Positions 1-64,000 are shown, numbered from the stretch's first letter. The stretch: 64,000 bases of DNA from an uncultured virus (IMG/VR IMGVR_UViG_3300046168_000009) (IMGVR_UViG_3300046168_000009), one strand, 5' to 3'. Program-made: numbers and translations. Notes: generated by a model not told the origin, from the sequence alone.

Positions 1-237
1 TACGGATTTATCTGTACCTTGAAATGCTTTATGAGCACTATGAGTAGCATAATTAGCTATTCCTTGTCTGAATTGCCATTCGCGCTTACGATATTCGTAG
101 TCAGTACACCATTTGTACATAGCTATACTTGAAGTACAGGGTTTATACTTGGTTTCAAACTGTTTTATTTGATTTAGTTTATCAGTGATTAGACCTTTAG
201 CGTCTAGCTCTTTAAATTTAGTGTCTTGAAATTGCAT
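1..237 (-). CDS. small early hypothetical protein (partial, runs off window start)
   Basis: Hand-translated ATG at 237 (MQFQDTKFKELDAKG...), open to position 1; A-rich leader like neighbouring early genes. Confidence 0.6.
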   Translation of the reverse strand, partial: MQFQDTKFKELDAKGLITDKLNQIKQFETKYKPCTSSIAMYKWCTDYEYRKREWQFRQGIANYATHSAHKAFQGTDKSV

Positions 238-241
238 AGTA

Positions 242-376
242 TTATTTATTAATTGATTTGTAAAAATCTATTTTGTTGAGAACATCTTGTCTAGTTATCT
301 CACCGTCCATTTGTTTACCGACGTAGTGAGTCATATCGATTTCTTTGCCATTAGGGCATGTTAGTATAAATTGCAT
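242..376 (-). CDS. small early hypothetical protein (44 aa)
   Basis: MQFILTCPNGKEIDMTHY...; AACT-ATG start context, tightly packed with neighbours. Confidence 0.6.
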   Translation of the reverse strand: MQFILTCPNGKEIDMTHYVGKQMDGEITRQDVLNKIDFYKSINK

Positions 377-387
377 AGTTAATTATT

Positions 388-507
388 TTAATAGAAATCA
401 TAATAGATGTCTAGTACGTTAGACTTTTGTTCGTCAGTTAGTTTAGTGTAATGCTTGTCGTATACTCGCCAAGATATTTTTAGTAGTGTGTATGAAAATG
501 TAGACAT
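388..507 (-). CDS. small early hypothetical protein (39 aa)
   Basis: MSTFSYTLLKISWRVY...; AACT-ATG context, just downstream of a class I motif. Confidence 0.55.
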   Translation of the reverse strand: MSTFSYTLLKISWRVYDKHYTKLTDEQKSNVLDIYYDFY

Positions 508-537
508 AGTTATATTTTTTAAAGATTATTAATTAGT

Positions 538-681
538 TTATTGTATTATCGATTTTGAGTCGTATTTAGTTTGTATTGGTTTTTCGTAGTTCTCATCATT
601 GAGAGTTCCAAAGAGTAACTCGTCAAAATATTCTTCACGAGCTATAAATCTCTGTTGTAGTTTGCTATAATAACTCTTCAT
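538..681 (-). CDS. small early hypothetical protein (47 aa)
   Basis: MKSYYSKLQQRFIAREE...; start overlaps stop of 681..890 (TAATG). Confidence 0.55.
   Translation of the reverse strand: MKSYYSKLQQRFIAREEYFDELLFGTLNDENYEKPIQTKYDSKSIIQ
544..575 (-). promoter_or_regulatory. class I (early) phage promoter-like motif
   Basis: Minus-strand TACA-N-AC-NN-AATACGA-N9-GATAATA; same core and spacing at 1352, 1536, 62220. Confidence 0.7.
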
Positions 682-890
682 TAGTAGCAAATTTGACAGT
701 TAATAGAATCCATCGCTGAATAATCAACTTGGCCTGTTATCATCATAAAGATGAAGAATGTAATTCCGCCAAACGCTAATGGCATTAGTAAACCGAAAGC
801 TATTACTTCCGCTACCACTTCTGCTAGTGGTTTTGATTTTACATATTTAGTTACTGCAGGAATAAATCCTCTGAATTTAAAGTGTGACAT
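681..890 (-). CDS. small membrane protein
   Basis: 69 aa ORF with one long hydrophobic stretch. Confidence 0.6.
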   Translation of the reverse strand: MSHFKFRGFIPAVTKYVKSKPLAEVVAEVIAFGLLMPLAFGGITFFIFMMITGQVDYSAMDSINCQICY

Positions 891-911
891 AGTTATAATT
901 TAGTTATTAGT

Positions 912-953
912 TGTCATAGTGTGAATCGAACACACTCGTGTACCATAATGACA
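912..953 (-). ncRNA. tRNA-like minihelix (acceptor + T arm, no anticodon arm)
   Basis: TGTCAT-tatggtacacg-AGTGTG-TTCGATT-CACACT-ATGACA: 6+6 bp stems, 7-nt T-loop, GG-containing linker. Confidence 0.5.
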
Positions 954-1073
954 TTGCTGTTTTCAACATTGTTTAGACAGGTGATGTACACAGCTTAACG
1001 CGCCTGTATAATATCCAGTCTAGCCTGTTGCCTGCTCGGTTCGGATAGTCACCGTTTTGTAAAGAAGTAGTAG

Positions 1074-1304
1074 TTATACTACCTCTTTATCTCTTAGTAC
1101 AACTGGAACACTAGTTGAAGAAGTGTACGAGCCATATTTTTCGAAGCAATTTATAGAAGATAATTTGTCTTTCATAATTTCATACACTTTATCGTGATTG
1201 TAAGTGAATGATTTGCCTGATTTAAATTCTACATTGATAGTAGTATTTTTGCCGATTAAAGATTTTCTGATGACGAATCTTTTTGAAGTAATTGAATTTT
1301 GCAT
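1074..1304 (-). CDS. early hypothetical protein
   Basis: 76 aa ORF, AACT-ATG context, downstream of class I motif. Confidence 0.7.
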   Translation of the reverse strand: MQNSITSKRFVIRKSLIGKNTTINVEFKSGKSFTYNHDKVYEIMKDKLSSINCFEKYGSYTSSTSVPVVLRDKEVV

Positions 1305-1351
1305 AGTTAAAAGTATTTATTATTATTATTAGTATTTATTAGTTACATTAT

Positions 1352-1383
1352 TATTATCATTATGTATTCGTATTATGTTTGTA
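1352..1383 (-). promoter_or_regulatory. class I (early) phage promoter-like motif
   Basis: Plus strand TATTATC-attatgtat-TCGTATT-at-GT-t-TGTA. Confidence 0.7.
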
Positions 1384-1516
1384 ATAACTTGTATTGAAAT
1401 CTTTGAAAGTAATATATTTCATCGAGTATACACTCTGGCATTACATTTTGTGTAATTACTTCTGGATTTTTTATTAGAAATAATTCTATTGATTGTATGT
1501 AAGTTATTCGTTTCAT
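1373..1516 (-). CDS. small early hypothetical protein (47 aa)
   Basis: MKRITYIQSIEFISNK...; first gene after the class I motif at 1536. Confidence 0.5.
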   Translation of the reverse strand: MKRITYIQSIELFLIKNPEVITQNVMPECILDEIYYFQRFQYKLLQT

Positions 1517-1535
1517 AGTTAGTTTGTTACATTTA

Positions 1536-1567
1536 TATTATCATTATAACTTCGTATTAAGTATGTA
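1536..1567 (-). promoter_or_regulatory. class I (early) phage promoter-like motif
   Basis: Plus strand TATTATC-attataact-TCGTATT-aa-GT-a-TGTA. Confidence 0.7.
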
Positions 1568-1588
1568 AAATAGTTTAGTAGTAGAATG

Positions 1589-1693
1589 TGACAAGATGTC
1601 ATACCACTATGTCACTATGTCATTAACAATAGTATATTATATATATGACGTAATGTCATGACAATCAGTCATATGTGTCATGTCAATGTGTCA
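1589..1693. repeat. cluster of TGTCA/TGAC iteron-like repeats around an AT-rich core (putative origin or packaging site)
   Basis: 11 GTCA/TGAC units in about 105 bp, including three TGAC-N5-GTCA palindromes; AT-rich stretch 1623-1645; lies in the divergent intergenic region. Confidence 0.6.
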
Positions 1694-1927
1694 TACAACT
1701 AAATCTCACAAGGAAAAGAAGAGCGAGACAGGATAATAGCTATGAAATCTAGGTAGAAAAGTCTAAACCCCCCGCTCGGGGCCCTGGAAAGTCGTATATA
1801 TGACATGGAAAATCCTGAAACACACGCGGACCCGCAAATTTGAAACCCATTTTTCCTAGAGAAAAGGAAGGCGAGGATAGGGGGCAACACCATACCCCTA
1901 TATTTGTAATAACTTTTTAAAAAACAG

Positions 1928-1972
1928 TGACATAAGCCTTATAATATAGATAAGTAACCGCCTATTGTCACA
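1928..1972. promoter_or_regulatory. operator-like element TGACAT-NN-GCCT-N22-CTATTGTCACA (copy 1)
   Basis: Second copy with identical spacing at 60230-60274. Confidence 0.55.
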
Positions 1973-1978
1973 CTTTAT

Positions 1979-2007
1979 GTAAAAACGCTTCAAAACCTGT
2001 AATGATA
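1979..2007 (+). promoter_or_regulatory. class II (middle/late) phage promoter-like motif
   Basis: GTAAA-N15-GTAATGATA at the head of the structural arm; same pattern at 7269, 32475 and 58846(-). Confidence 0.65.
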
Positions 2008-2039
2008 TAGACTAAAGAAAATAAATAAAAACTAACTAA

Positions 2040-2512
2040 ATGTCTATACTGCAAAGCTATCCAAAAGGAACGCCTAAAAAGGAGATTATATAATTGGTAC
2101 ATCGATGCCACCGGCTAATTCCGACGAAATGCCAACTACTAGAAACTTTACAGTAGACGCAGTCGCTGCAATTGCCAACTCTACAGCTGCATACACGGCA
2201 TACGCTGCTAGATTACAAGCTTCTAGTGGAGCTGGCGGTAGCACACCAACGGTTAATTTGCTAGCGAATAACACAGGTCTTGCGATCGCGTGGAATAGAA
2301 ATGGCGTTGGTCAATATGACGCTACAATAACAGGAGGTGTAGTACCAGAAAGTAAATGCTGGTTTACAGCCTCAGGTGGTGGTAGTAATAATTATCAAAA
2401 AGTTTCTTTTGGCAGTCAGACAGAGTTAACACTTCAAAATTATGATGGTACCACAGGCGTTGCAGCTGAAGGATTAAACGAGGTTTACATAGAAATAAGA
2501 ATATACTCATAA
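2040..2512 (+). CDS. virion/tail-associated protein (apparent 1-nt frameshift near 2080)
   Basis: ATG2040 MSILQSYPKGTPK.. joins the 2105 ORF (..GDYIIGTSMPP) if one A is added to an A run; N-terminus resembles that of the next gene (SYP...D..IGT). Confidence 0.6.
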
Positions 2513-2515
2513 CAC

Positions 2516-3226
2516 ATGGCAAGAATAAGTTCGTATCCGTTCGATACAACTGTCACAGATAATGACGCATGGATAGGAACTGACGCGGCAAACAGACAGA
2601 CAAAGCAATTCACTGCTTCAGCAGTAGCTACTTACCTTAATATTAACGCTAAAGTTAATATAGGGGGTCAAATGTCTTTTAAATGGTCTGACACTCAAAA
2701 TGGTGGAACAGGTACAATATCTAAAACCGGTGGTGGTGGATCTGCAACAGGACTTGATACTTTAACACAATTAAGAATATCTATAATAGAACTTAATGGT
2801 CAAAATGTGGTTAAGTTTTTAGAGTACATAACAGGTAAACCTATATTACTAGGTCAAGGAGATCAGATAAGTCAGTTTGGTAATTATACACTAGACACTT
2901 ATACTGTAGATCCTACAGATCCTTTTTATTATATAGCTGATTTAACCTACATTGGCGGTAATGGAGTTATTGCTCCACAAGGAACCCAATATACATTAAT
3001 ACATTTTGATATAACTAGCAGCGGAGATGTAAATCTAAAACAAAATTTTACTTCTTCAACACAGTGGGTTATAAATAATACAACAGGTAAGGCAGAACCT
3101 TCAGTCACTTTAACTGACAACTTAAATCCGCCAAACGAAATAAAAGGATGTGTAACATACACAAACGCAACAACGATAACAGTCGATTTTGATAAAACAG
3201 TAGCAGGATCGTCAATACTAAATTAA
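2516..3226 (+). CDS. tail fibre-associated structural protein
   Basis: 236 aa, T/G-rich beta-type composition, MARISSYP..D.WIGTD N-terminus. Confidence 0.6.
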   Translation: MARISSYPFDTTVTDNDAWIGTDAANRQTKQFTASAVATYLNINAKVNIGGQMSFKWSDTQNGGTGTISKTGGGGSATGLDTLTQLRISIIELNGQNVVKFLEYITGKPILLGQGDQISQFGNYTLDTYTVDPTDPFYYIADLTYIGGNGVIAPQGTQYTLIHFDITSSGDVNLKQNFTSSTQWVINNTTGKAEPSVTLTDNLNPPNEIKGCVTYTNATTITVDFDKTVAGSSILN

Positions 3227-3245
3227 CAATATAAAAAAATAAACT

Positions 3246-5615
3246 ATGCCTATTAATTACTACTGCGCCATTGCAATGAATGGCTCTGATATTGAAATGA
3301 ACCGTAATGAGCTTTTGCTTCCGGTCATAGACAATGAAACCTCTGCACCAGCGACAGGTAGTGAGGTAGAAGGTCAAATGTATTACAACACCAGCACTAA
3401 CATTATGTATTTCTACAATGGAAGCGCATGGGTTGAAATGGACGGAACTGGTTCAGGTGTATCTTCATTAGCTGGAGGAACGTCTACATATATAACAAAT
3501 TCAGTTGACGTATCCAGTGGTGATGTTACTTTAACTAGTACATTAGCTGGAGGATCTGGAACTAACACTCAGTTTTATAGAGGTGATGGCACATGGGCAA
3601 CACCCGCTGGAGCTTATACTAAATGGCAGTATAAAGTAAACGGTGGAACAAGTATTGATATGATTGATGGTGAAATACTTAATTTTATCTCAAACACCGG
3701 TATTGGTTTAGCTGGTTCAGCTGCATCCCCAAATACACTTACTATATCAAACACAGGTGTAACAAGTATTTCTGCAGGCACTGGTATTTCTGTAAGCGGT
3801 TCTACAGGCGCGGTTACAATTACAAACACCGGAGCTAATACAACTTCTTTAGGTATTGCAAATTCTGGTGGAACCGAGCAGTTTACAGTTACTGATACGG
3901 TAGATTTACAGTTTGCTGCTTCAGGTGGCGCGAGTGTTGCTTTTGATTCTACAAATAAAAGAGTAACATATACAGCACCATCTAATACAAATGAAACATA
4001 TACATTACCAGTTGCTGCAGGCGGCGCTAATTCTGCTGTTCTTAATTTAACAGCTGGTGGTACTGGTTCTGGTATTAAATCTTCTGTAACAATAAATGGA
4101 GATTCTAATACAGTTAAGGTTACTGAATCCACTGGAAACAACGGAAGTGTAACTCTTGATCTGCAAGATGACGTAACAATAGCTGCAAGTTTAACAGTTA
4201 CTACAGATTTAAATGTTGGTGATGATATAGCTTTAACAGGTGGTAGTTCTAAAATAACAGGTCTTGTTACTTCTCAAATTCAAAATGATACAGATGCTGC
4301 TAACAAAAAGTATGTAGACGATTTAGTTGCTGGTGGTTTAACATTTAAAGATGGTTTTGACGCTGGAACTGGTGCAATTGATGGTGGTGGTAACCTTACA
4401 ACTGGTGCTTCTAGAGTCGCAGTTTCTGTCGGTGATTACTATGTAGTAACTACAGCAGGTTCTTTTTATGGCTCTGTTTCTTTAGATGTTGGGGATTCTG
4501 TAATCGCTAAACTAGATGCAGCACAAGGTACATCAGATATAAACGACTGGGTCATTATTCAAGGTGATGAAGGTGTTGTATCTTTAGGTCTTACAACTGG
4601 TGCTTCTACTGGAGCTCCTTTAACAGCTAACGCAACTTCAGGTGCTATTACTTTAACAAGTAGATCATATGACGGTGGTAGTAAAGCTGGTTACGTTCCA
4701 GTTGGTGGTTCTTCTTCTACGTTCTTACGTGGAGATGGTACTTGGGTAACACCTACAAATTCAGGTGGTACTATAACTAGCATTGATATAACAGAAACAG
4801 GTACCGCACTTACTATTACAGAAAGCGGAACTGCTACTGATCCTGATTTTGACATATCAGGAGCTGGTACATCTTCTCAAGTTATTCTTGGTGATTTAAC
4901 ATTAGCAAGTTTACCTTCATCATACACTGGCTGGACTGCCAATGGTGACAGTGGAAGCGCTAGTGTTGATAGCGGTGGTACGTTAATATTTGATGGTGGT
5001 AGTGGTCAAGGTATAACAACTTTAGCTAACAACTCTGGAACAGGTGGAACAGTTAGTTTTAGTTTAGATATTGACAACTTAGCTGTAGACACAGGAGTAC
5101 AAACTTCTGATTTCTTAGCGTTAGCGCCAAGTGGTGGTTCAACTAAAAAAGCTACAATAGCAACTATACTAGCTTTAGCTCCACAAGGAGATATAGAAAC
5201 TGTAAGTGAAGCCACAGCTAATAATAGATTAGGTATTGATATATTAGCACCTGGTGGTCCAGATGTGACTGTTGGATTAGATGTTGTAAACCTTGGAAAT
5301 CTAGGTGCAGCACCTGCGACTGATGATGAACTTATAATATATGATAAAAGTACTGCTACTAATAAAGCTGTAACTGTAGCAAATCTTGCAGCAGCAACTC
5401 ACGATGCTAATTCATACGCTGCTACTATAACTGGCTTTGGAACAGTAACACACAACTTAGGATCTTACGATGTAATAGTGCAACTATATAATGCTGCTAA
5501 TTATGAAACAATACACGCTTGTGTTGACAGAACGTCCACAAATGTAGTAGGTATATCAGGTAATAGCTTTCCTGCTGGAAACATTAGAGTTTTAGTAAGT
5601 AAAGTTATTGCGTAG
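3246..5615 (+). CDS. tail fibre protein
   Basis: 789 aa G/T/S-rich; DAANKKYVD motif, two F(Y/L)RGDGTW repeats, GQMYYNT and VTHNLG motifs typical of phage fibres. Confidence 0.8.
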   Translation: MPINYYCAIAMNGSDIEMNRNELLLPVIDNETSAPATGSEVEGQMYYNTSTNIMYFYNGSAWVEMDGTGSGVSSLAGGTSTYITNSVDVSSGDVTLTSTLAGGSGTNTQFYRGDGTWATPAGAYTKWQYKVNGGTSIDMIDGEILNFISNTGIGLAGSAASPNTLTISNTGVTSISAGTGISVSGSTGAVTITNTGANTTSLGIANSGGTEQFTVTDTVDLQFAASGGASVAFDSTNKRVTYTAPSNTNETYTLPVAAGGANSAVLNLTAGGTGSGIKSSVTINGDSNTVKVTESTGNNGSVTLDLQDDVTIAASLTVTTDLNVGDDIALTGGSSKITGLVTSQIQNDTDAANKKYVDDLVAGGLTFKDGFDAGTGAIDGGGNLTTGASRVAVSVGDYYVVTTAGSFYGSVSLDVGDSVIAKLDAAQGTSDINDWVIIQGDEGVVSLGLTTGASTGAPLTANATSGAITLTSRSYDGGSKAGYVPVGGSSSTFLRGDGTWVTPTNSGGTITSIDITETGTALTITESGTATDPDFDISGAGTSSQVILGDLTLASLPSSYTGWTANGDSGSASVDSGGTLIFDGGSGQGITTLANNSGTGGTVSFSLDIDNLAVDTGVQTSDFLALAPSGGSTKKATIATILALAPQGDIETVSEATANNRLGIDILAPGGPDVTVGLDVVNLGNLGAAPATDDELIIYDKSTATNKAVTVANLAAATHDANSYAATITGFGTVTHNLGSYDVIVQLYNAANYETIHACVDRTSTNVVGISGNSFPAGNIRVLVSKVIA

Positions 5616-5658
5616 TAATAATCTAATCAAATTTAATTAATAAATAAACTAAATATAA

Positions 5659-7268
5659 ATGGCTATACAATATTGTGATTATGACATAAAAGGCACTTTA
5701 GCTGTGGCTGGAACCTCTACTTTATCAGGTATTGTTACTATAACTGAAGCTACTAGTAGTCCATTATTGAACATATATAACACATCAAACGGTAGTGGTG
5801 CTACTATTAGGTTTAGTGATCAAACAAGTCAAAGTCAAGTAGGTAATATAACATTTTATCATAGTGATGGATCATCACAAGGAGGAGGTGCTTCATGGCA
5901 TTTTGTAAGTGAGCCAGATACTGTTTTGGTAGTTGGTAGTGGTTCTGTTAATGGTAGATTTGTAGCTAAGTCTGCTGGTTCTGTAGGAGAAGTTGATTAT
6001 GGGTTTTATGACGATGTTAATACCGGTATGGTTAGAACTTCAGCTGACAATGTTTCATTAGTAGCAGGAGGAGTAGCTGGTATAGCAGTAGGTAGCACAG
6101 GAGATGTTACAGTTGGTAAAGACTTATACATACCAGAATACTTGTACCACACAGGGGATACAAACACGTATCTTCGTTTTCAAAGCGATTCAATTGAGTT
6201 GCAAACTGGAGGTTGGAAAGTTTTTGGTAATACAACTTTAAAATATGGTGCTTTATATGGTGATAATTCTCTTAGAGTTTATGCGACACAAGCTGGTGGG
6301 TATATAAATGGAACATTAACCGTTGACACTATAAATAATGCTACTTCAGATACTGATAAATTTTTAGTGTCTGATGGTGATGAAATTAAATATAGAACTG
6401 GTGCAGAGGTATTAGCAGATATAGGCGCTGGCACAGGCACAGTAACAGGATCAGGTAATAATAAACAGCTTGCTTTTTTTGATAGTGGTTCAAGTTAACC
6501 TCAAATAGCTCGTTTAAAGAGCTATCAACTGGAATTATATATGCTGAAAGATCATTTCGAGTTAAAGGAGTTGGGGGCGCTGATTTTTCGTCGGCGAGTG
6601 ATGATGACACAGGTTTAGGTTACTTTGATGGTGCTAACGGAGTAAGCCTTGTGAGTAAAGGTGCAAAAAATCTTACTGTAAAAGAAGGAACTATTGAGTT
6701 TGATACATATACTTCTACATCAGTTGCCACAACAGGAAGCTTAAATCCTAATCAAAACAGACAAGCACCATCTCAAGATACATTAGCAACTTTAGCTGTT
6801 GATCCAAGTGGTAATGTTGTAAGAGGTGAACAAGAAGGAACATGGACATTTACAAGAGCTCAATTAGACGCAACTTTAGGCCAAACTTTAATAGCAGCAC
6901 CAGGAGCAAACAAAGCAATTATAGTTACAGAATCTGATTGGATGGTGAAGTATAGTGCAACAGGATCTATGAGTGGTACTCAAACTTATGAAATAAGACA
7001 AGCAAATTTAGCACAAGCTAATGCTTCAGTATCAGTTTTACCTGCTTTAAGATTTAATGAGATAGTTAACCAGTCTCAATCAGGATCAGCTCCATTTTAT
7101 GGATTTTATACAAGAGATATACCTACTGGTTCTGGTTCTCAAGGTAGAACATATGCAGTTAACAAGGCTACTACTTTTCATAAACAAACAAGTTCACCAT
7201 ACCCAAGTGGGCTAACAAGTATATCTATAAAAATAAGATATAGAGTATTTGATGTTGATACTTTTTAA
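5659..7268 (+). CDS. tail fibre / receptor-binding protein (ORFs 5659..6498 and 6651..7268 joined across a 1-nt frameshift at about 6495)
   Basis: Frame of the second ORF is open from 6495 (LTSNSSFKELSTG...); fibre-like composition throughout. Confidence 0.65.
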
Positions 7269-7297
7269 GTAAATATGGTGTAAAACCAGTGATAATA
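7269..7297 (+). promoter_or_regulatory. class II promoter-like motif upstream of the chaperonin operon
   Basis: GTAAA-tatggtgtaaaacca-GTGATAATA, followed by hairpin TGCTC-ggtga-GAGCA (7308-7322). Confidence 0.65.
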
Positions 7298-7355
7298 CAA
7301 ATATACCTGCTCGGTGAGAGCAATAACCAAGTGTCTAACTTAAAAACCAAAACCA

Positions 7356-7646
7356 ATGACATTTTATTACCAGACTAGTTCGTGGAGTAGTCAACCACAA
7401 ATAACGGAAGAAACCAAACAAATTTGGGAACACATAGTTCAAAAGAAAAACTGGAGAATTGTACAGTTACCAAATGGATTTTACCAAACAGAATACCTTG
7501 ATCCAAAAAAAGAAGATTCATGGATCGATGTAACGAGACGCGAAACAATGGAAGGTGCTGAATCAGCAATAGACGCTTCTATTAACCATTATGAGAAAAA
7601 ATTAGCTCATACTCGCGGACCACAAGTCGTTAAAACTTTTAAATAA
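7356..7646 (+). CDS. hypothetical protein
   Basis: 96 aa ORF with A-rich leader, preceding groEL. Confidence 0.75.
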   Translation: MTFYYQTSSWSSQPQITEETKQIWEHIVQKKNWRIVQLPNGFYQTEYLDPKKEDSWIDVTRRETMEGAESAIDASINHYEKKLAHTRGPQVVKTFK

Positions 7647-7674
7647 AATAAATCAAATTAAATCTAATTAAATC

Positions 7675-9225
7675 ATGGCAGACGCTATAGTAAAAAATCT
7701 TAGTTTTGGAGACAAAGCTAAAGATAAAATATTTAAAGGAATTGAACAACTCACAAATGCTGTTAGCTCCACGCTTGGAGCTAGCGGTAAATGTGTTATA
7801 ATGGAAGATGACCAGGGTAATCCTGTCATAACAAAGGATGGTGTTACTGTCGCAAACTGTATAACACTGCACGATCCAATTGAAAATATGGGTGCAACTT
7901 TATTAAAGGGCGCAGCGAGAAAAACAGTTAATGAAGCTGGCGATGGAACAACTACAGCCACTGTATTAGCTCATGCTATACTAAGTGAAGCTCGTAGTAA
8001 AGACGTAAACACTAGAGAACTAAAAGAAGGTATAAATAAAGCTGTTGATAAAGTTGTTAAATATTTAGAATCAATAAGTATACCTGTCAAAGGTGACATG
8101 ATAGATGATATAGCAACTATATCAACCAACAATGATAAAGTTCTAGGTAAGTTAATAGGTGATGCTTTTAGAGAAGTAGGTGAAACAGGGATTGTGACAC
8201 TTGGTGTTTCTGAAAATGGAATAACAGAAACAGAGATAGTAGATGGTATAGAATACTACAAAGGTTATTGCCATCAAAACTTTATAACTGATAAAGAAAA
8301 AGGCACGGCAGAACTAGATAAACCGCTGGTTTTAATAATGGAATCAAAAGTAGAATCTATTAGACAAATACAACCCGTGTTAGAACATGTAATAAAAAAC
8401 AACAAACCATTACTTTTAATAGGCGAAGTTGATCCTACTGTTCTTTCTGCTTTAGTAATGAATAAAATGAAGGGTAATATTAAAGTAAACGTTGTAGACC
8501 CTCCGGCGTATGGCTTACGTAAAAAAGAAATACTAAATGATTTAGCATTACTTACAAATTCAACTATAATTAACGAGGATTTAGGTGATGATTTGAATGC
8601 AATACAAATAGATTATTTAGGTGAATGTGTAAAGTCAGTTTCTCAAGAAAATCAAACAGTAATTCAAGTAGAAGAAATACCTGAGGAAGCTAAAGATTTT
8701 ATAGAAAAAATTAAAAAAGATTTAAAAAAGAAAAACCCTGCACACGTTGTTGTTAATTTAGAAAGAAGATTAGCTACATTAAGTGCTAAAGTGGCTATAG
8801 TAAAAGTAGGTGCTTTTTCTGATGTAGAATTAAAAGAAAAAACAGATAGGGTCGAAGATGCTATATGTGCTACAAAAGCCGCTATAAAACAAGGTATAGT
8901 ACCAGGAGGTGGTATTGCTTTATTAAACGCTTCGTTGATAATAAAACCTAAAACAAAAGGTCAAAAAGTATTATTAGAAGCTATAAAGTCACCTTTTAAA
9001 ACTATACTTAAAAACGCTAATATTAAAGAACCGGATTTTAGTAAAAATGATGGTACTGGATTAAACGTGGTTACAGGAAAAATGGTAAATATGGTTGAGT
9101 CAGGGATTATTGATCCTTTGCTCGTAACTAAAAGCGCTTTGATTAACGCGGCTTCTGTGGCAACAACTATTCTTTCTACTGATTGTGTAATTAATAATAT
9201 GAGAATAGATGAAAGCACTAGGTAG
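7675..9225 (+). CDS. groEL: phage chaperonin GroEL (Cpn60)
   Basis: ITKDGVTVA, AGDGTTTATVLA, RVEDAICATKAA, GIVPGGG, GIIDP motifs; no GGM tail. Confidence 0.97.
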   Translation: MADAIVKNLSFGDKAKDKIFKGIEQLTNAVSSTLGASGKCVIMEDDQGNPVITKDGVTVANCITLHDPIENMGATLLKGAARKTVNEAGDGTTTATVLAHAILSEARSKDVNTRELKEGINKAVDKVVKYLESISIPVKGDMIDDIATISTNNDKVLGKLIGDAFREVGETGIVTLGVSENGITETEIVDGIEYYKGYCHQNFITDKEKGTAELDKPLVLIMESKVESIRQIQPVLEHVIKNNKPLLLIGEVDPTVLSALVMNKMKGNIKVNVVDPPAYGLRKKEILNDLALLTNSTIINEDLGDDLNAIQIDYLGECVKSVSQENQTVIQVEEIPEEAKDFIEKIKKDLKKKNPAHVVVNLERRLATLSAKVAIVKVGAFSDVELKEKTDRVEDAICATKAAIKQGIVPGGGIALLNASLIIKPKTKGQKVLLEAIKSPFKTILKNANIKEPDFSKNDGTGLNVVTGKMVNMVESGIIDPLLVTKSALINAASVATTILSTDCVINNMRIDESTR

Positions 9226-9469
9226 AAATTTAATTATAGAAAAGCTAGAAGATCAAATTCAAGAAACCGATGGTGGATTGCTTTTAGCGGAAATACACCG
9301 AGATGACATTAGATACTTAAAGGCTAAAATTATAAGTCTAGGTAATGATGTTGAAGGTGTTAAAAAAGAAGATATTATATTTTATGATAAGCACGCTGGT
9401 CATAAGATACAGAATAATAAAAAAATATATCACGTTATTAAGTCAACAGACGTGGTCGTTGTTTTGTGA
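9209..9469 (+). CDS. groES: co-chaperonin GroES (Cpn10)
   Basis: 86 aa, ETDGGLLL mobile loop, overlaps end of groEL. Confidence 0.9.
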   Translation: MKALGRNLIIEKLEDQIQETDGGLLLAEIHRDDIRYLKAKIISLGNDVEGVKKEDIIFYDKHAGHKIQNNKKIYHVIKSTDVVVVL

Positions 9470-9912
9470 AAAAGCTAGAAGCAGGAGATTTAAAAAATCT
9501 TAATCTGCTAAAACATTATCGAATAATACGTAAATGGGCTTCCAAAAACAACGATCTAAATGAAGCAGACTTAGAACTATTAATATATTTAGATTGTATA
9601 GACTTGTTTACAAAAAAAGATTTTGAAGCAGGTTCTTACTCTTACAGTTGGGACAATAGAAGATGGAGTAGATTAATAAAAGGTGAATGGATCTCTGTTT
9701 GGAGGCAAAGAAATAGAACAACTCAGAAGTATAATATATACAAAATATCTTTTAAAGGCAAGCAGCTTATTAAAAGAATATATCGCATAATGCTAGGTGA
9801 AGAAGATATACCTATTAGCAAAAGGCGAAATAAAATAATAAAAGGAAATTCATACATAGATAAAGTTTTAACTAAATCTATATACAATGTTAATAAAGAT
9901 AAAAGCAGATAA
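9466..9912 (+). CDS. hypothetical protein, possible winged-helix DNA-binding protein
   Basis: Basic 148 aa; LNEADLELLIYL and Y.ISFKGKQL resemble MarR-like wHTH. Confidence 0.5.
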   Translation: MKKLEAGDLKNLNLLKHYRIIRKWASKNNDLNEADLELLIYLDCIDLFTKKDFEAGSYSYSWDNRRWSRLIKGEWISVWRQRNRTTQKYNIYKISFKGKQLIKRIYRIMLGEEDIPISKRRNKIIKGNSYIDKVLTKSIYNVNKDKSR

Positions 9913-10689
9913 ATGAGTACAATAGCAGCAAGTACAGCAGCGGGATCAAGAATCTCAGGTAGTAGATCCGGAGGAATAGGTAGTGCTATTGGGAATGCAA
10001 TGAACGGGAGTGCGATGGCTGCTTTAGGTTTAGGTTTAAATAACCAACAAGCTGTTGGTGCAGCACCAGAGCCAGAATCAACTGACCCAAGTTACTTATC
10101 TGATGCTAATTCAGCTTATAGTGACGCTTACTCTGCAATGATGGATAATCAAGGTCCAGGTGGAAGAGCAAACGCTCAGTCAGCTGGTTTAATGGATGCT
10201 CTTAATTCTGCTAAAAAAGCAAGAGATGCGGCTAGACTAAGATTCAAAGCTGAAGAAGCAGGTATGTCTCCAGAAGAATATAGTCAAGATCAAGTTTCTC
10301 AATATGGTGGAGGTTATGGAAGAAGATTAGGTATTGGTAATATGATGTCTCAATATGGTAATATTAGAAATGGTGTTAATGCAGCGCAAAATCAATTAGT
10401 AACAGATGCGCAACAATCTTATACAGATAATCCTAGTGAACAAGAAACACAAGAAAATGCTGCAGGCGCTGTGTCTAGGCTAAGAAATCCTTTAGGACAA
10501 GAGTTACAACCTATGATGAATGCTGTAGGGTTTAAAAATAGCGCTATATCAAATGCTGGAAAAATGTTTGGGCAATCTTACGGAGGATTATTCGCAGGTG
10601 CTGCTAAAAAATACAAAGGACCAGCACATTGTAATGTAGACACAATGCACACTATGTATTGGAACGACATGAGAAAAAGAAATAAATAA
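9913..10689 (+). CDS. low-complexity G/A/M/Q-rich protein with GAA motifs (possible internal virion protein)
   Basis: 258 aa; FAGAAKKYKGPAH near the C-terminus. Confidence 0.65.
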   Translation: MSTIAASTAAGSRISGSRSGGIGSAIGNAMNGSAMAALGLGLNNQQAVGAAPEPESTDPSYLSDANSAYSDAYSAMMDNQGPGGRANAQSAGLMDALNSAKKARDAARLRFKAEEAGMSPEEYSQDQVSQYGGGYGRRLGIGNMMSQYGNIRNGVNAAQNQLVTDAQQSYTDNPSEQETQENAAGAVSRLRNPLGQELQPMMNAVGFKNSAISNAGKMFGQSYGGLFAGAAKKYKGPAHCNVDTMHTMYWNDMRKRNK

Positions 10690-10704
10690 ATAAAAACAAT
10701 AATT

Positions 10705-10932
10705 ATGGACCATAAAAAATACGATCCAGCAATGGAAAGATTAAAACCAGGAACAAAAGTTGGTGTAGTAGGTGAATCTCATATATGGGACGGGCCTTTA
10801 AATCAAGAAGGCAGAGTTCATGGTCAAGGAGCTAGTAACGGAATAACGGGTATGCAAATACTTAAAGCTCCAGTTAAATATAAAGGAATTAATCCAGTTC
10901 TTTGCGCACAAGGTAGAGTTGGAGAATTATAA
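10705..10932 (+). CDS. hypothetical protein
   Basis: 75 aa ORF in a tightly packed operon. Confidence 0.7.
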   Translation: MDHKKYDPAMERLKPGTKVGVVGESHIWDGPLNQEGRVHGQGASNGITGMQILKAPVKYKGINPVLCAQGRVGEL

Positions 10933-10942
10933 AAAATAAAAC

Positions 10943-11467
10943 ATGAGCACATACATTTCATCATTAGACGTTATACCAAGTAGTAGCTATAATATACCTC
11001 AACCAGGTCGATTAGCAACTCCTATAGCAGCCGCAGGTTCTTCAACCACACAATTAGTTTCAACAGGAGCTGAGTTCACTGCTGCAAAAACAAGACCATT
11101 AGGATATACAATAAACGGAGGTGACATTATATATAATGCAACACAGAGCGTCGTTTATCAAATAGTTAAAGTTGTTAACGATACTACTATAGAAATAGCT
11201 ACAGCTCCAGTGGCAATAGCCCCTTCAGATACTTGCTTTATATACAAAGGTAACGTAAGACCAGCTACTTCCGCAGCATCTGGAAGTGAAGGTTATTCAT
11301 TATACTTTGGCGCAAGCGGTGATGTAAAGGTAGAAGACGTATCGAACAATACTGTTACATTAAAAAGTGTACCTGTTGGAAAAATAATAGATTTACAAGT
11401 TATAAAAATATATGATTCAAATCCAACTCCACCAGCTGGTATTGTAGCTTTAGAAAAAATAGATTAG
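10943..11467 (+). CDS. putative structural (capsid decoration-like) protein
   Basis: 174 aa beta-rich, T/S/A-rich. Confidence 0.55.
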   Translation: MSTYISSLDVIPSSSYNIPQPGRLATPIAAAGSSTTQLVSTGAEFTAAKTRPLGYTINGGDIIYNATQSVVYQIVKVVNDTTIEIATAPVAIAPSDTCFIYKGNVRPATSAASGSEGYSLYFGASGDVKVEDVSNNTVTLKSVPVGKIIDLQVIKIYDSNPTPPAGIVALEKID

Positions 11468-11469
11468 TT

Positions 11470-11673
11470 ATGGGAAATATGTTAATGAATAGATTAGGCG
11501 CGGCAAAAGCAGGTAAAGGATGTGCAGAGTCAGAAGGTGGAAGCGGGTGCGTTGTAAAGCGTGGCGATAAATACGTTATTTTAAATAATAAAAAAGGTGG
11601 TGTCTGGAAATCAGGTTTTTCCTCAGCTGAAGAAGCTAAGAAAATGCTTTCCGCATATCACGCAAATTCATAA
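11470..11673 (+). CDS. small protein with N-terminal GAAK motif
   Basis: MGNMLMNRLGAAKAG... Confidence 0.65.
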   Translation: MGNMLMNRLGAAKAGKGCAESEGGSGCVVKRGDKYVILNNKKGGVWKSGFSSAEEAKKMLSAYHANS

Positions 11674-11675
11674 TT

Positions 11676-12026
11676 ATGGGATACAATCATAAAGGACATT
11701 ACGGTCATTACAGCGGAAACGCTAAACATTCAAAACATCACATGGTTAATTCATGGGAAGAAGAAGATGTAGCAAGAGGTAGAAAAGAAATGGCTGAAGG
11801 CCACAAAGGACATGCTGAAGCTTTATTTGACGATGCTCATGGTAGTTACAATTACGATGGTCATAATTCTACTGGTGCTGAACATCATGGAGCTGCTAAG
11901 ACAGTTAGTTGGAAATATGGAGATGCTACATACTCAGGTGAATTAATACCTAGCAAAGAAACATCTACACATAGATACGCTAGAACACATAACGGTAAAA
12001 TAAAATCCTTACCGAAGAATAAATAA
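11676..12026 (+). CDS. His/Gly-rich protein with GAAK motif
   Basis: 116 aa; GNAKH, GAEHHGAAKTV. Confidence 0.7.
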   Translation: MGYNHKGHYGHYSGNAKHSKHHMVNSWEEEDVARGRKEMAEGHKGHAEALFDDAHGSYNYDGHNSTGAEHHGAAKTVSWKYGDATYSGELIPSKETSTHRYARTHNGKIKSLPKNK

Positions 12027-12096
12027 GCAGAGTAAACTGATAAATCACATAAAACAAACAACAAACAACAAACAACCAAAACAAAAAACAAAAATT

Positions 12097-12543
12097 ATGG
12101 CAAAATTCATTAAATTTAGAATTGACAACGCTAACGCTTTAACAGGTGGACTAGGACAAAGAGACGTATTATTAGACGTTTCAAAAATTGAAAGCATTGC
12201 AGACGTTGGAGCGGCTACATCAGTGGTTATTACATTAAGCGAGTATGTAGGGTTACCAGCTGCATTAGCTGCAGGAGCTCAAGATGCTGGAACAGTAGGT
12301 GGAAGAATACTTACATTAACTCTAGGTAATTCAACTAACCAAACTACGGGTAATATTACTCCCCCAGCGGTTCCTACTGTATATCAAAACATGCCTTCTC
12401 AATCTATTAACAAAGCATTAACTGCTAATCCAGGTGGAGTTTCTTCACAAGTTCAATTAGCTTTAGATGGTGATGGTGTAAGAGGAGTTGATAGCCAAAT
12501 GTACTTTGTACAAGCTGCGTTTTCTTCTAGTAACGTTATATAA
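12097..12543 (+). CDS. putative structural protein
   Basis: 148 aa; long A/C-rich leader; ALTANPGG motif. Confidence 0.65.
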   Translation: MAKFIKFRIDNANALTGGLGQRDVLLDVSKIESIADVGAATSVVITLSEYVGLPAALAAGAQDAGTVGGRILTLTLGNSTNQTTGNITPPAVPTVYQNMPSQSINKALTANPGGVSSQVQLALDGDGVRGVDSQMYFVQAAFSSSNVI

Positions 12544-12546
12544 TAA

Positions 12547-12708
12547 ATGGAATCTAGAGGATTAGGCGATAGCATTGCTAAATTCACTAACAAAACAGGT
12601 ATTAAGACCGTTGTAGATAAAATATCAGACGGTCTTAACATACCTTGTGGTTGTGATAAAAGACAATCATGGTTTAATAAAAAATTTCCTTATAACAATG
12701 GCATTTAA
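12547..12708 (+). CDS. small GLGD...CGC protein (53 aa)
   Basis: Hand-translated MESRGLGDSIAKFTNKTGIKTVVDKISDGLNIPCGCDKRQSWFNKKFPY; fills the gap between neighbours. Confidence 0.75.
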   Translation: MESRGLGDSIAKFTNKTGIKTVVDKISDGLNIPCGCDKRQSWFNKKFPYNNGI

Positions 12709-13069
12709 AATAAACCCTCCGTTCGATTTAAACAAAATGAACACGTCTGTATTTGAAAGAAATATGGGTGATGATCCTGTTTATGCGCGAACACCTAAAA
12801 ATGGAGTTATTATTTTAAATGAAGATATACTAGATGATCCAGTAGAAATGCAGAAAACATTAGCTCATGAACAAGTTCACGTTGATCAATATAAAAGTGA
12901 AATAAAAAATCCAGGTAGTGGATTAGATTATGAGGTAGATTCTGAAGGAGCTGGTAAAGTAATGTTTAAAGGAAAAGAATATGATTACTCAGTAATGCAG
13001 GCCGGTAAAGGTCCTTGGGAAAAAGATGCTCAATTAGCAGAAAAAAAATTAATGCAAAATAATAAATAA
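12698..13069 (+). CDS. zincin-like metallopeptidase (HExxH)
   Basis: GVIILN...TLAHEQVHVDQ plus downstream PWEKDA; likely start ATG12698 (MAFKINPP). Confidence 0.75.
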   Translation: MAFKINPPFDLNKMNTSVFERNMGDDPVYARTPKNGVIILNEDILDDPVEMQKTLAHEQVHVDQYKSEIKNPGSGLDYEVDSEGAGKVMFKGKEYDYSVMQAGKGPWEKDAQLAEKKLMQNNK

Positions 13070-13074
13070 ACGTA

Positions 13075-14058
13075 ATGGATAAAATGAAAACAAATCAAGA
13101 TGGCGGTAGCGTAACAGCTAAAGATTCATCAGCTGCAGGAAAGCAGTTAGAAAAAAACCAAAAAGGTGCTGCTAAATATAAGCATGGCGCAGCAGACGGA
13201 CACATGAAAGATGAAAAGAAAGGTGCAGCTAAATACAAAGGTGCTCATGATTATGATACATCTAAAGGTTCTCACGATCACCCACATGGTGCTGCAAAAA
13301 TGGGTTACTCTCAATCTTTTGGAGCTGCAAGAATGAATGGTTATGCTAAAGGAGCTGCTAGAGTAGCTAACATAATGAGTTTTGGAGCTTCTAAATATAT
13401 GAATCACGGAGCGGCAGACAATCATATAGATCCAGTAGATGGAGACGCAGTGCCTAATTATGACACTACTAACACTACTGTTAGACCTAACACTAATTCA
13501 ACATCATCAAGTTCTAGTTCTAGTTCTAGTTCTTCAAGACCTCGAAGAACAAGAGAGCAAGCGTTTCAAAATAGAGGATCGCAATACGCTAACATGAATA
13601 GAGAAGAATACAATAAAGAGATTGATGCTTACAATGCAAAGAATAGAGCAGTTAGTTCTAATAATTCATCTAGTTCTGATAATTCATCTAGTTCTTCAGT
13701 GTCAACTAACACAACAAATACAAAAATAGGTAACCTTACACCTAATTCTGTAGCTTTAAGTGGAGAAGAGCAATTGCAAAATAACAAGAATAAAATAATA
13801 GCGGAAAGACAAGCTAGACTATTAGCAAGAAAAAAAGATTCTACTGATGCTGCTAATAAATATCTTGCTAGAAAAGGAAGACAGTCAGGAACACTAACCG
13901 AGCTGGACGCACTCAAAGCACAACAGTTTGGTGATAGAGCTGCGCTTGCTAGCGGTAATCGAGCAAATAGAGACATGGGATATCCTAGATCAAGTCAATC
14001 TATAAGAGAAATAGTTAATGAAATTTCTGCAAAACCAAACGTAGATTTAGATCAATAA
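13075..14058 (+). CDS. repeat protein with nine GA(A/H/S)x motifs and Ser-rich linkers
   Basis: GAAK, GAAD, GAAK, GAHD, GAAK, GAAR, GAAR, GASK, GAAD within the first ~115 aa. Confidence 0.75.
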   Translation: MDKMKTNQDGGSVTAKDSSAAGKQLEKNQKGAAKYKHGAADGHMKDEKKGAAKYKGAHDYDTSKGSHDHPHGAAKMGYSQSFGAARMNGYAKGAARVANIMSFGASKYMNHGAADNHIDPVDGDAVPNYDTTNTTVRPNTNSTSSSSSSSSSSSRPRRTREQAFQNRGSQYANMNREEYNKEIDAYNAKNRAVSSNNSSSSDNSSSSSVSTNTTNTKIGNLTPNSVALSGEEQLQNNKNKIIAERQARLLARKKDSTDAANKYLARKGRQSGTLTELDALKAQQFGDRAALASGNRANRDMGYPRSSQSIREIVNEISAKPNVDLDQ

Positions 14059-14061
14059 ATT

Positions 14062-14465
14062 TTGAAAAAAATAATTCAATGGCTTACAGGTGGCGTCATC
14101 AAAGAAGTTGGTGACGTCATTGATAAGCTTACAACCACGAAAGAAGAAAAGCTGCTAATTAAAAAGCAAATCCAAGAAATCATGGATAAGGCTAATGCTG
14201 AGGCAGAGAGTCAAATAACAAGGCGTTGGGAAAGCGACATGAAATCAGATTCATGGCTTTCTAAAAATACACGACCTATGGCTCTTATATTTTTATCTAT
14301 TCATGGCTATAGCTTTTATATGGGTTGATAGTCATCATGAAATATCTTTTACTGTAGAACAAGAGTGGATTGGATTATTAAAGCAGTTACTTACAACTGT
14401 TTATATAGCTTACTTTTGGATCACGAGGCGTGGAAAAATTCAAATCTATAAGTAATAATAAGTAG
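14062..14465 (+). CDS. holin (3TM, GTA-holin-like), two apparent frameshifts at about 14299 and 14415
   Basis: RWESDMKSDSWLSKNTRP motif; restored C-terminus ...IAFIWVDS...LLTTVYIAYFGSRGVEK. Confidence 0.7.
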
Positions 14466-14501
14466 TAAGAGTATTAATTAAATTAAATAAAATCTAATAA
14501 A

Positions 14502-14843
14502 ATGAAAAAACTAATATTATCATTATGTTTATTCTGTTCTATTCTAATGTATTCACAAGATAGAAAAGAATTTGCTGGAGTATGGCAAGACATCAATAAC
14601 GAAGAAACTGTTTTAGTTGTGTATCACGACAAGATTATTAAATCTTTAAAATTTTGGAACTTTAAGTTAGGTGACAAGTTTAACATTAAAGAAAGTTTTT
14701 TATATGAAAAAAACGGTTTAGTTCAAACAGAGTATGAAGACAATATTAATAATGTAAAATTTATTACCGAGTACAGATTAGAAGATAATATATTAACAAA
14801 AGAAGCAAATGGTATGCTTCAACAATTCACTAAATTAAATTAA
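14502..14843 (+). CDS. secreted protein with Sec signal peptide
   Basis: MKKLILSLCLFCSILMYS|Q signal peptide followed by Gln. Confidence 0.7.
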   Translation: MKKLILSLCLFCSILMYSQDRKEFAGVWQDINNEETVLVVYHDKIIKSLKFWNFKLGDKFNIKESFLYEKNGLVQTEYEDNINNVKFITEYRLEDNILTKEANGMLQQFTKLN

Positions 14844-14849
14844 ATTAAA

Positions 14850-15122
14850 ATGGCAGAAAGCTTTAAAATTACAGAAGAAGAATTAAAAGTTGTTCAAGAA
14901 CAACAAGCTAATTATCAAAAAATAATAGAACAACTAGGGTTATCTGACGTGAGAAAACACACGCTTTTATCTCAGTTAGATTTATTACTTCCTAAAATAG
15001 AAGAGAATAAACAAGCTCTTGAAGAGAAATACGGTTCTATTAACATAAACATACAAACAGGAGAATACACTGATATAGAGAAAGACGACGGTGAAAATGC
15101 TGTTGTTAAAGCAGAGGACTAA
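14850..15122 (+). CDS. coiled-coil hypothetical protein
   Basis: 90 aa; LEEKYG.ININIQTG. Confidence 0.75.
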   Translation: MAESFKITEEELKVVQEQQANYQKIIEQLGLSDVRKHTLLSQLDLLLPKIEENKQALEEKYGSININIQTGEYTDIEKDDGENAVVKAED

Positions 15123-15349
15123 TGACTAATGTAATAAGAAAGATCAGTATAGGTGCTGATTATAAAAGCGATGCTATGCACTACTCTGTTGGACAAAGTG
15201 TCTATGGTGGTCATGAAATTGCCTATATAACTCAAGACCAGAAAGATAATTCTTATAATATTCACATAAAGAAAAACAATGAGGTATTGCCGTGGAAGAA
15301 GTTTAATTCTAACATGGCTATATCCATTGAATATGATTTAGAGTATTAA
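15122..15349 (+). CDS. hypothetical protein
   Basis: 75 aa, translationally coupled on both sides. Confidence 0.75.
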   Translation: MTNVIRKISIGADYKSDAMHYSVGQSVYGGHEIAYITQDQKDNSYNIHIKKNNEVLPWKKFNSNMAISIEYDLEY

Positions 15350-15954
15350 TGAAAAGCTTGTATGATTTCATAGTAAAGCCTCTAGGAGATACTTATGAAA
15401 ATAAAAAAACAATAGGTGACAAAGAGCTTATATTAAATACTAAAATTGAAAGTTTTAAATTTGTAAACAATGTAGCAGAAGTTGTTGAAACTCCGGCTGC
15501 TTATGAAACTATTATAAAAAAAGGCGATTTAGTATTAATACACCATAATGTTTTTAGAACTTTTTATAGCATGCAAGGTGTAAAGAAAAAATCAAGATCT
15601 TATTTTAAAGATGATCTGTTTTTTTGTGCTCTTGATCAAATATACTTATGTAAAAATAAGAATAAATGGAAAGCTGTAAACAATAGATGTTTTGTTAAAC
15701 CTTTAAAATCTAAAGACAAACTAACAACAAATAAAGAACAGCACCTAATTGGTATACTTAAAATAGGTAATAGTTCCTTAGAAGCGCTAGGAATAAACGA
15801 GGGAGACTGTATTGGTTATACTCCTTATGGAGAATATGATTTTAATGTAGAAAACGAGCGTTTATATTGTATGAAATCTAATGATATTGTAATTAAATAT
15901 GGAAATAAAGAAAACCAAGAAGAGTATAATCCAAGCTGGGCAAATAGCGGTTGA
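15349..15954 (+). CDS. tandem GroES-like protein
   Basis: Two repeats of F(I)VKPL...G/A-V...(I)KKGD/EGD, as in the Cpn10 fold. Confidence 0.6.
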   Translation: MKSLYDFIVKPLGDTYENKKTIGDKELILNTKIESFKFVNNVAEVVETPAAYETIIKKGDLVLIHHNVFRTFYSMQGVKKKSRSYFKDDLFFCALDQIYLCKNKNKWKAVNNRCFVKPLKSKDKLTTNKEQHLIGILKIGNSSLEALGINEGDCIGYTPYGEYDFNVENERLYCMKSNDIVIKYGNKENQEEYNPSWANSG

Positions 15955-16174
15955 AGAATTAATTAAAGTCGCTAAAGAGCCCATTATAGATTTTGGCCCT
16001 GACATTTCTGCAGACAGGCTTAAAAACGCTGCGGCTACTAAAAAGTTAGCTATATTTGACGCTTTTGAAATACTACAAAGAATACAAGAAGAAGAGAATA
16101 TTATAAATGAAAAACCAAAAGAAGTTAAGGAAGAAAAAGCTTTTAAAGGTTTTGCAGAAGGAAGATCTAAGTAA
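15899..16174 (+). CDS. putative terminase small subunit
   Basis: Helical 91 aa protein coupled to terL. Confidence 0.55.
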   Translation: MEIKKTKKSIIQAGQIAVEELIKVAKEPIIDFGPDISADRLKNAAATKKLAIFDAFEILQRIQEEENIINEKPKEVKEEKAFKGFAEGRSK

Positions 16175-18384
16175 TGTATAAGCAAGATCTTTTTACTGTT
16201 GTTAAAGACCACATAAAACCTAAAGTTCTAAAAAGAATGAATAGGTATAATAAGTGGGAGTATGGTTATAATGAAGAACATGATATAGTTGTTATATCTA
16301 AAACAGGAAAAATAGGTGAAATATACAAGATACAAAACTTATATATAGGATTACCTGAAGTTTCTAAGAATGTTGTTAAATTTAAAAACAACAAATGGAA
16401 TAGAGAAACATTACCAATTGCTTTCAAAAAAATCAAAACAATTTTTGATTGGGAAGAATACCCGGTTGATTTTAAAGAAAAATGGTATGATTACATTGAT
16501 AAAGAATTTACTAGAAGAGAACAAGGTTTTTGGTTCTATAATAAGAGTGTGGCTACTTACCTTACTGGTACTCACTATATGTACTTGCAGTGGTCCAAAA
16601 TTGATGTTGGGAAACCAGACTTTAGGGAAGCAAACAGATTATTCTTTATATTCTGGGAAGCTTGTAAGGCAGACATCAGGTGTTATGGAATGTGCTATCT
16701 CAAAAACCGTAGATCGGGATTTTCGTTTATGGCCTCAGGAGAGGTGGTTAATCTTGCAACTATTAATTCCGATTCACGATACGGCATACTGTCCAAATCT
16801 GGGGCCGACGCCAAGACAATGTTCACAGATAAAGTCGTCCCAATATCGGTCAATTATCCGTTCTTTTTTAAACCGATACAGGACGGAATGGATCGTCCCA
16901 AGACCGAACTTGCCTACAGAGTACCAGCCTCCAAGTTCACCAGAAGGAAACTCATCGCCAACGAGACCGCGGCCGATCTTGAGGGACTCGATACCACTAT
17001 CGATTGGAAAAACACGGGAGACAATGCCTATGATGGGGAGAAACTTAAACTCCTCGTCCACGACGAATCAGGTAAATGGGAAAGGCCCAACAACATCCTC
17101 AACAACTGGCGTGTTACGAAAACCACCCTTAGATTAGGTAGTAGAATTATTGGAAAGTGCATGATGGGATCAACATCTAACGCTTTAGACAAAGGAGGTG
17201 ATAACTTCAAAAAACTATACTATGATTCAGATGTTACAGAAAGAAACGCCAATGGACAGACTCGCAGCGGACTCTATTCTTTGTTCATACCTATGGAATG
17301 GAACTACGAAGGATACATTGATTCTTATGGCGTACCTGTATTCGACACACCAAAAACCCCGGCTGAAGATCCTCACGGGGTCAAAATAAAACAAGGTGTA
17401 ATAGAGTATTGGCAAAACGAAGTTGATGGTTTAAAGCAAGATCAAGACGCTTTAAACGAGTTTTATAGACAATTTCCAAGAACTGAAGAACACGCTTTCA
17501 GAGACGAAGCCAAATCTTCATTGTTTAATTTAACTAAAATTTACGAGCAAATAGATTATAACGGTGATGTTGGCAAAACAAAACTAGTAACTAGAGGAGA
17601 TTTTTACTGGGAAAACGGAATAAAAGATACAAGAGTTCTTTTTGCGCCTAAAAATAACGGTAAGTTTTACCTATCATGGGTGCCAGATGTTAGTCAACAA
17701 AATAGCATTATAATAAAGAGAGGTATAAAATATCCAGCTAATGAACACATGGGTGCTTTTGGCTGTGATAGTTATGATATATCAGGAACAGTTGACGGTA
17801 GAGGTTCTAATGGATCTTTACATGGTTTAACTAAGTTTAGTATGGAAAATGCTCCTGCTAATCATTTTTTTCTAGAATATATAGCAAGACCTCAAACTGC
17901 TGAAATGTTTTTTGAAGATGTTCTAATGGCATGTATTTTTTATGGCATGCCTATACTAGCAGAAAATAACAAACCCAGATTACTGTATCATTTTAAAAGA
18001 AGAGGTTACAGAGGTTTTGCAATGAATAGACCAGATAAATTAAAACTATCTATTACAGAAAGAGAGATAGGTGGAATACCTAATTCATCAGAAGATATTA
18101 AGCAAGCTCACGCAGCTGCTATAGAATCATATATAGAAGATTTTGTAGGTTTAAAACAAAATGGAACATACGGAGATATTTACTTTCAAAGAACATTAAA
18201 CGATTGGTCTAAATTTAATATAAATAACAGAACAAAACACGATGCTTCTATAAGTTCTGGCTTAGCAATAATGGCCTGCAATAAAAATAAATATAGACCC
18301 ATACCTACAATTACAAGAAAAACTTATGATCTTGGTTTTAAAAGATATAATAATAAAGGAACAATGTCAAAAATAATTGAATAA
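16174..18384 (+). CDS. terL: terminase large subunit
   Basis: KNRRSGFS Walker A-like, LLVHDESGK Walker B, MGST coupling motif, FGCD nuclease motif, HDASIS. Confidence 0.92.
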   Translation: MYKQDLFTVVKDHIKPKVLKRMNRYNKWEYGYNEEHDIVVISKTGKIGEIYKIQNLYIGLPEVSKNVVKFKNNKWNRETLPIAFKKIKTIFDWEEYPVDFKEKWYDYIDKEFTRREQGFWFYNKSVATYLTGTHYMYLQWSKIDVGKPDFREANRLFFIFWEACKADIRCYGMCYLKNRRSGFSFMASGEVVNLATINSDSRYGILSKSGADAKTMFTDKVVPISVNYPFFFKPIQDGMDRPKTELAYRVPASKFTRRKLIANETAADLEGLDTTIDWKNTGDNAYDGEKLKLLVHDESGKWERPNNILNNWRVTKTTLRLGSRIIGKCMMGSTSNALDKGGDNFKKLYYDSDVTERNANGQTRSGLYSLFIPMEWNYEGYIDSYGVPVFDTPKTPAEDPHGVKIKQGVIEYWQNEVDGLKQDQDALNEFYRQFPRTEEHAFRDEAKSSLFNLTKIYEQIDYNGDVGKTKLVTRGDFYWENGIKDTRVLFAPKNNGKFYLSWVPDVSQQNSIIIKRGIKYPANEHMGAFGCDSYDISGTVDGRGSNGSLHGLTKFSMENAPANHFFLEYIARPQTAEMFFEDVLMACIFYGMPILAENNKPRLLYHFKRRGYRGFAMNRPDKLKLSITEREIGGIPNSSEDIKQAHAAAIESYIEDFVGLKQNGTYGDIYFQRTLNDWSKFNINNRTKHDASISSGLAIMACNKNKYRPIPTITRKTYDLGFKRYNNKGTMSKIIE

Positions 18385-20796
18385 ATGAAAATGTACACTA
18401 ACTCAAATAGCGCCTTTCCTAGTCAGGTAGTACCGGATTATGAAAAAGCTTCGTTAGAATATGGTTCACAAGTGGCGCAAGCTATTGAGACAGAGTGGTT
18501 TAATCAAGGCCGAACTAATGGTAATAGATATCTTACTAGTTTTAATAATTTTCATCATTTAAGATTATATGCTAGAGGTGAACAACCTGTTCAAAAATAC
18601 AAAGACGAACTATCAATAAACGGTGACTTAAGCTACTTAAATCTAGACTGGAAACCAGTTCCTATATTATCTAAGTTTGTTGATATTGTTGTAAACGGTA
18701 TATCTAGCAAAGAATACGACATAAAAGCTTATTCTCAAGATCCTGCTTCTGTAAAGAAAAGAACTATGTATGCAACTGCTGTTGCGGAAGATATGTTTGC
18801 TAAAGAACAAATGCAAGCTGCAGAAGATCTACTAGGAGTTCAATTACAAAGAACTAGTATTCCTCCAACAGATTTACCAGAAACAAAAGAAGAATTAGAA
18901 TTACATTTACAGTTAAGTTATAAGCAAGCTATTGAAATAGCGGAAGAAGAAGCTATAACACAAACTTTAGCTAAAAATAAATGGGAGCTTACTAAAAGAA
19001 GATTAAATGAAGACCTTGTTGTATGCGGAATAGCGTGTGCTAAAACTAATTTTAATGTTGCTAATGGTATAACTTTAGACTACGTTGATCCTTCTTATTT
19101 AGTATACTCTTACACAGAAGATCCTAATTTTCAAGACATATATTATGTTGGTGAAGTTAAATCAATAACTATACCAGAGCTTAAAAAACAGTTTCCTAAT
19201 ATTCCAGAAGAAGAATTACAAAGAATTCAAGAAATGCCTGGTAATAGACAATATATAACTGGCTGGGGCAATTATGACAACAACACGGTTCAAGTAATGT
19301 ATTTTGAATATAAAACTTACATGAATCAAGTTTTTAAATTAAAAAGAACTGAAAACGGATTAGAGAAAATAATAGAAAAAACAGATGAATTTAATCCTCC
19401 ACCAAATGATGGATTTGAAAGAGTCGGTAGAAGTATAGAAGTATTATACACTGGAGCTAAAGTATTAGGAACAAATACAATGCTTAAGTGGGAACTTGCA
19501 GAAAATATGACAAGACCAGCCGCTGATACTACTAAAGTAGAAATGAATTATTCTATAGTTGCACCAAGAATGTACAAAGGTAGAATAGAATCTATTGTAA
19601 GTAGATGTACAGGTTTTGCAGACATGATACAGTTAACGCATTTAAAAATGCAACAAGTATTAGCTAGGATGGTGCCAGACGGTGTATTCTTAGACATGGA
19701 CGGTCTAGCAGAGGTTGATTTAGGTAATGGTACAAATTACAATCCAGCAGAAGCATTAAATATGTATTTTCAAACTGGTTCTATTGTTGGTAGATCACTT
19801 ACACAAGATGGTGATCCTAATAGAGGTAAAGTACCTATTCAAGAATTACAGTCATCTGCAGGCGGTCAAAAACTAGCTGCACTAATACAAACGTATCAAT
19901 ACTATTTACAAATGATACGTGACGTGACAGGTCTTAATGAAGCTAGAGATGGTAGTTTACCTGATAAAGACGCTTTAGTAGGTCTTGCTAAAATGGCAGC
20001 AAACCAATCTAACATAGCCACAAAACATATAAATCAAGGTAGTTTATATATTGCTTTAAAAATATGTGAAAATATATCTCTTAAACTAGCAGATGCTTTA
20101 AGCTATCCTTTAACAGCTAACGCTTTGATAGAAGGTATATCTATATATAATGTAGAAACATTAAGAGAAATATCTAATTTAAATTTACATGACTTTGGTA
20201 TATTCCTAGAGTTAGAACCTGATGATGAAGAGAAAGCACAGTTAGAACAAAACATACAAGTTGCTTTGCAGTCTGGAGGTATTGATTTAGAAGACGCAAT
20301 TGATATTCGTCAAATTAAAAATTTAAAGCTAGCAAATCAATTACTAAAACAAAAACGTAAAAAGAAACTAGCTAGAGAAAGAGCAAATCAAGAAAGAATG
20401 ATAGCTGCTCAAGGTGAAGCTGCAGCTAAGACAGCAGAGCAAACTGCGTTAGCAGAAACTCAAAAACAAGCAGCTTTAACTCAGCAGAAAGTAAGTATAG
20501 AACAAGCTAAGTCTCAATTTGAAATAAGTAGAATGGAAACTGAAATGCAAATAAAAGCTAAGCTAATGCAACAAGAGTATGGTTATCAGTTTCAATTAGC
20601 TCAAATAAAAACAGGTGCTGAAGGTTCTAAGGAAAAAGAAATTGAAGATCGTAAAGATAAAAGATTAAAAATGCAAGGTACTCAACAGAGTAAATTGATA
20701 CAACAGAGACAAAATGACTCTAATCCTGTTGATTTTGAAAGTACAGGAGAAAACAACCTAGGGTTTAACATAGAAGAGTTAATGCCTAAAGTTTAA
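18385..20796 (+). CDS. portal protein
   Basis: 803 aa directly after terL; IRDVTGLNEARDG; C-terminal Q-rich coiled coil. Confidence 0.88.
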   Translation: MKMYTNSNSAFPSQVVPDYEKASLEYGSQVAQAIETEWFNQGRTNGNRYLTSFNNFHHLRLYARGEQPVQKYKDELSINGDLSYLNLDWKPVPILSKFVDIVVNGISSKEYDIKAYSQDPASVKKRTMYATAVAEDMFAKEQMQAAEDLLGVQLQRTSIPPTDLPETKEELELHLQLSYKQAIEIAEEEAITQTLAKNKWELTKRRLNEDLVVCGIACAKTNFNVANGITLDYVDPSYLVYSYTEDPNFQDIYYVGEVKSITIPELKKQFPNIPEEELQRIQEMPGNRQYITGWGNYDNNTVQVMYFEYKTYMNQVFKLKRTENGLEKIIEKTDEFNPPPNDGFERVGRSIEVLYTGAKVLGTNTMLKWELAENMTRPAADTTKVEMNYSIVAPRMYKGRIESIVSRCTGFADMIQLTHLKMQQVLARMVPDGVFLDMDGLAEVDLGNGTNYNPAEALNMYFQTGSIVGRSLTQDGDPNRGKVPIQELQSSAGGQKLAALIQTYQYYLQMIRDVTGLNEARDGSLPDKDALVGLAKMAANQSNIATKHINQGSLYIALKICENISLKLADALSYPLTANALIEGISIYNVETLREISNLNLHDFGIFLELEPDDEEKAQLEQNIQVALQSGGIDLEDAIDIRQIKNLKLANQLLKQKRKKKLARERANQERMIAAQGEAAAKTAEQTALAETQKQAALTQQKVSIEQAKSQFEISRMETEMQIKAKLMQQEYGYQFQLAQIKTGAEGSKEKEIEDRKDKRLKMQGTQQSKLIQQRQNDSNPVDFESTGENNLGFNIEELMPKV

Positions 20797-20824
20797 TTAT
20801 TTAATTATTTAATTATATTATATT

Positions 20825-22036
20825 ATGTCAGAAAACACAAAGACCGAAGAGGTCAAACAAGAAGGTGATTTTAAAATTAAAAAGAAAAAAACACCAAAAA
20901 ACTTAGGACACCTTAGCGGTAATGATCCTGTAAAAGTAGATTTAACAAAACCAGAAGCAACAGGTGAAATTGTACCAGATGTTGTAAAGGTTGAAATACC
21001 AAAAGAAGACAATGCCATTCGTATCGGAGAAACAGGAAATGTTCCTGAAGAAAAACAAACCGGAGATTTGGTTGAAGTGGACAAACAAGTACAAGAGCCC
21101 AGCGAGGTTATTGAAGAAGTCACTCCACTCCAAGAAATAACCGATGAAGAAGTTAAAGAGGTTAAACAAGAAGCTCAAGAAGCTGTAAGAGATCAACAGA
21201 TCTTAGGAAAGCCTTTACCGGAAAATGTAGAAAAACTAGTTTCTTTTATGGAAGAAACAGGTGGAAGCGTAGAAGACTACGTGGCATTAAACAAAGACTA
21301 CTCTAAGCTTAATAGCTCAGAGGTTTTAAAAGAATATTATCTTAAATCCAAACCACACTTAGATTTAGAAGAAATAGCTTTCTTAATGGAAGACAATTTT
21401 AAGTATGATGAGGACGTAGATGAAGAGCGAGCTATACGCAAAAAGAAACTCGCTTATAAAGAAGAAGTTGCAAAAGCAAAACAATACTTAGAAAGCTCTA
21501 AGAGTAAATATTACGACGAGATCAAGTTGAGACCGGGCGTAACTCAAGAGCAGCAAGAAGCGTTAAGCTTTTATGACCGATATAAAGAGCAGCAAGAAAA
21601 AGCTCAAGCACAACACGGTGATTTTAGAGATCGTACTAAAAAATTATTCAATAAAGAATTCAAAGGTTTTGATTTTAATGTGGGGGATAAGAAATTTAGA
21701 TACGGTGTTAAAGACCCGGCTAAGGTAGGTGAAACTCAAGTGGATGTTCAGAATTTCGTAAGTAAGTATTTAGACAAAGACGGAAATATGACAGATCCAA
21801 GTGGGTATCATAAAGCTATGTATGCTGCAATGAATGCTGATAAACTAGCTCATCATTTTTATGAACAAGGAAAAGCTGATGGCATCAAAGGTGTTATTAC
21901 AAATTCTAAAAATCCAGCACAAGACGGACCTAGGCAAGTTGCCGATGGAAATGTTTTTATAAATGGATTAAAAGTAAAGTCGATTAGTGGTTTAGATTCA
22001 TCAAAATTAAAAATAAAAACAAAAAAGTTTAACTAA
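20825..22036 (+). CDS. capsid scaffolding-like protein
   Basis: Acidic/helical 403 aa between portal and capsid; HFYEQGKAD motif. Confidence 0.7.
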   Translation: MSENTKTEEVKQEGDFKIKKKKTPKNLGHLSGNDPVKVDLTKPEATGEIVPDVVKVEIPKEDNAIRIGETGNVPEEKQTGDLVEVDKQVQEPSEVIEEVTPLQEITDEEVKEVKQEAQEAVRDQQILGKPLPENVEKLVSFMEETGGSVEDYVALNKDYSKLNSSEVLKEYYLKSKPHLDLEEIAFLMEDNFKYDEDVDEERAIRKKKLAYKEEVAKAKQYLESSKSKYYDEIKLRPGVTQEQQEALSFYDRYKEQQEKAQAQHGDFRDRTKKLFNKEFKGFDFNVGDKKFRYGVKDPAKVGETQVDVQNFVSKYLDKDGNMTDPSGYHKAMYAAMNADKLAHHFYEQGKADGIKGVITNSKNPAQDGPRQVADGNVFINGLKVKSISGLDSSKLKIKTKKFN

Positions 22037-22051
22037 TTAAAATTAAAAATT

Positions 22052-23524
22052 ATGGCTTTATCCCCACAGTTTGGAAGTATAGTACCTTCTCAAACTCAAC
22101 AATTACTTCAACAGAACTATCTTACATTCGATGGTGCTGCTGGTGGAAATTTTGCTCAGCAATATTTACCAGAGCTTTACGAAGCTGAAGTAGAAAGATA
22201 CGGTAACAGAACGTTATCCGGATTTTTAAGAATGGTAGGCGCTGAAATGCCTATGACTTCTGATCAAGTAATTTGGTCTGAACAAAATAGATTACATATA
22301 TCTTACGCTGATTGCGCGATCACTGCTAATGCTGCTGGTGTTGCTAATCTAGGTATTGATATAACTAATGGTGGTGCAAATACACAAGTATCAAACGTTG
22401 TTTCTCCAGCTGCAACAGTTGTCGTTATGGACGACTTTGGTGGTGAATTAAAATGTTTCGTAGATGCTTCAAATGGCGCAAATGGTCTTATATCTGTACA
22501 ACCTTATACTGCTGCTAGCTTAGCTGGTTTAACTGGTTTAGTGAAAGTATTTGTATACGGTTCTGATTTCCAAAAAGGACAGAGCACGATTCAACCTGCT
22601 GCTGCACTTGGTGCAAACGCGATTGGAGCTGCTAACCCTATGGTTACTGTAAACCCTGCGTTTACTACTTTTAGCAACAATCCTATTATCATTAGAAGCC
22701 AATATTCTATCAATGGTTCTGACACTGCTCAGATCGGTTGGGTAGAAGTTGCTACTGAAGATGGAACAGGTGGTTACTTATGGTATTTAAAAGCTGAGTC
22801 TGAAACTAGACTACGTTTCGAAGATTACTTAGAAATGTCTATGGTTGAAGGTGAACTTAAAAACGCTGCTGTATCTCCTATTGCTGGAGCTGCTGGTGTA
22901 GGTATCATTGGTACTGAAGGTTTATTTGCTGCTATTCAAAATGGAGGTAACGTAGAAGTAGGATTTACTGCTGCTGCTGGTATCGACGCTTTTGATGCAA
23001 TACTTAAAAACCTAGATACTCAAGGAGCTATTGAAGAAAACATGTTATTCTTGAACAGAAACACTGCTCTTGATTTTGACGATATGTTAGCTTCTATATC
23101 TGGAGGTTATGCAGGTGGTACTGCTTTTGGTCTTTTCGAAAACTCTGAAGAAATGGCATTGAACTTAGGATTCTCAGGATTCCGTAGAGGTTCTTATGAT
23201 TTCTATAAGACAGATTGGAAATACTTAAACGACGCTTCAACGCGTGGTGCAATGACTGGTCCTGCTTCAATTGAAGGAGTATTAGTTCCTGCAGGTACTT
23301 CTACTGTTTATGACCAAATCTTAGGTACAAACATTAGACGTCCTTTCTTACACGTAAGATACAGAGCTTCTCAAGCTGATGACAGAAGAATGAAATCATG
23401 GCTAACTGGTTCAGTTGGTGGTGCGTTTACTTCTACGTTAGATGCAATGGAAGTTAACTTCTTATCTGAAAGATGTTTAGTAACTCAAGCTAGAAACAAC
23501 TTTGTATTATTCAAAGGTATCTAG
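22052..23524 (+). CDS. major capsid protein
   Basis: 490 aa, strong codon bias, position after scaffold, GTEGLFAAI, followed by a terminator. Confidence 0.88.
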   Translation: MALSPQFGSIVPSQTQQLLQQNYLTFDGAAGGNFAQQYLPELYEAEVERYGNRTLSGFLRMVGAEMPMTSDQVIWSEQNRLHISYADCAITANAAGVANLGIDITNGGANTQVSNVVSPAATVVVMDDFGGELKCFVDASNGANGLISVQPYTAASLAGLTGLVKVFVYGSDFQKGQSTIQPAAALGANAIGAANPMVTVNPAFTTFSNNPIIIRSQYSINGSDTAQIGWVEVATEDGTGGYLWYLKAESETRLRFEDYLEMSMVEGELKNAAVSPIAGAAGVGIIGTEGLFAAIQNGGNVEVGFTAAAGIDAFDAILKNLDTQGAIEENMLFLNRNTALDFDDMLASISGGYAGGTAFGLFENSEEMALNLGFSGFRRGSYDFYKTDWKYLNDASTRGAMTGPASIEGVLVPAGTSTVYDQILGTNIRRPFLHVRYRASQADDRRMKSWLTGSVGGAFTSTLDAMEVNFLSERCLVTQARNNFVLFKGI

Positions 23525-23533
23525 TACATTAAT

Positions 23534-23580
23534 GTAATTCTTACCCTCGTTATATCAACGGGGGTAATTATTACTTTTAT
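23534..23580 (+). terminator. intrinsic terminator after the capsid gene
   Basis: TTACCCTCGTT-atatc-AACGGGGGTAA stem, extended by GTAAT/ATTAC, then T-rich tail. Confidence 0.75.
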
Positions 23581-23600
23581 TAATTTTATTATATTATATC

Positions 23601-24365
23601 ATGGCAAAAAAAGAAAAAATCCAACAAACTGGTTGGGAAATAAAAGATAGAAGATATTTTTTAAAAGATAACTCTTCACCACTAACACTAACAATACCTA
23701 GCAAGCATACAAAAAAGCATGCTTTACTATGGTTTGACGAGGAAACAGGATCTCAAAGAGAATTAAGATATGCTACAAATCAATCGTCAGTATTCGTAGA
23801 TGAACAAAAAGGTGAAGCAACAATGGGGCATATATCTTTTACTGATGGCATCTTGCAAGTTCCAAAAGAACAACAAGCTTTGCAAAAAATGTTATCTATA
23901 TATCACCCTTTATTAGGTAGAAAATACCTAGAACACAAACCTCAAGCTATCGCTCAAGATCAATTAGCTGATTTAAATATAGAAATAGATGCGTTAAACG
24001 CTGCTAGAGAAATAGAAATAGATCAAGCTGAAGCAATTATGAGAGTAGAGATTGGCTCTAAGGTTAATAAGATGAGTTCTAAAGAACTTAAAAGAGATTT
24101 ATTAATATTTGCAAAAAACAATCCTAGATTATTCTTAGATTTAGCTAATGACGAAAACGTAATGTTAAGAAACTTTGCGGTTAGATCAGCTGAACTTGGA
24201 ATAATTTTATTGTCTCAAGATCAAAGGCAAATATCCTGGGCGTCTAACGGTAGAAAACTAATGAACGTTCCGTTTGATGAAAATCCTTATTCAGCTTTTG
24301 CTGCTTATTTAAAAACAGACGAAGGTGTAGAAGTATTTAAATCAATAGAGAAAAAAATGATTTAA
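23601..24365 (+). CDS. conserved head-module protein
   Basis: 254 aa, RELRYATNQ motif, position after capsid. Confidence 0.7.
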   Translation: MAKKEKIQQTGWEIKDRRYFLKDNSSPLTLTIPSKHTKKHALLWFDEETGSQRELRYATNQSSVFVDEQKGEATMGHISFTDGILQVPKEQQALQKMLSIYHPLLGRKYLEHKPQAIAQDQLADLNIEIDALNAAREIEIDQAEAIMRVEIGSKVNKMSSKELKRDLLIFAKNNPRLFLDLANDENVMLRNFAVRSAELGIILLSQDQRQISWASNGRKLMNVPFDENPYSAFAAYLKTDEGVEVFKSIEKKMI

Positions 24366-24383
24366 CAGGTGATTATAATAATG

Positions 24384-24404
24384 GGTGATCACTTTGTGGT
24401 CACC
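24384..24404 (+). promoter_or_regulatory. intergenic hairpin
   Basis: GGTGATCAC-ttt-GTGGTCACC, just downstream of a partial class II motif (GTGATTATA 24369). Confidence 0.5.
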
Positions 24405-24427
24405 TAATTATTAAAAAAAAATATACA

Positions 24428-25357
24428 ATGGCAATAAACGTAAATCAAGTTTATCAAACAGTTTTACTTATTCTCAATAAAGAACAAAGGGGATATTTAA
24501 CTCCTGATGAATTTAATAGAATAAGCGCACAAGTGCAGCTTGAAATATTCGAGTCTTATTTTGAAGATTTAAATCAACAATTACGTGTGCCAGACAACGA
24601 CTCTGAATACTCAGATCGTATAAAAAATACGCAAGAAAAAATTGCGCTCTTCCAAGAATCAGGCACGTGTCCTTACGTAGGTCCTTATTTCGGTGTACCA
24701 ACAGTATCAGGTACTACCACATCTCAAACATTCAATACAACTACAGCTCAGCAGTATATAATAACTACTATTACTGCAGATGAATTAGACGCTGGGCAAC
24801 CAAGCGTTACGTTAGAAGATGCAAACGGTGTTCAACAACCTTTAGCTGAATTTACTGACTGGACTATATCTGGTCTTACGCTTAGTTTAACTAATGTACC
24901 TACAGCTGGTAGAGCTTTAATATTAACAGTAAATGAGTTTGATTTTTACAAACTAGGAACTGTTATACACAAAGATGAAACACCTGTTCAATATGTTCAA
25001 CCTAACGAATTATTAGAACTAAATTTATCACCTATAACAAAACCATCTACTTCTTTTCCTGTTTATAGATATAAAGATAGACAGATATTTGTATCACCAT
25101 CAACTATACAAAGTGACTTGTCTTGTACGTACTTAAGAAAACCACTAAATCCAATGTGGAATTTTACAGCAACAGCTCCAGCTTATCAATACATTTACAA
25201 CGCTGGTAGTTCTGTAAACTTTGAATTACATCCAACAGAGCAAACTGAAATAGTGCTAAGAATATTAATGTATGCTGGTGTCATAGTTAAAGATCCACAA
25301 TTAATACAAAGCGCGGCTCAACAAGTTGCTATGGATAATCAAAACGAAAAAATATAA
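24428..25357 (+). CDS. head-tail adaptor / tail ring protein
   Basis: LNKEQRGYLTPDEFN N-terminus, YLRKP..P.W motif; position. Confidence 0.7.
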   Translation: MAINVNQVYQTVLLILNKEQRGYLTPDEFNRISAQVQLEIFESYFEDLNQQLRVPDNDSEYSDRIKNTQEKIALFQESGTCPYVGPYFGVPTVSGTTTSQTFNTTTAQQYIITTITADELDAGQPSVTLEDANGVQQPLAEFTDWTISGLTLSLTNVPTAGRALILTVNEFDFYKLGTVIHKDETPVQYVQPNELLELNLSPITKPSTSFPVYRYKDRQIFVSPSTIQSDLSCTYLRKPLNPMWNFTATAPAYQYIYNAGSSVNFELHPTEQTEIVLRILMYAGVIVKDPQLIQSAAQQVAMDNQNEKI

Positions 25358-25360
25358 AAC

Positions 25361-26617
25361 ATGGCTATACAACCTCCAAATAACGGATTACTAAACGAAA
25401 CTGGTCAACAATACTACCAAGGTGCTGAAGGTTTTGTAGGTGATGGGGCTAATAGAACTTTTCCTACAACTTTTGATACTGACTTATATTTAGGCAATTG
25501 GAATCCTAGTGCTGAAAACTACGCGTTAAATAATTTTAAAGTGTATACTAGTACAAGTGGTTTTCCTGGATCTTGGTCTGAATACATTACAGAGTTTTCT
25601 ATTTCAGGTAATTCAATTGTCTTTCCGGCTAATGCAATACCTGCTAATGGTCTGTATATAGTAGTTCAATTAAAAATATTAGATGGTGGTAAATATGGCT
25701 CTACACCTGCTGAAAAAGCATATGGTCAAGCCGTAGAAGATAATTATGGTAGTTATAAATATGTAAAACTAGTTGATATAGTAAATAACTTTTTGGTAGG
25801 ATATGTTGGCACTGGTAAATTACTACCAGATGCTAAAAGAACAGATGTTATTTTTCATGCAAAAAGAGGTATGCAAGAATTTAGTTATGATACTTTAAAA
25901 AGTATTAAATCTTCTGAGTTAACAATACCAGAGGGTTTAACTCTTGTTCTCCCTCAAGACTACGTTAATTATGTAGGTATGTCTTGGATCGATGGGCAAG
26001 GAGTAAAAAGGCCTATATACCCAGCTAATAATTTAACAATAAGTCCTTTCAACACTCAGCTACAAGATAGTCAAGGAATACCTACACAAGATAATTTTGG
26101 TAATGATTTAGAAGGAACATCTATAGTTCAAGAAAGGTGGCATAGTGCTAATGACAAGTTAATAAACGGTAGTTGGACAATGCAAGATTTCACTAATGAT
26201 TTATGGGCTTACAACTGGGACTACCCAGGTTCTTTCTTTGGTGCAACAAGAGGTCAAATGTATGGAATGGATCCTCAGTATTCACAGTACAATGGCTGGT
26301 TTAATATGAACGAAAGAGAAGGTAAAGTATCTTTTTCAGCAAACTTAAAAGACAAGTTAATTGTTTTAGAATACATATCAGACGGCTTAGCTACTGATTT
26401 AGACACTAAGCTACCTAAGCTTGCTGAAGAGGCAATGTACGCTTATATACTTTATTCTATAATATCTACTAGAGCAAACCAACAAGAGTATGTAGTTCAA
26501 AGACTAAGAAAAGACAAGAGTTCAAAATTGCGAAACGCAAAAATAAGATTATCTAATATAAAGCTTGAAGAAATAGTACAAGTAATGAGAGGTAAATCTA
26601 AATGGATTAAACATTAA
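25361..26617 (+). CDS. tail ring / adaptor protein
   Basis: LPQDYVNY and LEYISDGL motifs; position. Confidence 0.65.
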   Translation: MAIQPPNNGLLNETGQQYYQGAEGFVGDGANRTFPTTFDTDLYLGNWNPSAENYALNNFKVYTSTSGFPGSWSEYITEFSISGNSIVFPANAIPANGLYIVVQLKILDGGKYGSTPAEKAYGQAVEDNYGSYKYVKLVDIVNNFLVGYVGTGKLLPDAKRTDVIFHAKRGMQEFSYDTLKSIKSSELTIPEGLTLVLPQDYVNYVGMSWIDGQGVKRPIYPANNLTISPFNTQLQDSQGIPTQDNFGNDLEGTSIVQERWHSANDKLINGSWTMQDFTNDLWAYNWDYPGSFFGATRGQMYGMDPQYSQYNGWFNMNEREGKVSFSANLKDKLIVLEYISDGLATDLDTKLPKLAEEAMYAYILYSIISTRANQQEYVVQRLRKDKSSKLRNAKIRLSNIKLEEIVQVMRGKSKWIKH

Positions 26618-26622
26618 GTCAC

Positions 26623-27123
26623 ATGAGTTTTTCATCAAAATTTACGGGTAAAAACCCTATTAACAAACAAGATCCACCAAACCAGTCTAATGCTTTGTCA
26701 AACATAGAACATAAAGCTGAAGAGGTTTTAAACTTTCCACAAGAAAAAGCAAGACAAAGAACTGATGAGTATTTAAGTATTACTCCAGACAAAGATGGTT
26801 TAATGGAAGAGCAAAACTCTTTTGAGCACGGCGATACGGCTAGACATTATTTTGCTGGTGATCAAACTTCTAGAGCAATACAAAATAAACTTAAGTATCT
26901 TGGTCCTATTACAAAAAGAGTAGCTGGTATAGTAGGTTCTAATGTAGGTGGATTAATTCATGAAGCTCAAAATATAAGAGAAGGCAGACCTATTTTAGAA
27001 TCAGTAGAAGATGCAACTAATAATTTTGTAGGTTCACTTGGATCTTTGTTTTCTAAAAACACTAGCACTAAAATATTAGATAGATTAAAAAAATATTTAC
27101 CAGACGGAAAATTTAAAAATTAA
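26623..27123 (+). CDS. inserted helical protein with D..RH / HE / D..NN..G motif
   Basis: GDTARHYFAG...IHEAQN...EDATNNFVG. Confidence 0.65.
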   Translation: MSFSSKFTGKNPINKQDPPNQSNALSNIEHKAEEVLNFPQEKARQRTDEYLSITPDKDGLMEEQNSFEHGDTARHYFAGDQTSRAIQNKLKYLGPITKRVAGIVGSNVGGLIHEAQNIREGRPILESVEDATNNFVGSLGSLFSKNTSTKILDRLKKYLPDGKFKN

Positions 27124-27126
27124 TAC

Positions 27127-30100
27127 ATGGCAGAAGCTAAAAATACTTTTCTAAAATCCAAGATGAATAAAGATCTTGATGATAGAATATTACCTAACGG
27201 TGAATATAGAGATGCTCTGAATATATCTGTAGGTAGATCAGAAGACAATGATGTTGGTTCGCTTGAGAATATATTAGGTAATTCTTTAATAGCGGCTACA
27301 GCCTCTAGCAATGCTAATTTAAAATGTATAGGTAAGTTTGAAGATGAAGTTGGCAATAGAATATTTCAAATATTAACAGACTACACAGACGCAGATGCAA
27401 CTTGCCAAACCGTAAATTACCCATCAGCATCTACAGCTGTAGAAATGAAAATAACTGTTTTTGATCTTAACAATAACACTTATAGTACCTTAGTTCAAGG
27501 CAAGTTTTTAAATTTTGCTAAAAATAGATGCTGGCAAGTTACAGGAATAAATTTAGTAGAAGATTTATTGTTTTGGACAGACAATAGAAATCAACCTAGA
27601 AAAATAAACGTAACAACAGCTATAGGTAATCCTAATTACTACACCGAGGAAAGTCAAATATCTGTCGCTAAGTACATGCCACAAAAAGCTCCTGAGCTTT
27701 ACAAGGAAGTAGACACTACTGTTGTAACAGTTACAAATACTAAGAATTTTATATTAGAAACAGTTACTGGTATATCTGTTGATATGTTTGTAGTTTCTAA
27801 TGCTGCTCAAAATGTAGGATCAGAAAGCATACTTGGTAGTGAGTACATAAGAGTGACAGCTATAGATACAACTACAAATACAGTAACTATTAATGCAGAT
27901 CCTTCTACCGCTGTTGTTGTCGGGCAAAGACTTAGGTTTATTGAAACCACAATGACAAACGAAAGTGATGACACTAGTTGGCCTGGTGATCCTAGATATT
28001 TAGAAGATAAGTATGTTAGGTTTGCATATAGATTTCAATTTGATGATGGTGAGTATTCTTTAATGTCTCCTTTTACTCAGATAGCATTTATACCTCAACA
28101 ATCTGGATTTTTTCTAAACGGAAATGAAACACAGGCTTATGAAAGTACTATTGTTAAATGGTTTGAAAACAATGTAGATAACGTTAAATTAAGAATATCT
28201 TTACCCGGAGTTGGTACAAATGTAAACTTAGGAGGTAGTGTTTCTAAGAATGTTCTTACAGAATATAAAATACAAAATATAGACATACTATATAAAGAAT
28301 CAAATGGCTTAGTAGTTAAAGTTTTAAAGACTATATCAGGTACTACTATGGCGGCTGAAATGGACGAGGAGGTTTATGTTTATGAATATCAATCTGAAAA
28401 ACCATATAAAACACTTACTGAAGGACAAACAACTAGAGTTTATGACAAAGTACCAGTTAGAGCGTTAGCTCAATCTATTGCTGGTAATAGAGTTATATAT
28501 GGTAATTTTAAAGACAAACACACACCCTACAATACACTTGACTATAACTGTACGGTTCAAGAAAAAAATGACTTATATACTTCTTGGGCAGAATATCCTA
28601 ATCACACAATAAAACAAAACAGAACTTATCAAATAGGTTTTGTTTTAGCAGATAAATTTGGAAGACAATCTTCAGTTATTCTATCTACATACGACACGCT
28701 TTCCTCGGCTCAAGGTAGTACTATATTTGGAGGATCAACTGTTTTTCATCCGTACTACGATGCTAATGATTCATTAGATGTAAAGTCTTGGTTTGGTGAT
28801 GCAGCTTTGCTTTTATTAAATCAAACAATAGGTGATTTTACAATAGGATCTTCAGACCGTAATTTAGCTACGGGTGCTCCAGGTATATATGGAGAACCTC
28901 AAACATCTTGGGTTGTAGACAACAGCACTAATGATTCTTTAACTTACAACGCAGGTACTAATAGGTGGACATTAAGCTTCTCTACACCAACTATAGGTTC
29001 TTTACCTACAACAGACATGTATTTAAGAGGTGAATATGTAGACTACACTCAAATACTAAGTATTAGTAGCGCGGCAGGGGTAACTAGCATTACAACGCTT
29101 GATAAGCCGAACAGTTATTATTTATATTTAATAGAAAATACAGATACTGATACTAAGTTTGCATATTCTATAAATCCATTAGGTTGGTATTCTTATAAAA
29201 TAGTAGTTAAACAAAGAGAACAAGATTATTATAATGCATATCTACCTGGGTTTTTAGATGGATATCCTGAGCAAATGACTCAAGGTAGCGAAATTCAATA
29301 TGTGGTAGGCACAGACACAGCAGGTGACGCTTATTCTTATGCAGCAAACGCTAATGGTATAAATGAAATTTTATTTCCAGGTGGTGAATTAGATGATACT
29401 GCTCACGCTGTTTTAATAAACGATAATATAAATAAAATACCTAGAGATTTATCTGAAGTAGGACCTGATCAAAAACAATATAGAAGTAGTGTAGAACTAT
29501 TTGGTAGAGTAAACAACTACGAGGGTAAATTTAATATAACAAACTGGAGTCATTCTGGTGGTTCACCTGCTGGTCCTGGTGCTGATCAAGTAAATGAAAT
29601 TAAATTCACTGGTGTAAATGATCCTACAAACACAACGGTATTTTGCCCAACAGGTTCTTGCACGGGTCAAGAAAAAGCATTAGAACCAGGTATGGCCTTG
29701 TTAATGGGTAAATGTGAAGTGCAATACCCAGACTGTACACCAACTAGTAACCCTCCTGCTTATCAAGATCCTCAGTTCTTTTCTAACGCAACTCTTATTA
29801 CTAAGGTAGAGTATGATGCGGTTGCAGATGAAACAACAGTTACATTTAGTCCAGGTGGTGCTATTAAAGCAGACGCTGATAATATAATAATAGAGTACGG
29901 TGATAACGAACAGTATTACCCTACGCAAAAACCTGATATTGCCTCTACAGTAGGTACTGCAGATGACTTAGGTTTTTATCAATATTCAGTAGATAATTTT
30001 AATGGTAGCGCGGCTAGAAACTTGTACCAACTAGAAACAAACCCTATTGTGGCTAGATTTTCTACTAATCAAAAGCTAGGTGTTATAGCCGCTGACATGG

Positions 30101-32478
30101 TCCCTTGGTTGAGTATATATGAAACAGCGCCAGTAGATTCATTGTTAGATATTTTTTGGGAAAGCACAACTGGTTGGAATTATATTTCAGACATCAATCA
30201 AGATGTAGAAGCTGGATCAGACGCGCCAGGTGGTTTTTCAGCTGTAGGTTTTGAATTTATAGAAAATCAAAACTTTGATGGAGCTGATAACAACATACTA
30301 ACTGGTGCTACAGGTGCATCAAATTCACCCTGGATAACAGATATATTTTACCCTCGTAATAATACAGGTGTAAATCTTACGAACACAACAGCAGTTATGA
30401 CTGTTACAAATCTTGCTGGTGATAATGTTTCTGGTGATTTTCAATTAGAACAAGTGCCTCAATCTTCACAGCAAGAAGCAGGTGGTTATAGAGTTAAGTT
30501 TATAACCAGCAATCACGCTTTTTTAAATTCAGCGGCAACTGTAGAAAGTTTTACTTTCTCTTTAGCTATAACTTATAATGGAGAAGTAACAACAAGAACT
30601 TTCCCTGGTAGACTACAAAACTTTGCACCTTCATTCTCACTTGCTAACTGTAGTGATTATATAACTGTAACTAGTCAAACAGAAACAGGTACTGTTATAG
30701 ATTTTGATGCAGTTAACGGGACAACACTAACTAGCTCAGCAGCAACAGATTTGTTTTTTGATATAACTACGGACCAAGTAACAGACTTTGGTGATAATTA
30801 TTTTGTATTAGATGGTTTGACTGGTGTACTTACTTTAAATCAAACCTTAGGTCAAAATGTTCCTTTAGGAGTTTACCCTTTAACAGTTAGAGTAAGAGAT
30901 GCGTATTTAACTAGCACTGGTGGTCCTCTCACTAATGCAGTGCCTGAGTACGCAACAATGCAAACAACGTGCTCATTCACAATAACAGTAGGTCCTGAAA
31001 TGGTTCCACCTTATTATCAAGGAAACTTTACCAGTAGCGAAAATATTTGGACACAAGAGTTTAAGCCAGGTTCTACCAATTGCGCTAGCACAAGTGGATT
31101 TTCTTGCTGGAATATGGGCTTTTCACCAAGTGTTATTGATCCTTCTACTAACAGCGCTGGTACAGGCGTTGCAATAAATCCAGTGGGACCCGGTGGTTCA
31201 GGTGATACGTTTTTTGGTATTGGTGGTTATTATTTTGGCCCAAGACAAAACGGTGTTGGTAACGCGCCAATTATTGCAAATGGACCTAATAATCAAGCAC
31301 CATCTCTTGGAACAGGTACTTATGATAGATATAATTCAGTTGAACTTGTAGGAGGTGACACAACCGCTGGTTTAACACCTGTAGCATTAACAAGTGGTGC
31401 TATGATTGTAGAAATAAATTTAGAAAATATAATGGATTGTCCTTCAGCTGGTGGTGCTGGTGGACAAAGAGAAAATTATGCTGAAATTCAATATATTAGA
31501 ATATTCCATAGAGCAGTTGATACAAATACGCCAAATCAAAACTCTTGGGTTGAAATAGGCGACGCTAATAACGCGTCTACTACCACTGCTATTTCTAATT
31601 CACCAGCTTTTAATTTACAAGCTAATGTATTTACTAGATCTGCCAGCACGAATTCTAACCAAGCATTAACAAAAGGTATAATATATATAGATGCAAATCA
31701 ATTACCTGGTGAATACTTTATAGCTGTAAAAGTAACTCAGGGTAATGGTACTCAAATCTCAGCTTCTGGTTGCTGTGCGTGTGACTCAGGTTACGGCGTT
31801 CAAGGCGCGTATCAAGGTTATGTTTCTATAACAGCCGAAGATGCTAATTTCAGTTACATGTCAGGAGCTCAAGATCAAGGTGTTTTATATAGTTACCCAT
31901 ATACAGTTCAAAGAGACGGTGGATCAACTAGCTCATTTCCAAATGTAAATCTTTTACCAATAGGAACCCCAGAGACAGTGTATGCTCATGCAAAATATGG
32001 TAATACTGTTAGGCAGTTTTTTAGTGATTCAACTTTATTAACCCCATGGGAACCAAATTCTGGTGTACAAGGAGGTCTGTATCACACTTTTGAAGGAGGT
32101 TTAATTCAACAAGAAAAATGCACAGGCTCAAGTTGTCAAGCAGGAGTAGGGTATTGGAGCGTATTAGGTTCTGTAAGTGCTGTATGTACAAATCCATTTA
32201 TTGCTAATTGGGATTTTAATATCAATACGAATGAGTGGGAGCCTTATAACCACAAAACTGGTAGTAAAGTAGTTTATAAAGGAAAATTTAGCGCATCTGG
32301 TGAACTAGTGAATGGTTATACAACATACAGTCCCTATGCGGCTGATTCAGCAACTGTTATTTTGGCACAAAGATTTGATGGATATCCTGACGTACGTGGT
32401 ACTGATCAACAAGTGCAAGGTATACCGGTATTAAGAGAAGCCTCAATGTCAGGTGTTCAAAGTGCAGTTTGTACGTAA
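27127..32478 (+). CDS. large tail protein (tail tubular B / muzzle-like N-terminus with appended Ig-like domains)
   Basis: KMNKDLDDRILPNGEYRDALN, LFWTDNRNQPRKIN motifs; 1783 aa with variable C-terminal half. Confidence 0.75.
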   Translation: MAEAKNTFLKSKMNKDLDDRILPNGEYRDALNISVGRSEDNDVGSLENILGNSLIAATASSNANLKCIGKFEDEVGNRIFQILTDYTDADATCQTVNYPSASTAVEMKITVFDLNNNTYSTLVQGKFLNFAKNRCWQVTGINLVEDLLFWTDNRNQPRKINVTTAIGNPNYYTEESQISVAKYMPQKAPELYKEVDTTVVTVTNTKNFILETVTGISVDMFVVSNAAQNVGSESILGSEYIRVTAIDTTTNTVTINADPSTAVVVGQRLRFIETTMTNESDDTSWPGDPRYLEDKYVRFAYRFQFDDGEYSLMSPFTQIAFIPQQSGFFLNGNETQAYESTIVKWFENNVDNVKLRISLPGVGTNVNLGGSVSKNVLTEYKIQNIDILYKESNGLVVKVLKTISGTTMAAEMDEEVYVYEYQSEKPYKTLTEGQTTRVYDKVPVRALAQSIAGNRVIYGNFKDKHTPYNTLDYNCTVQEKNDLYTSWAEYPNHTIKQNRTYQIGFVLADKFGRQSSVILSTYDTLSSAQGSTIFGGSTVFHPYYDANDSLDVKSWFGDAALLLLNQTIGDFTIGSSDRNLATGAPGIYGEPQTSWVVDNSTNDSLTYNAGTNRWTLSFSTPTIGSLPTTDMYLRGEYVDYTQILSISSAAGVTSITTLDKPNSYYLYLIENTDTDTKFAYSINPLGWYSYKIVVKQREQDYYNAYLPGFLDGYPEQMTQGSEIQYVVGTDTAGDAYSYAANANGINEILFPGGELDDTAHAVLINDNINKIPRDLSEVGPDQKQYRSSVELFGRVNNYEGKFNITNWSHSGGSPAGPGADQVNEIKFTGVNDPTNTTVFCPTGSCTGQEKALEPGMALLMGKCEVQYPDCTPTSNPPAYQDPQFFSNATLITKVEYDAVADETTVTFSPGGAIKADADNIIIEYGDNEQYYPTQKPDIASTVGTADDLGFYQYSVDNFNGSAARNLYQLETNPIVARFSTNQKLGVIAADMVPWLSIYETAPVDSLLDIFWESTTGWNYISDINQDVEAGSDAPGGFSAVGFEFIENQNFDGADNNILTGATGASNSPWITDIFYPRNNTGVNLTNTTAVMTVTNLAGDNVSGDFQLEQVPQSSQQEAGGYRVKFITSNHAFLNSAATVESFTFSLAITYNGEVTTRTFPGRLQNFAPSFSLANCSDYITVTSQTETGTVIDFDAVNGTTLTSSAATDLFFDITTDQVTDFGDNYFVLDGLTGVLTLNQTLGQNVPLGVYPLTVRVRDAYLTSTGGPLTNAVPEYATMQTTCSFTITVGPEMVPPYYQGNFTSSENIWTQEFKPGSTNCASTSGFSCWNMGFSPSVIDPSTNSAGTGVAINPVGPGGSGDTFFGIGGYYFGPRQNGVGNAPIIANGPNNQAPSLGTGTYDRYNSVELVGGDTTAGLTPVALTSGAMIVEINLENIMDCPSAGGAGGQRENYAEIQYIRIFHRAVDTNTPNQNSWVEIGDANNASTTTAISNSPAFNLQANVFTRSASTNSNQALTKGIIYIDANQLPGEYFIAVKVTQGNGTQISASGCCACDSGYGVQGAYQGYVSITAEDANFSYMSGAQDQGVLYSYPYTVQRDGGSTSSFPNVNLLPIGTPETVYAHAKYGNTVRQFFSDSTLLTPWEPNSGVQGGLYHTFEGGLIQQEKCTGSSCQAGVGYWSVLGSVSAVCTNPFIANWDFNINTNEWEPYNHKTGSKVVYKGKFSASGELVNGYTTYSPYAADSATVILAQRFDGYPDVRGTDQQVQGIPVLREASMSGVQSAVCT

Positions 32479-32503
32479 TAAATTAAAAAAATAAGTGATA
32501 ATA
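32475..32503 (+). promoter_or_regulatory. class II promoter-like motif
   Basis: GTAAT-N15-GTGATAATA immediately before ATG32508. Confidence 0.5.
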
Positions 32504-32507
32504 TAAT

Positions 32508-34073
32508 ATGGCGGCAACTATTGAAATAAACTATTTTAACTCTTTTTGGATAAAGAAGATGGATTCTATAGCAGAGGTTAGACCTAATACGGGTATAATA
32601 AGTGTAGATGCTGATAGTGTTACTCAAACAATTACTACTTACGTTCCTGACTTAGGTTATGGACAAAGAGTTTATGCTAAAGATGCAAACGGGGTTGATG
32701 TGGTAGGATTTCCAAGTAGAGTTTATTTGATATCTTCTTCAATGAGCGCATCACCTTACACAGTTACTTTATCTAGAGCTGTTAATTTAACGGCTACTGA
32801 TGTTTTAATTTTTGGTCCTATTGAATTGTTTACTGAAATACCTAGAGTTTATTCAAGTGATCCATCAGACTGGTATGCTGAAGAAGCTAGGATAAGAGGA
32901 GGTTACAATAATACAAATGTAGATTTAGGTGTAAAAGCCTACTTAGTAGAAGATAACGCCTCTCAAAACAATAGATTTAATTCTATGATATATTCTGGAG
33001 TTTTTAATTCTAGAACGGGTGTTAACAATACTAATCAGTTTTCTGTAGCAGAAAATATCAGTAGAAGCGTAGACCCATCTTATGGCTCTATACAAAAACT
33101 TTACGCAGAAGATACTAACTTAATTATATTTCAAGAATTAAAAGTAAGTAAAGCACTTATAGATAAAGACGCTATATATACTCAAGAAGGTCAACCATTA
33201 CAAGCGGCTTCAAATGTAGTAATAGGCGGTATAGTACCTTACGCTGGTGAATACGGAATAAGTACAAACCCAGAAAGCTTTGGTGTATTTGGATATAGAA
33301 AATACTTTGCAGATAGAACTAAAAATCTAATATTAAGATTATCACAAGACGGTATTACTGAAATATCTATGTATGGTATGATTGATTTCTTTAGAGATAA
33401 CTTAGCTGGCGCAGGTAGTTTACCAATAGTCGGCGGTTATGACATGCATAATAAGCAATACATTGTTTCTATAGGTGGAGCTGAAGGTTTAGTTAAAAAT
33501 GGTTTTGATCCTGAAACTGTTGCTTTTGATGAAGCGGTAAAAGGTTGGACTAGTAGATTTGATTATTTTCCAGATGCTATAGGTAGTTTAAGAAATAATC
33601 TATACACTTATTATGAAGGTGAAATATGGCAGCATTATTCTACGAGCGTAAACAGAGCTCAGTTTTATAATACAACTTACACGTCTAGTGTTAATTTAGT
33701 GCTTAATCCATCACCTTCAGTTGTTAAAAACTTTAATACTATTAACTATGAAGGTAGCAGTGGTTGGATAATGGAGTCGCTAACAACAGATCAAGATGTT
33801 GCTTTACAAATATCAGAATACCAACTACCAACAACACTAGCTGACTTACAAACATCTTTGTTTACTAATAATTTTAAAAGAAAAGAAAATAAATATTTTG
33901 CTAATTTATTAAACCTAACAGCTGTACAGCAAGGTGAGGTTTTATTTGGACAAGCTATAACAGGCGTTAAAGGTTTTACTTCTGAAGTAAAGTTTACTGT
34001 TCCAACAGCAAACCAGTCAGCACAAAGAGAATTATTCGCAGTTTCTAGCGAATTCAATAGATCATCTTATTAA
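32508..34073 (+). CDS. tail stabilisation / muzzle-like protein
   Basis: YGSIQKL, GEYGISTNPESF, LRLSQDG.TEIS.YGM, KGWTS motifs. Confidence 0.75.
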   Translation: MAATIEINYFNSFWIKKMDSIAEVRPNTGIISVDADSVTQTITTYVPDLGYGQRVYAKDANGVDVVGFPSRVYLISSSMSASPYTVTLSRAVNLTATDVLIFGPIELFTEIPRVYSSDPSDWYAEEARIRGGYNNTNVDLGVKAYLVEDNASQNNRFNSMIYSGVFNSRTGVNNTNQFSVAENISRSVDPSYGSIQKLYAEDTNLIIFQELKVSKALIDKDAIYTQEGQPLQAASNVVIGGIVPYAGEYGISTNPESFGVFGYRKYFADRTKNLILRLSQDGITEISMYGMIDFFRDNLAGAGSLPIVGGYDMHNKQYIVSIGGAEGLVKNGFDPETVAFDEAVKGWTSRFDYFPDAIGSLRNNLYTYYEGEIWQHYSTSVNRAQFYNTTYTSSVNLVLNPSPSVVKNFNTINYEGSSGWIMESLTTDQDVALQISEYQLPTTLADLQTSLFTNNFKRKENKYFANLLNLTAVQQGEVLFGQAITGVKGFTSEVKFTVPTANQSAQRELFAVSSEFNRSSY

Positions 34074-34087
34074 TCAAATACAATTAA

Positions 34088-34501
34088 ATGAAATTAACAG
34101 CAAGAAGACTAACTGAAAAAGACTATAGCACTATCGTAGAATGGTGGAAGTCTTGGCCAGAGTGGGAGCCTTTGGCACAAGAAATGTTACCTGAAAATGG
34201 TACAGGTGGAATTATAATAGAAAAAGAAGGTGAACCTATAGTAGCAGGTTTTTTATACGGAACAAATTCAAAAATAGCTTGGATGGAATGGATTATATCA
34301 AATCCAAAGTATAGAATTAAAAAAGACAGAGAGCAAGCTATATTATTATTAATAGATTCATTAGAGCAATGGGCTTATGATGGAGGTTTTAAATTAATAC
34401 TTAGTATAGGTAGAAGCAAAAGTCTAATAGATAAACACAAGAAATTAGGGTACACGGTGGATGAAAATCCATCACATGAAATAATTAAAAAAATAAGATA
34501 A
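34088..34501 (+). CDS. GNAT-like acetyltransferase
   Basis: 137 aa with GNAT topology (..AGFLY..AWMEWIISNP.YR..HKKLGY), located before ejection genes. Confidence 0.6.
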   Translation: MKLTARRLTEKDYSTIVEWWKSWPEWEPLAQEMLPENGTGGIIIEKEGEPIVAGFLYGTNSKIAWMEWIISNPKYRIKKDREQAILLLIDSLEQWAYDGGFKLILSIGRSKSLIDKHKKLGYTVDENPSHEIIKKIR

Positions 34502-34502
34502 T

Positions 34503-35231
34503 ATGGCAGCAGTAGCAGCAATCGGAGCTGGAGTTTCCCTTATTGGAGGAGCAGTGTCAGCTAACCAGGCAAGAAAAGCGGGTAAAGGAGCTCGTAATGA
34601 TGCTCGTAGAGCTAGAGCAGAGATAGCAGCAATTAAAGCCGCTAGAGTTGATATAGTTAATCCTTATGCAAATCAAGTTAATCTATCTGGGTTAGCTGAA
34701 AACTTGTCAGGTATGATGAATAATCCATTCTCTAGTTTAGGCGTAGCAACGCAAGCTGCAGAGATTAAAATGGAACAAGCTGATATAGCTTTAGCAAATA
34801 CGTTAGACACAATAAAATCTACAGGTGCTGGTGCTGGTGGCGCGACTGCTTTAGCTCAAGCCGCTTTAGCAAGCAAAAAAGGTGTTGCTGCAGATATTGA
34901 AGCTCAAGAAGCTAAGAACGAACAACTAAGAGCACAAGGTGAAGCATCACTTCAAGCTATGAAAGTTTCAGAGGAACAGAGACTACAAGGTATAGCAATA
35001 TCAGAAGGTCAAAGATTACAAGCTGGTGAAGCAGCTGGCAAGACTTTCCAAATGCAAATGGAAGAAGCTAGGTCTAATGCAGACTTAGGGTATGAAGCTG
35101 GTAATCTAGCTAACGCTATGCAAGCCCAATCCAACGCGGCGCAAGCTGAGGCTGGAGCATGGGGATCTGCTATATCAGGTGTAGCAAGCATGGCTTCAGC
35201 TGGTTTAAATTATAAAGCTGCAACAGCATAA
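34503..35231 (+). CDS. ejection (internal virion) protein
   Basis: Ala/Gly/Gln-rich with hydrophobic Gly-rich ends. Confidence 0.7.
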   Translation: MAAVAAIGAGVSLIGGAVSANQARKAGKGARNDARRARAEIAAIKAARVDIVNPYANQVNLSGLAENLSGMMNNPFSSLGVATQAAEIKMEQADIALANTLDTIKSTGAGAGGATALAQAALASKKGVAADIEAQEAKNEQLRAQGEASLQAMKVSEEQRLQGIAISEGQRLQAGEAAGKTFQMQMEEARSNADLGYEAGNLANAMQAQSNAAQAEAGAWGSAISGVASMASAGLNYKAATA

Positions 35232-35243
35232 AAAATAATTACT

Positions 35244-37040
35244 ATGAGTGCATACGACAATCCTAAATTAATAAACGATAAATCAGCTCTAGGTTGGGCG
35301 GCAGCAGCACAGCAAGTCAGTCAAGCTGTAGTTACAGGTTATCAGAATTATGTAGATTTTAAAATTAAAAACGCTGAAATAGCTAAGAAAAAACAAGATG
35401 TATTTGATTTAGCTTGGAACAAAGCTTCGTTAAAAGCTTACGAATCTGCTGACCAGATATATGAGGATGTTGAAGACGCTGGTTTAGAAAACTCTATAAT
35501 AGATAAAGCTAAAGCAATACAAGTTAGATTAATGGAGGGTGTTGGTAAACCTGGTGACGATGATTATGTAATGGGATCTATAGAAGCTAAAACTATTTTA
35601 GAAACTAGAGGAGGTTTAACAAAAGAACAAAGAAAAGATTATAGTGATATAGTTTCTGCTGCAAATAAAAACTTAAGAGATCTACAAGACGATGCTGGTA
35701 TAATATTATCAGACGTACAAGATGTAGAATTATATAAAGATGGGCCAGGTCCAGGTCGTGAATCAAACTGGGAAGGTGGTAATTTTCAAGAACAACTAGG
35801 TACTCAACTAGCAGCTTTTGGTTTATCGAACATTTCAGCTGAAGGAACGACTGTTGATAGCAAAGATTACAGGAGATTAAGTAACGGTGATAGAGTTGTA
35901 GAAGTTGTAACTACAGTTGCAAAAGGTTCTGAAATATTAAAAGGTGGTTTAGGAGAAGAGGGTTGGTTAACAAAGGCTAAAAACAAAGATGCTAATAATG
36001 TATATAAAATAAATGACGATGGTAGTGTTACTTTTACGTGGAAGAAAAACATGAAAAACTGGGACGGTCAGTTATTAAAAGCAACTGAACCAGCCACTGA
36101 TGGAAATCAAACTTTGGTAGATGCTAATATACTAGATAAATCAAAAGGTGAAGTAACAGCTAGTTTTAAAACAGCTTGGACGCCTGTTGGAGATACCATA
36201 CGTACAGATGCTGGTAAAGTTAGAACTTTAGTTGCTTCTGAATTTATAGATATGAAAGGCATAGACAAGGCTTTAGAAAAACAATTAGAGGGAAGATTAG
36301 CTGGTTTATATGCTTTACCACCTAGAGATAAGAAAGCTTATATGGAACAACGCTTAGAAATGGGTGATATTAAGATGGAGGACTTTGTTACATTAGATCC
36401 TGACCAACAAAAAGCGTGGTTAAGGTTAGCTGAAATAAATAAAATACGAGAAGATGCCGGATTAACTAGCTCTATGAATATTGAACAGCTAATGGAAAGT
36501 ACAAATCCAGATACTAATAAAAAGTATACTCTTGAAGAAGCTGAAGATAAAGTGGGTGAAACGCCTGGCTTTGGTTTTGTTAGAAGAGAATTAACAGACG
36601 ATGACATAAAGCAACTAAAAGAAAGAGGTCTTACTAATTACAAAGCTGGTGACTATGGTTACTTCAAAGAATCAGATCCATCTATGTCTTATGCTCCGCA
36701 AGGTAATAGAGGTTTGACGGCGGCTCAGCAGATAGCAATGGGGGACGTTTCAGAACAAAGAACCGCTTTTGCAAATACAGCATTTAGAGGTGAAATATTT
36801 AGTAAAGACGTAGCGCCTAGAACTTCAGCACTTAAAAAAGGTGATAGAAAGATCGATTGGGATTCAACAACTAATTCATGGATACCTTACACTTGGTCTG
36901 TGAATAGTGTTAGCACGAGCACTGGTGATGGAGATAGAGTTAGTACGCAGGAACCATACTGGAGAAAATCAAAAGTACAAGGAAAAAATTCGTTTACTAA
37001 CGACGAAAGACCAATGTTAAGCAACTGGCTTGACTTATAA
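35244..37040 (+). CDS. ejection (internal virion) protein
   Basis: 598 aa between the small ejection protein and the giant protein. Confidence 0.6.
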   Translation: MSAYDNPKLINDKSALGWAAAAQQVSQAVVTGYQNYVDFKIKNAEIAKKKQDVFDLAWNKASLKAYESADQIYEDVEDAGLENSIIDKAKAIQVRLMEGVGKPGDDDYVMGSIEAKTILETRGGLTKEQRKDYSDIVSAANKNLRDLQDDAGIILSDVQDVELYKDGPGPGRESNWEGGNFQEQLGTQLAAFGLSNISAEGTTVDSKDYRRLSNGDRVVEVVTTVAKGSEILKGGLGEEGWLTKAKNKDANNVYKINDDGSVTFTWKKNMKNWDGQLLKATEPATDGNQTLVDANILDKSKGEVTASFKTAWTPVGDTIRTDAGKVRTLVASEFIDMKGIDKALEKQLEGRLAGLYALPPRDKKAYMEQRLEMGDIKMEDFVTLDPDQQKAWLRLAEINKIREDAGLTSSMNIEQLMESTNPDTNKKYTLEEAEDKVGETPGFGFVRRELTDDDIKQLKERGLTNYKAGDYGYFKESDPSMSYAPQGNRGLTAAQQIAMGDVSEQRTAFANTAFRGEIFSKDVAPRTSALKKGDRKIDWDSTTNSWIPYTWSVNSVSTSTGDGDRVSTQEPYWRKSKVQGKNSFTNDERPMLSNWLDL

Positions 37041-37055
37041 TAAAAACAAATAAAT

Positions 37056-40000
37056 ATGTATGTAAACCCAGAAACGGGACAACGATACACATATGACGAG
37101 CTAGTGGGTCTAGCTGGTGGTGTAGAACTTGTTGACGAGTATGTAAACCAAAACGGTCTATTTGAAGAAGGCGACGTGGAAGAGATTGAAACTGAAAACA
37201 TAGATTTTCAACAAGTCACTGTACCAAATGCGGGTGCAAGTGTAGTGACGGATATAGATCCAGCACCCGAGAATACGGAATTAGATTTGGAAAATATTTC
37301 TTTGGCTTCAGCTACAGATGTATTTGATGAAGACCCTTTTAAAGAATTAAAACAAGCTAAGGCTAATCTAGCTCATTTTAATAACGAACTATTTGATCCT
37401 AATAATGGTAGAGCAGGTTTAGCTCAAAGAAAAAAATTAGAAAAACTAGTTAAAGACGCTCAGACTAAAATAGAGCAAGGAGATATAAACTTAGAAATAC
37501 CTGAGACTATAATAAGAAAAGGTAACGAAGAAGTTATACTTGCTTTACAAGGTGAATTTTCAGGTATTGTTTTTAATGATAACTCTTATTTTTTAGATGA
37601 TAAAATTACAGCTAATCTAGGTGGTGATAAAGTTACATTAGACTTAAATCCACTTACTGAAAAAGGTGAAAAAGAATTCTTTGAGAATTATAAGAAAATA
37701 CAAGAATACGAAAAAACAATTAAAGCCAAGAACGCTTTTGAACAAGGTGCGTTTTCTAATATAATGAACGCTTTTGATAGCGGAGCTTTAAACGTTGAAG
37801 ACGTTAATGATAACTTAAAAGATACCGCTTATACATTTGAACCTGTAGAACAAGAGGGTCTTGTGATAGGTTATGAATTAAAACAAAACGGACAAGTAGT
37901 AGCTAGTGATATATTTAATCAAGAAATAGAAGGTCCAGTAAGAATAGGTAATACGGATAGTATAGAAAACTATATAGCTAAAAACTTCACTAAAGAAGAT
38001 TTATCTAAGTCTATGGCCAACATGTACCCTTTGTTGTCTACTCATTTAAAAACTTTAGATCTTGAAGAGACAAAACGTATTGATGCTGTAAATAGCAAGC
38101 CAGACGAAGAACTTTTTGATTATGATGTTTTATCTGGACAGTTCTCTAAACTTGCAGATATATTAAAAAATAAAGAGTATTTTACAGAGGCAGAACAAAA
38201 AGCAATAGATTATATGCTTAAGTTTTCTGCTAACCCCGAAGGAAGAGGTGAATATGTAGACTCTGGAAGTATGTTTACAGAGGACGAGTTAGTAATGCTT
38301 ACGCCTGAAGAGCAATTAGATTATGTACGTAATCTAGATTTTTTAGATACTATGCAGTTCGCTGATGAAGGGGTTAGAATTGATAATGCTGCTTTAAAAG
38401 AAAAACTTTTAAATAATAACTTATGGTCTAATGCTATAGACTATTCTGTTAAAACACAAAGAGAAGGAGCGATTGCTAAAGCAAAACAAACAGCTGCTGA
38501 ATCTGTTATGTATGATTATGATAGAAGAGAAAGAGAGTTAGTTAGAATAGGTTTGCTTGTACAAAACGCTGGTTATGACATTATAAAAGATGAAATTAAA
38601 AGCGAAGCAAAAATAATTCAAAACTATAATGACACAACAAGTTCTATTATAGAAGGTGAAATAAATTTAATAGCTAATAGCTTAAAAGATATACCAGCTA
38701 AAATAGGTTATACTAAGACAGATGGTATTGTAGATAATACTTTATTTTTTAATTTAGAAACTACAAAAGAATTAACAGAGGATCAACAGCAGGTATACAA
38801 CGAGGCTAACGCACGTTTAATAACCCTACAAAATACTTTAGGAAGATTAGAATCTGATTACAAAAAAACAATAGAAAATTACGTTAATCACGTTGCTGAA
38901 GCTTCTCAATTTAGAGAAGACACTAATGTTGTTGTTGGTAAAGACGAAGAAGGTAAAGACGTAAAAAGAAATATACTAAACGAATTTGGTAGTGTTTTTA
39001 AAGAATATGAAATAGGTAGTTTGGTTGCTAAAGACTTTACAGACGCTAGTTATAATATAGCTTTAGCTTTACCTACTTTATTTAATTCTGAATGGGCTAT
39101 TAATGAGCAAAAAGCTTTACAAAGAAAAGAAGAATATTATAAATCATCAGCAGCATATGATGATGCGTTTGGTGAAGGTGAATTTGGTTTATATTCTGTA
39201 AGAACTTTATTCCAACAAGCGCCAAATATAATATTAGCTATTGGTACTGGATCTGCAGGTAATGCTTTAAAGCTTAGTGATGGTTTAGTTAAAACATCTA
39301 TAGCGTCTACGTTTGGTGTGACTTCTGGTACAGACATGTATAGGAATCTTAGCGTTCAAGCTGATCTTTTAGACATGGCAAACAAACAAGTTGAAACTCT
39401 TAATAGTTTATGGGAGGCTGGTAGAATAGATCAATTTGATTACTCTCAAGGATTACTTGATGCAGAGAAAACTATAGCAATGGGGGAAATGACACCGTTT
39501 CAAATAAGTGCTGCTTCAGTTGCTACAGGTATAATAGAGGGTGGGGTTACTAGATATATAGGTTCTGCTAATAACACCTTTAAGTTTTTAAAAGACGTTA
39601 AAGGGCAAGGTCAAATTAATATATATAATCTATTTAACAAACCAAGTTTAAACGCTTGGGGAAGTTTTGCAATAGAAGGTGGTAAAAGAATTGGTGGTGA
39701 ACTAGTAGAAGAAAATCTTATATATGGTGGAACACAAGGTATATCTGAATCTTTAATATTACAAAGAGACGCTGATTGGTCTCAGTTTGACGACACTACT
39801 TTAGCTACTCTTATAACAGCTGGGTTTGCAAACACATCTGGAATAGCTACATCAGCTATAACTCAAATGTCGGCTACTAAAAAGTTTAGAGAAAAAATAA
39901 ACAAAGCTACATCTGAGGTACAAGAAATGGTTAACCTAATGAATGGTCCAGGTGTTAGTCAAAATCAAAGAAAAACATTCACCGCCGCTATAAAACAAAA

Positions 40001-43000
40001 GCTTATAGATATAGGAGCTGAGCAAACAGCTTTAGGTGTAGATGTAATTGCTTTGGGTTCTGAAAATGTAGTTGACTTAGTAGGTTTAAATGTACTAAAA
40101 AATAACTTGCTTAGTGAAGCTGGCGTTACTCCTGATATGGATTCTAACCAAGCTCAAAACCAAATTGATAATTATAAAAAAGAAAAGTTAACTAACGTAG
40201 AGGCAGAAAGGTTTGATCAAAACTTAAACAGCTTAGATACAAACATAAACTCTATAAAAGAAGGTAATAAAAACTATGACAATGTAGAGACGTTGTTAGG
40301 TGATGCAGGTAGAAAAGCTAGATTAAACTTAGATGAAAACACTCCTAACTGGAACGGTAAACTAGATAAGAGACAAGAGTTAGCGCAGGTTGTAGAAGAA
40401 ATACATAGAATGGAGACTGAGTCTTATGTCAATAAGGCTAAAGAAGATACTGAAATACAGAAAGAGTGGGAGCAGTTAAAAGAAAATGCAGCTTCTAAAT
40501 ATGAAGGTGATAAAAGAAAAAAAGAATATAAAGAAAAAATAAACGCTTTACAAGATGCTTTCTATGCTCAAAGTGGTAGAGCTTTATTTGATCAAGACAC
40601 TAGAGTGGTAACTGTATCTAGTGATATAGACTTTAAGGCAGATCAATTAATGGCTCGTGAAAACATAGGCGCTTTAAAAATAATTGAAATACCTAACATA
40701 GAAGATCAGATAAGTTACTTATATACACTAGCTGAGAACGGTAAGATAAACCCTAAAGACATAAGTCTTTTCACGGATAAGTTAAAACAAGGTGGAAATG
40801 GTTTTATTGTAGACAATGAATATATTACAATAAATAAAGAGGCGGCAGATCAAGCTATGAAAAATGGAGACATTAGAGCTGGCGTTGTTGTATACCACGA
40901 GATCAGTCATGCTATAGATGAATCTTATTTTGATACTAAAGAAGAGTTTAATAAGTATACAGACAACCTCTACAAAGCCACATCGACTAGTGAAAACCCC
41001 GTATTAAGATCTTTAAATACAAAGGTTGAAAATGCTTTGTTAAGTAATGAAGAGTATTCAAATGATGCTAGAAATGATAAAGGCGAATTACTTCCTTTTA
41101 ACGAAAGAGGTGATACGTTTAAAATAGAATATGCTGCAGAAATGCAATCACTTAGCTATGCTTTAGAAAAAGAATTAAACTTAGAAGATACCTATGGTAC
41201 TCAAAATATACTAAGTAAGTTAGCTAATAGAGCTGGCTTTGGACTGAAAGTGAATACACCTGAAAAAGCTTTAAGTTATTTAATAGGAAACAATGCAGCT
41301 TTTAGAAGAGGTGAATTTACTTCTCAAGTTAGAGCAAAGGTAGGTAAAGAAGGTATTAAACCTAGACAAGGAGTTAATGACTCTAAGCAAATAGCTGATA
41401 GAATAAACATTAGATTTGAAGGTAAAGAAAACTTTAAACCTATTCTACCTAAGGACGTAGATACTATGGTTAATAAAGTTGCTAATAGAGCCTGGACTAG
41501 ATTTGGTAGTGGAGTACCGCTTAATATAAGAGAAGTACATTACAGTAGAAGAACATACTTAGATCATGCTAAAAGTAAACTTCGTGAGATAGCGTTAAAA
41601 TGGGATCCTTCATTAGGTACTTTTCCTAGTTTTATGGCAAATAGAGGAATGCAGAGAGCTAACGCATTTGCTACAGATTTGGGTGTTCCAAAAGGAAAAG
41701 CCAACGTTAGAATAGGTGAAGACAATGCAGCTGAAAACGTGCGGTCAACAGACAATACGGAAACTTTAAACAGAAGAGCCGAAGTAGAAGCTAAAGAAGT
41801 AAAACCTACTTTAAAAGAAAAAGTAAAGTTTTCAAATCAAGCAGAAGTAGAAAATAAACTAGAACAAAAACTAGGTAAGGAAATTAGATATAGATTACCT
41901 AAATATAATGCCGACACTACTACAAAACAAAAAACTGATTTTGTAAATGAGTTAGGAAAAGGAATGCAAGGATCTTTTAAAATTGTTATAGACGCAATGG
42001 GTGCTAGAAATAAAACCATAAATCTATACGAGCAATTTTTAAACGAAAACTATGCTACACTGTTAGGGCCAAACGGTCTTACAACTACGTATCTAGCAAA
42101 AGCTTTTCCTTTAGCTGTAGAAAAGTATGTTAACGGCATGGGTTGGGTTAAGTATGATAAATGGAAAGGTAGAACAAAAGGTAGTAAAGACGGGCAAGTA
42201 GATTTTTACAGGTCTACTGAACTAGGTCCTATGGCCGGTAGCACCGCTGGTAATCAAAAAATACGAAGAGTAAAAGATATTAAAAACGCTATACCTTTAG
42301 CTAAATTTAAATCTAAATATATTAAACTTGATAATGGTAAGTTAAAAATACCTCAAATGCCTACGGAAGCTTTAGCTAAACAAATAGCTCAAGAGATAGG
42401 ATTAGACATGTTTAATGAGCAGATACAAGATGTTGATAGTGAAATAAGAAGAGACTTTATAGAACGTCAAGAGTTTTTTGGAGCTGATATACTAGACAAC
42501 TACGTAGAGCAATTAATGTATGATGTTTCTAGACCAAGTGTTAAAGATCAACTAGCTTTATTTACTGATGGCGAAAGAACAGACTGGTTGGATAATAGAA
42601 CTAGGTTTTACGACGAAGTTAAAAGATTAAACCTACAAGAGTTAACTTCTACGCAGATTAAAACAAAATTAAAAAATGCTCATAAAGCTGTTTATGGTGA
42701 TAGGTTTACAAATGAACAACACATAGGTGTAGCAAATCAATTTGGTAACTTGCTTGTACCGCAAAGAAAAACAGGTGTATTAGAGACAGAACAAGAATGG
42801 TTTGATTATTTAGAAACTGTAATAACAAATATTGACAATGTAGAAAATGTTGTTAAATATACAGGCGCGGAGCAGGCTAATTCAGTATCTCTAAGAGATA
42901 TGAGTACTATGCAAAACGCTAGAGATTTTGTAGAAATTAATTTATACAAAGCTTTGAAAGCAAGTTATGGTTCTGAAAGAGCTTTAGACATGATGGTTGC

Positions 43001-46000
43001 TTTTGTTCCGCCATCTTTCAGTAATGGTATGAAAAAAGCAGGTGGTTTTACGCCTCAACCAAATAATACTTTACTTCGTAATCCTTCTAATATGAGTGTA
43101 AGAGCAGGTATATTTGGAGATATGTCTGACACTCTTAGATTAATTCAAAGAATAGACGACGGGGTTGTAAGTATTAGTGATAAAACTATAAAGTTTAACG
43201 ACGGTAGACCTGATAGAAAAGTAGACATAAATACTAGTGCAGATGTTTTAATGCAGTATGTAAATGGTAAGTTTGAAAAAAGTAAAGAAAACACTGAAGA
43301 CAAAGACGGTAACACAGTAGTGTCTTTACAAAATAAAAACAAATTAGATGCTGATTTAGCTTGGAATTTTTTCATAGACTTTATGAAGGCTTTGAATGCC
43401 TCGGGATTAGATAATAACACTACATCACTATTAATGGGTGTTATGAATGGTAGCAATAATAGCGCTCTTAGGTTAGCCGCTCCTGTATGGGGTAGATCTA
43501 CTAAAATGCCATATGACACTCTTAAGATACCTATGGTAAGAGATGGTAAGTTAGTAAAAAAACCTAATGGTGAACAAAAGTATGAACCTGCTTATAGATA
43601 TGAGCATGCTATACCTGCTAGAGCTGTTTTGTTTTTTGCGTATGAATCTATATTTAACGGTAACAAAGAAATTGATCTAGACTTACTTAAAGATGATTAC
43701 AGGGTTACTATTATTCCTGTTAAAGAAATGGACGATGTCTTAGGTAATACAGGTTTCACGCAGTCAATGCTTATAGGTTATCAACCTGGCAAGCAAGAGT
43801 GGTGGAAAAGATATTATAATATATTTACAAAAGGTAAAATGCCTTTTGGTTTACAGTCTTATGAAACTGGAGATGTTGTGGGTCAAGAGTTTGAAGATTT
43901 TTATAACTCAACCAACGGAACAACTGGTGTTTCTTTAAATGCTCAGCAAGTTATTGATAAAAATAACAATGCTGATATAGCGATGGAAAAAGCTAGACAA
44001 AGTCTTAAGGATTCTAAGAAATTAAAAAAGATTAGAATTTTTGATTTTGACGATACACTAGCTCAATCTAAGAGTATGGTTATAGTAAACATGCCAGATG
44101 GCAGTAGCAGTAGAATAAACGCTACTGAATTTGCTACAGATGCTGCTAGGCTAGAAAGCGAAGGAGCTGTCTTTGATTTTGCGGAGTTTAGCAAAGTAGT
44201 TGAAGGTAAAAAAGGACCTTTGTTTGATGTTGCTAAAAAAATAGCAGACGCAAGAGGTTCAGAAGATTTATTTGTATTAACAGCTAGACCTCAAGATGCT
44301 GCTGGACCTATACAAGAGTTTTTAGCTTCAGTAGGTTTAAATATACCTTTGCAAAACATTACAGGTTTAGCTGATGGTAAAGCTCAAGCTAAAGCTGATT
44401 GGGTTATAAATAAATTTGCAGAAGGCTATAATGACTTTTACTTTACTGATGACGCTACTAAAAATGTTAAAGCAGTTAAAGACGCTTTAGATGTTCTAGA
44501 TGTTAAGTCTAGAGTACAAATAGCTAGAGTTAAGTTTCAAAAAGATTTAGACTTTGAGTTTAATAAAATGATTGAACGAAACAAAGGCGTAAAAGCAGAA
44601 GCTAGATATTCTCAAGTTGTAGCTCAAAGACTAGGTAAAAATAAGAAAAGATTTAATTTGTTTTTACCGCCATCAGCAGAAGACTTTAAAGGTTTAACAT
44701 CTTACATGTTTGCTGGTAAAGGTAAGCAAGGTGAAATGGATCAAGACTTTTTTGATAAAGCTTTAATAAGACCTTACACCTCAGCTGTTGCGGCTATAGA
44801 AACTGCCAAGCAAAGAGTATCTAATGATTATAGAAACTTGATGGCTAACTTTCCTGAAATTAAAAAAGTATTAAGAAGCAAAATACCAGGTGAGCAATTT
44901 ACTTATGACGAAGCTGTTAGGGTTTATTTATGGGATCAAGCTGATTTTGAAATACCAGGTATATCTAATAGAGATAGAAACATACTAACTAAAATAGTAA
45001 GAGAAGATCCTAACTTGCAATCATTTGCTGATGGAATTCTTTTGATTACTAAAAAAGATACTTATGTTGAACCTCCTACTTATTGGCAAGGCCAAACAAT
45101 ACTTGGTGATTTAAATACTATAACAACAAAAGTAAATAGAGCAGAGTATCTATCTGAGTTTAATGAGAATGTAGATGTAATATTTAGCGAACAAAACTTA
45201 ACTAAAATAGAAGCTGTATACGGTTCTAGAGTTAGAGAGTCTTTAGAAAATATTATATGGAGAATGAAAAATGGAACCAATAGACCAAAAGGTAGTGACA
45301 GGCAGACAAACGCTTGGATGAATTGGTTGAATAGATCCATAGGTGCTATAATGTTTTTTAATAGAAGATCAGCTTTACTACAGTTAATATCTAGTGTTAA
45401 CTTTATAAACTGGTCTGACAATAATCCTTTTATGGCTGGTAAAGCTTTTGCAAATCAAAATCAATACTGGTCTGACGTAGTAATGTTATTTAATTCTGAT
45501 AAATTAAAGCAACGTAGAGCTGGTTTAAAAGGTGATATTAATGAAGCTGAAATTGCAGCTGCAGTTAAAGGTTCTAAAAACAAAATGAGTACCTTTATAA
45601 GTATATTATTAAGAAACGGTTTTGTATTTACTCAAGTAGCAGATAGTGTGGCTATAGCAACTGGTGGTGCAACATTTTATAGAAACAGAATTAATACGTA
45701 TAAAAAACAAGGGCTAAGTCAAACAGAGGCAGAGACCAAAGCATTTGAAGATTTTTCTAGAACATCTGAAGAATCTCAGCAGTCAGCAGATCCCTCTATG
45801 ATATCACAGCAGCAAGCTGGTATGTTAGGTAGGTTTTTACTTAACTTTCAAAACACACCTATGCAGTACACGAGGTTGATGAAAAAAGCTGGACTTGATT
45901 TGGTGAACGGTAGAGGCGATGCTAAAACTAATATATCAAAAATAGTTTACTACGGTATAGTTCAGAATTTAATATTCTCAACATTACAAAACGCCTTGTT

Positions 46001-46802
46001 TGCTATGATACCTGGCTTTGATGAACCAGACGATGAGCTAACTGAAGAAGAACAGTTAAAAAAATACGGTGAAGTATTAAGTAAAAAAGAAGATAGAATA
46101 GCAAATAGTATGATAGATACTATATTAAGAGGTTCTGGTGTAGGTGGAGCTGTTATATCTACTATTAAAAACGCTATAAGAAGATATAACTTTGAAGAAA
46201 AGAAAGGGTTTACAGCTGATCATACATACACGGTATTAGAGCTTGCAAATTTATCTCCAGCGTTAGGGTCTAAATTAAGAAAAATTTATTCTGCTATACA
46301 AACAAAGAAGTTTGAAAGAGATGTTATAGCTGAAAAAGGATTTAGTGTTACAATTGATGGTAGATTTCAATTAAGCCCGTCATATCAAGTTGTTGGTAGT
46401 GTAGTTTCTGGAGCTGCTAATATACCAATGGATAGAATGGTTGCAGAGATAAATGCTATTACAGAAGCTTTTGATAATAGAAATACTATATACCAAAGAG
46501 TAGCTTTAGCTTTAGGATTCAGAACATGGGATGTTAATTCTAAAATAGAAGAATTTGATTTAATAAAAGCAGATGCTAAAATTCGTAGAAAAGAAGAAGG
46601 TAAAATAAAAGCTAAAGAAACTAGAAAAAGAAAAGCTCAAGAAAAAGCAAGACTTAAAAAACTAGAAGAAGAAAAATACAATAACATGAGTGAGGATCAA
46701 AAGTTAGAGTATGATCTTAAGAAGGACAAAGAGTTTCAAGAAAAAATAGATAGCGCTATAGAAAAAGCTATGGAAAAACTAGATAAACTTTATAACGAAT
46801 GA
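37056..46802 (+). CDS. giant polyvalent ejection protein (zincin HExxH, sigma-2-like segment, EHxxP motif, HAD phosphatase domain)
   Basis: 3248 aa; YHEISH 40893-40910, WDPSLGTF 41601, YEHAIP 43599, IFDFDDTL...LTAR...FTDD 44037-44454. Confidence 0.8.
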   Translation: MYVNPETGQRYTYDELVGLAGGVELVDEYVNQNGLFEEGDVEEIETENIDFQQVTVPNAGASVVTDIDPAPENTELDLENISLASATDVFDEDPFKELKQAKANLAHFNNELFDPNNGRAGLAQRKKLEKLVKDAQTKIEQGDINLEIPETIIRKGNEEVILALQGEFSGIVFNDNSYFLDDKITANLGGDKVTLDLNPLTEKGEKEFFENYKKIQEYEKTIKAKNAFEQGAFSNIMNAFDSGALNVEDVNDNLKDTAYTFEPVEQEGLVIGYELKQNGQVVASDIFNQEIEGPVRIGNTDSIENYIAKNFTKEDLSKSMANMYPLLSTHLKTLDLEETKRIDAVNSKPDEELFDYDVLSGQFSKLADILKNKEYFTEAEQKAIDYMLKFSANPEGRGEYVDSGSMFTEDELVMLTPEEQLDYVRNLDFLDTMQFADEGVRIDNAALKEKLLNNNLWSNAIDYSVKTQREGAIAKAKQTAAESVMYDYDRRERELVRIGLLVQNAGYDIIKDEIKSEAKIIQNYNDTTSSIIEGEINLIANSLKDIPAKIGYTKTDGIVDNTLFFNLETTKELTEDQQQVYNEANARLITLQNTLGRLESDYKKTIENYVNHVAEASQFREDTNVVVGKDEEGKDVKRNILNEFGSVFKEYEIGSLVAKDFTDASYNIALALPTLFNSEWAINEQKALQRKEEYYKSSAAYDDAFGEGEFGLYSVRTLFQQAPNIILAIGTGSAGNALKLSDGLVKTSIASTFGVTSGTDMYRNLSVQADLLDMANKQVETLNSLWEAGRIDQFDYSQGLLDAEKTIAMGEMTPFQISAASVATGIIEGGVTRYIGSANNTFKFLKDVKGQGQINIYNLFNKPSLNAWGSFAIEGGKRIGGELVEENLIYGGTQGISESLILQRDADWSQFDDTTLATLITAGFANTSGIATSAITQMSATKKFREKINKATSEVQEMVNLMNGPGVSQNQRKTFTAAIKQKLIDIGAEQTALGVDVIALGSENVVDLVGLNVLKNNLLSEAGVTPDMDSNQAQNQIDNYKKEKLTNVEAERFDQNLNSLDTNINSIKEGNKNYDNVETLLGDAGRKARLNLDENTPNWNGKLDKRQELAQVVEEIHRMETESYVNKAKEDTEIQKEWEQLKENAASKYEGDKRKKEYKEKINALQDAFYAQSGRALFDQDTRVVTVSSDIDFKADQLMARENIGALKIIEIPNIEDQISYLYTLAENGKINPKDISLFTDKLKQGGNGFIVDNEYITINKEAADQAMKNGDIRAGVVVYHEISHAIDESYFDTKEEFNKYTDNLYKATSTSENPVLRSLNTKVENALLSNEEYSNDARNDKGELLPFNERGDTFKIEYAAEMQSLSYALEKELNLEDTYGTQNILSKLANRAGFGLKVNTPEKALSYLIGNNAAFRRGEFTSQVRAKVGKEGIKPRQGVNDSKQIADRINIRFEGKENFKPILPKDVDTMVNKVANRAWTRFGSGVPLNIREVHYSRRTYLDHAKSKLREIALKWDPSLGTFPSFMANRGMQRANAFATDLGVPKGKANVRIGEDNAAENVRSTDNTETLNRRAEVEAKEVKPTLKEKVKFSNQAEVENKLEQKLGKEIRYRLPKYNADTTTKQKTDFVNELGKGMQGSFKIVIDAMGARNKTINLYEQFLNENYATLLGPNGLTTTYLAKAFPLAVEKYVNGMGWVKYDKWKGRTKGSKDGQVDFYRSTELGPMAGSTAGNQKIRRVKDIKNAIPLAKFKSKYIKLDNGKLKIPQMPTEALAKQIAQEIGLDMFNEQIQDVDSEIRRDFIERQEFFGADILDNYVEQLMYDVSRPSVKDQLALFTDGERTDWLDNRTRFYDEVKRLNLQELTSTQIKTKLKNAHKAVYGDRFTNEQHIGVANQFGNLLVPQRKTGVLETEQEWFDYLETVITNIDNVENVVKYTGAEQANSVSLRDMSTMQNARDFVEINLYKALKASYGSERALDMMVAFVPPSFSNGMKKAGGFTPQPNNTLLRNPSNMSVRAGIFGDMSDTLRLIQRIDDGVVSISDKTIKFNDGRPDRKVDINTSADVLMQYVNGKFEKSKENTEDKDGNTVVSLQNKNKLDADLAWNFFIDFMKALNASGLDNNTTSLLMGVMNGSNNSALRLAAPVWGRSTKMPYDTLKIPMVRDGKLVKKPNGEQKYEPAYRYEHAIPARAVLFFAYESIFNGNKEIDLDLLKDDYRVTIIPVKEMDDVLGNTGFTQSMLIGYQPGKQEWWKRYYNIFTKGKMPFGLQSYETGDVVGQEFEDFYNSTNGTTGVSLNAQQVIDKNNNADIAMEKARQSLKDSKKLKKIRIFDFDDTLAQSKSMVIVNMPDGSSSRINATEFATDAARLESEGAVFDFAEFSKVVEGKKGPLFDVAKKIADARGSEDLFVLTARPQDAAGPIQEFLASVGLNIPLQNITGLADGKAQAKADWVINKFAEGYNDFYFTDDATKNVKAVKDALDVLDVKSRVQIARVKFQKDLDFEFNKMIERNKGVKAEARYSQVVAQRLGKNKKRFNLFLPPSAEDFKGLTSYMFAGKGKQGEMDQDFFDKALIRPYTSAVAAIETAKQRVSNDYRNLMANFPEIKKVLRSKIPGEQFTYDEAVRVYLWDQADFEIPGISNRDRNILTKIVREDPNLQSFADGILLITKKDTYVEPPTYWQGQTILGDLNTITTKVNRAEYLSEFNENVDVIFSEQNLTKIEAVYGSRVRESLENIIWRMKNGTNRPKGSDRQTNAWMNWLNRSIGAIMFFNRRSALLQLISSVNFINWSDNNPFMAGKAFANQNQYWSDVVMLFNSDKLKQRRAGLKGDINEAEIAAAVKGSKNKMSTFISILLRNGFVFTQVADSVAIATGGATFYRNRINTYKKQGLSQTEAETKAFEDFSRTSEESQQSADPSMISQQQAGMLGRFLLNFQNTPMQYTRLMKKAGLDLVNGRGDAKTNISKIVYYGIVQNLIFSTLQNALFAMIPGFDEPDDELTEEEQLKKYGEVLSKKEDRIANSMIDTILRGSGVGGAVISTIKNAIRRYNFEEKKGFTADHTYTVLELANLSPALGSKLRKIYSAIQTKKFERDVIAEKGFSVTIDGRFQLSPSYQVVGSVVSGAANIPMDRMVAEINAITEAFDNRNTIYQRVALALGFRTWDVNSKIEEFDLIKADAKIRRKEEGKIKAKETRKRKAQEKARLKKLEEEKYNNMSEDQKLEYDLKKDKEFQEKIDSAIEKAMEKLDKLYNE

Positions 46803-47224
46803 GAACGATAAATAAAATAATAGTACACTGTTCAGCTACACAAGAAGGTAGAGATTTAGATGCTGCAGAGATAAATCGTTGGCATTTAAAAAGAGGCTGG
46901 AACGGTATAGGTTACCATTATGTAGTTTTATTAGACGGTACTATAGAGTATGGTCGTAGTATATACAAACAAGGCGCTCATGTTAAAGGTGAAAATGAAG
47001 GTTCTATAGGAATTTGCTATATTGGAGGCGTTGAATCAGAGCGTGGGTCTAATGGCAAATGGATTGCTAAAGATACTAGAACACCAGAACAAAAAGAAAG
47101 TTTATTATTGTTAATTAAAACATTAAAGAAGATGCATGTAGAAGCTACAATACATGGCCACAACGAGTTTGCGGCGAAGAGCTGCCCGTGTTTCGATGCT
47201 AATAAAGAATACTGTAATATATAA
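46799..47224 (+). CDS. N-acetylmuramoyl-L-alanine amidase (T7 lysozyme-like endolysin)
   Basis: IIVHCSAT, IGYHY, GAHVKG.N..SIGICYIGG, HGHNEF..KSCP. Confidence 0.95.
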   Translation: MRTINKIIVHCSATQEGRDLDAAEINRWHLKRGWNGIGYHYVVLLDGTIEYGRSIYKQGAHVKGENEGSIGICYIGGVESERGSNGKWIAKDTRTPEQKESLLLLIKTLKKMHVEATIHGHNEFAAKSCPCFDANKEYCNI

Positions 47225-47234
47225 ATATTAAAAA

Positions 47235-47522
47235 ATGGCTTATAAAGTAAAAGGACCTGCTATAAAAGAAAAAGCTTACGAAAAGCAAAACAGGAAAATG
47301 CGTAAAGATTATACTGCTGAAACTGGTAAAAAACTAGGATCAAGACAAACGTCTGGAACTGGAAAGCGTAGAGTTTCTTTTGCTTGTAGATTTGCTGGTA
47401 TGGCAGGCGCAATGAAAGATGCTAAAGGCGAACCAACTAAAAAAGCAATGGCTTTAAAAAAATGGGGGTTTGGTAGTGTTGCAGCTGCTAGAACTTTTTG
47501 TAATAAACACAAAGAAAAATGA
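47235..47522 (+). CDS. basic hypothetical protein
   Basis: RRVSFACRF.GM motif; N-terminal KGPA. Confidence 0.75.
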   Translation: MAYKVKGPAIKEKAYEKQNRKMRKDYTAETGKKLGSRQTSGTGKRRVSFACRFAGMAGAMKDAKGEPTKKAMALKKWGFGSVAAARTFCNKHKEK

Positions 47523-48073
47523 GAGATAAAATTAGAGGAATAAAAGGATTCCATATGGGTGCGGCTAATCCTACACCACTAGATGAACTCAGAAGAAAAG
47601 ATGCGCCTAGAGGTAGTCAAGCTACTATATCCGCTCCTACACCTGAAGATAGTACTTGGCAACAATTTAAAACCTTTGTTAGTAATCCGTTTGATGGCAC
47701 TAGAGCTTTGGTAAACGAGGCAAGAGGAGATATAAGAGAAGCTTTTGGTTTAAGTGATCAAGGCGATAGAGATGGAGTTTATGGTAGTCTTACTAATTTA
47801 AGAAGAGCTAATGACTCGGAAGACCAACAAACTAAACAAGCTTTGAATAGATCAAGCACTTTTAATTCTATTTCTTCTATGGTACCAGCTGCTTTAACGG
47901 CTCAAACAGTTTCTGATGCTATTAGTGGTGATGTTGCTGCATTAGCTACTAAAAAATTAAACAAAATACCTGGTGTAAAACAAGTAATTAAAAATCCAAA
48001 GATAGCTAAAGATGTAGCTAAAACCGCCTACAACACCTTAAAAACAAATAAAAACGTAGTAAGTAAAACATAA
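47519..48073 (+). CDS. hypothetical protein with N-terminal GAAN motif
   Basis: MRDKIRGIKGFHMGAANPTP. Confidence 0.7.
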   Translation: MRDKIRGIKGFHMGAANPTPLDELRRKDAPRGSQATISAPTPEDSTWQQFKTFVSNPFDGTRALVNEARGDIREAFGLSDQGDRDGVYGSLTNLRRANDSEDQQTKQALNRSSTFNSISSMVPAALTAQTVSDAISGDVAALATKKLNKIPGVKQVIKNPKIAKDVAKTAYNTLKTNKNVVSKT

Positions 48074-48234
48074 TGGATATACAACAACTTAAACTCTACT
48101 TAATCAACGGATCAACTTTGGGCGTAACAACATTTACTAAAATAGAAATGGGATTAAAAATAGTTCTTTTACTAGTCACTATAGGCTATACTATATCAAA
48201 ATGGAAAGAAATTAATAACAAAAAAAATAAATAA
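48073..48234 (+). CDS. small holin-like membrane protein (53 aa)
   Basis: MDIQQLKLYLINGSTLGVTTFTKIEMGLKIVLLLVTIGYTISKW + basic tail. Confidence 0.6.
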   Translation: MDIQQLKLYLINGSTLGVTTFTKIEMGLKIVLLLVTIGYTISKWKEINNKKNK

Positions 48235-48237
48235 ATT

Positions 48238-48378
48238 ATGGGAAAATTATTAGTAAAACTAGGATTATGGATGCAAGCTTGTTGGTTAAAGCTAATGTGC
48301 AAATGGAATTGGTTAGTATCTAAATTAATTGTAGATGTTAAAGATTGTCCAGTAGCAAAATGCGTTTGTAAGAAATAA
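48238..48378 (+). CDS. small Cys/Trp-rich protein (46 aa)
   Basis: MGKLLVKLGLWMQACWLKLMCKWNWLVSKL..CPVAKCVCKK; fills the operon gap. Confidence 0.55.
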   Translation: MGKLLVKLGLWMQACWLKLMCKWNWLVSKLIVDVKDCPVAKCVCKK

Positions 48379-48380
48379 AT

Positions 48381-48731
48381 ATGAAAAGTATAAACCGTTT
48401 AAGGGGAGCAGCTAAAAGAGGCGCGGCTAATAAGTATAGTAATTTTGCACAAACTATACAAAGCGCTATTAGCGCTATGCCAGGAATGTCACCAACTCCT
48501 TTTGCTAGCGAAATTCCATTTTCTACTGAAATATCTGTAGAAGATAGACAAAAGCTTAATGATAAAGCAGACATACAAGTTGGAATAAATAACATAGAAG
48601 ATGTTATGAAAAATGAAGACAACTATAGAAAAAGTGGTAAAATGAAAGGTAAGGCTAAAAGAGAAATTAGAAAAAATCAAAGAGAAATAAAGCCTAAAAG
48701 AGAAGAATATAGAAAAAAATATGATGAATAA
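48381..48731 (+). CDS. basic protein with tandem N-terminal GAA motifs
   Basis: MKSINRLRGAAKRGAANKY. Confidence 0.7.
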   Translation: MKSINRLRGAAKRGAANKYSNFAQTIQSAISAMPGMSPTPFASEIPFSTEISVEDRQKLNDKADIQVGINNIEDVMKNEDNYRKSGKMKGKAKREIRKNQREIKPKREEYRKKYDE

Positions 48732-48777
48732 GGAACAAAGATAACTGGGCGTACCATACCCAAAAGTTCCTGTAACC

Positions 48778-48813
48778 GAAGGGGATCTCAAACGAGGTCC
48801 CCTTCATTGTTTT
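48778..48813. terminator. hairpin terminator between the convergent genome arms
   Basis: GAAGGGGATCTC-aaac-GAGGTCCCCTTC followed by attgttttt. Confidence 0.8.
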
Positions 48814-50531
48814 TATCCGTCACAGGCAATACAATCTTCACTCATAGCTTGTTGTGCTATATCACCTCTAAGCACTGATTCAGTTCTAGTATAATATAAA
48901 GTTTTAATACCTTTTTTCCATGCTTCAAAATGTACTTTGTTAATCCACTTTGGTGTTGCTATACTAGGAAAAGCCAGGTTCAAGCTAACAGACTGATCTA
49001 CATATTGCTGTCTCAGTCCAGCTTGATTAACTAATTCTAGTTGATTAATCTCCTTAAAAGTTTTAAATACCTCCTTTGCGGGTGTTTCGTGCGCCAACAC
49101 AACATCATCAAGCTCAGCAATATTTTGCACACTACCACCATCAGCCATGATCTTATCCCACGTTTCATTGTTATTTATTTTAAGTTTTCTAAGTAGTTTT
49201 ACTAGCGTCGGGTTTTTCCTAATGAAAGTCCCTTTTGCACTTTGCTCTGTAAAAACATTTGCAGCCCACGGCTCAATACCAGGCGAAACATTTCCACTAA
49301 GCTTACTATTGCTAACAGTAGGAGCAACAGCACGTAAATGAGTATTACGTAGACCAGTTCCAGAACACCACAAAGGTTCTCCGTAAGTTTCTGCAAGTGC
49401 CATACTAGCCCTTTCGCTTTCAATTTTAATCTGACTAAAGATTTTCCTAGTTTCAAACTGAGCAAGTAAACCTTCGAACGATATACCTTTTTCTTGTAGG
49501 TATGTGTGCCAGCCCAAAATTCCCAAGCCAAGCGCTCTTCCTTTCGTAGCTGACCTAACCGCGTTTTCAAAGCCTCGTAAGCCTTTAGCTCTTTGTATAA
49601 ATTCTTCCATGACCCCGTCAAGAAACCATATACTGTCGTAAATAAGGTTTGTGCCTTTCCACTCTTCATATTTTGCTAAATTTAATGATGATAAACAACA
49701 CACAAAACTATGATTCTCATCTGTATGTAGTGTTATTTCTGAACATATGTTAGTCATATGTACTTTTAATCCATTTTCTTTATAAGCTTTAGGATTCTTT
49801 TTGTTAACATTCCCTTTAAACATAATATACGGCTCGCCAGTTGATTTTCGCTTTCTAAGTAATTTACTCCATCTATTTCTAGCTGCAGCATCTCCTTGTT
49901 CAAGCTTACGCATAAACTTGTCACCAACAATTGCGCATTGATGTAAGTTAAGCGATTGTCTGTTAACATCTCCTTTAGGCTCTCTGATTTCAAGCCACTC
50001 TTCGAAATCGTCGTGTTCAATGTTAATATTAACTGATGCAGCTCCTCGTCTAACTGATCCTTGATTAGTTGCAAGGATTGTTGAGTCGTATATTTTGCAG
50101 AAAGGTACAACTCCGTCTGATGTTCCATTTCCTGTTATTCTAGCGCCGGCGGGTCTTATTTGATTTATACCGATACCAACTCCACCGCCGTGCTTAGCGA
50201 GTAGCATCATCTCTAAGTTTTTTTGTCCAATATCTTGTATAGAATCAGCCACATCGATACCAAAACAGCTAATAGGTAAGCCACGATCAGTACCTGTATT
50301 GGACAACACAGGACTAGCCAAGCAAAGCCAACCGTTCCAAATATAATCAAAAAAGGTCTGAGCCATTTCAGGCTTGTATAATCTTCTAGCCACAGTTTTA
50401 GCAACACGCATGTAAGCATCACGTGGCGTTTCATCTTGTAGTAAGTATCCACCAGATATTGTTTTTTTATAGACTTCTGTATTTCCCCATACTGGGTAGT
50501 CTTCTCCTTTAATCCATTCATTATTCCACAT
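48813..50531 (-). CDS. nrdA: class Ia ribonucleotide reductase alpha subunit
   Basis: PISCF, TNICSE, VCCLSS, APTVSNS, LYY, C-terminal CIACDG; likely start MWNNEW. Confidence 0.95.
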   Translation of the reverse strand: MWNNEWIKGEDYPVWGNTEVYKKTISGGYLLQDETPRDAYMRVAKTVARRLYKPEMAQTFFDYIWNGWLCLASPVLSNTGTDRGLPISCFGIDVADSIQDIGQKNLEMMLLAKHGGGVGIGINQIRPAGARITGNGTSDGVVPFCKIYDSTILATNQGSVRRGAASVNINIEHDDFEEWLEIREPKGDVNRQSLNLHQCAIVGDKFMRKLEQGDAAARNRWSKLLRKRKSTGEPYIMFKGNVNKKNPKAYKENGLKVHMTNICSEITLHTDENHSFVCCLSSLNLAKYEEWKGTNLIYDSIWFLDGVMEEFIQRAKGLRGFENAVRSATKGRALGLGILGWHTYLQEKGISFEGLLAQFETRKIFSQIKIESERASMALAETYGEPLWCSGTGLRNTHLRAVAPTVSNSKLSGNVSPGIEPWAANVFTEQSAKGTFIRKNPTLVKLLRKLKINNNETWDKIMADGGSVQNIAELDDVVLAHETPAKEVFKTFKEINQLELVNQAGLRQQYVDQSVSLNLAFPSIATPKWINKVHFEAWKKGIKTLYYTRTESVLRGDIAQQAMSEDCIACDG

Positions 50532-50740
50532 TATGAAAAATATAATATTATGTAGGCAATCGCTACGTTTAAATTTACAAACACTAAGTTCCACTGTTTA
50601 GCCACAAACACTTGAGGTATTGAAATAACACCTGCTATAATATATGTTATCATACCTCTCTCATCAGGTAATAAATGAGGACTAGTCATCATAAAAGCAG
50701 TTCCCATATACCCTAATCTATTGGCTAATCTTTCAGCCGG
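50531..50740 (-). CDS. small membrane protein
   Basis: Several hydrophobic segments; ORF track 50531..50809, likely start GTG at 50740. Confidence 0.55.
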   Translation of the reverse strand, partial: PAERLANRLGYMGTAFMMTSPHLLPDERGMITYIIAGVISIPQVFVAKQWNLVFVNLNVAIAYIILYFS

Positions 50741-50948
50741 ACTTAACTTCCTCTGTTTTACTAGGTTTTTCAACCACATCCTTTTTAAGCTCTTCGATTG
50801 CTTTTTCATACCCAGGCATTTTTTTAATTGTTTCTAATGTTCCTATTGCTAGGTCTTTTACTTGTGTTATTTCGTTAAGAAGATGCTGTGTCACCCTTAC
50901 AACCGCATCCATCTTGTTTTTCATCTCTATTAGTTTTGATTCTTTCAT
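50733..50948 (-). CDS. hypothetical protein
   Basis: 71 aa helical ORF. Confidence 0.65.
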   Translation of the reverse strand: MKESKLIEMKNKMDAVVRVTQHLLNEITQVKDLAIGTLETIKKMPGYEKAIEELKKDVVEKPSKTEEVKSG

Positions 50949-51594
50949 GTGGTTTTAATATTTTGTTACTTAATACAAATTTGTTTTTTGCGTTTTTAAA
51001 TCCATGAAATGCTACTTGCCTAGGTCCTACTAGTTTTTTTAACTTGTAAAACATAACTAACACTTCTCTGCTTTCTTTAAATTCATTAGGATATTTGCTA
51101 TGAAAATAATTACAAGGATAGGATATTAGTCTATTTTGTTTGTGGCCTATAACAGACTTTAAATCCCATTTTGATGTATCATTAGAATCAGACATTAAAA
51201 GCTTGTTAAAGTCATCTGTAGAACCTCCTGGGTATGTATCTCCAAGATCTTTATGAGACCAAAAAGCTGTACCGTTTAATTCTTTGTTTTTATTTTTAGA
51301 CAAATATAGAACTATAGCTTTCTCAGGTTGTTGGCCTTCTATTATCGTGTCATTATGTATACGCCAGTCATTATCTTGCCCTTCTTTAGCTTGTCTAAAA
51401 AAACATAATATATTTTCAACTTGTCTATTTTCTATATATGATATTTTATTTACCATGTAATCTACTAAAAGGCTGTGAGGTTCTTTTACCCAAAAAGATT
51501 TACCAGGAGTTTTTACCTCCTGATAATCTCTATTATCTAACAACAATGTGTCTAAAAGTTCTTTTTCTAAAAAATTATCTTCTATGTAAATCAT
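50875..51594 (-). CDS. 2OG-Fe(II) oxygenase-like protein
   Basis: IHND (HxD), IVLYLS, GTAFW, NRLISYP..YFH, R..LVMF. Confidence 0.75.
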   Translation of the reverse strand: MIYIEDNFLEKELLDTLLLDNRDYQEVKTPGKSFWVKEPHSLLVDYMVNKISYIENRQVENILCFFRQAKEGQDNDWRIHNDTIIEGQQPEKAIVLYLSKNKNKELNGTAFWSHKDLGDTYPGGSTDDFNKLLMSDSNDTSKWDLKSVIGHKQNRLISYPCNYFHSKYPNEFKESREVLVMFYKLKKLVGPRQVAFHGFKNAKNKFVLSNKILKPHERIKTNRDEKQDGCGCKGDTASS

Positions 51595-51679
51595 TTATTT
51601 TATTTCTTCTTTTTTAATAGATTTATATACTCCATTCCAATTAAGGTCTTTATATATATCTTCATTTGTTATTTCTATT

Positions 51680-52648
51680 TTACCAAATGTCTTCGAAGTC
51701 TTCTCCTTCATTAGCTTTTGAGTAATCAGTCGGCCTAATAGCGAAAAAATCAGTATGAGTGACGCCCCCGGTAAGATGATAAAACCAATCAAGATTAGCT
51801 GCTGCTTCCTGGTCATACGAGAAATATGATCCAAGATCGATATAACCAAGTTCTGTAAGTTTTTCATTTGTTCTTTTTCTTATAAATTGTTTTAAGTCAT
51901 TTGCTTTAATGCCTTCAATGTCACCCATCTCAAACATTTTATCTATATACTTTTCTTCTAAAGTTACCATAGCTTCTGCAGCCGTAATTACATCTGCTCT
52001 ACAATCAGCTAATAAAAACGCATCCTCTTGGCACATGTGCTTAAACAATTGACAACCCATTTTACTGTGTAAGCTTTCATCTCTTACAGACCATTTCATT
52101 TGTTGCCCGATACCCTTAAGTAGATTTCGAAGCTGAAAACTATACAACACTGCAAAAGCACTATACAAGCTAACTCCTTCAGCGAAGGCTGAAAATACAG
52201 CCAAGCTTTTCGCAATGCCAACAGTATTATTACCGTCGTAAGCAACCAAATTATCAAATCTTTCAGCCGTTGCTGGTTCATGAAGAAATGCTTCATAGTC
52301 TTCTAGTTTTAAAGTTTCATTTAAATAGCTATATGCTACAGCGTGTACAGTTTCCTGCGATCCAAACATCATAGCCATTTGTTGTATTTCGTGTTTAGGA
52401 AACCAACCAACTACCTTCTGTGTCCAGTAATCAGAAACCGCGCACTCCGTCTGCGCGAAGCCGAGCAATATATTGCCGACCAAATTCTTTTCTTTATCAT
52501 TTAATTTTTCTTTCCAATCTTTTATATCACTCTGCATTGAGATTTCAGTATGTAACCAAAATGCTTGTGCTTGTTTTAACCAACCTTCTGTATAATACTC
52601 AGGATAATCAAATGGTTTGTACGCTATGCGCTCATCAAATAATCCCAT
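51680..52648 (-). CDS. nrdB: ribonucleotide reductase beta subunit
   Basis: QETVHAVAYS, AEGVSLYSAF, VRDESLH, TDFF. Confidence 0.95.
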   Translation of the reverse strand: MGLFDERIAYKPFDYPEYYTEGWLKQAQAFWLHTEISMQSDIKDWKEKLNDKEKNLVGNILLGFAQTECAVSDYWTQKVVGWFPKHEIQQMAMMFGSQETVHAVAYSYLNETLKLEDYEAFLHEPATAERFDNLVAYDGNNTVGIAKSLAVFSAFAEGVSLYSAFAVLYSFQLRNLLKGIGQQMKWSVRDESLHSKMGCQLFKHMCQEDAFLLADCRADVITAAEAMVTLEEKYIDKMFEMGDIEGIKANDLKQFIRKRTNEKLTELGYIDLGSYFSYDQEAAANLDWFYHLTGGVTHTDFFAIRPTDYSKANEGEDFEDIW

Positions 52649-52794
52649 TACTTATATATTTCTAAAGCTATGTCAATAAAAGGTATATACATAACGTGTG
52701 TATCTTGTTTTTCTTCATTATAAGATCTTATTCCAAATAATATACCTGGGTAAAACCCAAATGACAAACTCCAATTTTTTATTTCTTTATCCAT
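52648..52794 (-). CDS. small hypothetical protein (48 aa)
   Basis: MDKEIKNWSLSFGFYPGILFGIRSY...; stop overlaps nrdB start. Confidence 0.6.
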   Translation of the reverse strand: MDKEIKNWSLSFGFYPGILFGIRSYNEEKQDTHVMYIPFIDIALEIYK

Positions 52795-52960
52795 AGCATT
52801 TTATTCCATGTTTATTTTGTATCTCTACAAGCTCTTTGTAGATAACTTTATTCCTGTTTTCAAAACTCCATTTCCACCACGTATCTATTTTACGTTCAGC
52901 GTATTTTTGTCTTGCAATTACTTTCGCGAGGTTAGGATTAACCTTATTGTTTCGTCGCAT
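52787..52960 (-). CDS. small hypothetical protein (57 aa)
   Basis: MRRNNKVNPNLAKVIARQKY...; overlaps both neighbours. Confidence 0.5.
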   Translation of the reverse strand: MRRNNKVNPNLAKVIARQKYAERKIDTWWKWSFENRNKVIYKELVEIQNKHGIKCYG

Positions 52961-53373
52961 TCTTTTTGATTTTGTGGTTTGTATAACGTAAAAGGACCTA
53001 TTTTACTTTCTGACATTAGCTTTTTAAACATTTTCCATCTAAGTGGAAATGATTCATTTGCTCGGCCTTTGGTTTCTATTATAAAACCTTTACCTACAAA
53101 ATCAGGTGTATATTTTATATTAAGTATTTTTTTATTACCTCTGTTTTTATAATCACCTTTACCATTTCCACAACGTTCAAACGATTCAAATGGAAAATCA
53201 AAAGCTTCTTGAAGTTCAAATGTTTCTCCCTCATACAAAGCTTTGATCTTAGCTTTTTTTAAAGCCATATACATATAACGTTCTAAACCTGACGCAAAAG
53301 TTATACCATCATATGATATTTTTTTTGACTGTACTGGTCCACGTTTTTTCTTTTTATAAAACTTTTTCATCAT
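52918..53373 (-). CDS. PD-(D/E)XK endonuclease (T7 endonuclease I-like)
   Basis: FASGLE, YTPDF, IIETKG motifs. Confidence 0.85.
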   Translation of the reverse strand: MMKKFYKKKKRGPVQSKKISYDGITFASGLERYMYMALKKAKIKALYEGETFELQEAFDFPFESFERCGNGKGDYKNRGNKKILNIKYTPDFVGKGFIIETKGRANESFPLRWKMFKKLMSESKIGPFTLYKPQNQKECDETIRLILTSRK

Positions 53374-53662
53374 TGACTTCTATATAATGTAAACCATCAT
53401 TTCCGTTTTGACCTATTACATTCATACGATTAAGCATTGCCTCTTCTATTTCATCAGTTAAACAACGTTTAGCTGCTTCAATATATAATAATGCATCCAT
53501 CAGCTCTTCTTGTACGTCAACTAAAAAACGATTAAGGTCTTTTTTCTGACCTTCTATTTCGTCCATCATTGTAGCTCCATATTTCTTTTGACCTATTAAA
53601 CTACGTTCGTCCATCTTCCTTAGTACAGTTTGTACTATCTTATCTTCAGTTCTAATTTTCAT
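53354..53662 (-). CDS. all-alpha nucleotide pyrophosphohydrolase-like protein
   Basis: G.KKYG and QEELMDALLY motifs. Confidence 0.6.
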   Translation of the reverse strand: MKIRTEDKIVQTVLRKMDERSLIGQKKYGATMMDEIEGQKKDLNRFLVDVQEELMDALLYIEAAKRCLTDEIEEAMLNRMNVIGQNGNDGLHYIEVNDEKVL

Positions 53663-54428
53663 CTTTTACAAATGTTCCGTTAATCATTTTACCTGTACGT
53701 GCTGATATTTCAGTATAAGCAGAATCAATACAGTCTTCAATAGACATACCTTCCAGCTCTGCTAAATTAGTTAATACAACAACCATATCGCCTACAGCGT
53801 CTTGTATTTCAGGTTTATCTTTGTTAAGTAAAGCTTTAGCTAACTCACCAGCTTCTTCCATAAGCTTAACATATTGTGTGTGTGAATTACCTCCATCATA
53901 TATACCTCTAACTAATGCCCAGTTTCTAATAAGATCAAATCTTTCACAATCTAAATTATTAGATATACATTTATTAGGATTATGTTTAGGATTAAAATAA
54001 GCTTCATAAAAAGCTTTATTATAAATATAAGATCTATCACTGTTAAACATAGATGTTTTTACGTTTTGCATAATCCATTTAATGTTCTCTTTTGTTATTT
54101 CAAACTGGCCGAACTCTGTTTTCCACGTTAAACCAATGTTATCCGCTAATCTGCCTTTTAATTTGTTGACAGGCACAGGGAATGTTGAGGTTTGTTCTGT
54201 TGCGTTTATTTTCATTTGATTAAATAATTGTTTATATAATTTTCTATCTTTCTTATAGCCATAAGACTGTTGAAGCTCTATTTCGCGGTCTGATATATAA
54301 TCTATATCATCTGACTGCTCAAGAACTTCATACTCATTCTCCTTGTATCCTTGCACAAGGGTTACCCTGTTATTAAGATCACGTGTAACACCGATCTTTT
54401 TACCTGGTATGTGGTATAAATAATACAT
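53652..54428 (-). CDS. mazG: MazG-like pyrophosphohydrolase with N-terminal GIY-YIG-like domain
   Basis: C-terminal KLMEEAGELA...DAVGDMVVVL; N-terminal YYLYHI..KKIGVTRDL..R; likely start ATG54428. Confidence 0.75.
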   Translation of the reverse strand: MYYLYHIPGKKIGVTRDLNNRVTLVQGYKENEYEVLEQSDDIDYISDREIELQQSYGYKKDRKLYKQLFNQMKINATEQTSTFPVPVNKLKGRLADNIGLTWKTEFGQFEITKENIKWIMQNVKTSMFNSDRSYIYNKAFYEAYFNPKHNPNKCISNNLDCERFDLIRNWALVRGIYDGGNSHTQYVKLMEEAGELAKALLNKDKPEIQDAVGDMVVVLTNLAELEGMSIEDCIDSAYTEISARTGKMINGTFVKDEN

Positions 54429-54432
54429 ATTT

Positions 54433-55074
54433 TTAAAGTTTATCGTTATATAAGTGCATGTTATGTGCATGGTGATAATACCACCCTGTTTCTAAATTCA
54501 ATCTGTCTGCAATCATTTTTTGCAATGATGAGAATTGGTATTGATCATTACAGAAACCGTACCAGATGTCATTAGAACGCATATAAACAGACATATTTAG
54601 TTTATCATTTAGTATTGTAAATTGAACCGCGTAAGTACAAGGAGTATCTTTAGAATATTTATCGTATTCTTTAGCATCATAAATACTTATTGCAGCGTGT
54701 CTAGTATTAGGATTATCTTTTAGTTTAGCCACAACATAATCTATTTGATTGTTTCTTTTCCACTGATAACCATAGTTACTATTTACATTACCGTTGCTAT
54801 CAGCCATGCGTTCCCATATAGGAGGTATTTTACCATATAGTTGACCTAACTTAATTATATTAGGATCTCCAGACAAGTACCATTGCCATTCAGCTTCAGC
54901 ATATTTTAAACTCCAATTACGTTGTTTGTTTGTTATGTGATTCTCTTGTGGATTCATAATATAAAAACCACAATTAAACAAAGCTTTAGTATTGTCAAAA
55001 TCTTCTCCATGTTGAATGGTTTGATCTAATAAAAACTCGTATGCTTCGTTTGCGTTTTTAAATCTTGCGTTCAT
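54433..55074 (-). CDS. thymidylate-synthase-fold enzyme, probable dCMP (hydroxy)methylase
   Basis: DTPCTYAVQF, VYMRSNDIWYGFCND (Asp at the ThyA Asn177 position), H.YN. Confidence 0.8.
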   Translation of the reverse strand: MNARFKNANEAYEFLLDQTIQHGEDFDNTKALFNCGFYIMNPQENHITNKQRNWSLKYAEAEWQWYLSGDPNIIKLGQLYGKIPPIWERMADSNGNVNSNYGYQWKRNNQIDYVVAKLKDNPNTRHAAISIYDAKEYDKYSKDTPCTYAVQFTILNDKLNMSVYMRSNDIWYGFCNDQYQFSSLQKMIADRLNLETGWYYHHAHNMHLYNDKL

Positions 55075-55312
55075 ATTTATTATAATAGTATTTATAAAAT
55101 TCGTATAGTTTAATCCATATGGTTGTTGGGCCATATGCTTCTGGTGATCTATTTATCTTGCCACCATTGTTGATCTCTATATACCAGCTCCCGTTCCCAG
55201 TCGCGAATGGGGATATAAATATCTTGTTCCTTATACACCAAATATATGCCTTCATGTCCTCCGAGGACTGCGTATATAGACCCATCGTGTTCTTTTGTTT
55301 TTTTGCTGGCAT
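55058..55312 (-). CDS. hypothetical protein
   Basis: 84 aa, coupled to neighbours. Confidence 0.65.
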   Translation of the reverse strand: MPAKKQKNTMGLYTQSSEDMKAYIWCIRNKIFISPFATGNGSWYIEINNGGKINRSPEAYGPTTIWIKLYEFYKYYYNKYERKI

Positions 55313-57037
55313 TTATTCCCATGGCATTGGTTCGTTGTTAATACCTATTGGTTCGTGAGGTATAAAACAACCTGATTTATGTTCCCATTTAAAATGTGCT
55401 TCAGCGCCGTTTTCACCAAGGTTTTGAAACTTAACTTTTAGCACTTTAGCTTTAACTGTTTTAGCATCATAATCTCTATGAACTAATATACCGTGATAAC
55501 TAGCGTCATACCATTCGCCGCCACCTTTAATGTTGTACATCGTTGGTTCTTCCATCTTACCATCTTTGTCTTTATACATTTTAGTTGGATGCGCTACTAT
55601 AAATACTAACACATCAAACTTTTTTGCAAATACTTCTATTTTAGTTAAGTATTCCATTGTGTATCGGTTAACATCTTCTGTTTTACAATCAACGTCTCTT
55701 ACTTTATTAAACGGATCTATAACTAGGCATTTAATACCTTTACGTTTAACAAGCTCAGCTCCTTTTCGCAACACAGATTCTAGTGTGTAACGCTCCATAT
55801 CAATGTGAAAATAGTTAGTATTACAATGATCAGCTATTTGATTCCATTTGTCACCATGTATATCTGCTGCTGTTGGCATACCTTCCCAGGTTTTACGCAT
55901 TAATTTGTGAGCATGAAGATACGTCGGCGCATTCTCTGGCGATGCAAAAGCCGTCTTCCAACCGTAGTTACGATTATACCCGACAACCATTTGATCAACG
56001 AAGTCTGATTTACCGCTACTAGGTATACCAGTGACAGTAATAAATTGACCGGTATAAGTAGAAAATATGTCGTCAAAATTGGATAAACCAACTTGATATC
56101 CTTTCTTAAAGCCATTACGGACAAAGTCAGTAACCTCATCTTCAATATCCTTGAATGTTGTAACATTTTCGAGTGGTACGGGTCTCGCGGAGGTAATACG
56201 CTGTACCAGTTTTTCTTTGCCATGTTTCTGTAAGTATTCATTAGCATCTTTACAGTCATCAAACGTCGCTAGATAACAAACCTCAGCTCCAAGTCTACGG
56301 ACTAATTCTGATTGTAACGCTTGCCCTGCCTCATCTGAATCAACTGCTAGTATGATTTTTTCTTTGTCTTCAAAGTAATCAATACAGTTATCAAGATAAT
56401 CTAAATTGTTATTGTTTAATGTTGCGCCATTAGGTACAGATATAACATTTGGTATACCAGCCTCATGTAGTGCTAACACATCCATTTCGCCTTCAGTTAT
56501 AATACAATACTCATAACCTACTATACTATTTATATTATAGAACACTTTTTCAGCACCCTTATATAATTTAAAGTTTTTTCTGCCATCGCGATACTTAACA
56601 TTAATAAGTTGATCGCCCATGAAATAATTGAACTTTATTGTGTTCTCAGACTTACCGGTTTGCGGCATATACTCAGCACCCTCGCTGATTTCTAAATCAT
56701 AAAGGGTCTGAGTTCCTATACCTCTTGCTTTAAACCATTCAATTACCTTGTCGCTTAAAAACTCAGGATATTCAGTATCACTAGGTGGACCAATGGGTCT
56801 TACATATTCTTTTTCGCTAGCTCCTTTACGTTGATAAGTATGTAATTGAAATGATGTATTACAATTATGACAAGTTCCGAGACCCCGTTCCCAATCATAA
56901 GACGCACATTTTGCCTTTTGATTCTTGGGTTTTCTATCGTGAGAACAAAGCGGGCATACACCTTGCTTTTTTCCCTCTTCAAGCTTATATTGATTGAATT
57001 CATCAATCAAGAATCCATTGATCTCTATTGTCTGCAT
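55313..57037 (-). CDS. bifunctional primase-helicase (T7 gp4/Twinkle-like)
   Basis: CPLC..CHNC zinc finger, TEGEMD and DSD TOPRIM, TGIPSSGKS Walker A, LVIDP, VAHP. Confidence 0.95.
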   Translation of the reverse strand: MQTIEINGFLIDEFNQYKLEEGKKQGVCPLCSHDRKPKNQKAKCASYDWERGLGTCHNCNTSFQLHTYQRKGASEKEYVRPIGPPSDTEYPEFLSDKVIEWFKARGIGTQTLYDLEISEGAEYMPQTGKSENTIKFNYFMGDQLINVKYRDGRKNFKLYKGAEKVFYNINSIVGYEYCIITEGEMDVLALHEAGIPNVISVPNGATLNNNNLDYLDNCIDYFEDKEKIILAVDSDEAGQALQSELVRRLGAEVCYLATFDDCKDANEYLQKHGKEKLVQRITSARPVPLENVTTFKDIEDEVTDFVRNGFKKGYQVGLSNFDDIFSTYTGQFITVTGIPSSGKSDFVDQMVVGYNRNYGWKTAFASPENAPTYLHAHKLMRKTWEGMPTAADIHGDKWNQIADHCNTNYFHIDMERYTLESVLRKGAELVKRKGIKCLVIDPFNKVRDVDCKTEDVNRYTMEYLTKIEVFAKKFDVLVFIVAHPTKMYKDKDGKMEEPTMYNIKGGGEWYDASYHGILVHRDYDAKTVKAKVLKVKFQNLGENGAEAHFKWEHKSGCFIPHEPIGINNEPMPWE

Positions 57038-57047
57038 TTAATTTAAT

Positions 57048-57356
57048 TTAAAATGGTAAATCATCTGCCTGTGCTGCAACTGGCGCTGCTTGTGCAGGTT
57101 GATCTTGTCTTGGCGCTGGTTCAACATTAGTACCGTTAGTCCACACAACTTGTACGTTTCCTAAATATACTTTAGCAACTTTAGCCTCTCTTTCTTCCTT
57201 TGATTGTGCTACAACCACAGGACCGTTGTTACCGAACTGATCTAACTCATCATTTATGGTTATTGTTATCGGTAAGTATTTACCTTTTTTACCTTCAATT
57301 ATTTTATCCTTAGGTATATTATTAAGGTTAATACTAGTTTTAATTATACTTGCCAT
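57048..57356 (-). CDS. single-stranded DNA-binding protein (putative)
   Basis: GKKGKY, DQFGN, YLGN, acidic DDLPF C-terminal tail. Confidence 0.75.
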   Translation of the reverse strand: MASIIKTSINLNNIPKDKIIEGKKGKYLPITITINDELDQFGNNGPVVVAQSKEEREAKVAKVYLGNVQVVWTNGTNVEPAPRQDQPAQAAPVAAQADDLPF

Positions 57357-57535
57357 TATGCGTATTGATTTATTTGATTAAACATCCTAGCTAACTGATC
57401 TTTTGTCGCGTTAGTAGTTCTTCTTATATTGTCTACAGCTTTTACGTGCGTTTGGTTTCTGTAAAAATTATTTACATCAGTTTCTAATCCTGTTACACTG
57501 CATACTTTTGTTTGGTTTTTTCTGGTTCTTGCCAT
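57356..57535 (-). CDS. small hypothetical protein
   Basis: MARTRKNQTKVCSVTG...; likely start 57535. Confidence 0.6.
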   Translation of the reverse strand: MARTRKNQTKVCSVTGLETDVNNFYRNQTHVKAVDNIRRTTNATKDQLARMFNQINQYA

Positions 57536-57536
57536 A

Positions 57537-58268
57537 TTATAAGGTTTTATTAATAAAATATTGTGTAGGATCAAAGCCTTCAGACTTGTAAAATAATTCA
57601 TAAGCCTGAACTGCTCTTTCAACTTTGTCCTTACCACGTTCATAAAATTCTGGTGAGCAGTCAAATATACCTATTTGGCCTGTATTTTTATCAATGGCAA
57701 TAAATACCATTTCATAACCAAATAGTTTACTATAAATATAAGCTTGTGAGTCATAATTATACTTGGAAGCTGAATATTTAAATTTATTAAGATCTGCTGT
57801 TGTCTTTAAATCAACAACTAGCTTCTCTGAATGATTTATAATATCTGCTTTACCTTTCCATTTATGACCTTCAAGTTCTGTAATGCCAGGCACTTCATAT
57901 TCGCATTGTCCTTCGCGTATAAGATCATAGCATATTTTATTAGCTAACATTTTATCTGTTAGTTTTTCTATATTATCAACCTCGTGTTGTAACAAACATA
58001 GCTCACCGCCTGACATCTCTTTATACACTTTTGTATTTCTAGTTGTAGCCTCTATAATCTTAAACTTTTTAAGTTTGTCAGGTTCTAGAATAGCCGTGTG
58101 GAAATATCCACCAACTAAAAACGCAGGTCTAGCTTCTGAAGCTTTTCCTAGTGCTAAAGGATTTGTAAGCAAAGTACTGATATCTGAGTTACTAAGATAC
58201 TTTTTACCAAAGGCACCGTAGTAATGCTCATCATCACGTAGCTTTTCAATTGCTTTTTCTTTATTCAT
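57537..58268 (-). CDS. PD-(D/E)XK exonuclease (RecE/ExoVIII-like)
   Basis: LSNS, G.YFH..ILEP, KGKAD, VDLKTT, Y..QAY.Y. Confidence 0.85.
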   Translation of the reverse strand: MNKEKAIEKLRDDEHYYGAFGKKYLSNSDISTLLTNPLALGKASEARPAFLVGGYFHTAILEPDKLKKFKIIEATTRNTKVYKEMSGGELCLLQHEVDNIEKLTDKMLANKICYDLIREGQCEYEVPGITELEGHKWKGKADIINHSEKLVVDLKTTADLNKFKYSASKYNYDSQAYIYSKLFGYEMVFIAIDKNTGQIGIFDCSPEFYERGKDKVERAVQAYELFYKSEGFDPTQYFINKTL

Positions 58269-58269
58269 A

Positions 58270-58818
58270 TTATAGTGTTGTTAATGCTCCTTCTATTTCT
58301 TGAGATAGAGCATATTTAGCTTTTATAGCTGATACTTTACCACCTGCTGTTACATATTGAACCGCTTTCTCGTAAGCTGGATCTTTTTTAGAGGTTAAAG
58401 TTGGTTTTTTTGGCGTAAATTTCTTTTTGCCATGATCATTTGTAGCGTCACTATCTGCAGTATCATCAATTAAGAATAAATTACCTAATGCGTATTTTTT
58501 AGCATACGAAGATGCTGAACCAAATTGCTGAGGTGTTTGCATGCCTTTTTGATTTAAGTCTACACCAACTATAGCTGTAGCTTGTATAGCATTTTCGCCA
58601 TCGGATACAGTTGCAGTTGTTTGCATTATAGGCATATTGTGGTTATCGATTAGTTCTTCATTAATCGTTACCGATACTCCTAATTCTAATAAAAAGGGTT
58701 TTGTTGCTTCTAGGATATCTTCGGCTGATCTGAAGTTGTACTTACCGAAGGAGTTAAATCTACTTTTTTTCGATTTAAACTTTGTTTGGATTGTCGCTAA
58801 TTTTTCGTTTATAGTCAT
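58270..58818 (-). CDS. ERF-family ssDNA annealing protein
   Basis: FNSFGKYNFRSAEDI, Q.FGSASSYAKKYAL..LF.IDD..D.D. Confidence 0.9.
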   Translation of the reverse strand: MTINEKLATIQTKFKSKKSRFNSFGKYNFRSAEDILEATKPFLLELGVSVTINEELIDNHNMPIMQTTATVSDGENAIQATAIVGVDLNQKGMQTPQQFGSASSYAKKYALGNLFLIDDTADSDATNDHGKKKFTPKKPTLTSKKDPAYEKAVQYVTAGGKVSAIKAKYALSQEIEGALTTL

Positions 58819-58845
58819 TCGTTCGTTTTTAAATTTGCTTATTAT

Positions 58846-58874
58846 TATAATTACATGTTTTATTTTAGATTTAC
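58846..58874 (-). promoter_or_regulatory. class II promoter-like motif upstream of recombination/replication genes
   Basis: Minus strand GTAAA-tctaaaataaaacat-GTAATTATA. Confidence 0.65.
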
Positions 58875-58883
58875 ATACATAAC

Positions 58884-59639
58884 CTACAGATAATCAAGCA
58901 CTTGCGAGTGATCAACATTATCTATTAATTTTTGTACTGCTTGTCTTTTTAACTGTGATATTCTAACATATGCGCTACTACCTTTTATATCTAATATCTT
59001 AGCTATACTTTTAGCATCATGCTTATCACAATCTAAGCCGTAGCTTAATCTTAATACTTCATATTCTTTTGTATCTAAATATTTAGCCATTAAACTTTTT
59101 AAATATAAATTTAATAACTGCATGTTATACGGCTCTGATTTATCTGGTATTTGATAAGCCATATTGTCGTCGTCTGTTGGTTTATCATCTATACTTAAAA
59201 ATATAGAATTAAAAAACATTGCAACCATTTTTTTGTCTTTGCCAAAGTTCTTACGTATCTCATTTAGCTTATGCTCAGGTATACGTATATCACCTCTGTT
59301 AATATCAATAGCTCTACGTATCGCACCTCTTATTCTTTTAGATAAAAAAGACTTAAGAGTTTTTTCTTGATCTTCTGATTCTTTTAATGTTTGATAATCT
59401 AACCTGTCTACTGCTTGTGTTAAACCTGCACAACCATCTTGTATTAAGTCCATTATAGTCATAACACGCAGAGAGCTTGTTGAGTGTTGAAAATTTTCTA
59501 GATTTTCTACTAAGGCATAATATTAAAGATTAATTCATCTTTTTGTAGATAGTAAATCACCAATCTACAACTTCTGGAGATTGCTATATAGAACTTAATC
59601 TTCTTTTATCTAATATAGTTTTTATATTATATTCTTCAT
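58884..59639 (-). CDS. phage sigma-70 family factor (5' part broken by frameshifts; intact ORF 58884..59462)
   Basis: DLIQDG..GLTQAVD, RIRGAIRRAI..IRIP (region 2), VLRLSYGL..IAKIL..RISQLK..A.QKL (region 4). Confidence 0.85.
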
Positions 59640-60235
59640 TTAGTATATTTTTTTCTTTTTTAATTGTTTATTTAATTTCTATAATTGTTCTTTTAGAACA
59701 TTAAGTAATCCAGCTACTTCCCCATGTTATTTTCTTACTGTCCGTTTAAGATCTAACATGATTGATAAATAAGCTCTTCATCAACTCGTGATGATCTACT
59801 ATTAATTTACCTACAATACTTAGTTTTTCCTTATAGTTAACCGTATAGGTTAAATACTACTTTACGTATTTTGTTACAGGTGGTTCACCACCTTTTAAAC
59901 ACATCTTCTATCATATCATTTAATATTTTCTTTTTAATAAAAAATGTAACAAAACCATTTTCTTTATCAGCTATAAATCTAAACATGTGTTCCATTAATA
60001 ATGGATTACCATGTGGTATATCTTCATTGAGATAATATAAAACAAGCATGTGCCACTTTAATGATTTATACGTAGTTATCTTAGCCTTACTATTAAATAA
60101 GTGATAACATTGATATGTACCATTAGCGTAGTATTTATATTGTTTGGTTTCAATAGTAGGTATATCAGTATCAGGATCTTTCCTATATACGATGCGTCTA
60201 TCATTTAACCATTTTATATTTCTTTCGTATGACAT
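59640..60235 (-). CDS. putative DNA-binding/replication protein with C-terminal HTH (3' half frameshifted)
   Basis: ORF 59885..60235 continues in broken frames ending ...EVAGLLKCSKRTI..; coordinates of the broken part approximate. Confidence 0.5.
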
Positions 60236-60274
60236 TTGCCTATTACTATTTATCTCTTAATCTCTATTGTCACA
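60230..60274. promoter_or_regulatory. operator-like element (copy 2) over the start codon of the 60235 gene
   Basis: TGACAT-tt-GCCT-N22-CTATTGTCACA, same as 1928-1972. Confidence 0.55.
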
Positions 60275-60588
60275 TTTTCCCATTTACCACCTTTTAATTT
60301 TTTAGAAACTAAAAAATCTATACGTGAGGTCCATCTTTTATTCATTCTGTCTTGCACGGTCCATACTCCATCGAGATCACCCGCGCCTGTTACTATTACT
60401 TTTACGCCAAAAGTATAACCTTCAGCTTCTAAATCCCTGCTTACAGCTATCCACCTATGTGATTGTGGATCTTCCATATTAATGTGTTTACCACTAGCTG
60501 TAATATGTGGAGTACTATCAGTTTGTTCTGGTACCGCATGGTATATTGTCGCAGTAACCAAAATTATCTTTAATGTATTTATTATCAT
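60250..60588 (-). CDS. 3D-domain / cell-wall lytic-like protein
   Basis: TATIY..V.EQTD.TP.ITASG, IAVSRDL, VQDRM, RIDF. Confidence 0.75.
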   Translation of the reverse strand: MIINTLKIILVTATIYHAVPEQTDSTPHITASGKHINMEDPQSHRWIAVSRDLEAEGYTFGVKVIVTGAGDLDGVWTVQDRMNKRWTSRIDFLVSKKLKGGKWENVTIEIKR

Positions 60589-61039
60589 ATAGTTTTTCTT
60601 TGTTATGCGCTATATGTTTCTTGTCATATACGTAGTATAACCAGTACGCGTGTATAGCACAAGCACGCTTGTATTCATCGGGCATAGCCTGTGGTGGTTG
60701 TGTAAACTTTCCATTAGGCATACCTGGAGGATAACAGGCTAATGGCTCCCAGCATTTAGTAATTGTTAAATGTGTTTTACCATATCTAGCTGTATATTCC
60801 TCACCTAAGGCTATCATATGATTATATAGCCATCTGTAATTATTTTTATTTTGTCTACACCATATTGTTGATGGGTGATTATAATGAGCTTTTTTATAAG
60901 GTACATTATCACCGTTGTCATAATGATGGTGTGCAGTACAAAGCATTTGAGCTGATTCTAATATCATCTTAACCACATGCTTATTATATTGTGTCTCTGC
61001 AGCTTTATAAGGGTCTTTATCTAAATAAAATATGTTCAT
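60518..61039 (-). CDS. pyrimidine-dimer DNA glycosylase-like (DenV family) protein
   Basis: MNIFYLD, KHVVKMILESAQML, HPSTIW, EY..RYGK.H, QAMPDEYK. Confidence 0.75.
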   Translation of the reverse strand: MNIFYLDKDPYKAAETQYNKHVVKMILESAQMLCTAHHHYDNGDNVPYKKAHYNHPSTIWCRQNKNNYRWLYNHMIALGEEYTARYGKTHLTITKCWEPLACYPPGMPNGKFTQPPQAMPDEYKRACAIHAYWLYYVYDKKHIAHNKEKLYDNKYIKDNFGYCDNIPCGTRTN

Positions 61040-61146
61040 CTATATCTTTTGTTTTGTAACCTATTATAGTGTGCGTCTAATAATATATGAGCAACTTCTT
61101 CGCTGATCATATTATCATTATATAATTTCCATATTACTTTACTCAT
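61036..61146 (-). CDS. small hypothetical protein
   Basis: MSKVIWKLYNDNMISEE...; overlaps ligase stop. Confidence 0.5.
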   Translation of the reverse strand: MSKVIWKLYNDNMISEEVAHILLDAHYNRLQNKRYR

Positions 61147-61981
61147 AATTACGTAAACATTTAAACATTGGGTGCCTGTAGCTACCTGCTTTAGTACGTT
61201 CAAAGTACGTAAAAGTAGCAATTTCGCCTATGTAGTCGTGAATATTATCTTGAATTTTAGCTAGATCTTTATAAGTAAAGCCTTTACCTGGAGGACAACC
61301 GAATTCTACACCTTTTGCATCTTGCATTAAGAACTTGCCTAGTGTACCTTTACGTTTGCCTTTACCTGCTTCATAACCTACAATGGTAGCTTCTGCATCA
61401 TGAAAATCTTTGAATTTCTGTAGACCATAAGAACGTTTGCACTGATATTCAGTGTTTAAACGTAATATAGAACCTTCATAGTCTTGTTCTAAAAAATTTT
61501 TATGCTTTAAATTAGCGTGACCGTTAGATGTTACTTGCCATGTAGGAACATATTTTACACAATAAGAATACATATCACTAACACTTAAGTTGCGCATTCT
61601 TTGTGAATAAAGCTCATTACCATTAGCATAATCGTAACAGTGGAATTGTACTAATTTTTTAGATTTAGAACGCATATAAGCTGTTGGCTTTTGAGTTCTA
61701 ACTAATGATATAATTTGTTCGAAGTCGTTACGTAGTTCGTGATTGTATAGTTCACCGTCTAGTATAGCGTCTGGGTGTTCTGCAAACCAAGGTTTAAGAC
61801 TTTTTAAAATATGTCTTATATTAAGCCAAGGTTTTCCTGTGCGTGAATAAGCTATTACTTTTCCTGTTTCGTCGAGCTGTATTATACAGCGAACGCCGTC
61901 AAGCTTTGGTTGCATAAACACTTTCTCGGACCAGTCGACAGGTTTTTTGCCTACTTTGTATGCGAGCATTGGTTTTATCAT
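61139..61981 (-). CDS. lig: ATP-dependent DNA ligase
   Basis: QPKLDGVRC, LDGELY, YEGSILR, KFK, R.P.F. Confidence 0.93.
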   Translation of the reverse strand: MIKPMLAYKVGKKPVDWSEKVFMQPKLDGVRCIIQLDETGKVIAYSRTGKPWLNIRHILKSLKPWFAEHPDAILDGELYNHELRNDFEQIISLVRTQKPTAYMRSKSKKLVQFHCYDYANGNELYSQRMRNLSVSDMYSYCVKYVPTWQVTSNGHANLKHKNFLEQDYEGSILRLNTEYQCKRSYGLQKFKDFHDAEATIVGYEAGKGKRKGTLGKFLMQDAKGVEFGCPPGKGFTYKDLAKIQDNIHDYIGEIATFTYFERTKAGSYRHPMFKCLRNYE

Positions 61982-62214
61982 AATTTATTTAATTTATTTT
62001 CTATTCTTTTTATTTTATTTTGAATAACTGCACATTTTTGGTACTCTTCTTGCTCTAAATACGAAGACAATAGCGTCATAAGCTTTGCTAATTCAGCTAA
62101 TAATTTTTGTTCTTCGTCTTCATCGGGTGGTACAAATGACAAATCCGCGTGAGCTTGTTCGTATAGAATTTGCGCCACGCGTTGTGCAATTTTTTCAATG
62201 TCTTTGTCTGTCAT
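61978..62214 (-). CDS. small protein with UVR (UvrB/C) coiled coil
   Basis: EQEEYQKCAVIQNKIKRIE; likely start MTDKDIEK right after a class I motif. Confidence 0.6.
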   Translation of the reverse strand: MTDKDIEKIAQRVAQILYEQAHADLSFVPPDEDEEQKLLAELAKLMTLLSSYLEQEEYQKCAVIQNKIKRIENKLNKL

Positions 62215-62219
62215 ATGTT

Positions 62220-62251
62220 TATTATCATTTTTGATTCGTATTTTGTTTGTA
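62220..62251 (-). promoter_or_regulatory. class I (early) phage promoter-like motif
   Basis: Plus strand TATTATC-atttttgat-TCGTATT-tt-GT-t-TGTA. Confidence 0.7.
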
Positions 62252-62701
62252 AAGTTTCCAATCGGTATAGTCAAACCTTTCAGGCATAAACCAACCACTT
62301 TTTAATATATCACTTACTTTACTTACAAATACACAAGAATTATTGTATTGATTCCAGCATGTTATCCACACGTCTGGTTTACCTGTCCATATTGTGTAAG
62401 TGTAGTTATGATCTATATTCTCGTGAGAAGGGTATAAATACTGCGAATTATAATGAAAGTCTTTAACTAAGTGAGACGCAATTCTTGATGCATCATTAAA
62501 CCTAGTAAAACCTTCATCTTCTTGCATATGTTTAACCCAGTTAGCTAGTTCTATAGCTCTGTATTCAGGATAACCATCGTGATGTAAATACATATTTACA
62601 TGGCTTTTGTCACTGATAACGCTTGGATTACAAGCAAAACCTAGGTCATTATCTTCCGCAGCCGACCTTGGGACTACCATAGTTACATTTCTTGTACTCA
62701 T
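62225..62701 (-). CDS. conserved phage hypothetical protein (MSTR...YxHxDGYP)
   Basis: MYLHHDGYPE motif. Confidence 0.75.
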   Translation of the reverse strand: MSTRNVTMVVPRSAAEDNDLGFACNPSVISDKSHVNMYLHHDGYPEYRAIELANWVKHMQEDEGFTRFNDASRIASHLVKDFHYNSQYLYPSHENIDHNYTYTIWTGKPDVWITCWNQYNNSCVFVSKVSDILKSGWFMPERFDYTDWKLYKQNTNQK

Positions 62702-62715
62702 ATTATTTTAATTAG

Positions 62716-62788
62716 GTGCGCAGGGTGGATTCGAACCACCGACCTCTAGCTTATGAGGCTAGCGAGCTACCAACTGCTCTACCGCGCA
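62716..62788 (-). tRNA. tRNA with CAU anticodon (Met or Ile2)
   Basis: TGCGCGG-TA-GAGC-AGTTGGTA-GCTC-G-CTAGC-CTCATAA-GCTAG-AGGTC-GGTGG-TTCGAAT-CCACC-CTGCGCA-C; full cloverleaf, no encoded CCA. Confidence 0.93.
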
Positions 62789-62793
62789 ATTTT

Positions 62794-63063
62794 TTAGTCT
62801 AGTAAGACCATGTAGGCATTCACATTGTTTTTTCTAAACCATGTTAACGCTTTTTGAAAGTCATTTATTAGGCTTTTGTCTTCTAGCCCCATTTCAAAAA
62901 CAGCTTGTGTACCCATTATGAAATCATAAATGGATAACTCTAGTCCGTTTAGATAAAAATCTTCTTTTGAAAAAGGATTTGTTACTGTTTCTCCTTTTGT
63001 GTATATTTCTCCATTGAACCATTTTGGTATTTCTTGTTTAATTTTCTGTTGTTTCGTATTCAT
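62794..63063 (-). CDS. early hypothetical protein
   Basis: 89 aa, V.NPFS ... AYMVLLD. Confidence 0.75.
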   Translation of the reverse strand: MNTKQQKIKQEIPKWFNGEIYTKGETVTNPFSKEDFYLNGLELSIYDFIMGTQAVFEMGLEDKSLINDFQKALTWFRKNNVNAYMVLLD

Positions 63064-63484
63064 AACCTTCTTCTATTAATTCGTTTTCTACTTCTTGTTT
63101 AATATCATTTACATAAGAGTCATATACTTCTGTAACCGCATCTTGTACATAATACTCTTCAAGGTCTTCTACGTATATAAGTTCATTATAATCTGTCATA
63201 GCTTCTACTAGTTTTTCTGATAAATCACTATCATAGTAGTGTACATCTTCACTTATACATACATTTCTACCATCACCACTTGTTGTAACCCATACTTCAT
63301 AGCCATCTGCTGTGCTTTCACAGTATATACTATAGTCGGGTGTATTGTTCCAGTTGTCTGTTAGCTGAAAATCGTAGTGTTTTTGTATTACTTTTAAAGC
63401 TTCATCGTGTTCAATATCAAATTTTACACCATGCGCTTCTAGTCTCTTGTCGATTAATTCTTCTGTTAATAGTTTCTTTTTCAT
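63038..63484 (-). CDS. acidic early hypothetical protein
   Basis: Very D/E/Y-rich; likely start MKKKLL at 63484. Confidence 0.7.
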   Translation of the reverse strand: MKKKLLTEELIDKRLEAHGVKFDIEHDEALKVIQKHYDFQLTDNWNNTPDYSIYCESTADGYEVWVTTSGDGRNVCISEDVHYYDSDLSEKLVEAMTDYNELIYVEDLEEYYVQDAVTEVYDSYVNDIKQEVENELIEEGYEYETTEN

Positions 63485-63717
63485 TTTTTTATAATATTTT
63501 CGCCATACATAAAAGCATAACTGTTTAAATTCCAAGATTCAAGATCACTATAAGTAATTAGCTCTCTCACATCGTCAATTGTTAGTTCATACCACATTAA
63601 TTTTGACATCAATGTGTATTTTAGTCTTTTTGCAGTGGTGTACTTTCTAGCACTAGCTTGCAAAGCTGATTTAACGTCGGGCAATAGATTGTCGTAGACG
63701 GTGTTTATTTTACTCAT
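63481..63717 (-). CDS. early hypothetical protein
   Basis: 78 aa ORF. Confidence 0.7.
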   Translation of the reverse strand: MSKINTVYDNLLPDVKSALQASARKYTTAKRLKYTLMSKLMWYELTIDDVRELITYSDLESWNLNSYAFMYGENIIKK

Positions 63718-63734
63718 TGTTTATAATTTATAGT

Positions 63735-64000
63735 TTAATAATTCCATACTGATACTCCATTATACATAGTCAAATTTCTCATATTGTAGTTTCTTTTGCA
63801 AAAATCTACTATATACATAAGTCTCGCAAGCGGATCATGTATTAATTCTCTAGCATAACATATAGCTTTTGAAGTTTTTAATTTACCGTCTTGTATAACA
63901 GTCCATCTTTCTTCGCGTTTGTACACTTTGTTTAGCTGATATATTCTATCGCTAGAGTTACATCTTCTAACATAACCTGAAGTATAAGAAGCTAATTGAT
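63735..64000 (-). CDS. early hypothetical protein (partial, runs off window end)
   Basis: Frame of ORF 63735..63926 stays open to the window edge (QLASYTSGYVRRC...). Confidence 0.6.
   Translation of the reverse strand, partial: QLASYTSGYVRRCNSSDRIYQLNKVYKREERWTVIQDGKLKTSKAICYARELIHDPLARLMYIVDFCKRNYNMRNLTMYNGVSVWNY

Follow-up and report, generated by a model that had tools for sequence, protein, structure and literature searches.

The uncultured virus analysed here carries, under the name of thymidylate synthase, a gene that we predict to encode a dCMP 5-hydroxymethylase; among its relatives this slot appears to have been swapped repeatedly between the predicted hydroxymethylase and a predicted 5-methyl-dCMP synthase, and a nearby 102-aa orphan gene is matched to whichever type is present. 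Read as a full multi-step cassette, these genes make it likely that the phage replaces cytosine with unglycosylated 5-hydroxymethylcytosine and so escapes restriction. The core of this is a known strategy; what is added here is the repeated exchange between hydroxymethylase and methylase types and the orphan that is matched to them. The window—the whole stretch of DNA that was analysed, 64,000 nucleotides—covers 64,000 of the 64,488 bases of record IMGVR_UViG_3300046168_000009, and positions are counted from its first letter:

55313..57037, minus strand: primase-helicase, the anchor gene for comparisons (profile/database search)
55058..55312, minus strand: 84-aa conserved gene between primase and synthase (77/80 closest synthase-anchored loci; no family found)
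54433..55074, minus strand: predicted dCMP 5-hydroxymethylase, 213 aa, thymidylate-synthase fold (PF00303, E 8.6e-30)
54646..54648, minus strand: codon of Asp143, the acid that activates water, at position -3 from Cys146 (ThyA and the methylase-type relatives have Leu)
54544..54546, minus strand: GAT codon of Asp177, the cytosine selector (Asn in ThyA; direct read)
53652..54428, minus strand: MazG fusion, with a GIY-YIG/T5orf172-like N-terminus, a middle domain and a C-terminal MazG pyrophosphohydrolase (PF03819, E 4.8e-6)
53354..53662, minus strand: orphan 102-aa two-helix protein, RSxxGxxKYG...QEELMD, with co-switching Glu35, Lys41, Phe46 and Asp49
52918..53373, minus strand: DUF1064/Holliday-junction-resolvase-like endonuclease, a fixed neighbour that does not track synthase type
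51680..52648, minus strand: ribonucleotide reductase small subunit (NrdB), downstream in the same strand block (profile search)
48813-50594: ribonucleotide reductase large subunit ORF (profile search)

The major capsid protein of the window is 48% identical to that of the uncultured spring phage MW202828 and 39%, 36% and 25% identical to those of Elemovirus, Callevirus and Baltivirus, respectively, and one tail protein contains a crAss muzzle domain; from these capsid and tail relatives we infer a Flavobacteriia-type host. The stretch occurs, whole or in part, in 20 public runs from 15 studies, with run labels of marine or viral metagenomes. Parts of the cassette are also covered by contigs from two RNA libraries, a kind of evidence that cannot show transcription.

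The synthase ORF, read from the ATG at 55074, encodes 213 aa and contains both motifs that an earlier note on this DNA had read there, DTPCTYAVQF (with Cys146) and VYMRSNDIWYGFCND; the Asp codon that the note placed at 54544-54546 is likewise present and aligns to Asp179 of T4 gp42 and to the Asn column of E. coli-type enzymes. Among the closest IMG/VR loci anchored on the synthase, which were found with six search patterns, none including residue 177, Asp177 occurs in 80/80, and a close synthase is encoded by 567 IMG/VR stretches. Alignment to solved structures pairs Glu62 of the window enzyme with Glu60 of T4 gp42, Ser99/Tyr101 with Ser94/Tyr96, Asp143 with Asp145, Cys146 with Cys148, Thr147 with Thr149, and Asp177 with Asp179; Asp169 is also present, and the protein ends four residues after HLY, that is, without the C-terminal tail of ThyA. 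At the positions of MilA Lys133/Ala176 the window enzyme has Arg125 and Ser167, letters of the deoxy type that indicate a preference for deoxyribose. In published work on these positions, Asp145 with Ser94/Tyr96 is given as the hydroxymethylation signature and Lys133/Ala176 as ribo-selecting (PMC6400193), Asp177 together with position 147 as best separating modified from unmodified contigs (PMC8670742, section 11), and Asp169Asn as the mark of 5-hydroxy-dCMP synthases (PMC13326640, section 28).

The structure model of the synthase (pLDDT 89) had its best Foldseek matches in the CMP 5-hydroxymethylase MilA (PDB 5jnh, 5b6d; E 2e-19, TM 0.91, with equivalents of Asp143 and Asp177) and then in T4 gp42 (PDB 1b49, 1b5d, 6a9a; TM-score 0.79). 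Because ThyA scores close behind both, and whole-sequence scores barely split hydroxymethylases from ThyA (E 2e-19 vs 4e-18), the assignment rests on residues rather than scores. MilA differs in its ribo-selecting pair, and the window enzyme sits in a phage replication context. T4 gp42 shares the catalytic and specificity residues, the missing tail and a pyrophosphatase nearby, although the window enzyme is only about 26% identical to it and 33 residues shorter. The hallmarks of a T4 gp42-type dCMP hydroxymethylase—Cys, Glu, Asp177, Asp143 with Ser-x-Tyr, no tail, and the fold—are all present. The dCMP specificity claimed earlier is well supported by Asp177 and the T4 gp42-type residue set, and a residue-by-residue comparison with ThyA and T4 gp42 came out on the side of T4 gp42. 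Where the earlier note had left the product as hydroxymethyl or methyl, Asp143, Ser99/Tyr101 and the missing tail favour the former and speak against the latter, and we regard that question, for the predicted window enzyme, as settled by sequence in favour of hydroxymethyl.

Three other identities were considered and rejected. A ThyA would carry Asn177, Leu143, His147 and a C-terminal tail, where the window enzyme has Asp, Asp, Thr and none, and it scores 84.8 bits against an NCBIfam cut-off of 327. A 5-hydroxy-dCMP synthase of the RB69/DLP3 type is opposed by Asp169, which is kept and not replaced by Asn, and a 5-methyl-dCMP synthase by Asp143, which is not hydrophobic, and again by the missing ThyA tail.

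With the primase as an anchor independent of the synthase, the best 80 of 379 relatives have a thymidylate-synthase-fold gene two genes downstream in 80/80 loci: 53 short hydroxymethylase-type genes and 27 long methylase-type genes, the latter 23-28% identical to the window enzyme. Among the short type, D143/T147/D169/D177 was read in 50/53 loci, the motif search having failed on three (ORFs of 52, 195 and 224 aa), and 48/53 end four to five residues after HLY. All 27 long-type synthases instead have Leu143, His/Tyr147, Asp169 and Asp177 and retain a tail, 26-70 residues long; a dCMP methylase should look like this, and they are predicted 5-methyl-dCMP synthases. No Asn-type enzyme was found in the 77 of these best 80 loci with a readable motif. 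Mapped onto the 79-row primase tree, synthase type requires no fewer than 8 changes, compared with 22.5 in shuffles (minimum 17), and an AU test over 26 of the 79 rows, chosen after the primase tree was seen, rejects a single long-type clade (p 5e-5). These trees indicate that the synthase gene is swapped repeatedly between the two types in this slot. About a third of the primase-anchored loci hold the predicted 5-methyl-dCMP synthase together with a His-type orphan partner. The 27 long-type relatives fit the 5-methyl-dCMP synthase strategy of ThyA Asn-to-Asp mutants and of phage Xp12, whose enzyme we take to have this role; the window enzyme is of the other type. Xp12 DNA is reported to contain 100% 5mC (PMC7653180). 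A few short-type synthases (L203, L250 and L256) read GFCID, not GFCND, and L203 has its orphan immediately behind the synthase, ahead of MazG.

The orphan gene is real and conserved, being present in 75/80 of the closest synthase-anchored loci, a count in which contig ends are not separated from true absence. On FastTree gene trees, synthase type changes once on the orphan tree, compared with 8 times on the primase tree, 6 on that of the upstream 84-aa gene, 7, 14 and 14 on trees of the N-terminal, middle and catalytic parts of the MazG fusion, and 14 on both the endonuclease and NrdB trees. The single change on the orphan tree, set against 14 for the MazG catalytic part, implies that orphan and synthase keep their pairing although the gene between them recombines freely. 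When orphan-anchored loci were added, the set grew to 145 sequences, which reduce to 116 distinct cores. Next to a short synthase the core carries Glu35, Lys41, Phe/Tyr46 and Asp49 and a loop four residues longer in 89/89 cases; next to a long one it carries Asp, a deletion, Trp and His at those positions in 27/27. The match persists when the N-terminal backbone differs (the tree of that part shows 2 changes), independent synthase/orphan pairs agree in 6/6 cases (p 0.03), and the orphans readable in synthase-anchored loci, which overlap the other orphan sets, are Asp-type in 75/75. The seven homologues known from other cultured phages all have His, and so His is probably the general form of the orphan and Asp the hydroxymethyl-linked form. 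A search of two of their genomes gave no PF00303 gene; elemoC and snusmum have a His-form homologue and no PF00303 gene, and homologues without a synthase also occur in G011 and MW202828. The covariation indicates a functional link between the orphan and the chemistry of the synthase product; it is the first functional clue obtained here to this family of orphan phage proteins (3,873 representatives at E 0.001) and names residues to probe.

The orphan is modelled as all-helical, with helices at 8-37 and 43-85 (pTM 0.42), and its invariant features are R-S, K-Y and E-E-x-x-D, with one acidic QEExMD motif and no clear second one. Against a MazG profile it gave no significant match (hhalign probability 0.7%), its similarity to mammalian dCTP pyrophosphatase 1 (DCTPP1) is a faint QEELxD (E 0.97), fold searches with the two-helix model returned only generic helices and one phage homologue, and a Pfam scan of 30 homologues gave only weak unrelated matches. 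The earlier view of two nucleotide pyrophosphatases beside the synthase thus survives in its first half: the MazG domain is there (PF03819), while no test placed the second gene among the all-alpha pyrophosphohydrolases. The downstream gene described as MazG-type does carry that domain, but at the C-terminus of a fusion with a GIY-YIG-like N-terminus.

The likely start of the fusion gene is 54428. Its acidic motifs EExGE...ExxD are invariant in 5/5 aligned sequences, the domain matches PDB 1vmg (E 6e-8) and PF03819 above cut-off, and it does not follow synthase type, as its 14 changes show. Residues 15-165 resemble T5orf172/GIY-YIG clusters with scores of 0.95-0.98, to be taken as a lead only; the atlas look-alikes carry PF10544 on 11-48% of their members, and the N-terminus itself has no Pfam match.

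Four orphan-anchored loci belong to unrelated small phages in which orphan, accessory gene, short synthase and a stand-alone MazG of 97-117 aa stand in a row, which indicates that orphan, synthase and MazG travel together into unrelated phages. The accessory gene of L213, inserted in the cassette, is a T4 alpha-glucosyltransferase (PF11440, E 6.8e-15), that of L234 weakly resembles a beta-glucosyltransferase (PF09198 below cut-off, E 5e-4), and that of L236 has no family match. Since sugar transfer needs a hydroxyl, these glucosyltransferases support 5hmC as the product of the synthase family. In L230 (G043, 6001-7958), a class I SAM methyltransferase lies between orphan and hydroxymethylase and is a candidate maker of a methylated 5hmC derivative. 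The orphan of L234 (5044-6616) forms a fusion with a cytidylyltransferase-like domain (PF01467) and precedes the weak T4 beta-glucosyltransferase match.

The closest cultured homologue of the synthase is BF486P2_00032 of Bacteroides phage BF486P2 (43% identity), located near a carbamoyltransferase, and modified-cytosine contigs of Yang et al. 2021 are described as carrying an Asp177 synthase together with PF01503-type pyrophosphohydrolase domains (PMC8670742). Both differ from the window, where the carbamoyltransferase is absent, and BF486P2 encodes an N-terminal P-loop protein and nothing that matches the orphan or the MazG. The BF486P2 cluster (L081:14653-20681) comprises two thymidylate-synthase-fold genes, a carbamoyltransferase, a P-loop kinase-like gene and a dUTPase, and its second synthase-fold gene reads RSSD and LLPYD. 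In the literature searched, mostly outside subscription journals, we found no paper on the cassette of this clade or on the orphan family, and no description of the type exchange or of an orphan matched to it.

The T4 system has the dCTPase gp56, the dNMP kinase gp1, glucosyltransferases and the polymerase gp43, and of these the kinase, polymerase and glucosyltransferase were not found here. The partner in the window is instead a MazG domain fused to a GIY-YIG-like domain, plus the orphan, and a methylase-type gene can take the place of the synthase. No polymerase, kinase, deaminase or glycosyltransferase was found among the large ORFs of the window, a scan in which very divergent enzymes could be missed, and none of these families among 108 representative ORFs of at most 450 aa from 11 near-complete genomes, taken from clusters in at least 3 genomes or of at least 120 aa and exclusive of the relatives' large ORFs. 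Family A polymerase (PF00476) was found in 0/5 complete relatives. The statement that the window shows no DNA polymerase or glycosyltransferase accordingly holds, both there and in complete relatives, and covers nearly the whole record, given the 64,000 of 64,488 bases. The only Walker A motif common to all 11 genomes is that of the helicase; the complete G042 has no P-loop motif beyond helicase and terminase; PF02223 was found in 0/5 of the four unrelated cassette carriers and BF486P2, and DHFR in 0/5 methylase-type genomes. The kinase step is the main gap in the proposed pathway, and a related synthase without its phage kinase is reported to give only trace modification in E. coli (PMC13326640). 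The dNMP kinase of Bacteroidota hosts may be a different one, a point relevant to this missing step. Of 14 control genomes, Bacteroides thetaiotaomicron was the only one without PF02223 thymidylate kinase.

Sequence composition bears on incorporation into DNA. In 11/11 synthase-bearing clade genomes every 4-bp palindrome stands at o/e of at least 0.43, while 10/12 synthase-less comparison phages, five of the 12 read over their first 60 kb only, have some 4-bp palindrome at 0.2 or below; most of the Elemovirus, Callevirus (both Pervagoviridae) and Baltivirus (Pachyviridae) podophages of Flavobacteriia, which have a related capsid and no PF00303 gene in the records searched, near-completely lose some 4-bp sites. 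For C-containing palindromes, o/e is 0.87-0.95 in the 11 synthase-bearing and 0.60-0.87 in the 12 synthase-less genomes, and A/T-only palindromes differ less (1.00 vs 0.95). Of 512 5-mers, GGATG shows the strongest depletion in six hydroxymethylase-type genomes (0.38-0.55, mean 0.47), compared with 0.65-0.84 in five long-type genomes, and FokI and BtsCI, which recognise it, are listed as cutting 5hmC but not 5mC DNA (PMC7653180 Table S1); independent pairs, however, show no dependence of GGATG on type (median p 1), and it is also low in 2/12 synthase-less phages. The GATC depletion predicted for methylase-type genomes was not seen there (1.01-1.18), several C-containing 6-mers remain depleted in the window, and three of five unrelated carriers still miss sites (G042 CTAG 0.05; G045 GATC 0.15; BF486P2 CTAG 0.0 and GATC 0.05). 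CpG was not used because genomes with and without a synthase cannot be told apart by its depletion (p 0.64). With ancestry and host as confounders, groups that are not independent, a failed GATC prediction and unrelated carriers that lack sites, composition lends weak support.

In the reading that we favour, the synthase would convert dCMP and methylene-THF to 5hm-dCMP, as its residue signature suggests and as shown for T4 gp42, and the MazG domain would most probably break dCTP down to dCMP, which would both clear the normal base and supply the synthase. Host DNA that lacks the modification may be a target for cleavage by the GIY-YIG-like domain of the fusion. Host kinases and the host DNA polymerase would finish the pathway, phage genes for these steps being absent from the scans. 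The orphan would be a nucleotide-sanitising enzyme, whose ancestral His form would suit phages with canonical or 5-methyl-C and whose Asp form would handle a hydroxymethylated nucleotide, for example the deamination product 5hm-dUTP: deamination of 5-methyl-dCMP yields harmless dTMP, whereas that of 5hm-dCMP is not harmless. We hold this role only tentatively, although it is the most probable of the orphan readings considered.

An orphan that destroys dCTP and spares modified dCTP, with MazG in general housekeeping, comes near the view of the earlier note, and would explain why the orphan and not MazG tracks synthase type; the faint resemblance to DCTPP1 (E about 1) points the same way. The methylase-linked His form also occurs in phages without PF00303 (elemoC, snusmum; G011 and MW202828 likewise carry homologues and lack a synthase), where a dCTPase would be harmful, so that plain dCTP purging by the orphan is doubtful and we consider this account unlikely. 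Much the same standing belongs to a non-catalytic orphan that binds the synthase or a host kinase, its covariation marking an interface: strict covariation, the 0.7% hhalign probability and the single acidic motif would suit an adaptor, but homologues exist without any synthase, and the invariant residues look catalytic. A bolder proposal has the orphan itself fill the kinase step: the modified dCMP would receive a pyrophosphoryl group donated by a dNTP, perhaps dCTP, so that a single reaction would form 5hm-dCTP and remove dCTP. Covariation with product type, the absence of a kinase from 11 clade genomes and complete G042, and the reverse pattern in BF486P2 (a kinase-like gene and no orphan) are all consistent with it, yet His-type homologues in synthase-less phages make it quite improbable; were it correct, the cassette would achieve kinase-free, polymerase-free base replacement with a product-specific pocket.

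Other accounts concern the fate or identity of the synthase product. The enzyme might make 5hm-dCMP of which little reaches DNA, giving partial replacement or a reshaped nucleotide pool, for instance against nucleotide-depleting defences. Such an outcome would fit the lack of a phage kinase or polymerase in 11 genomes, the kinase dependence reported for related synthases (PMC13326640), the residual depletion of C-containing 6-mers and the site avoidance in 3/5 unrelated carriers; it is made rather unlikely by glucosyltransferase-like genes in the same cassette elsewhere, which imply hmC in DNA, and by the 11/11 clade genomes in which no 4-bp site is wiped out. Least probable is an unusual thymidylate synthase or dUMP hydroxymethylase in a phage whose DNA has normal cytosine. 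The database name, the position beside nrdAB like that of a nucleotide-supply gene, and the lack of another dTMP synthase in the record would suit that identity, against which stand the ThyA features and score missing from the window enzyme and the alternative slot gene, which also has Asp177 (27/27). If replacement of cytosine by 5-hydroxymethylcytosine is correct, a widespread marine phage lineage has modified cytosine under a 'thyA' label, 5hmC and 5mC are swapped repeatedly within a single slot, as an arms race against modification-dependent restriction would lead one to expect, and base replacement is achieved with only a host polymerase and host kinases.

Several further features of the window were noted. 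Between nrdB and nrdA lies a DUF6445 protein (50875-51594, minus strand), present in 6/80 synthase-anchored loci, whose HxD...H pattern may mark an iron-dependent oxygenase. A sigma-factor-like ORF (58884-60235, minus strand) is 192 aa long, compared with about 250 in relatives, and the ORF next to it 116 compared with about 205; both look truncated or frameshifted. GroEL and GroES genes (7675-9469, plus strand) are core in all six genomes compared, and a single tRNA-Met (CAT) gene lies at 62715-62788 on the minus strand.
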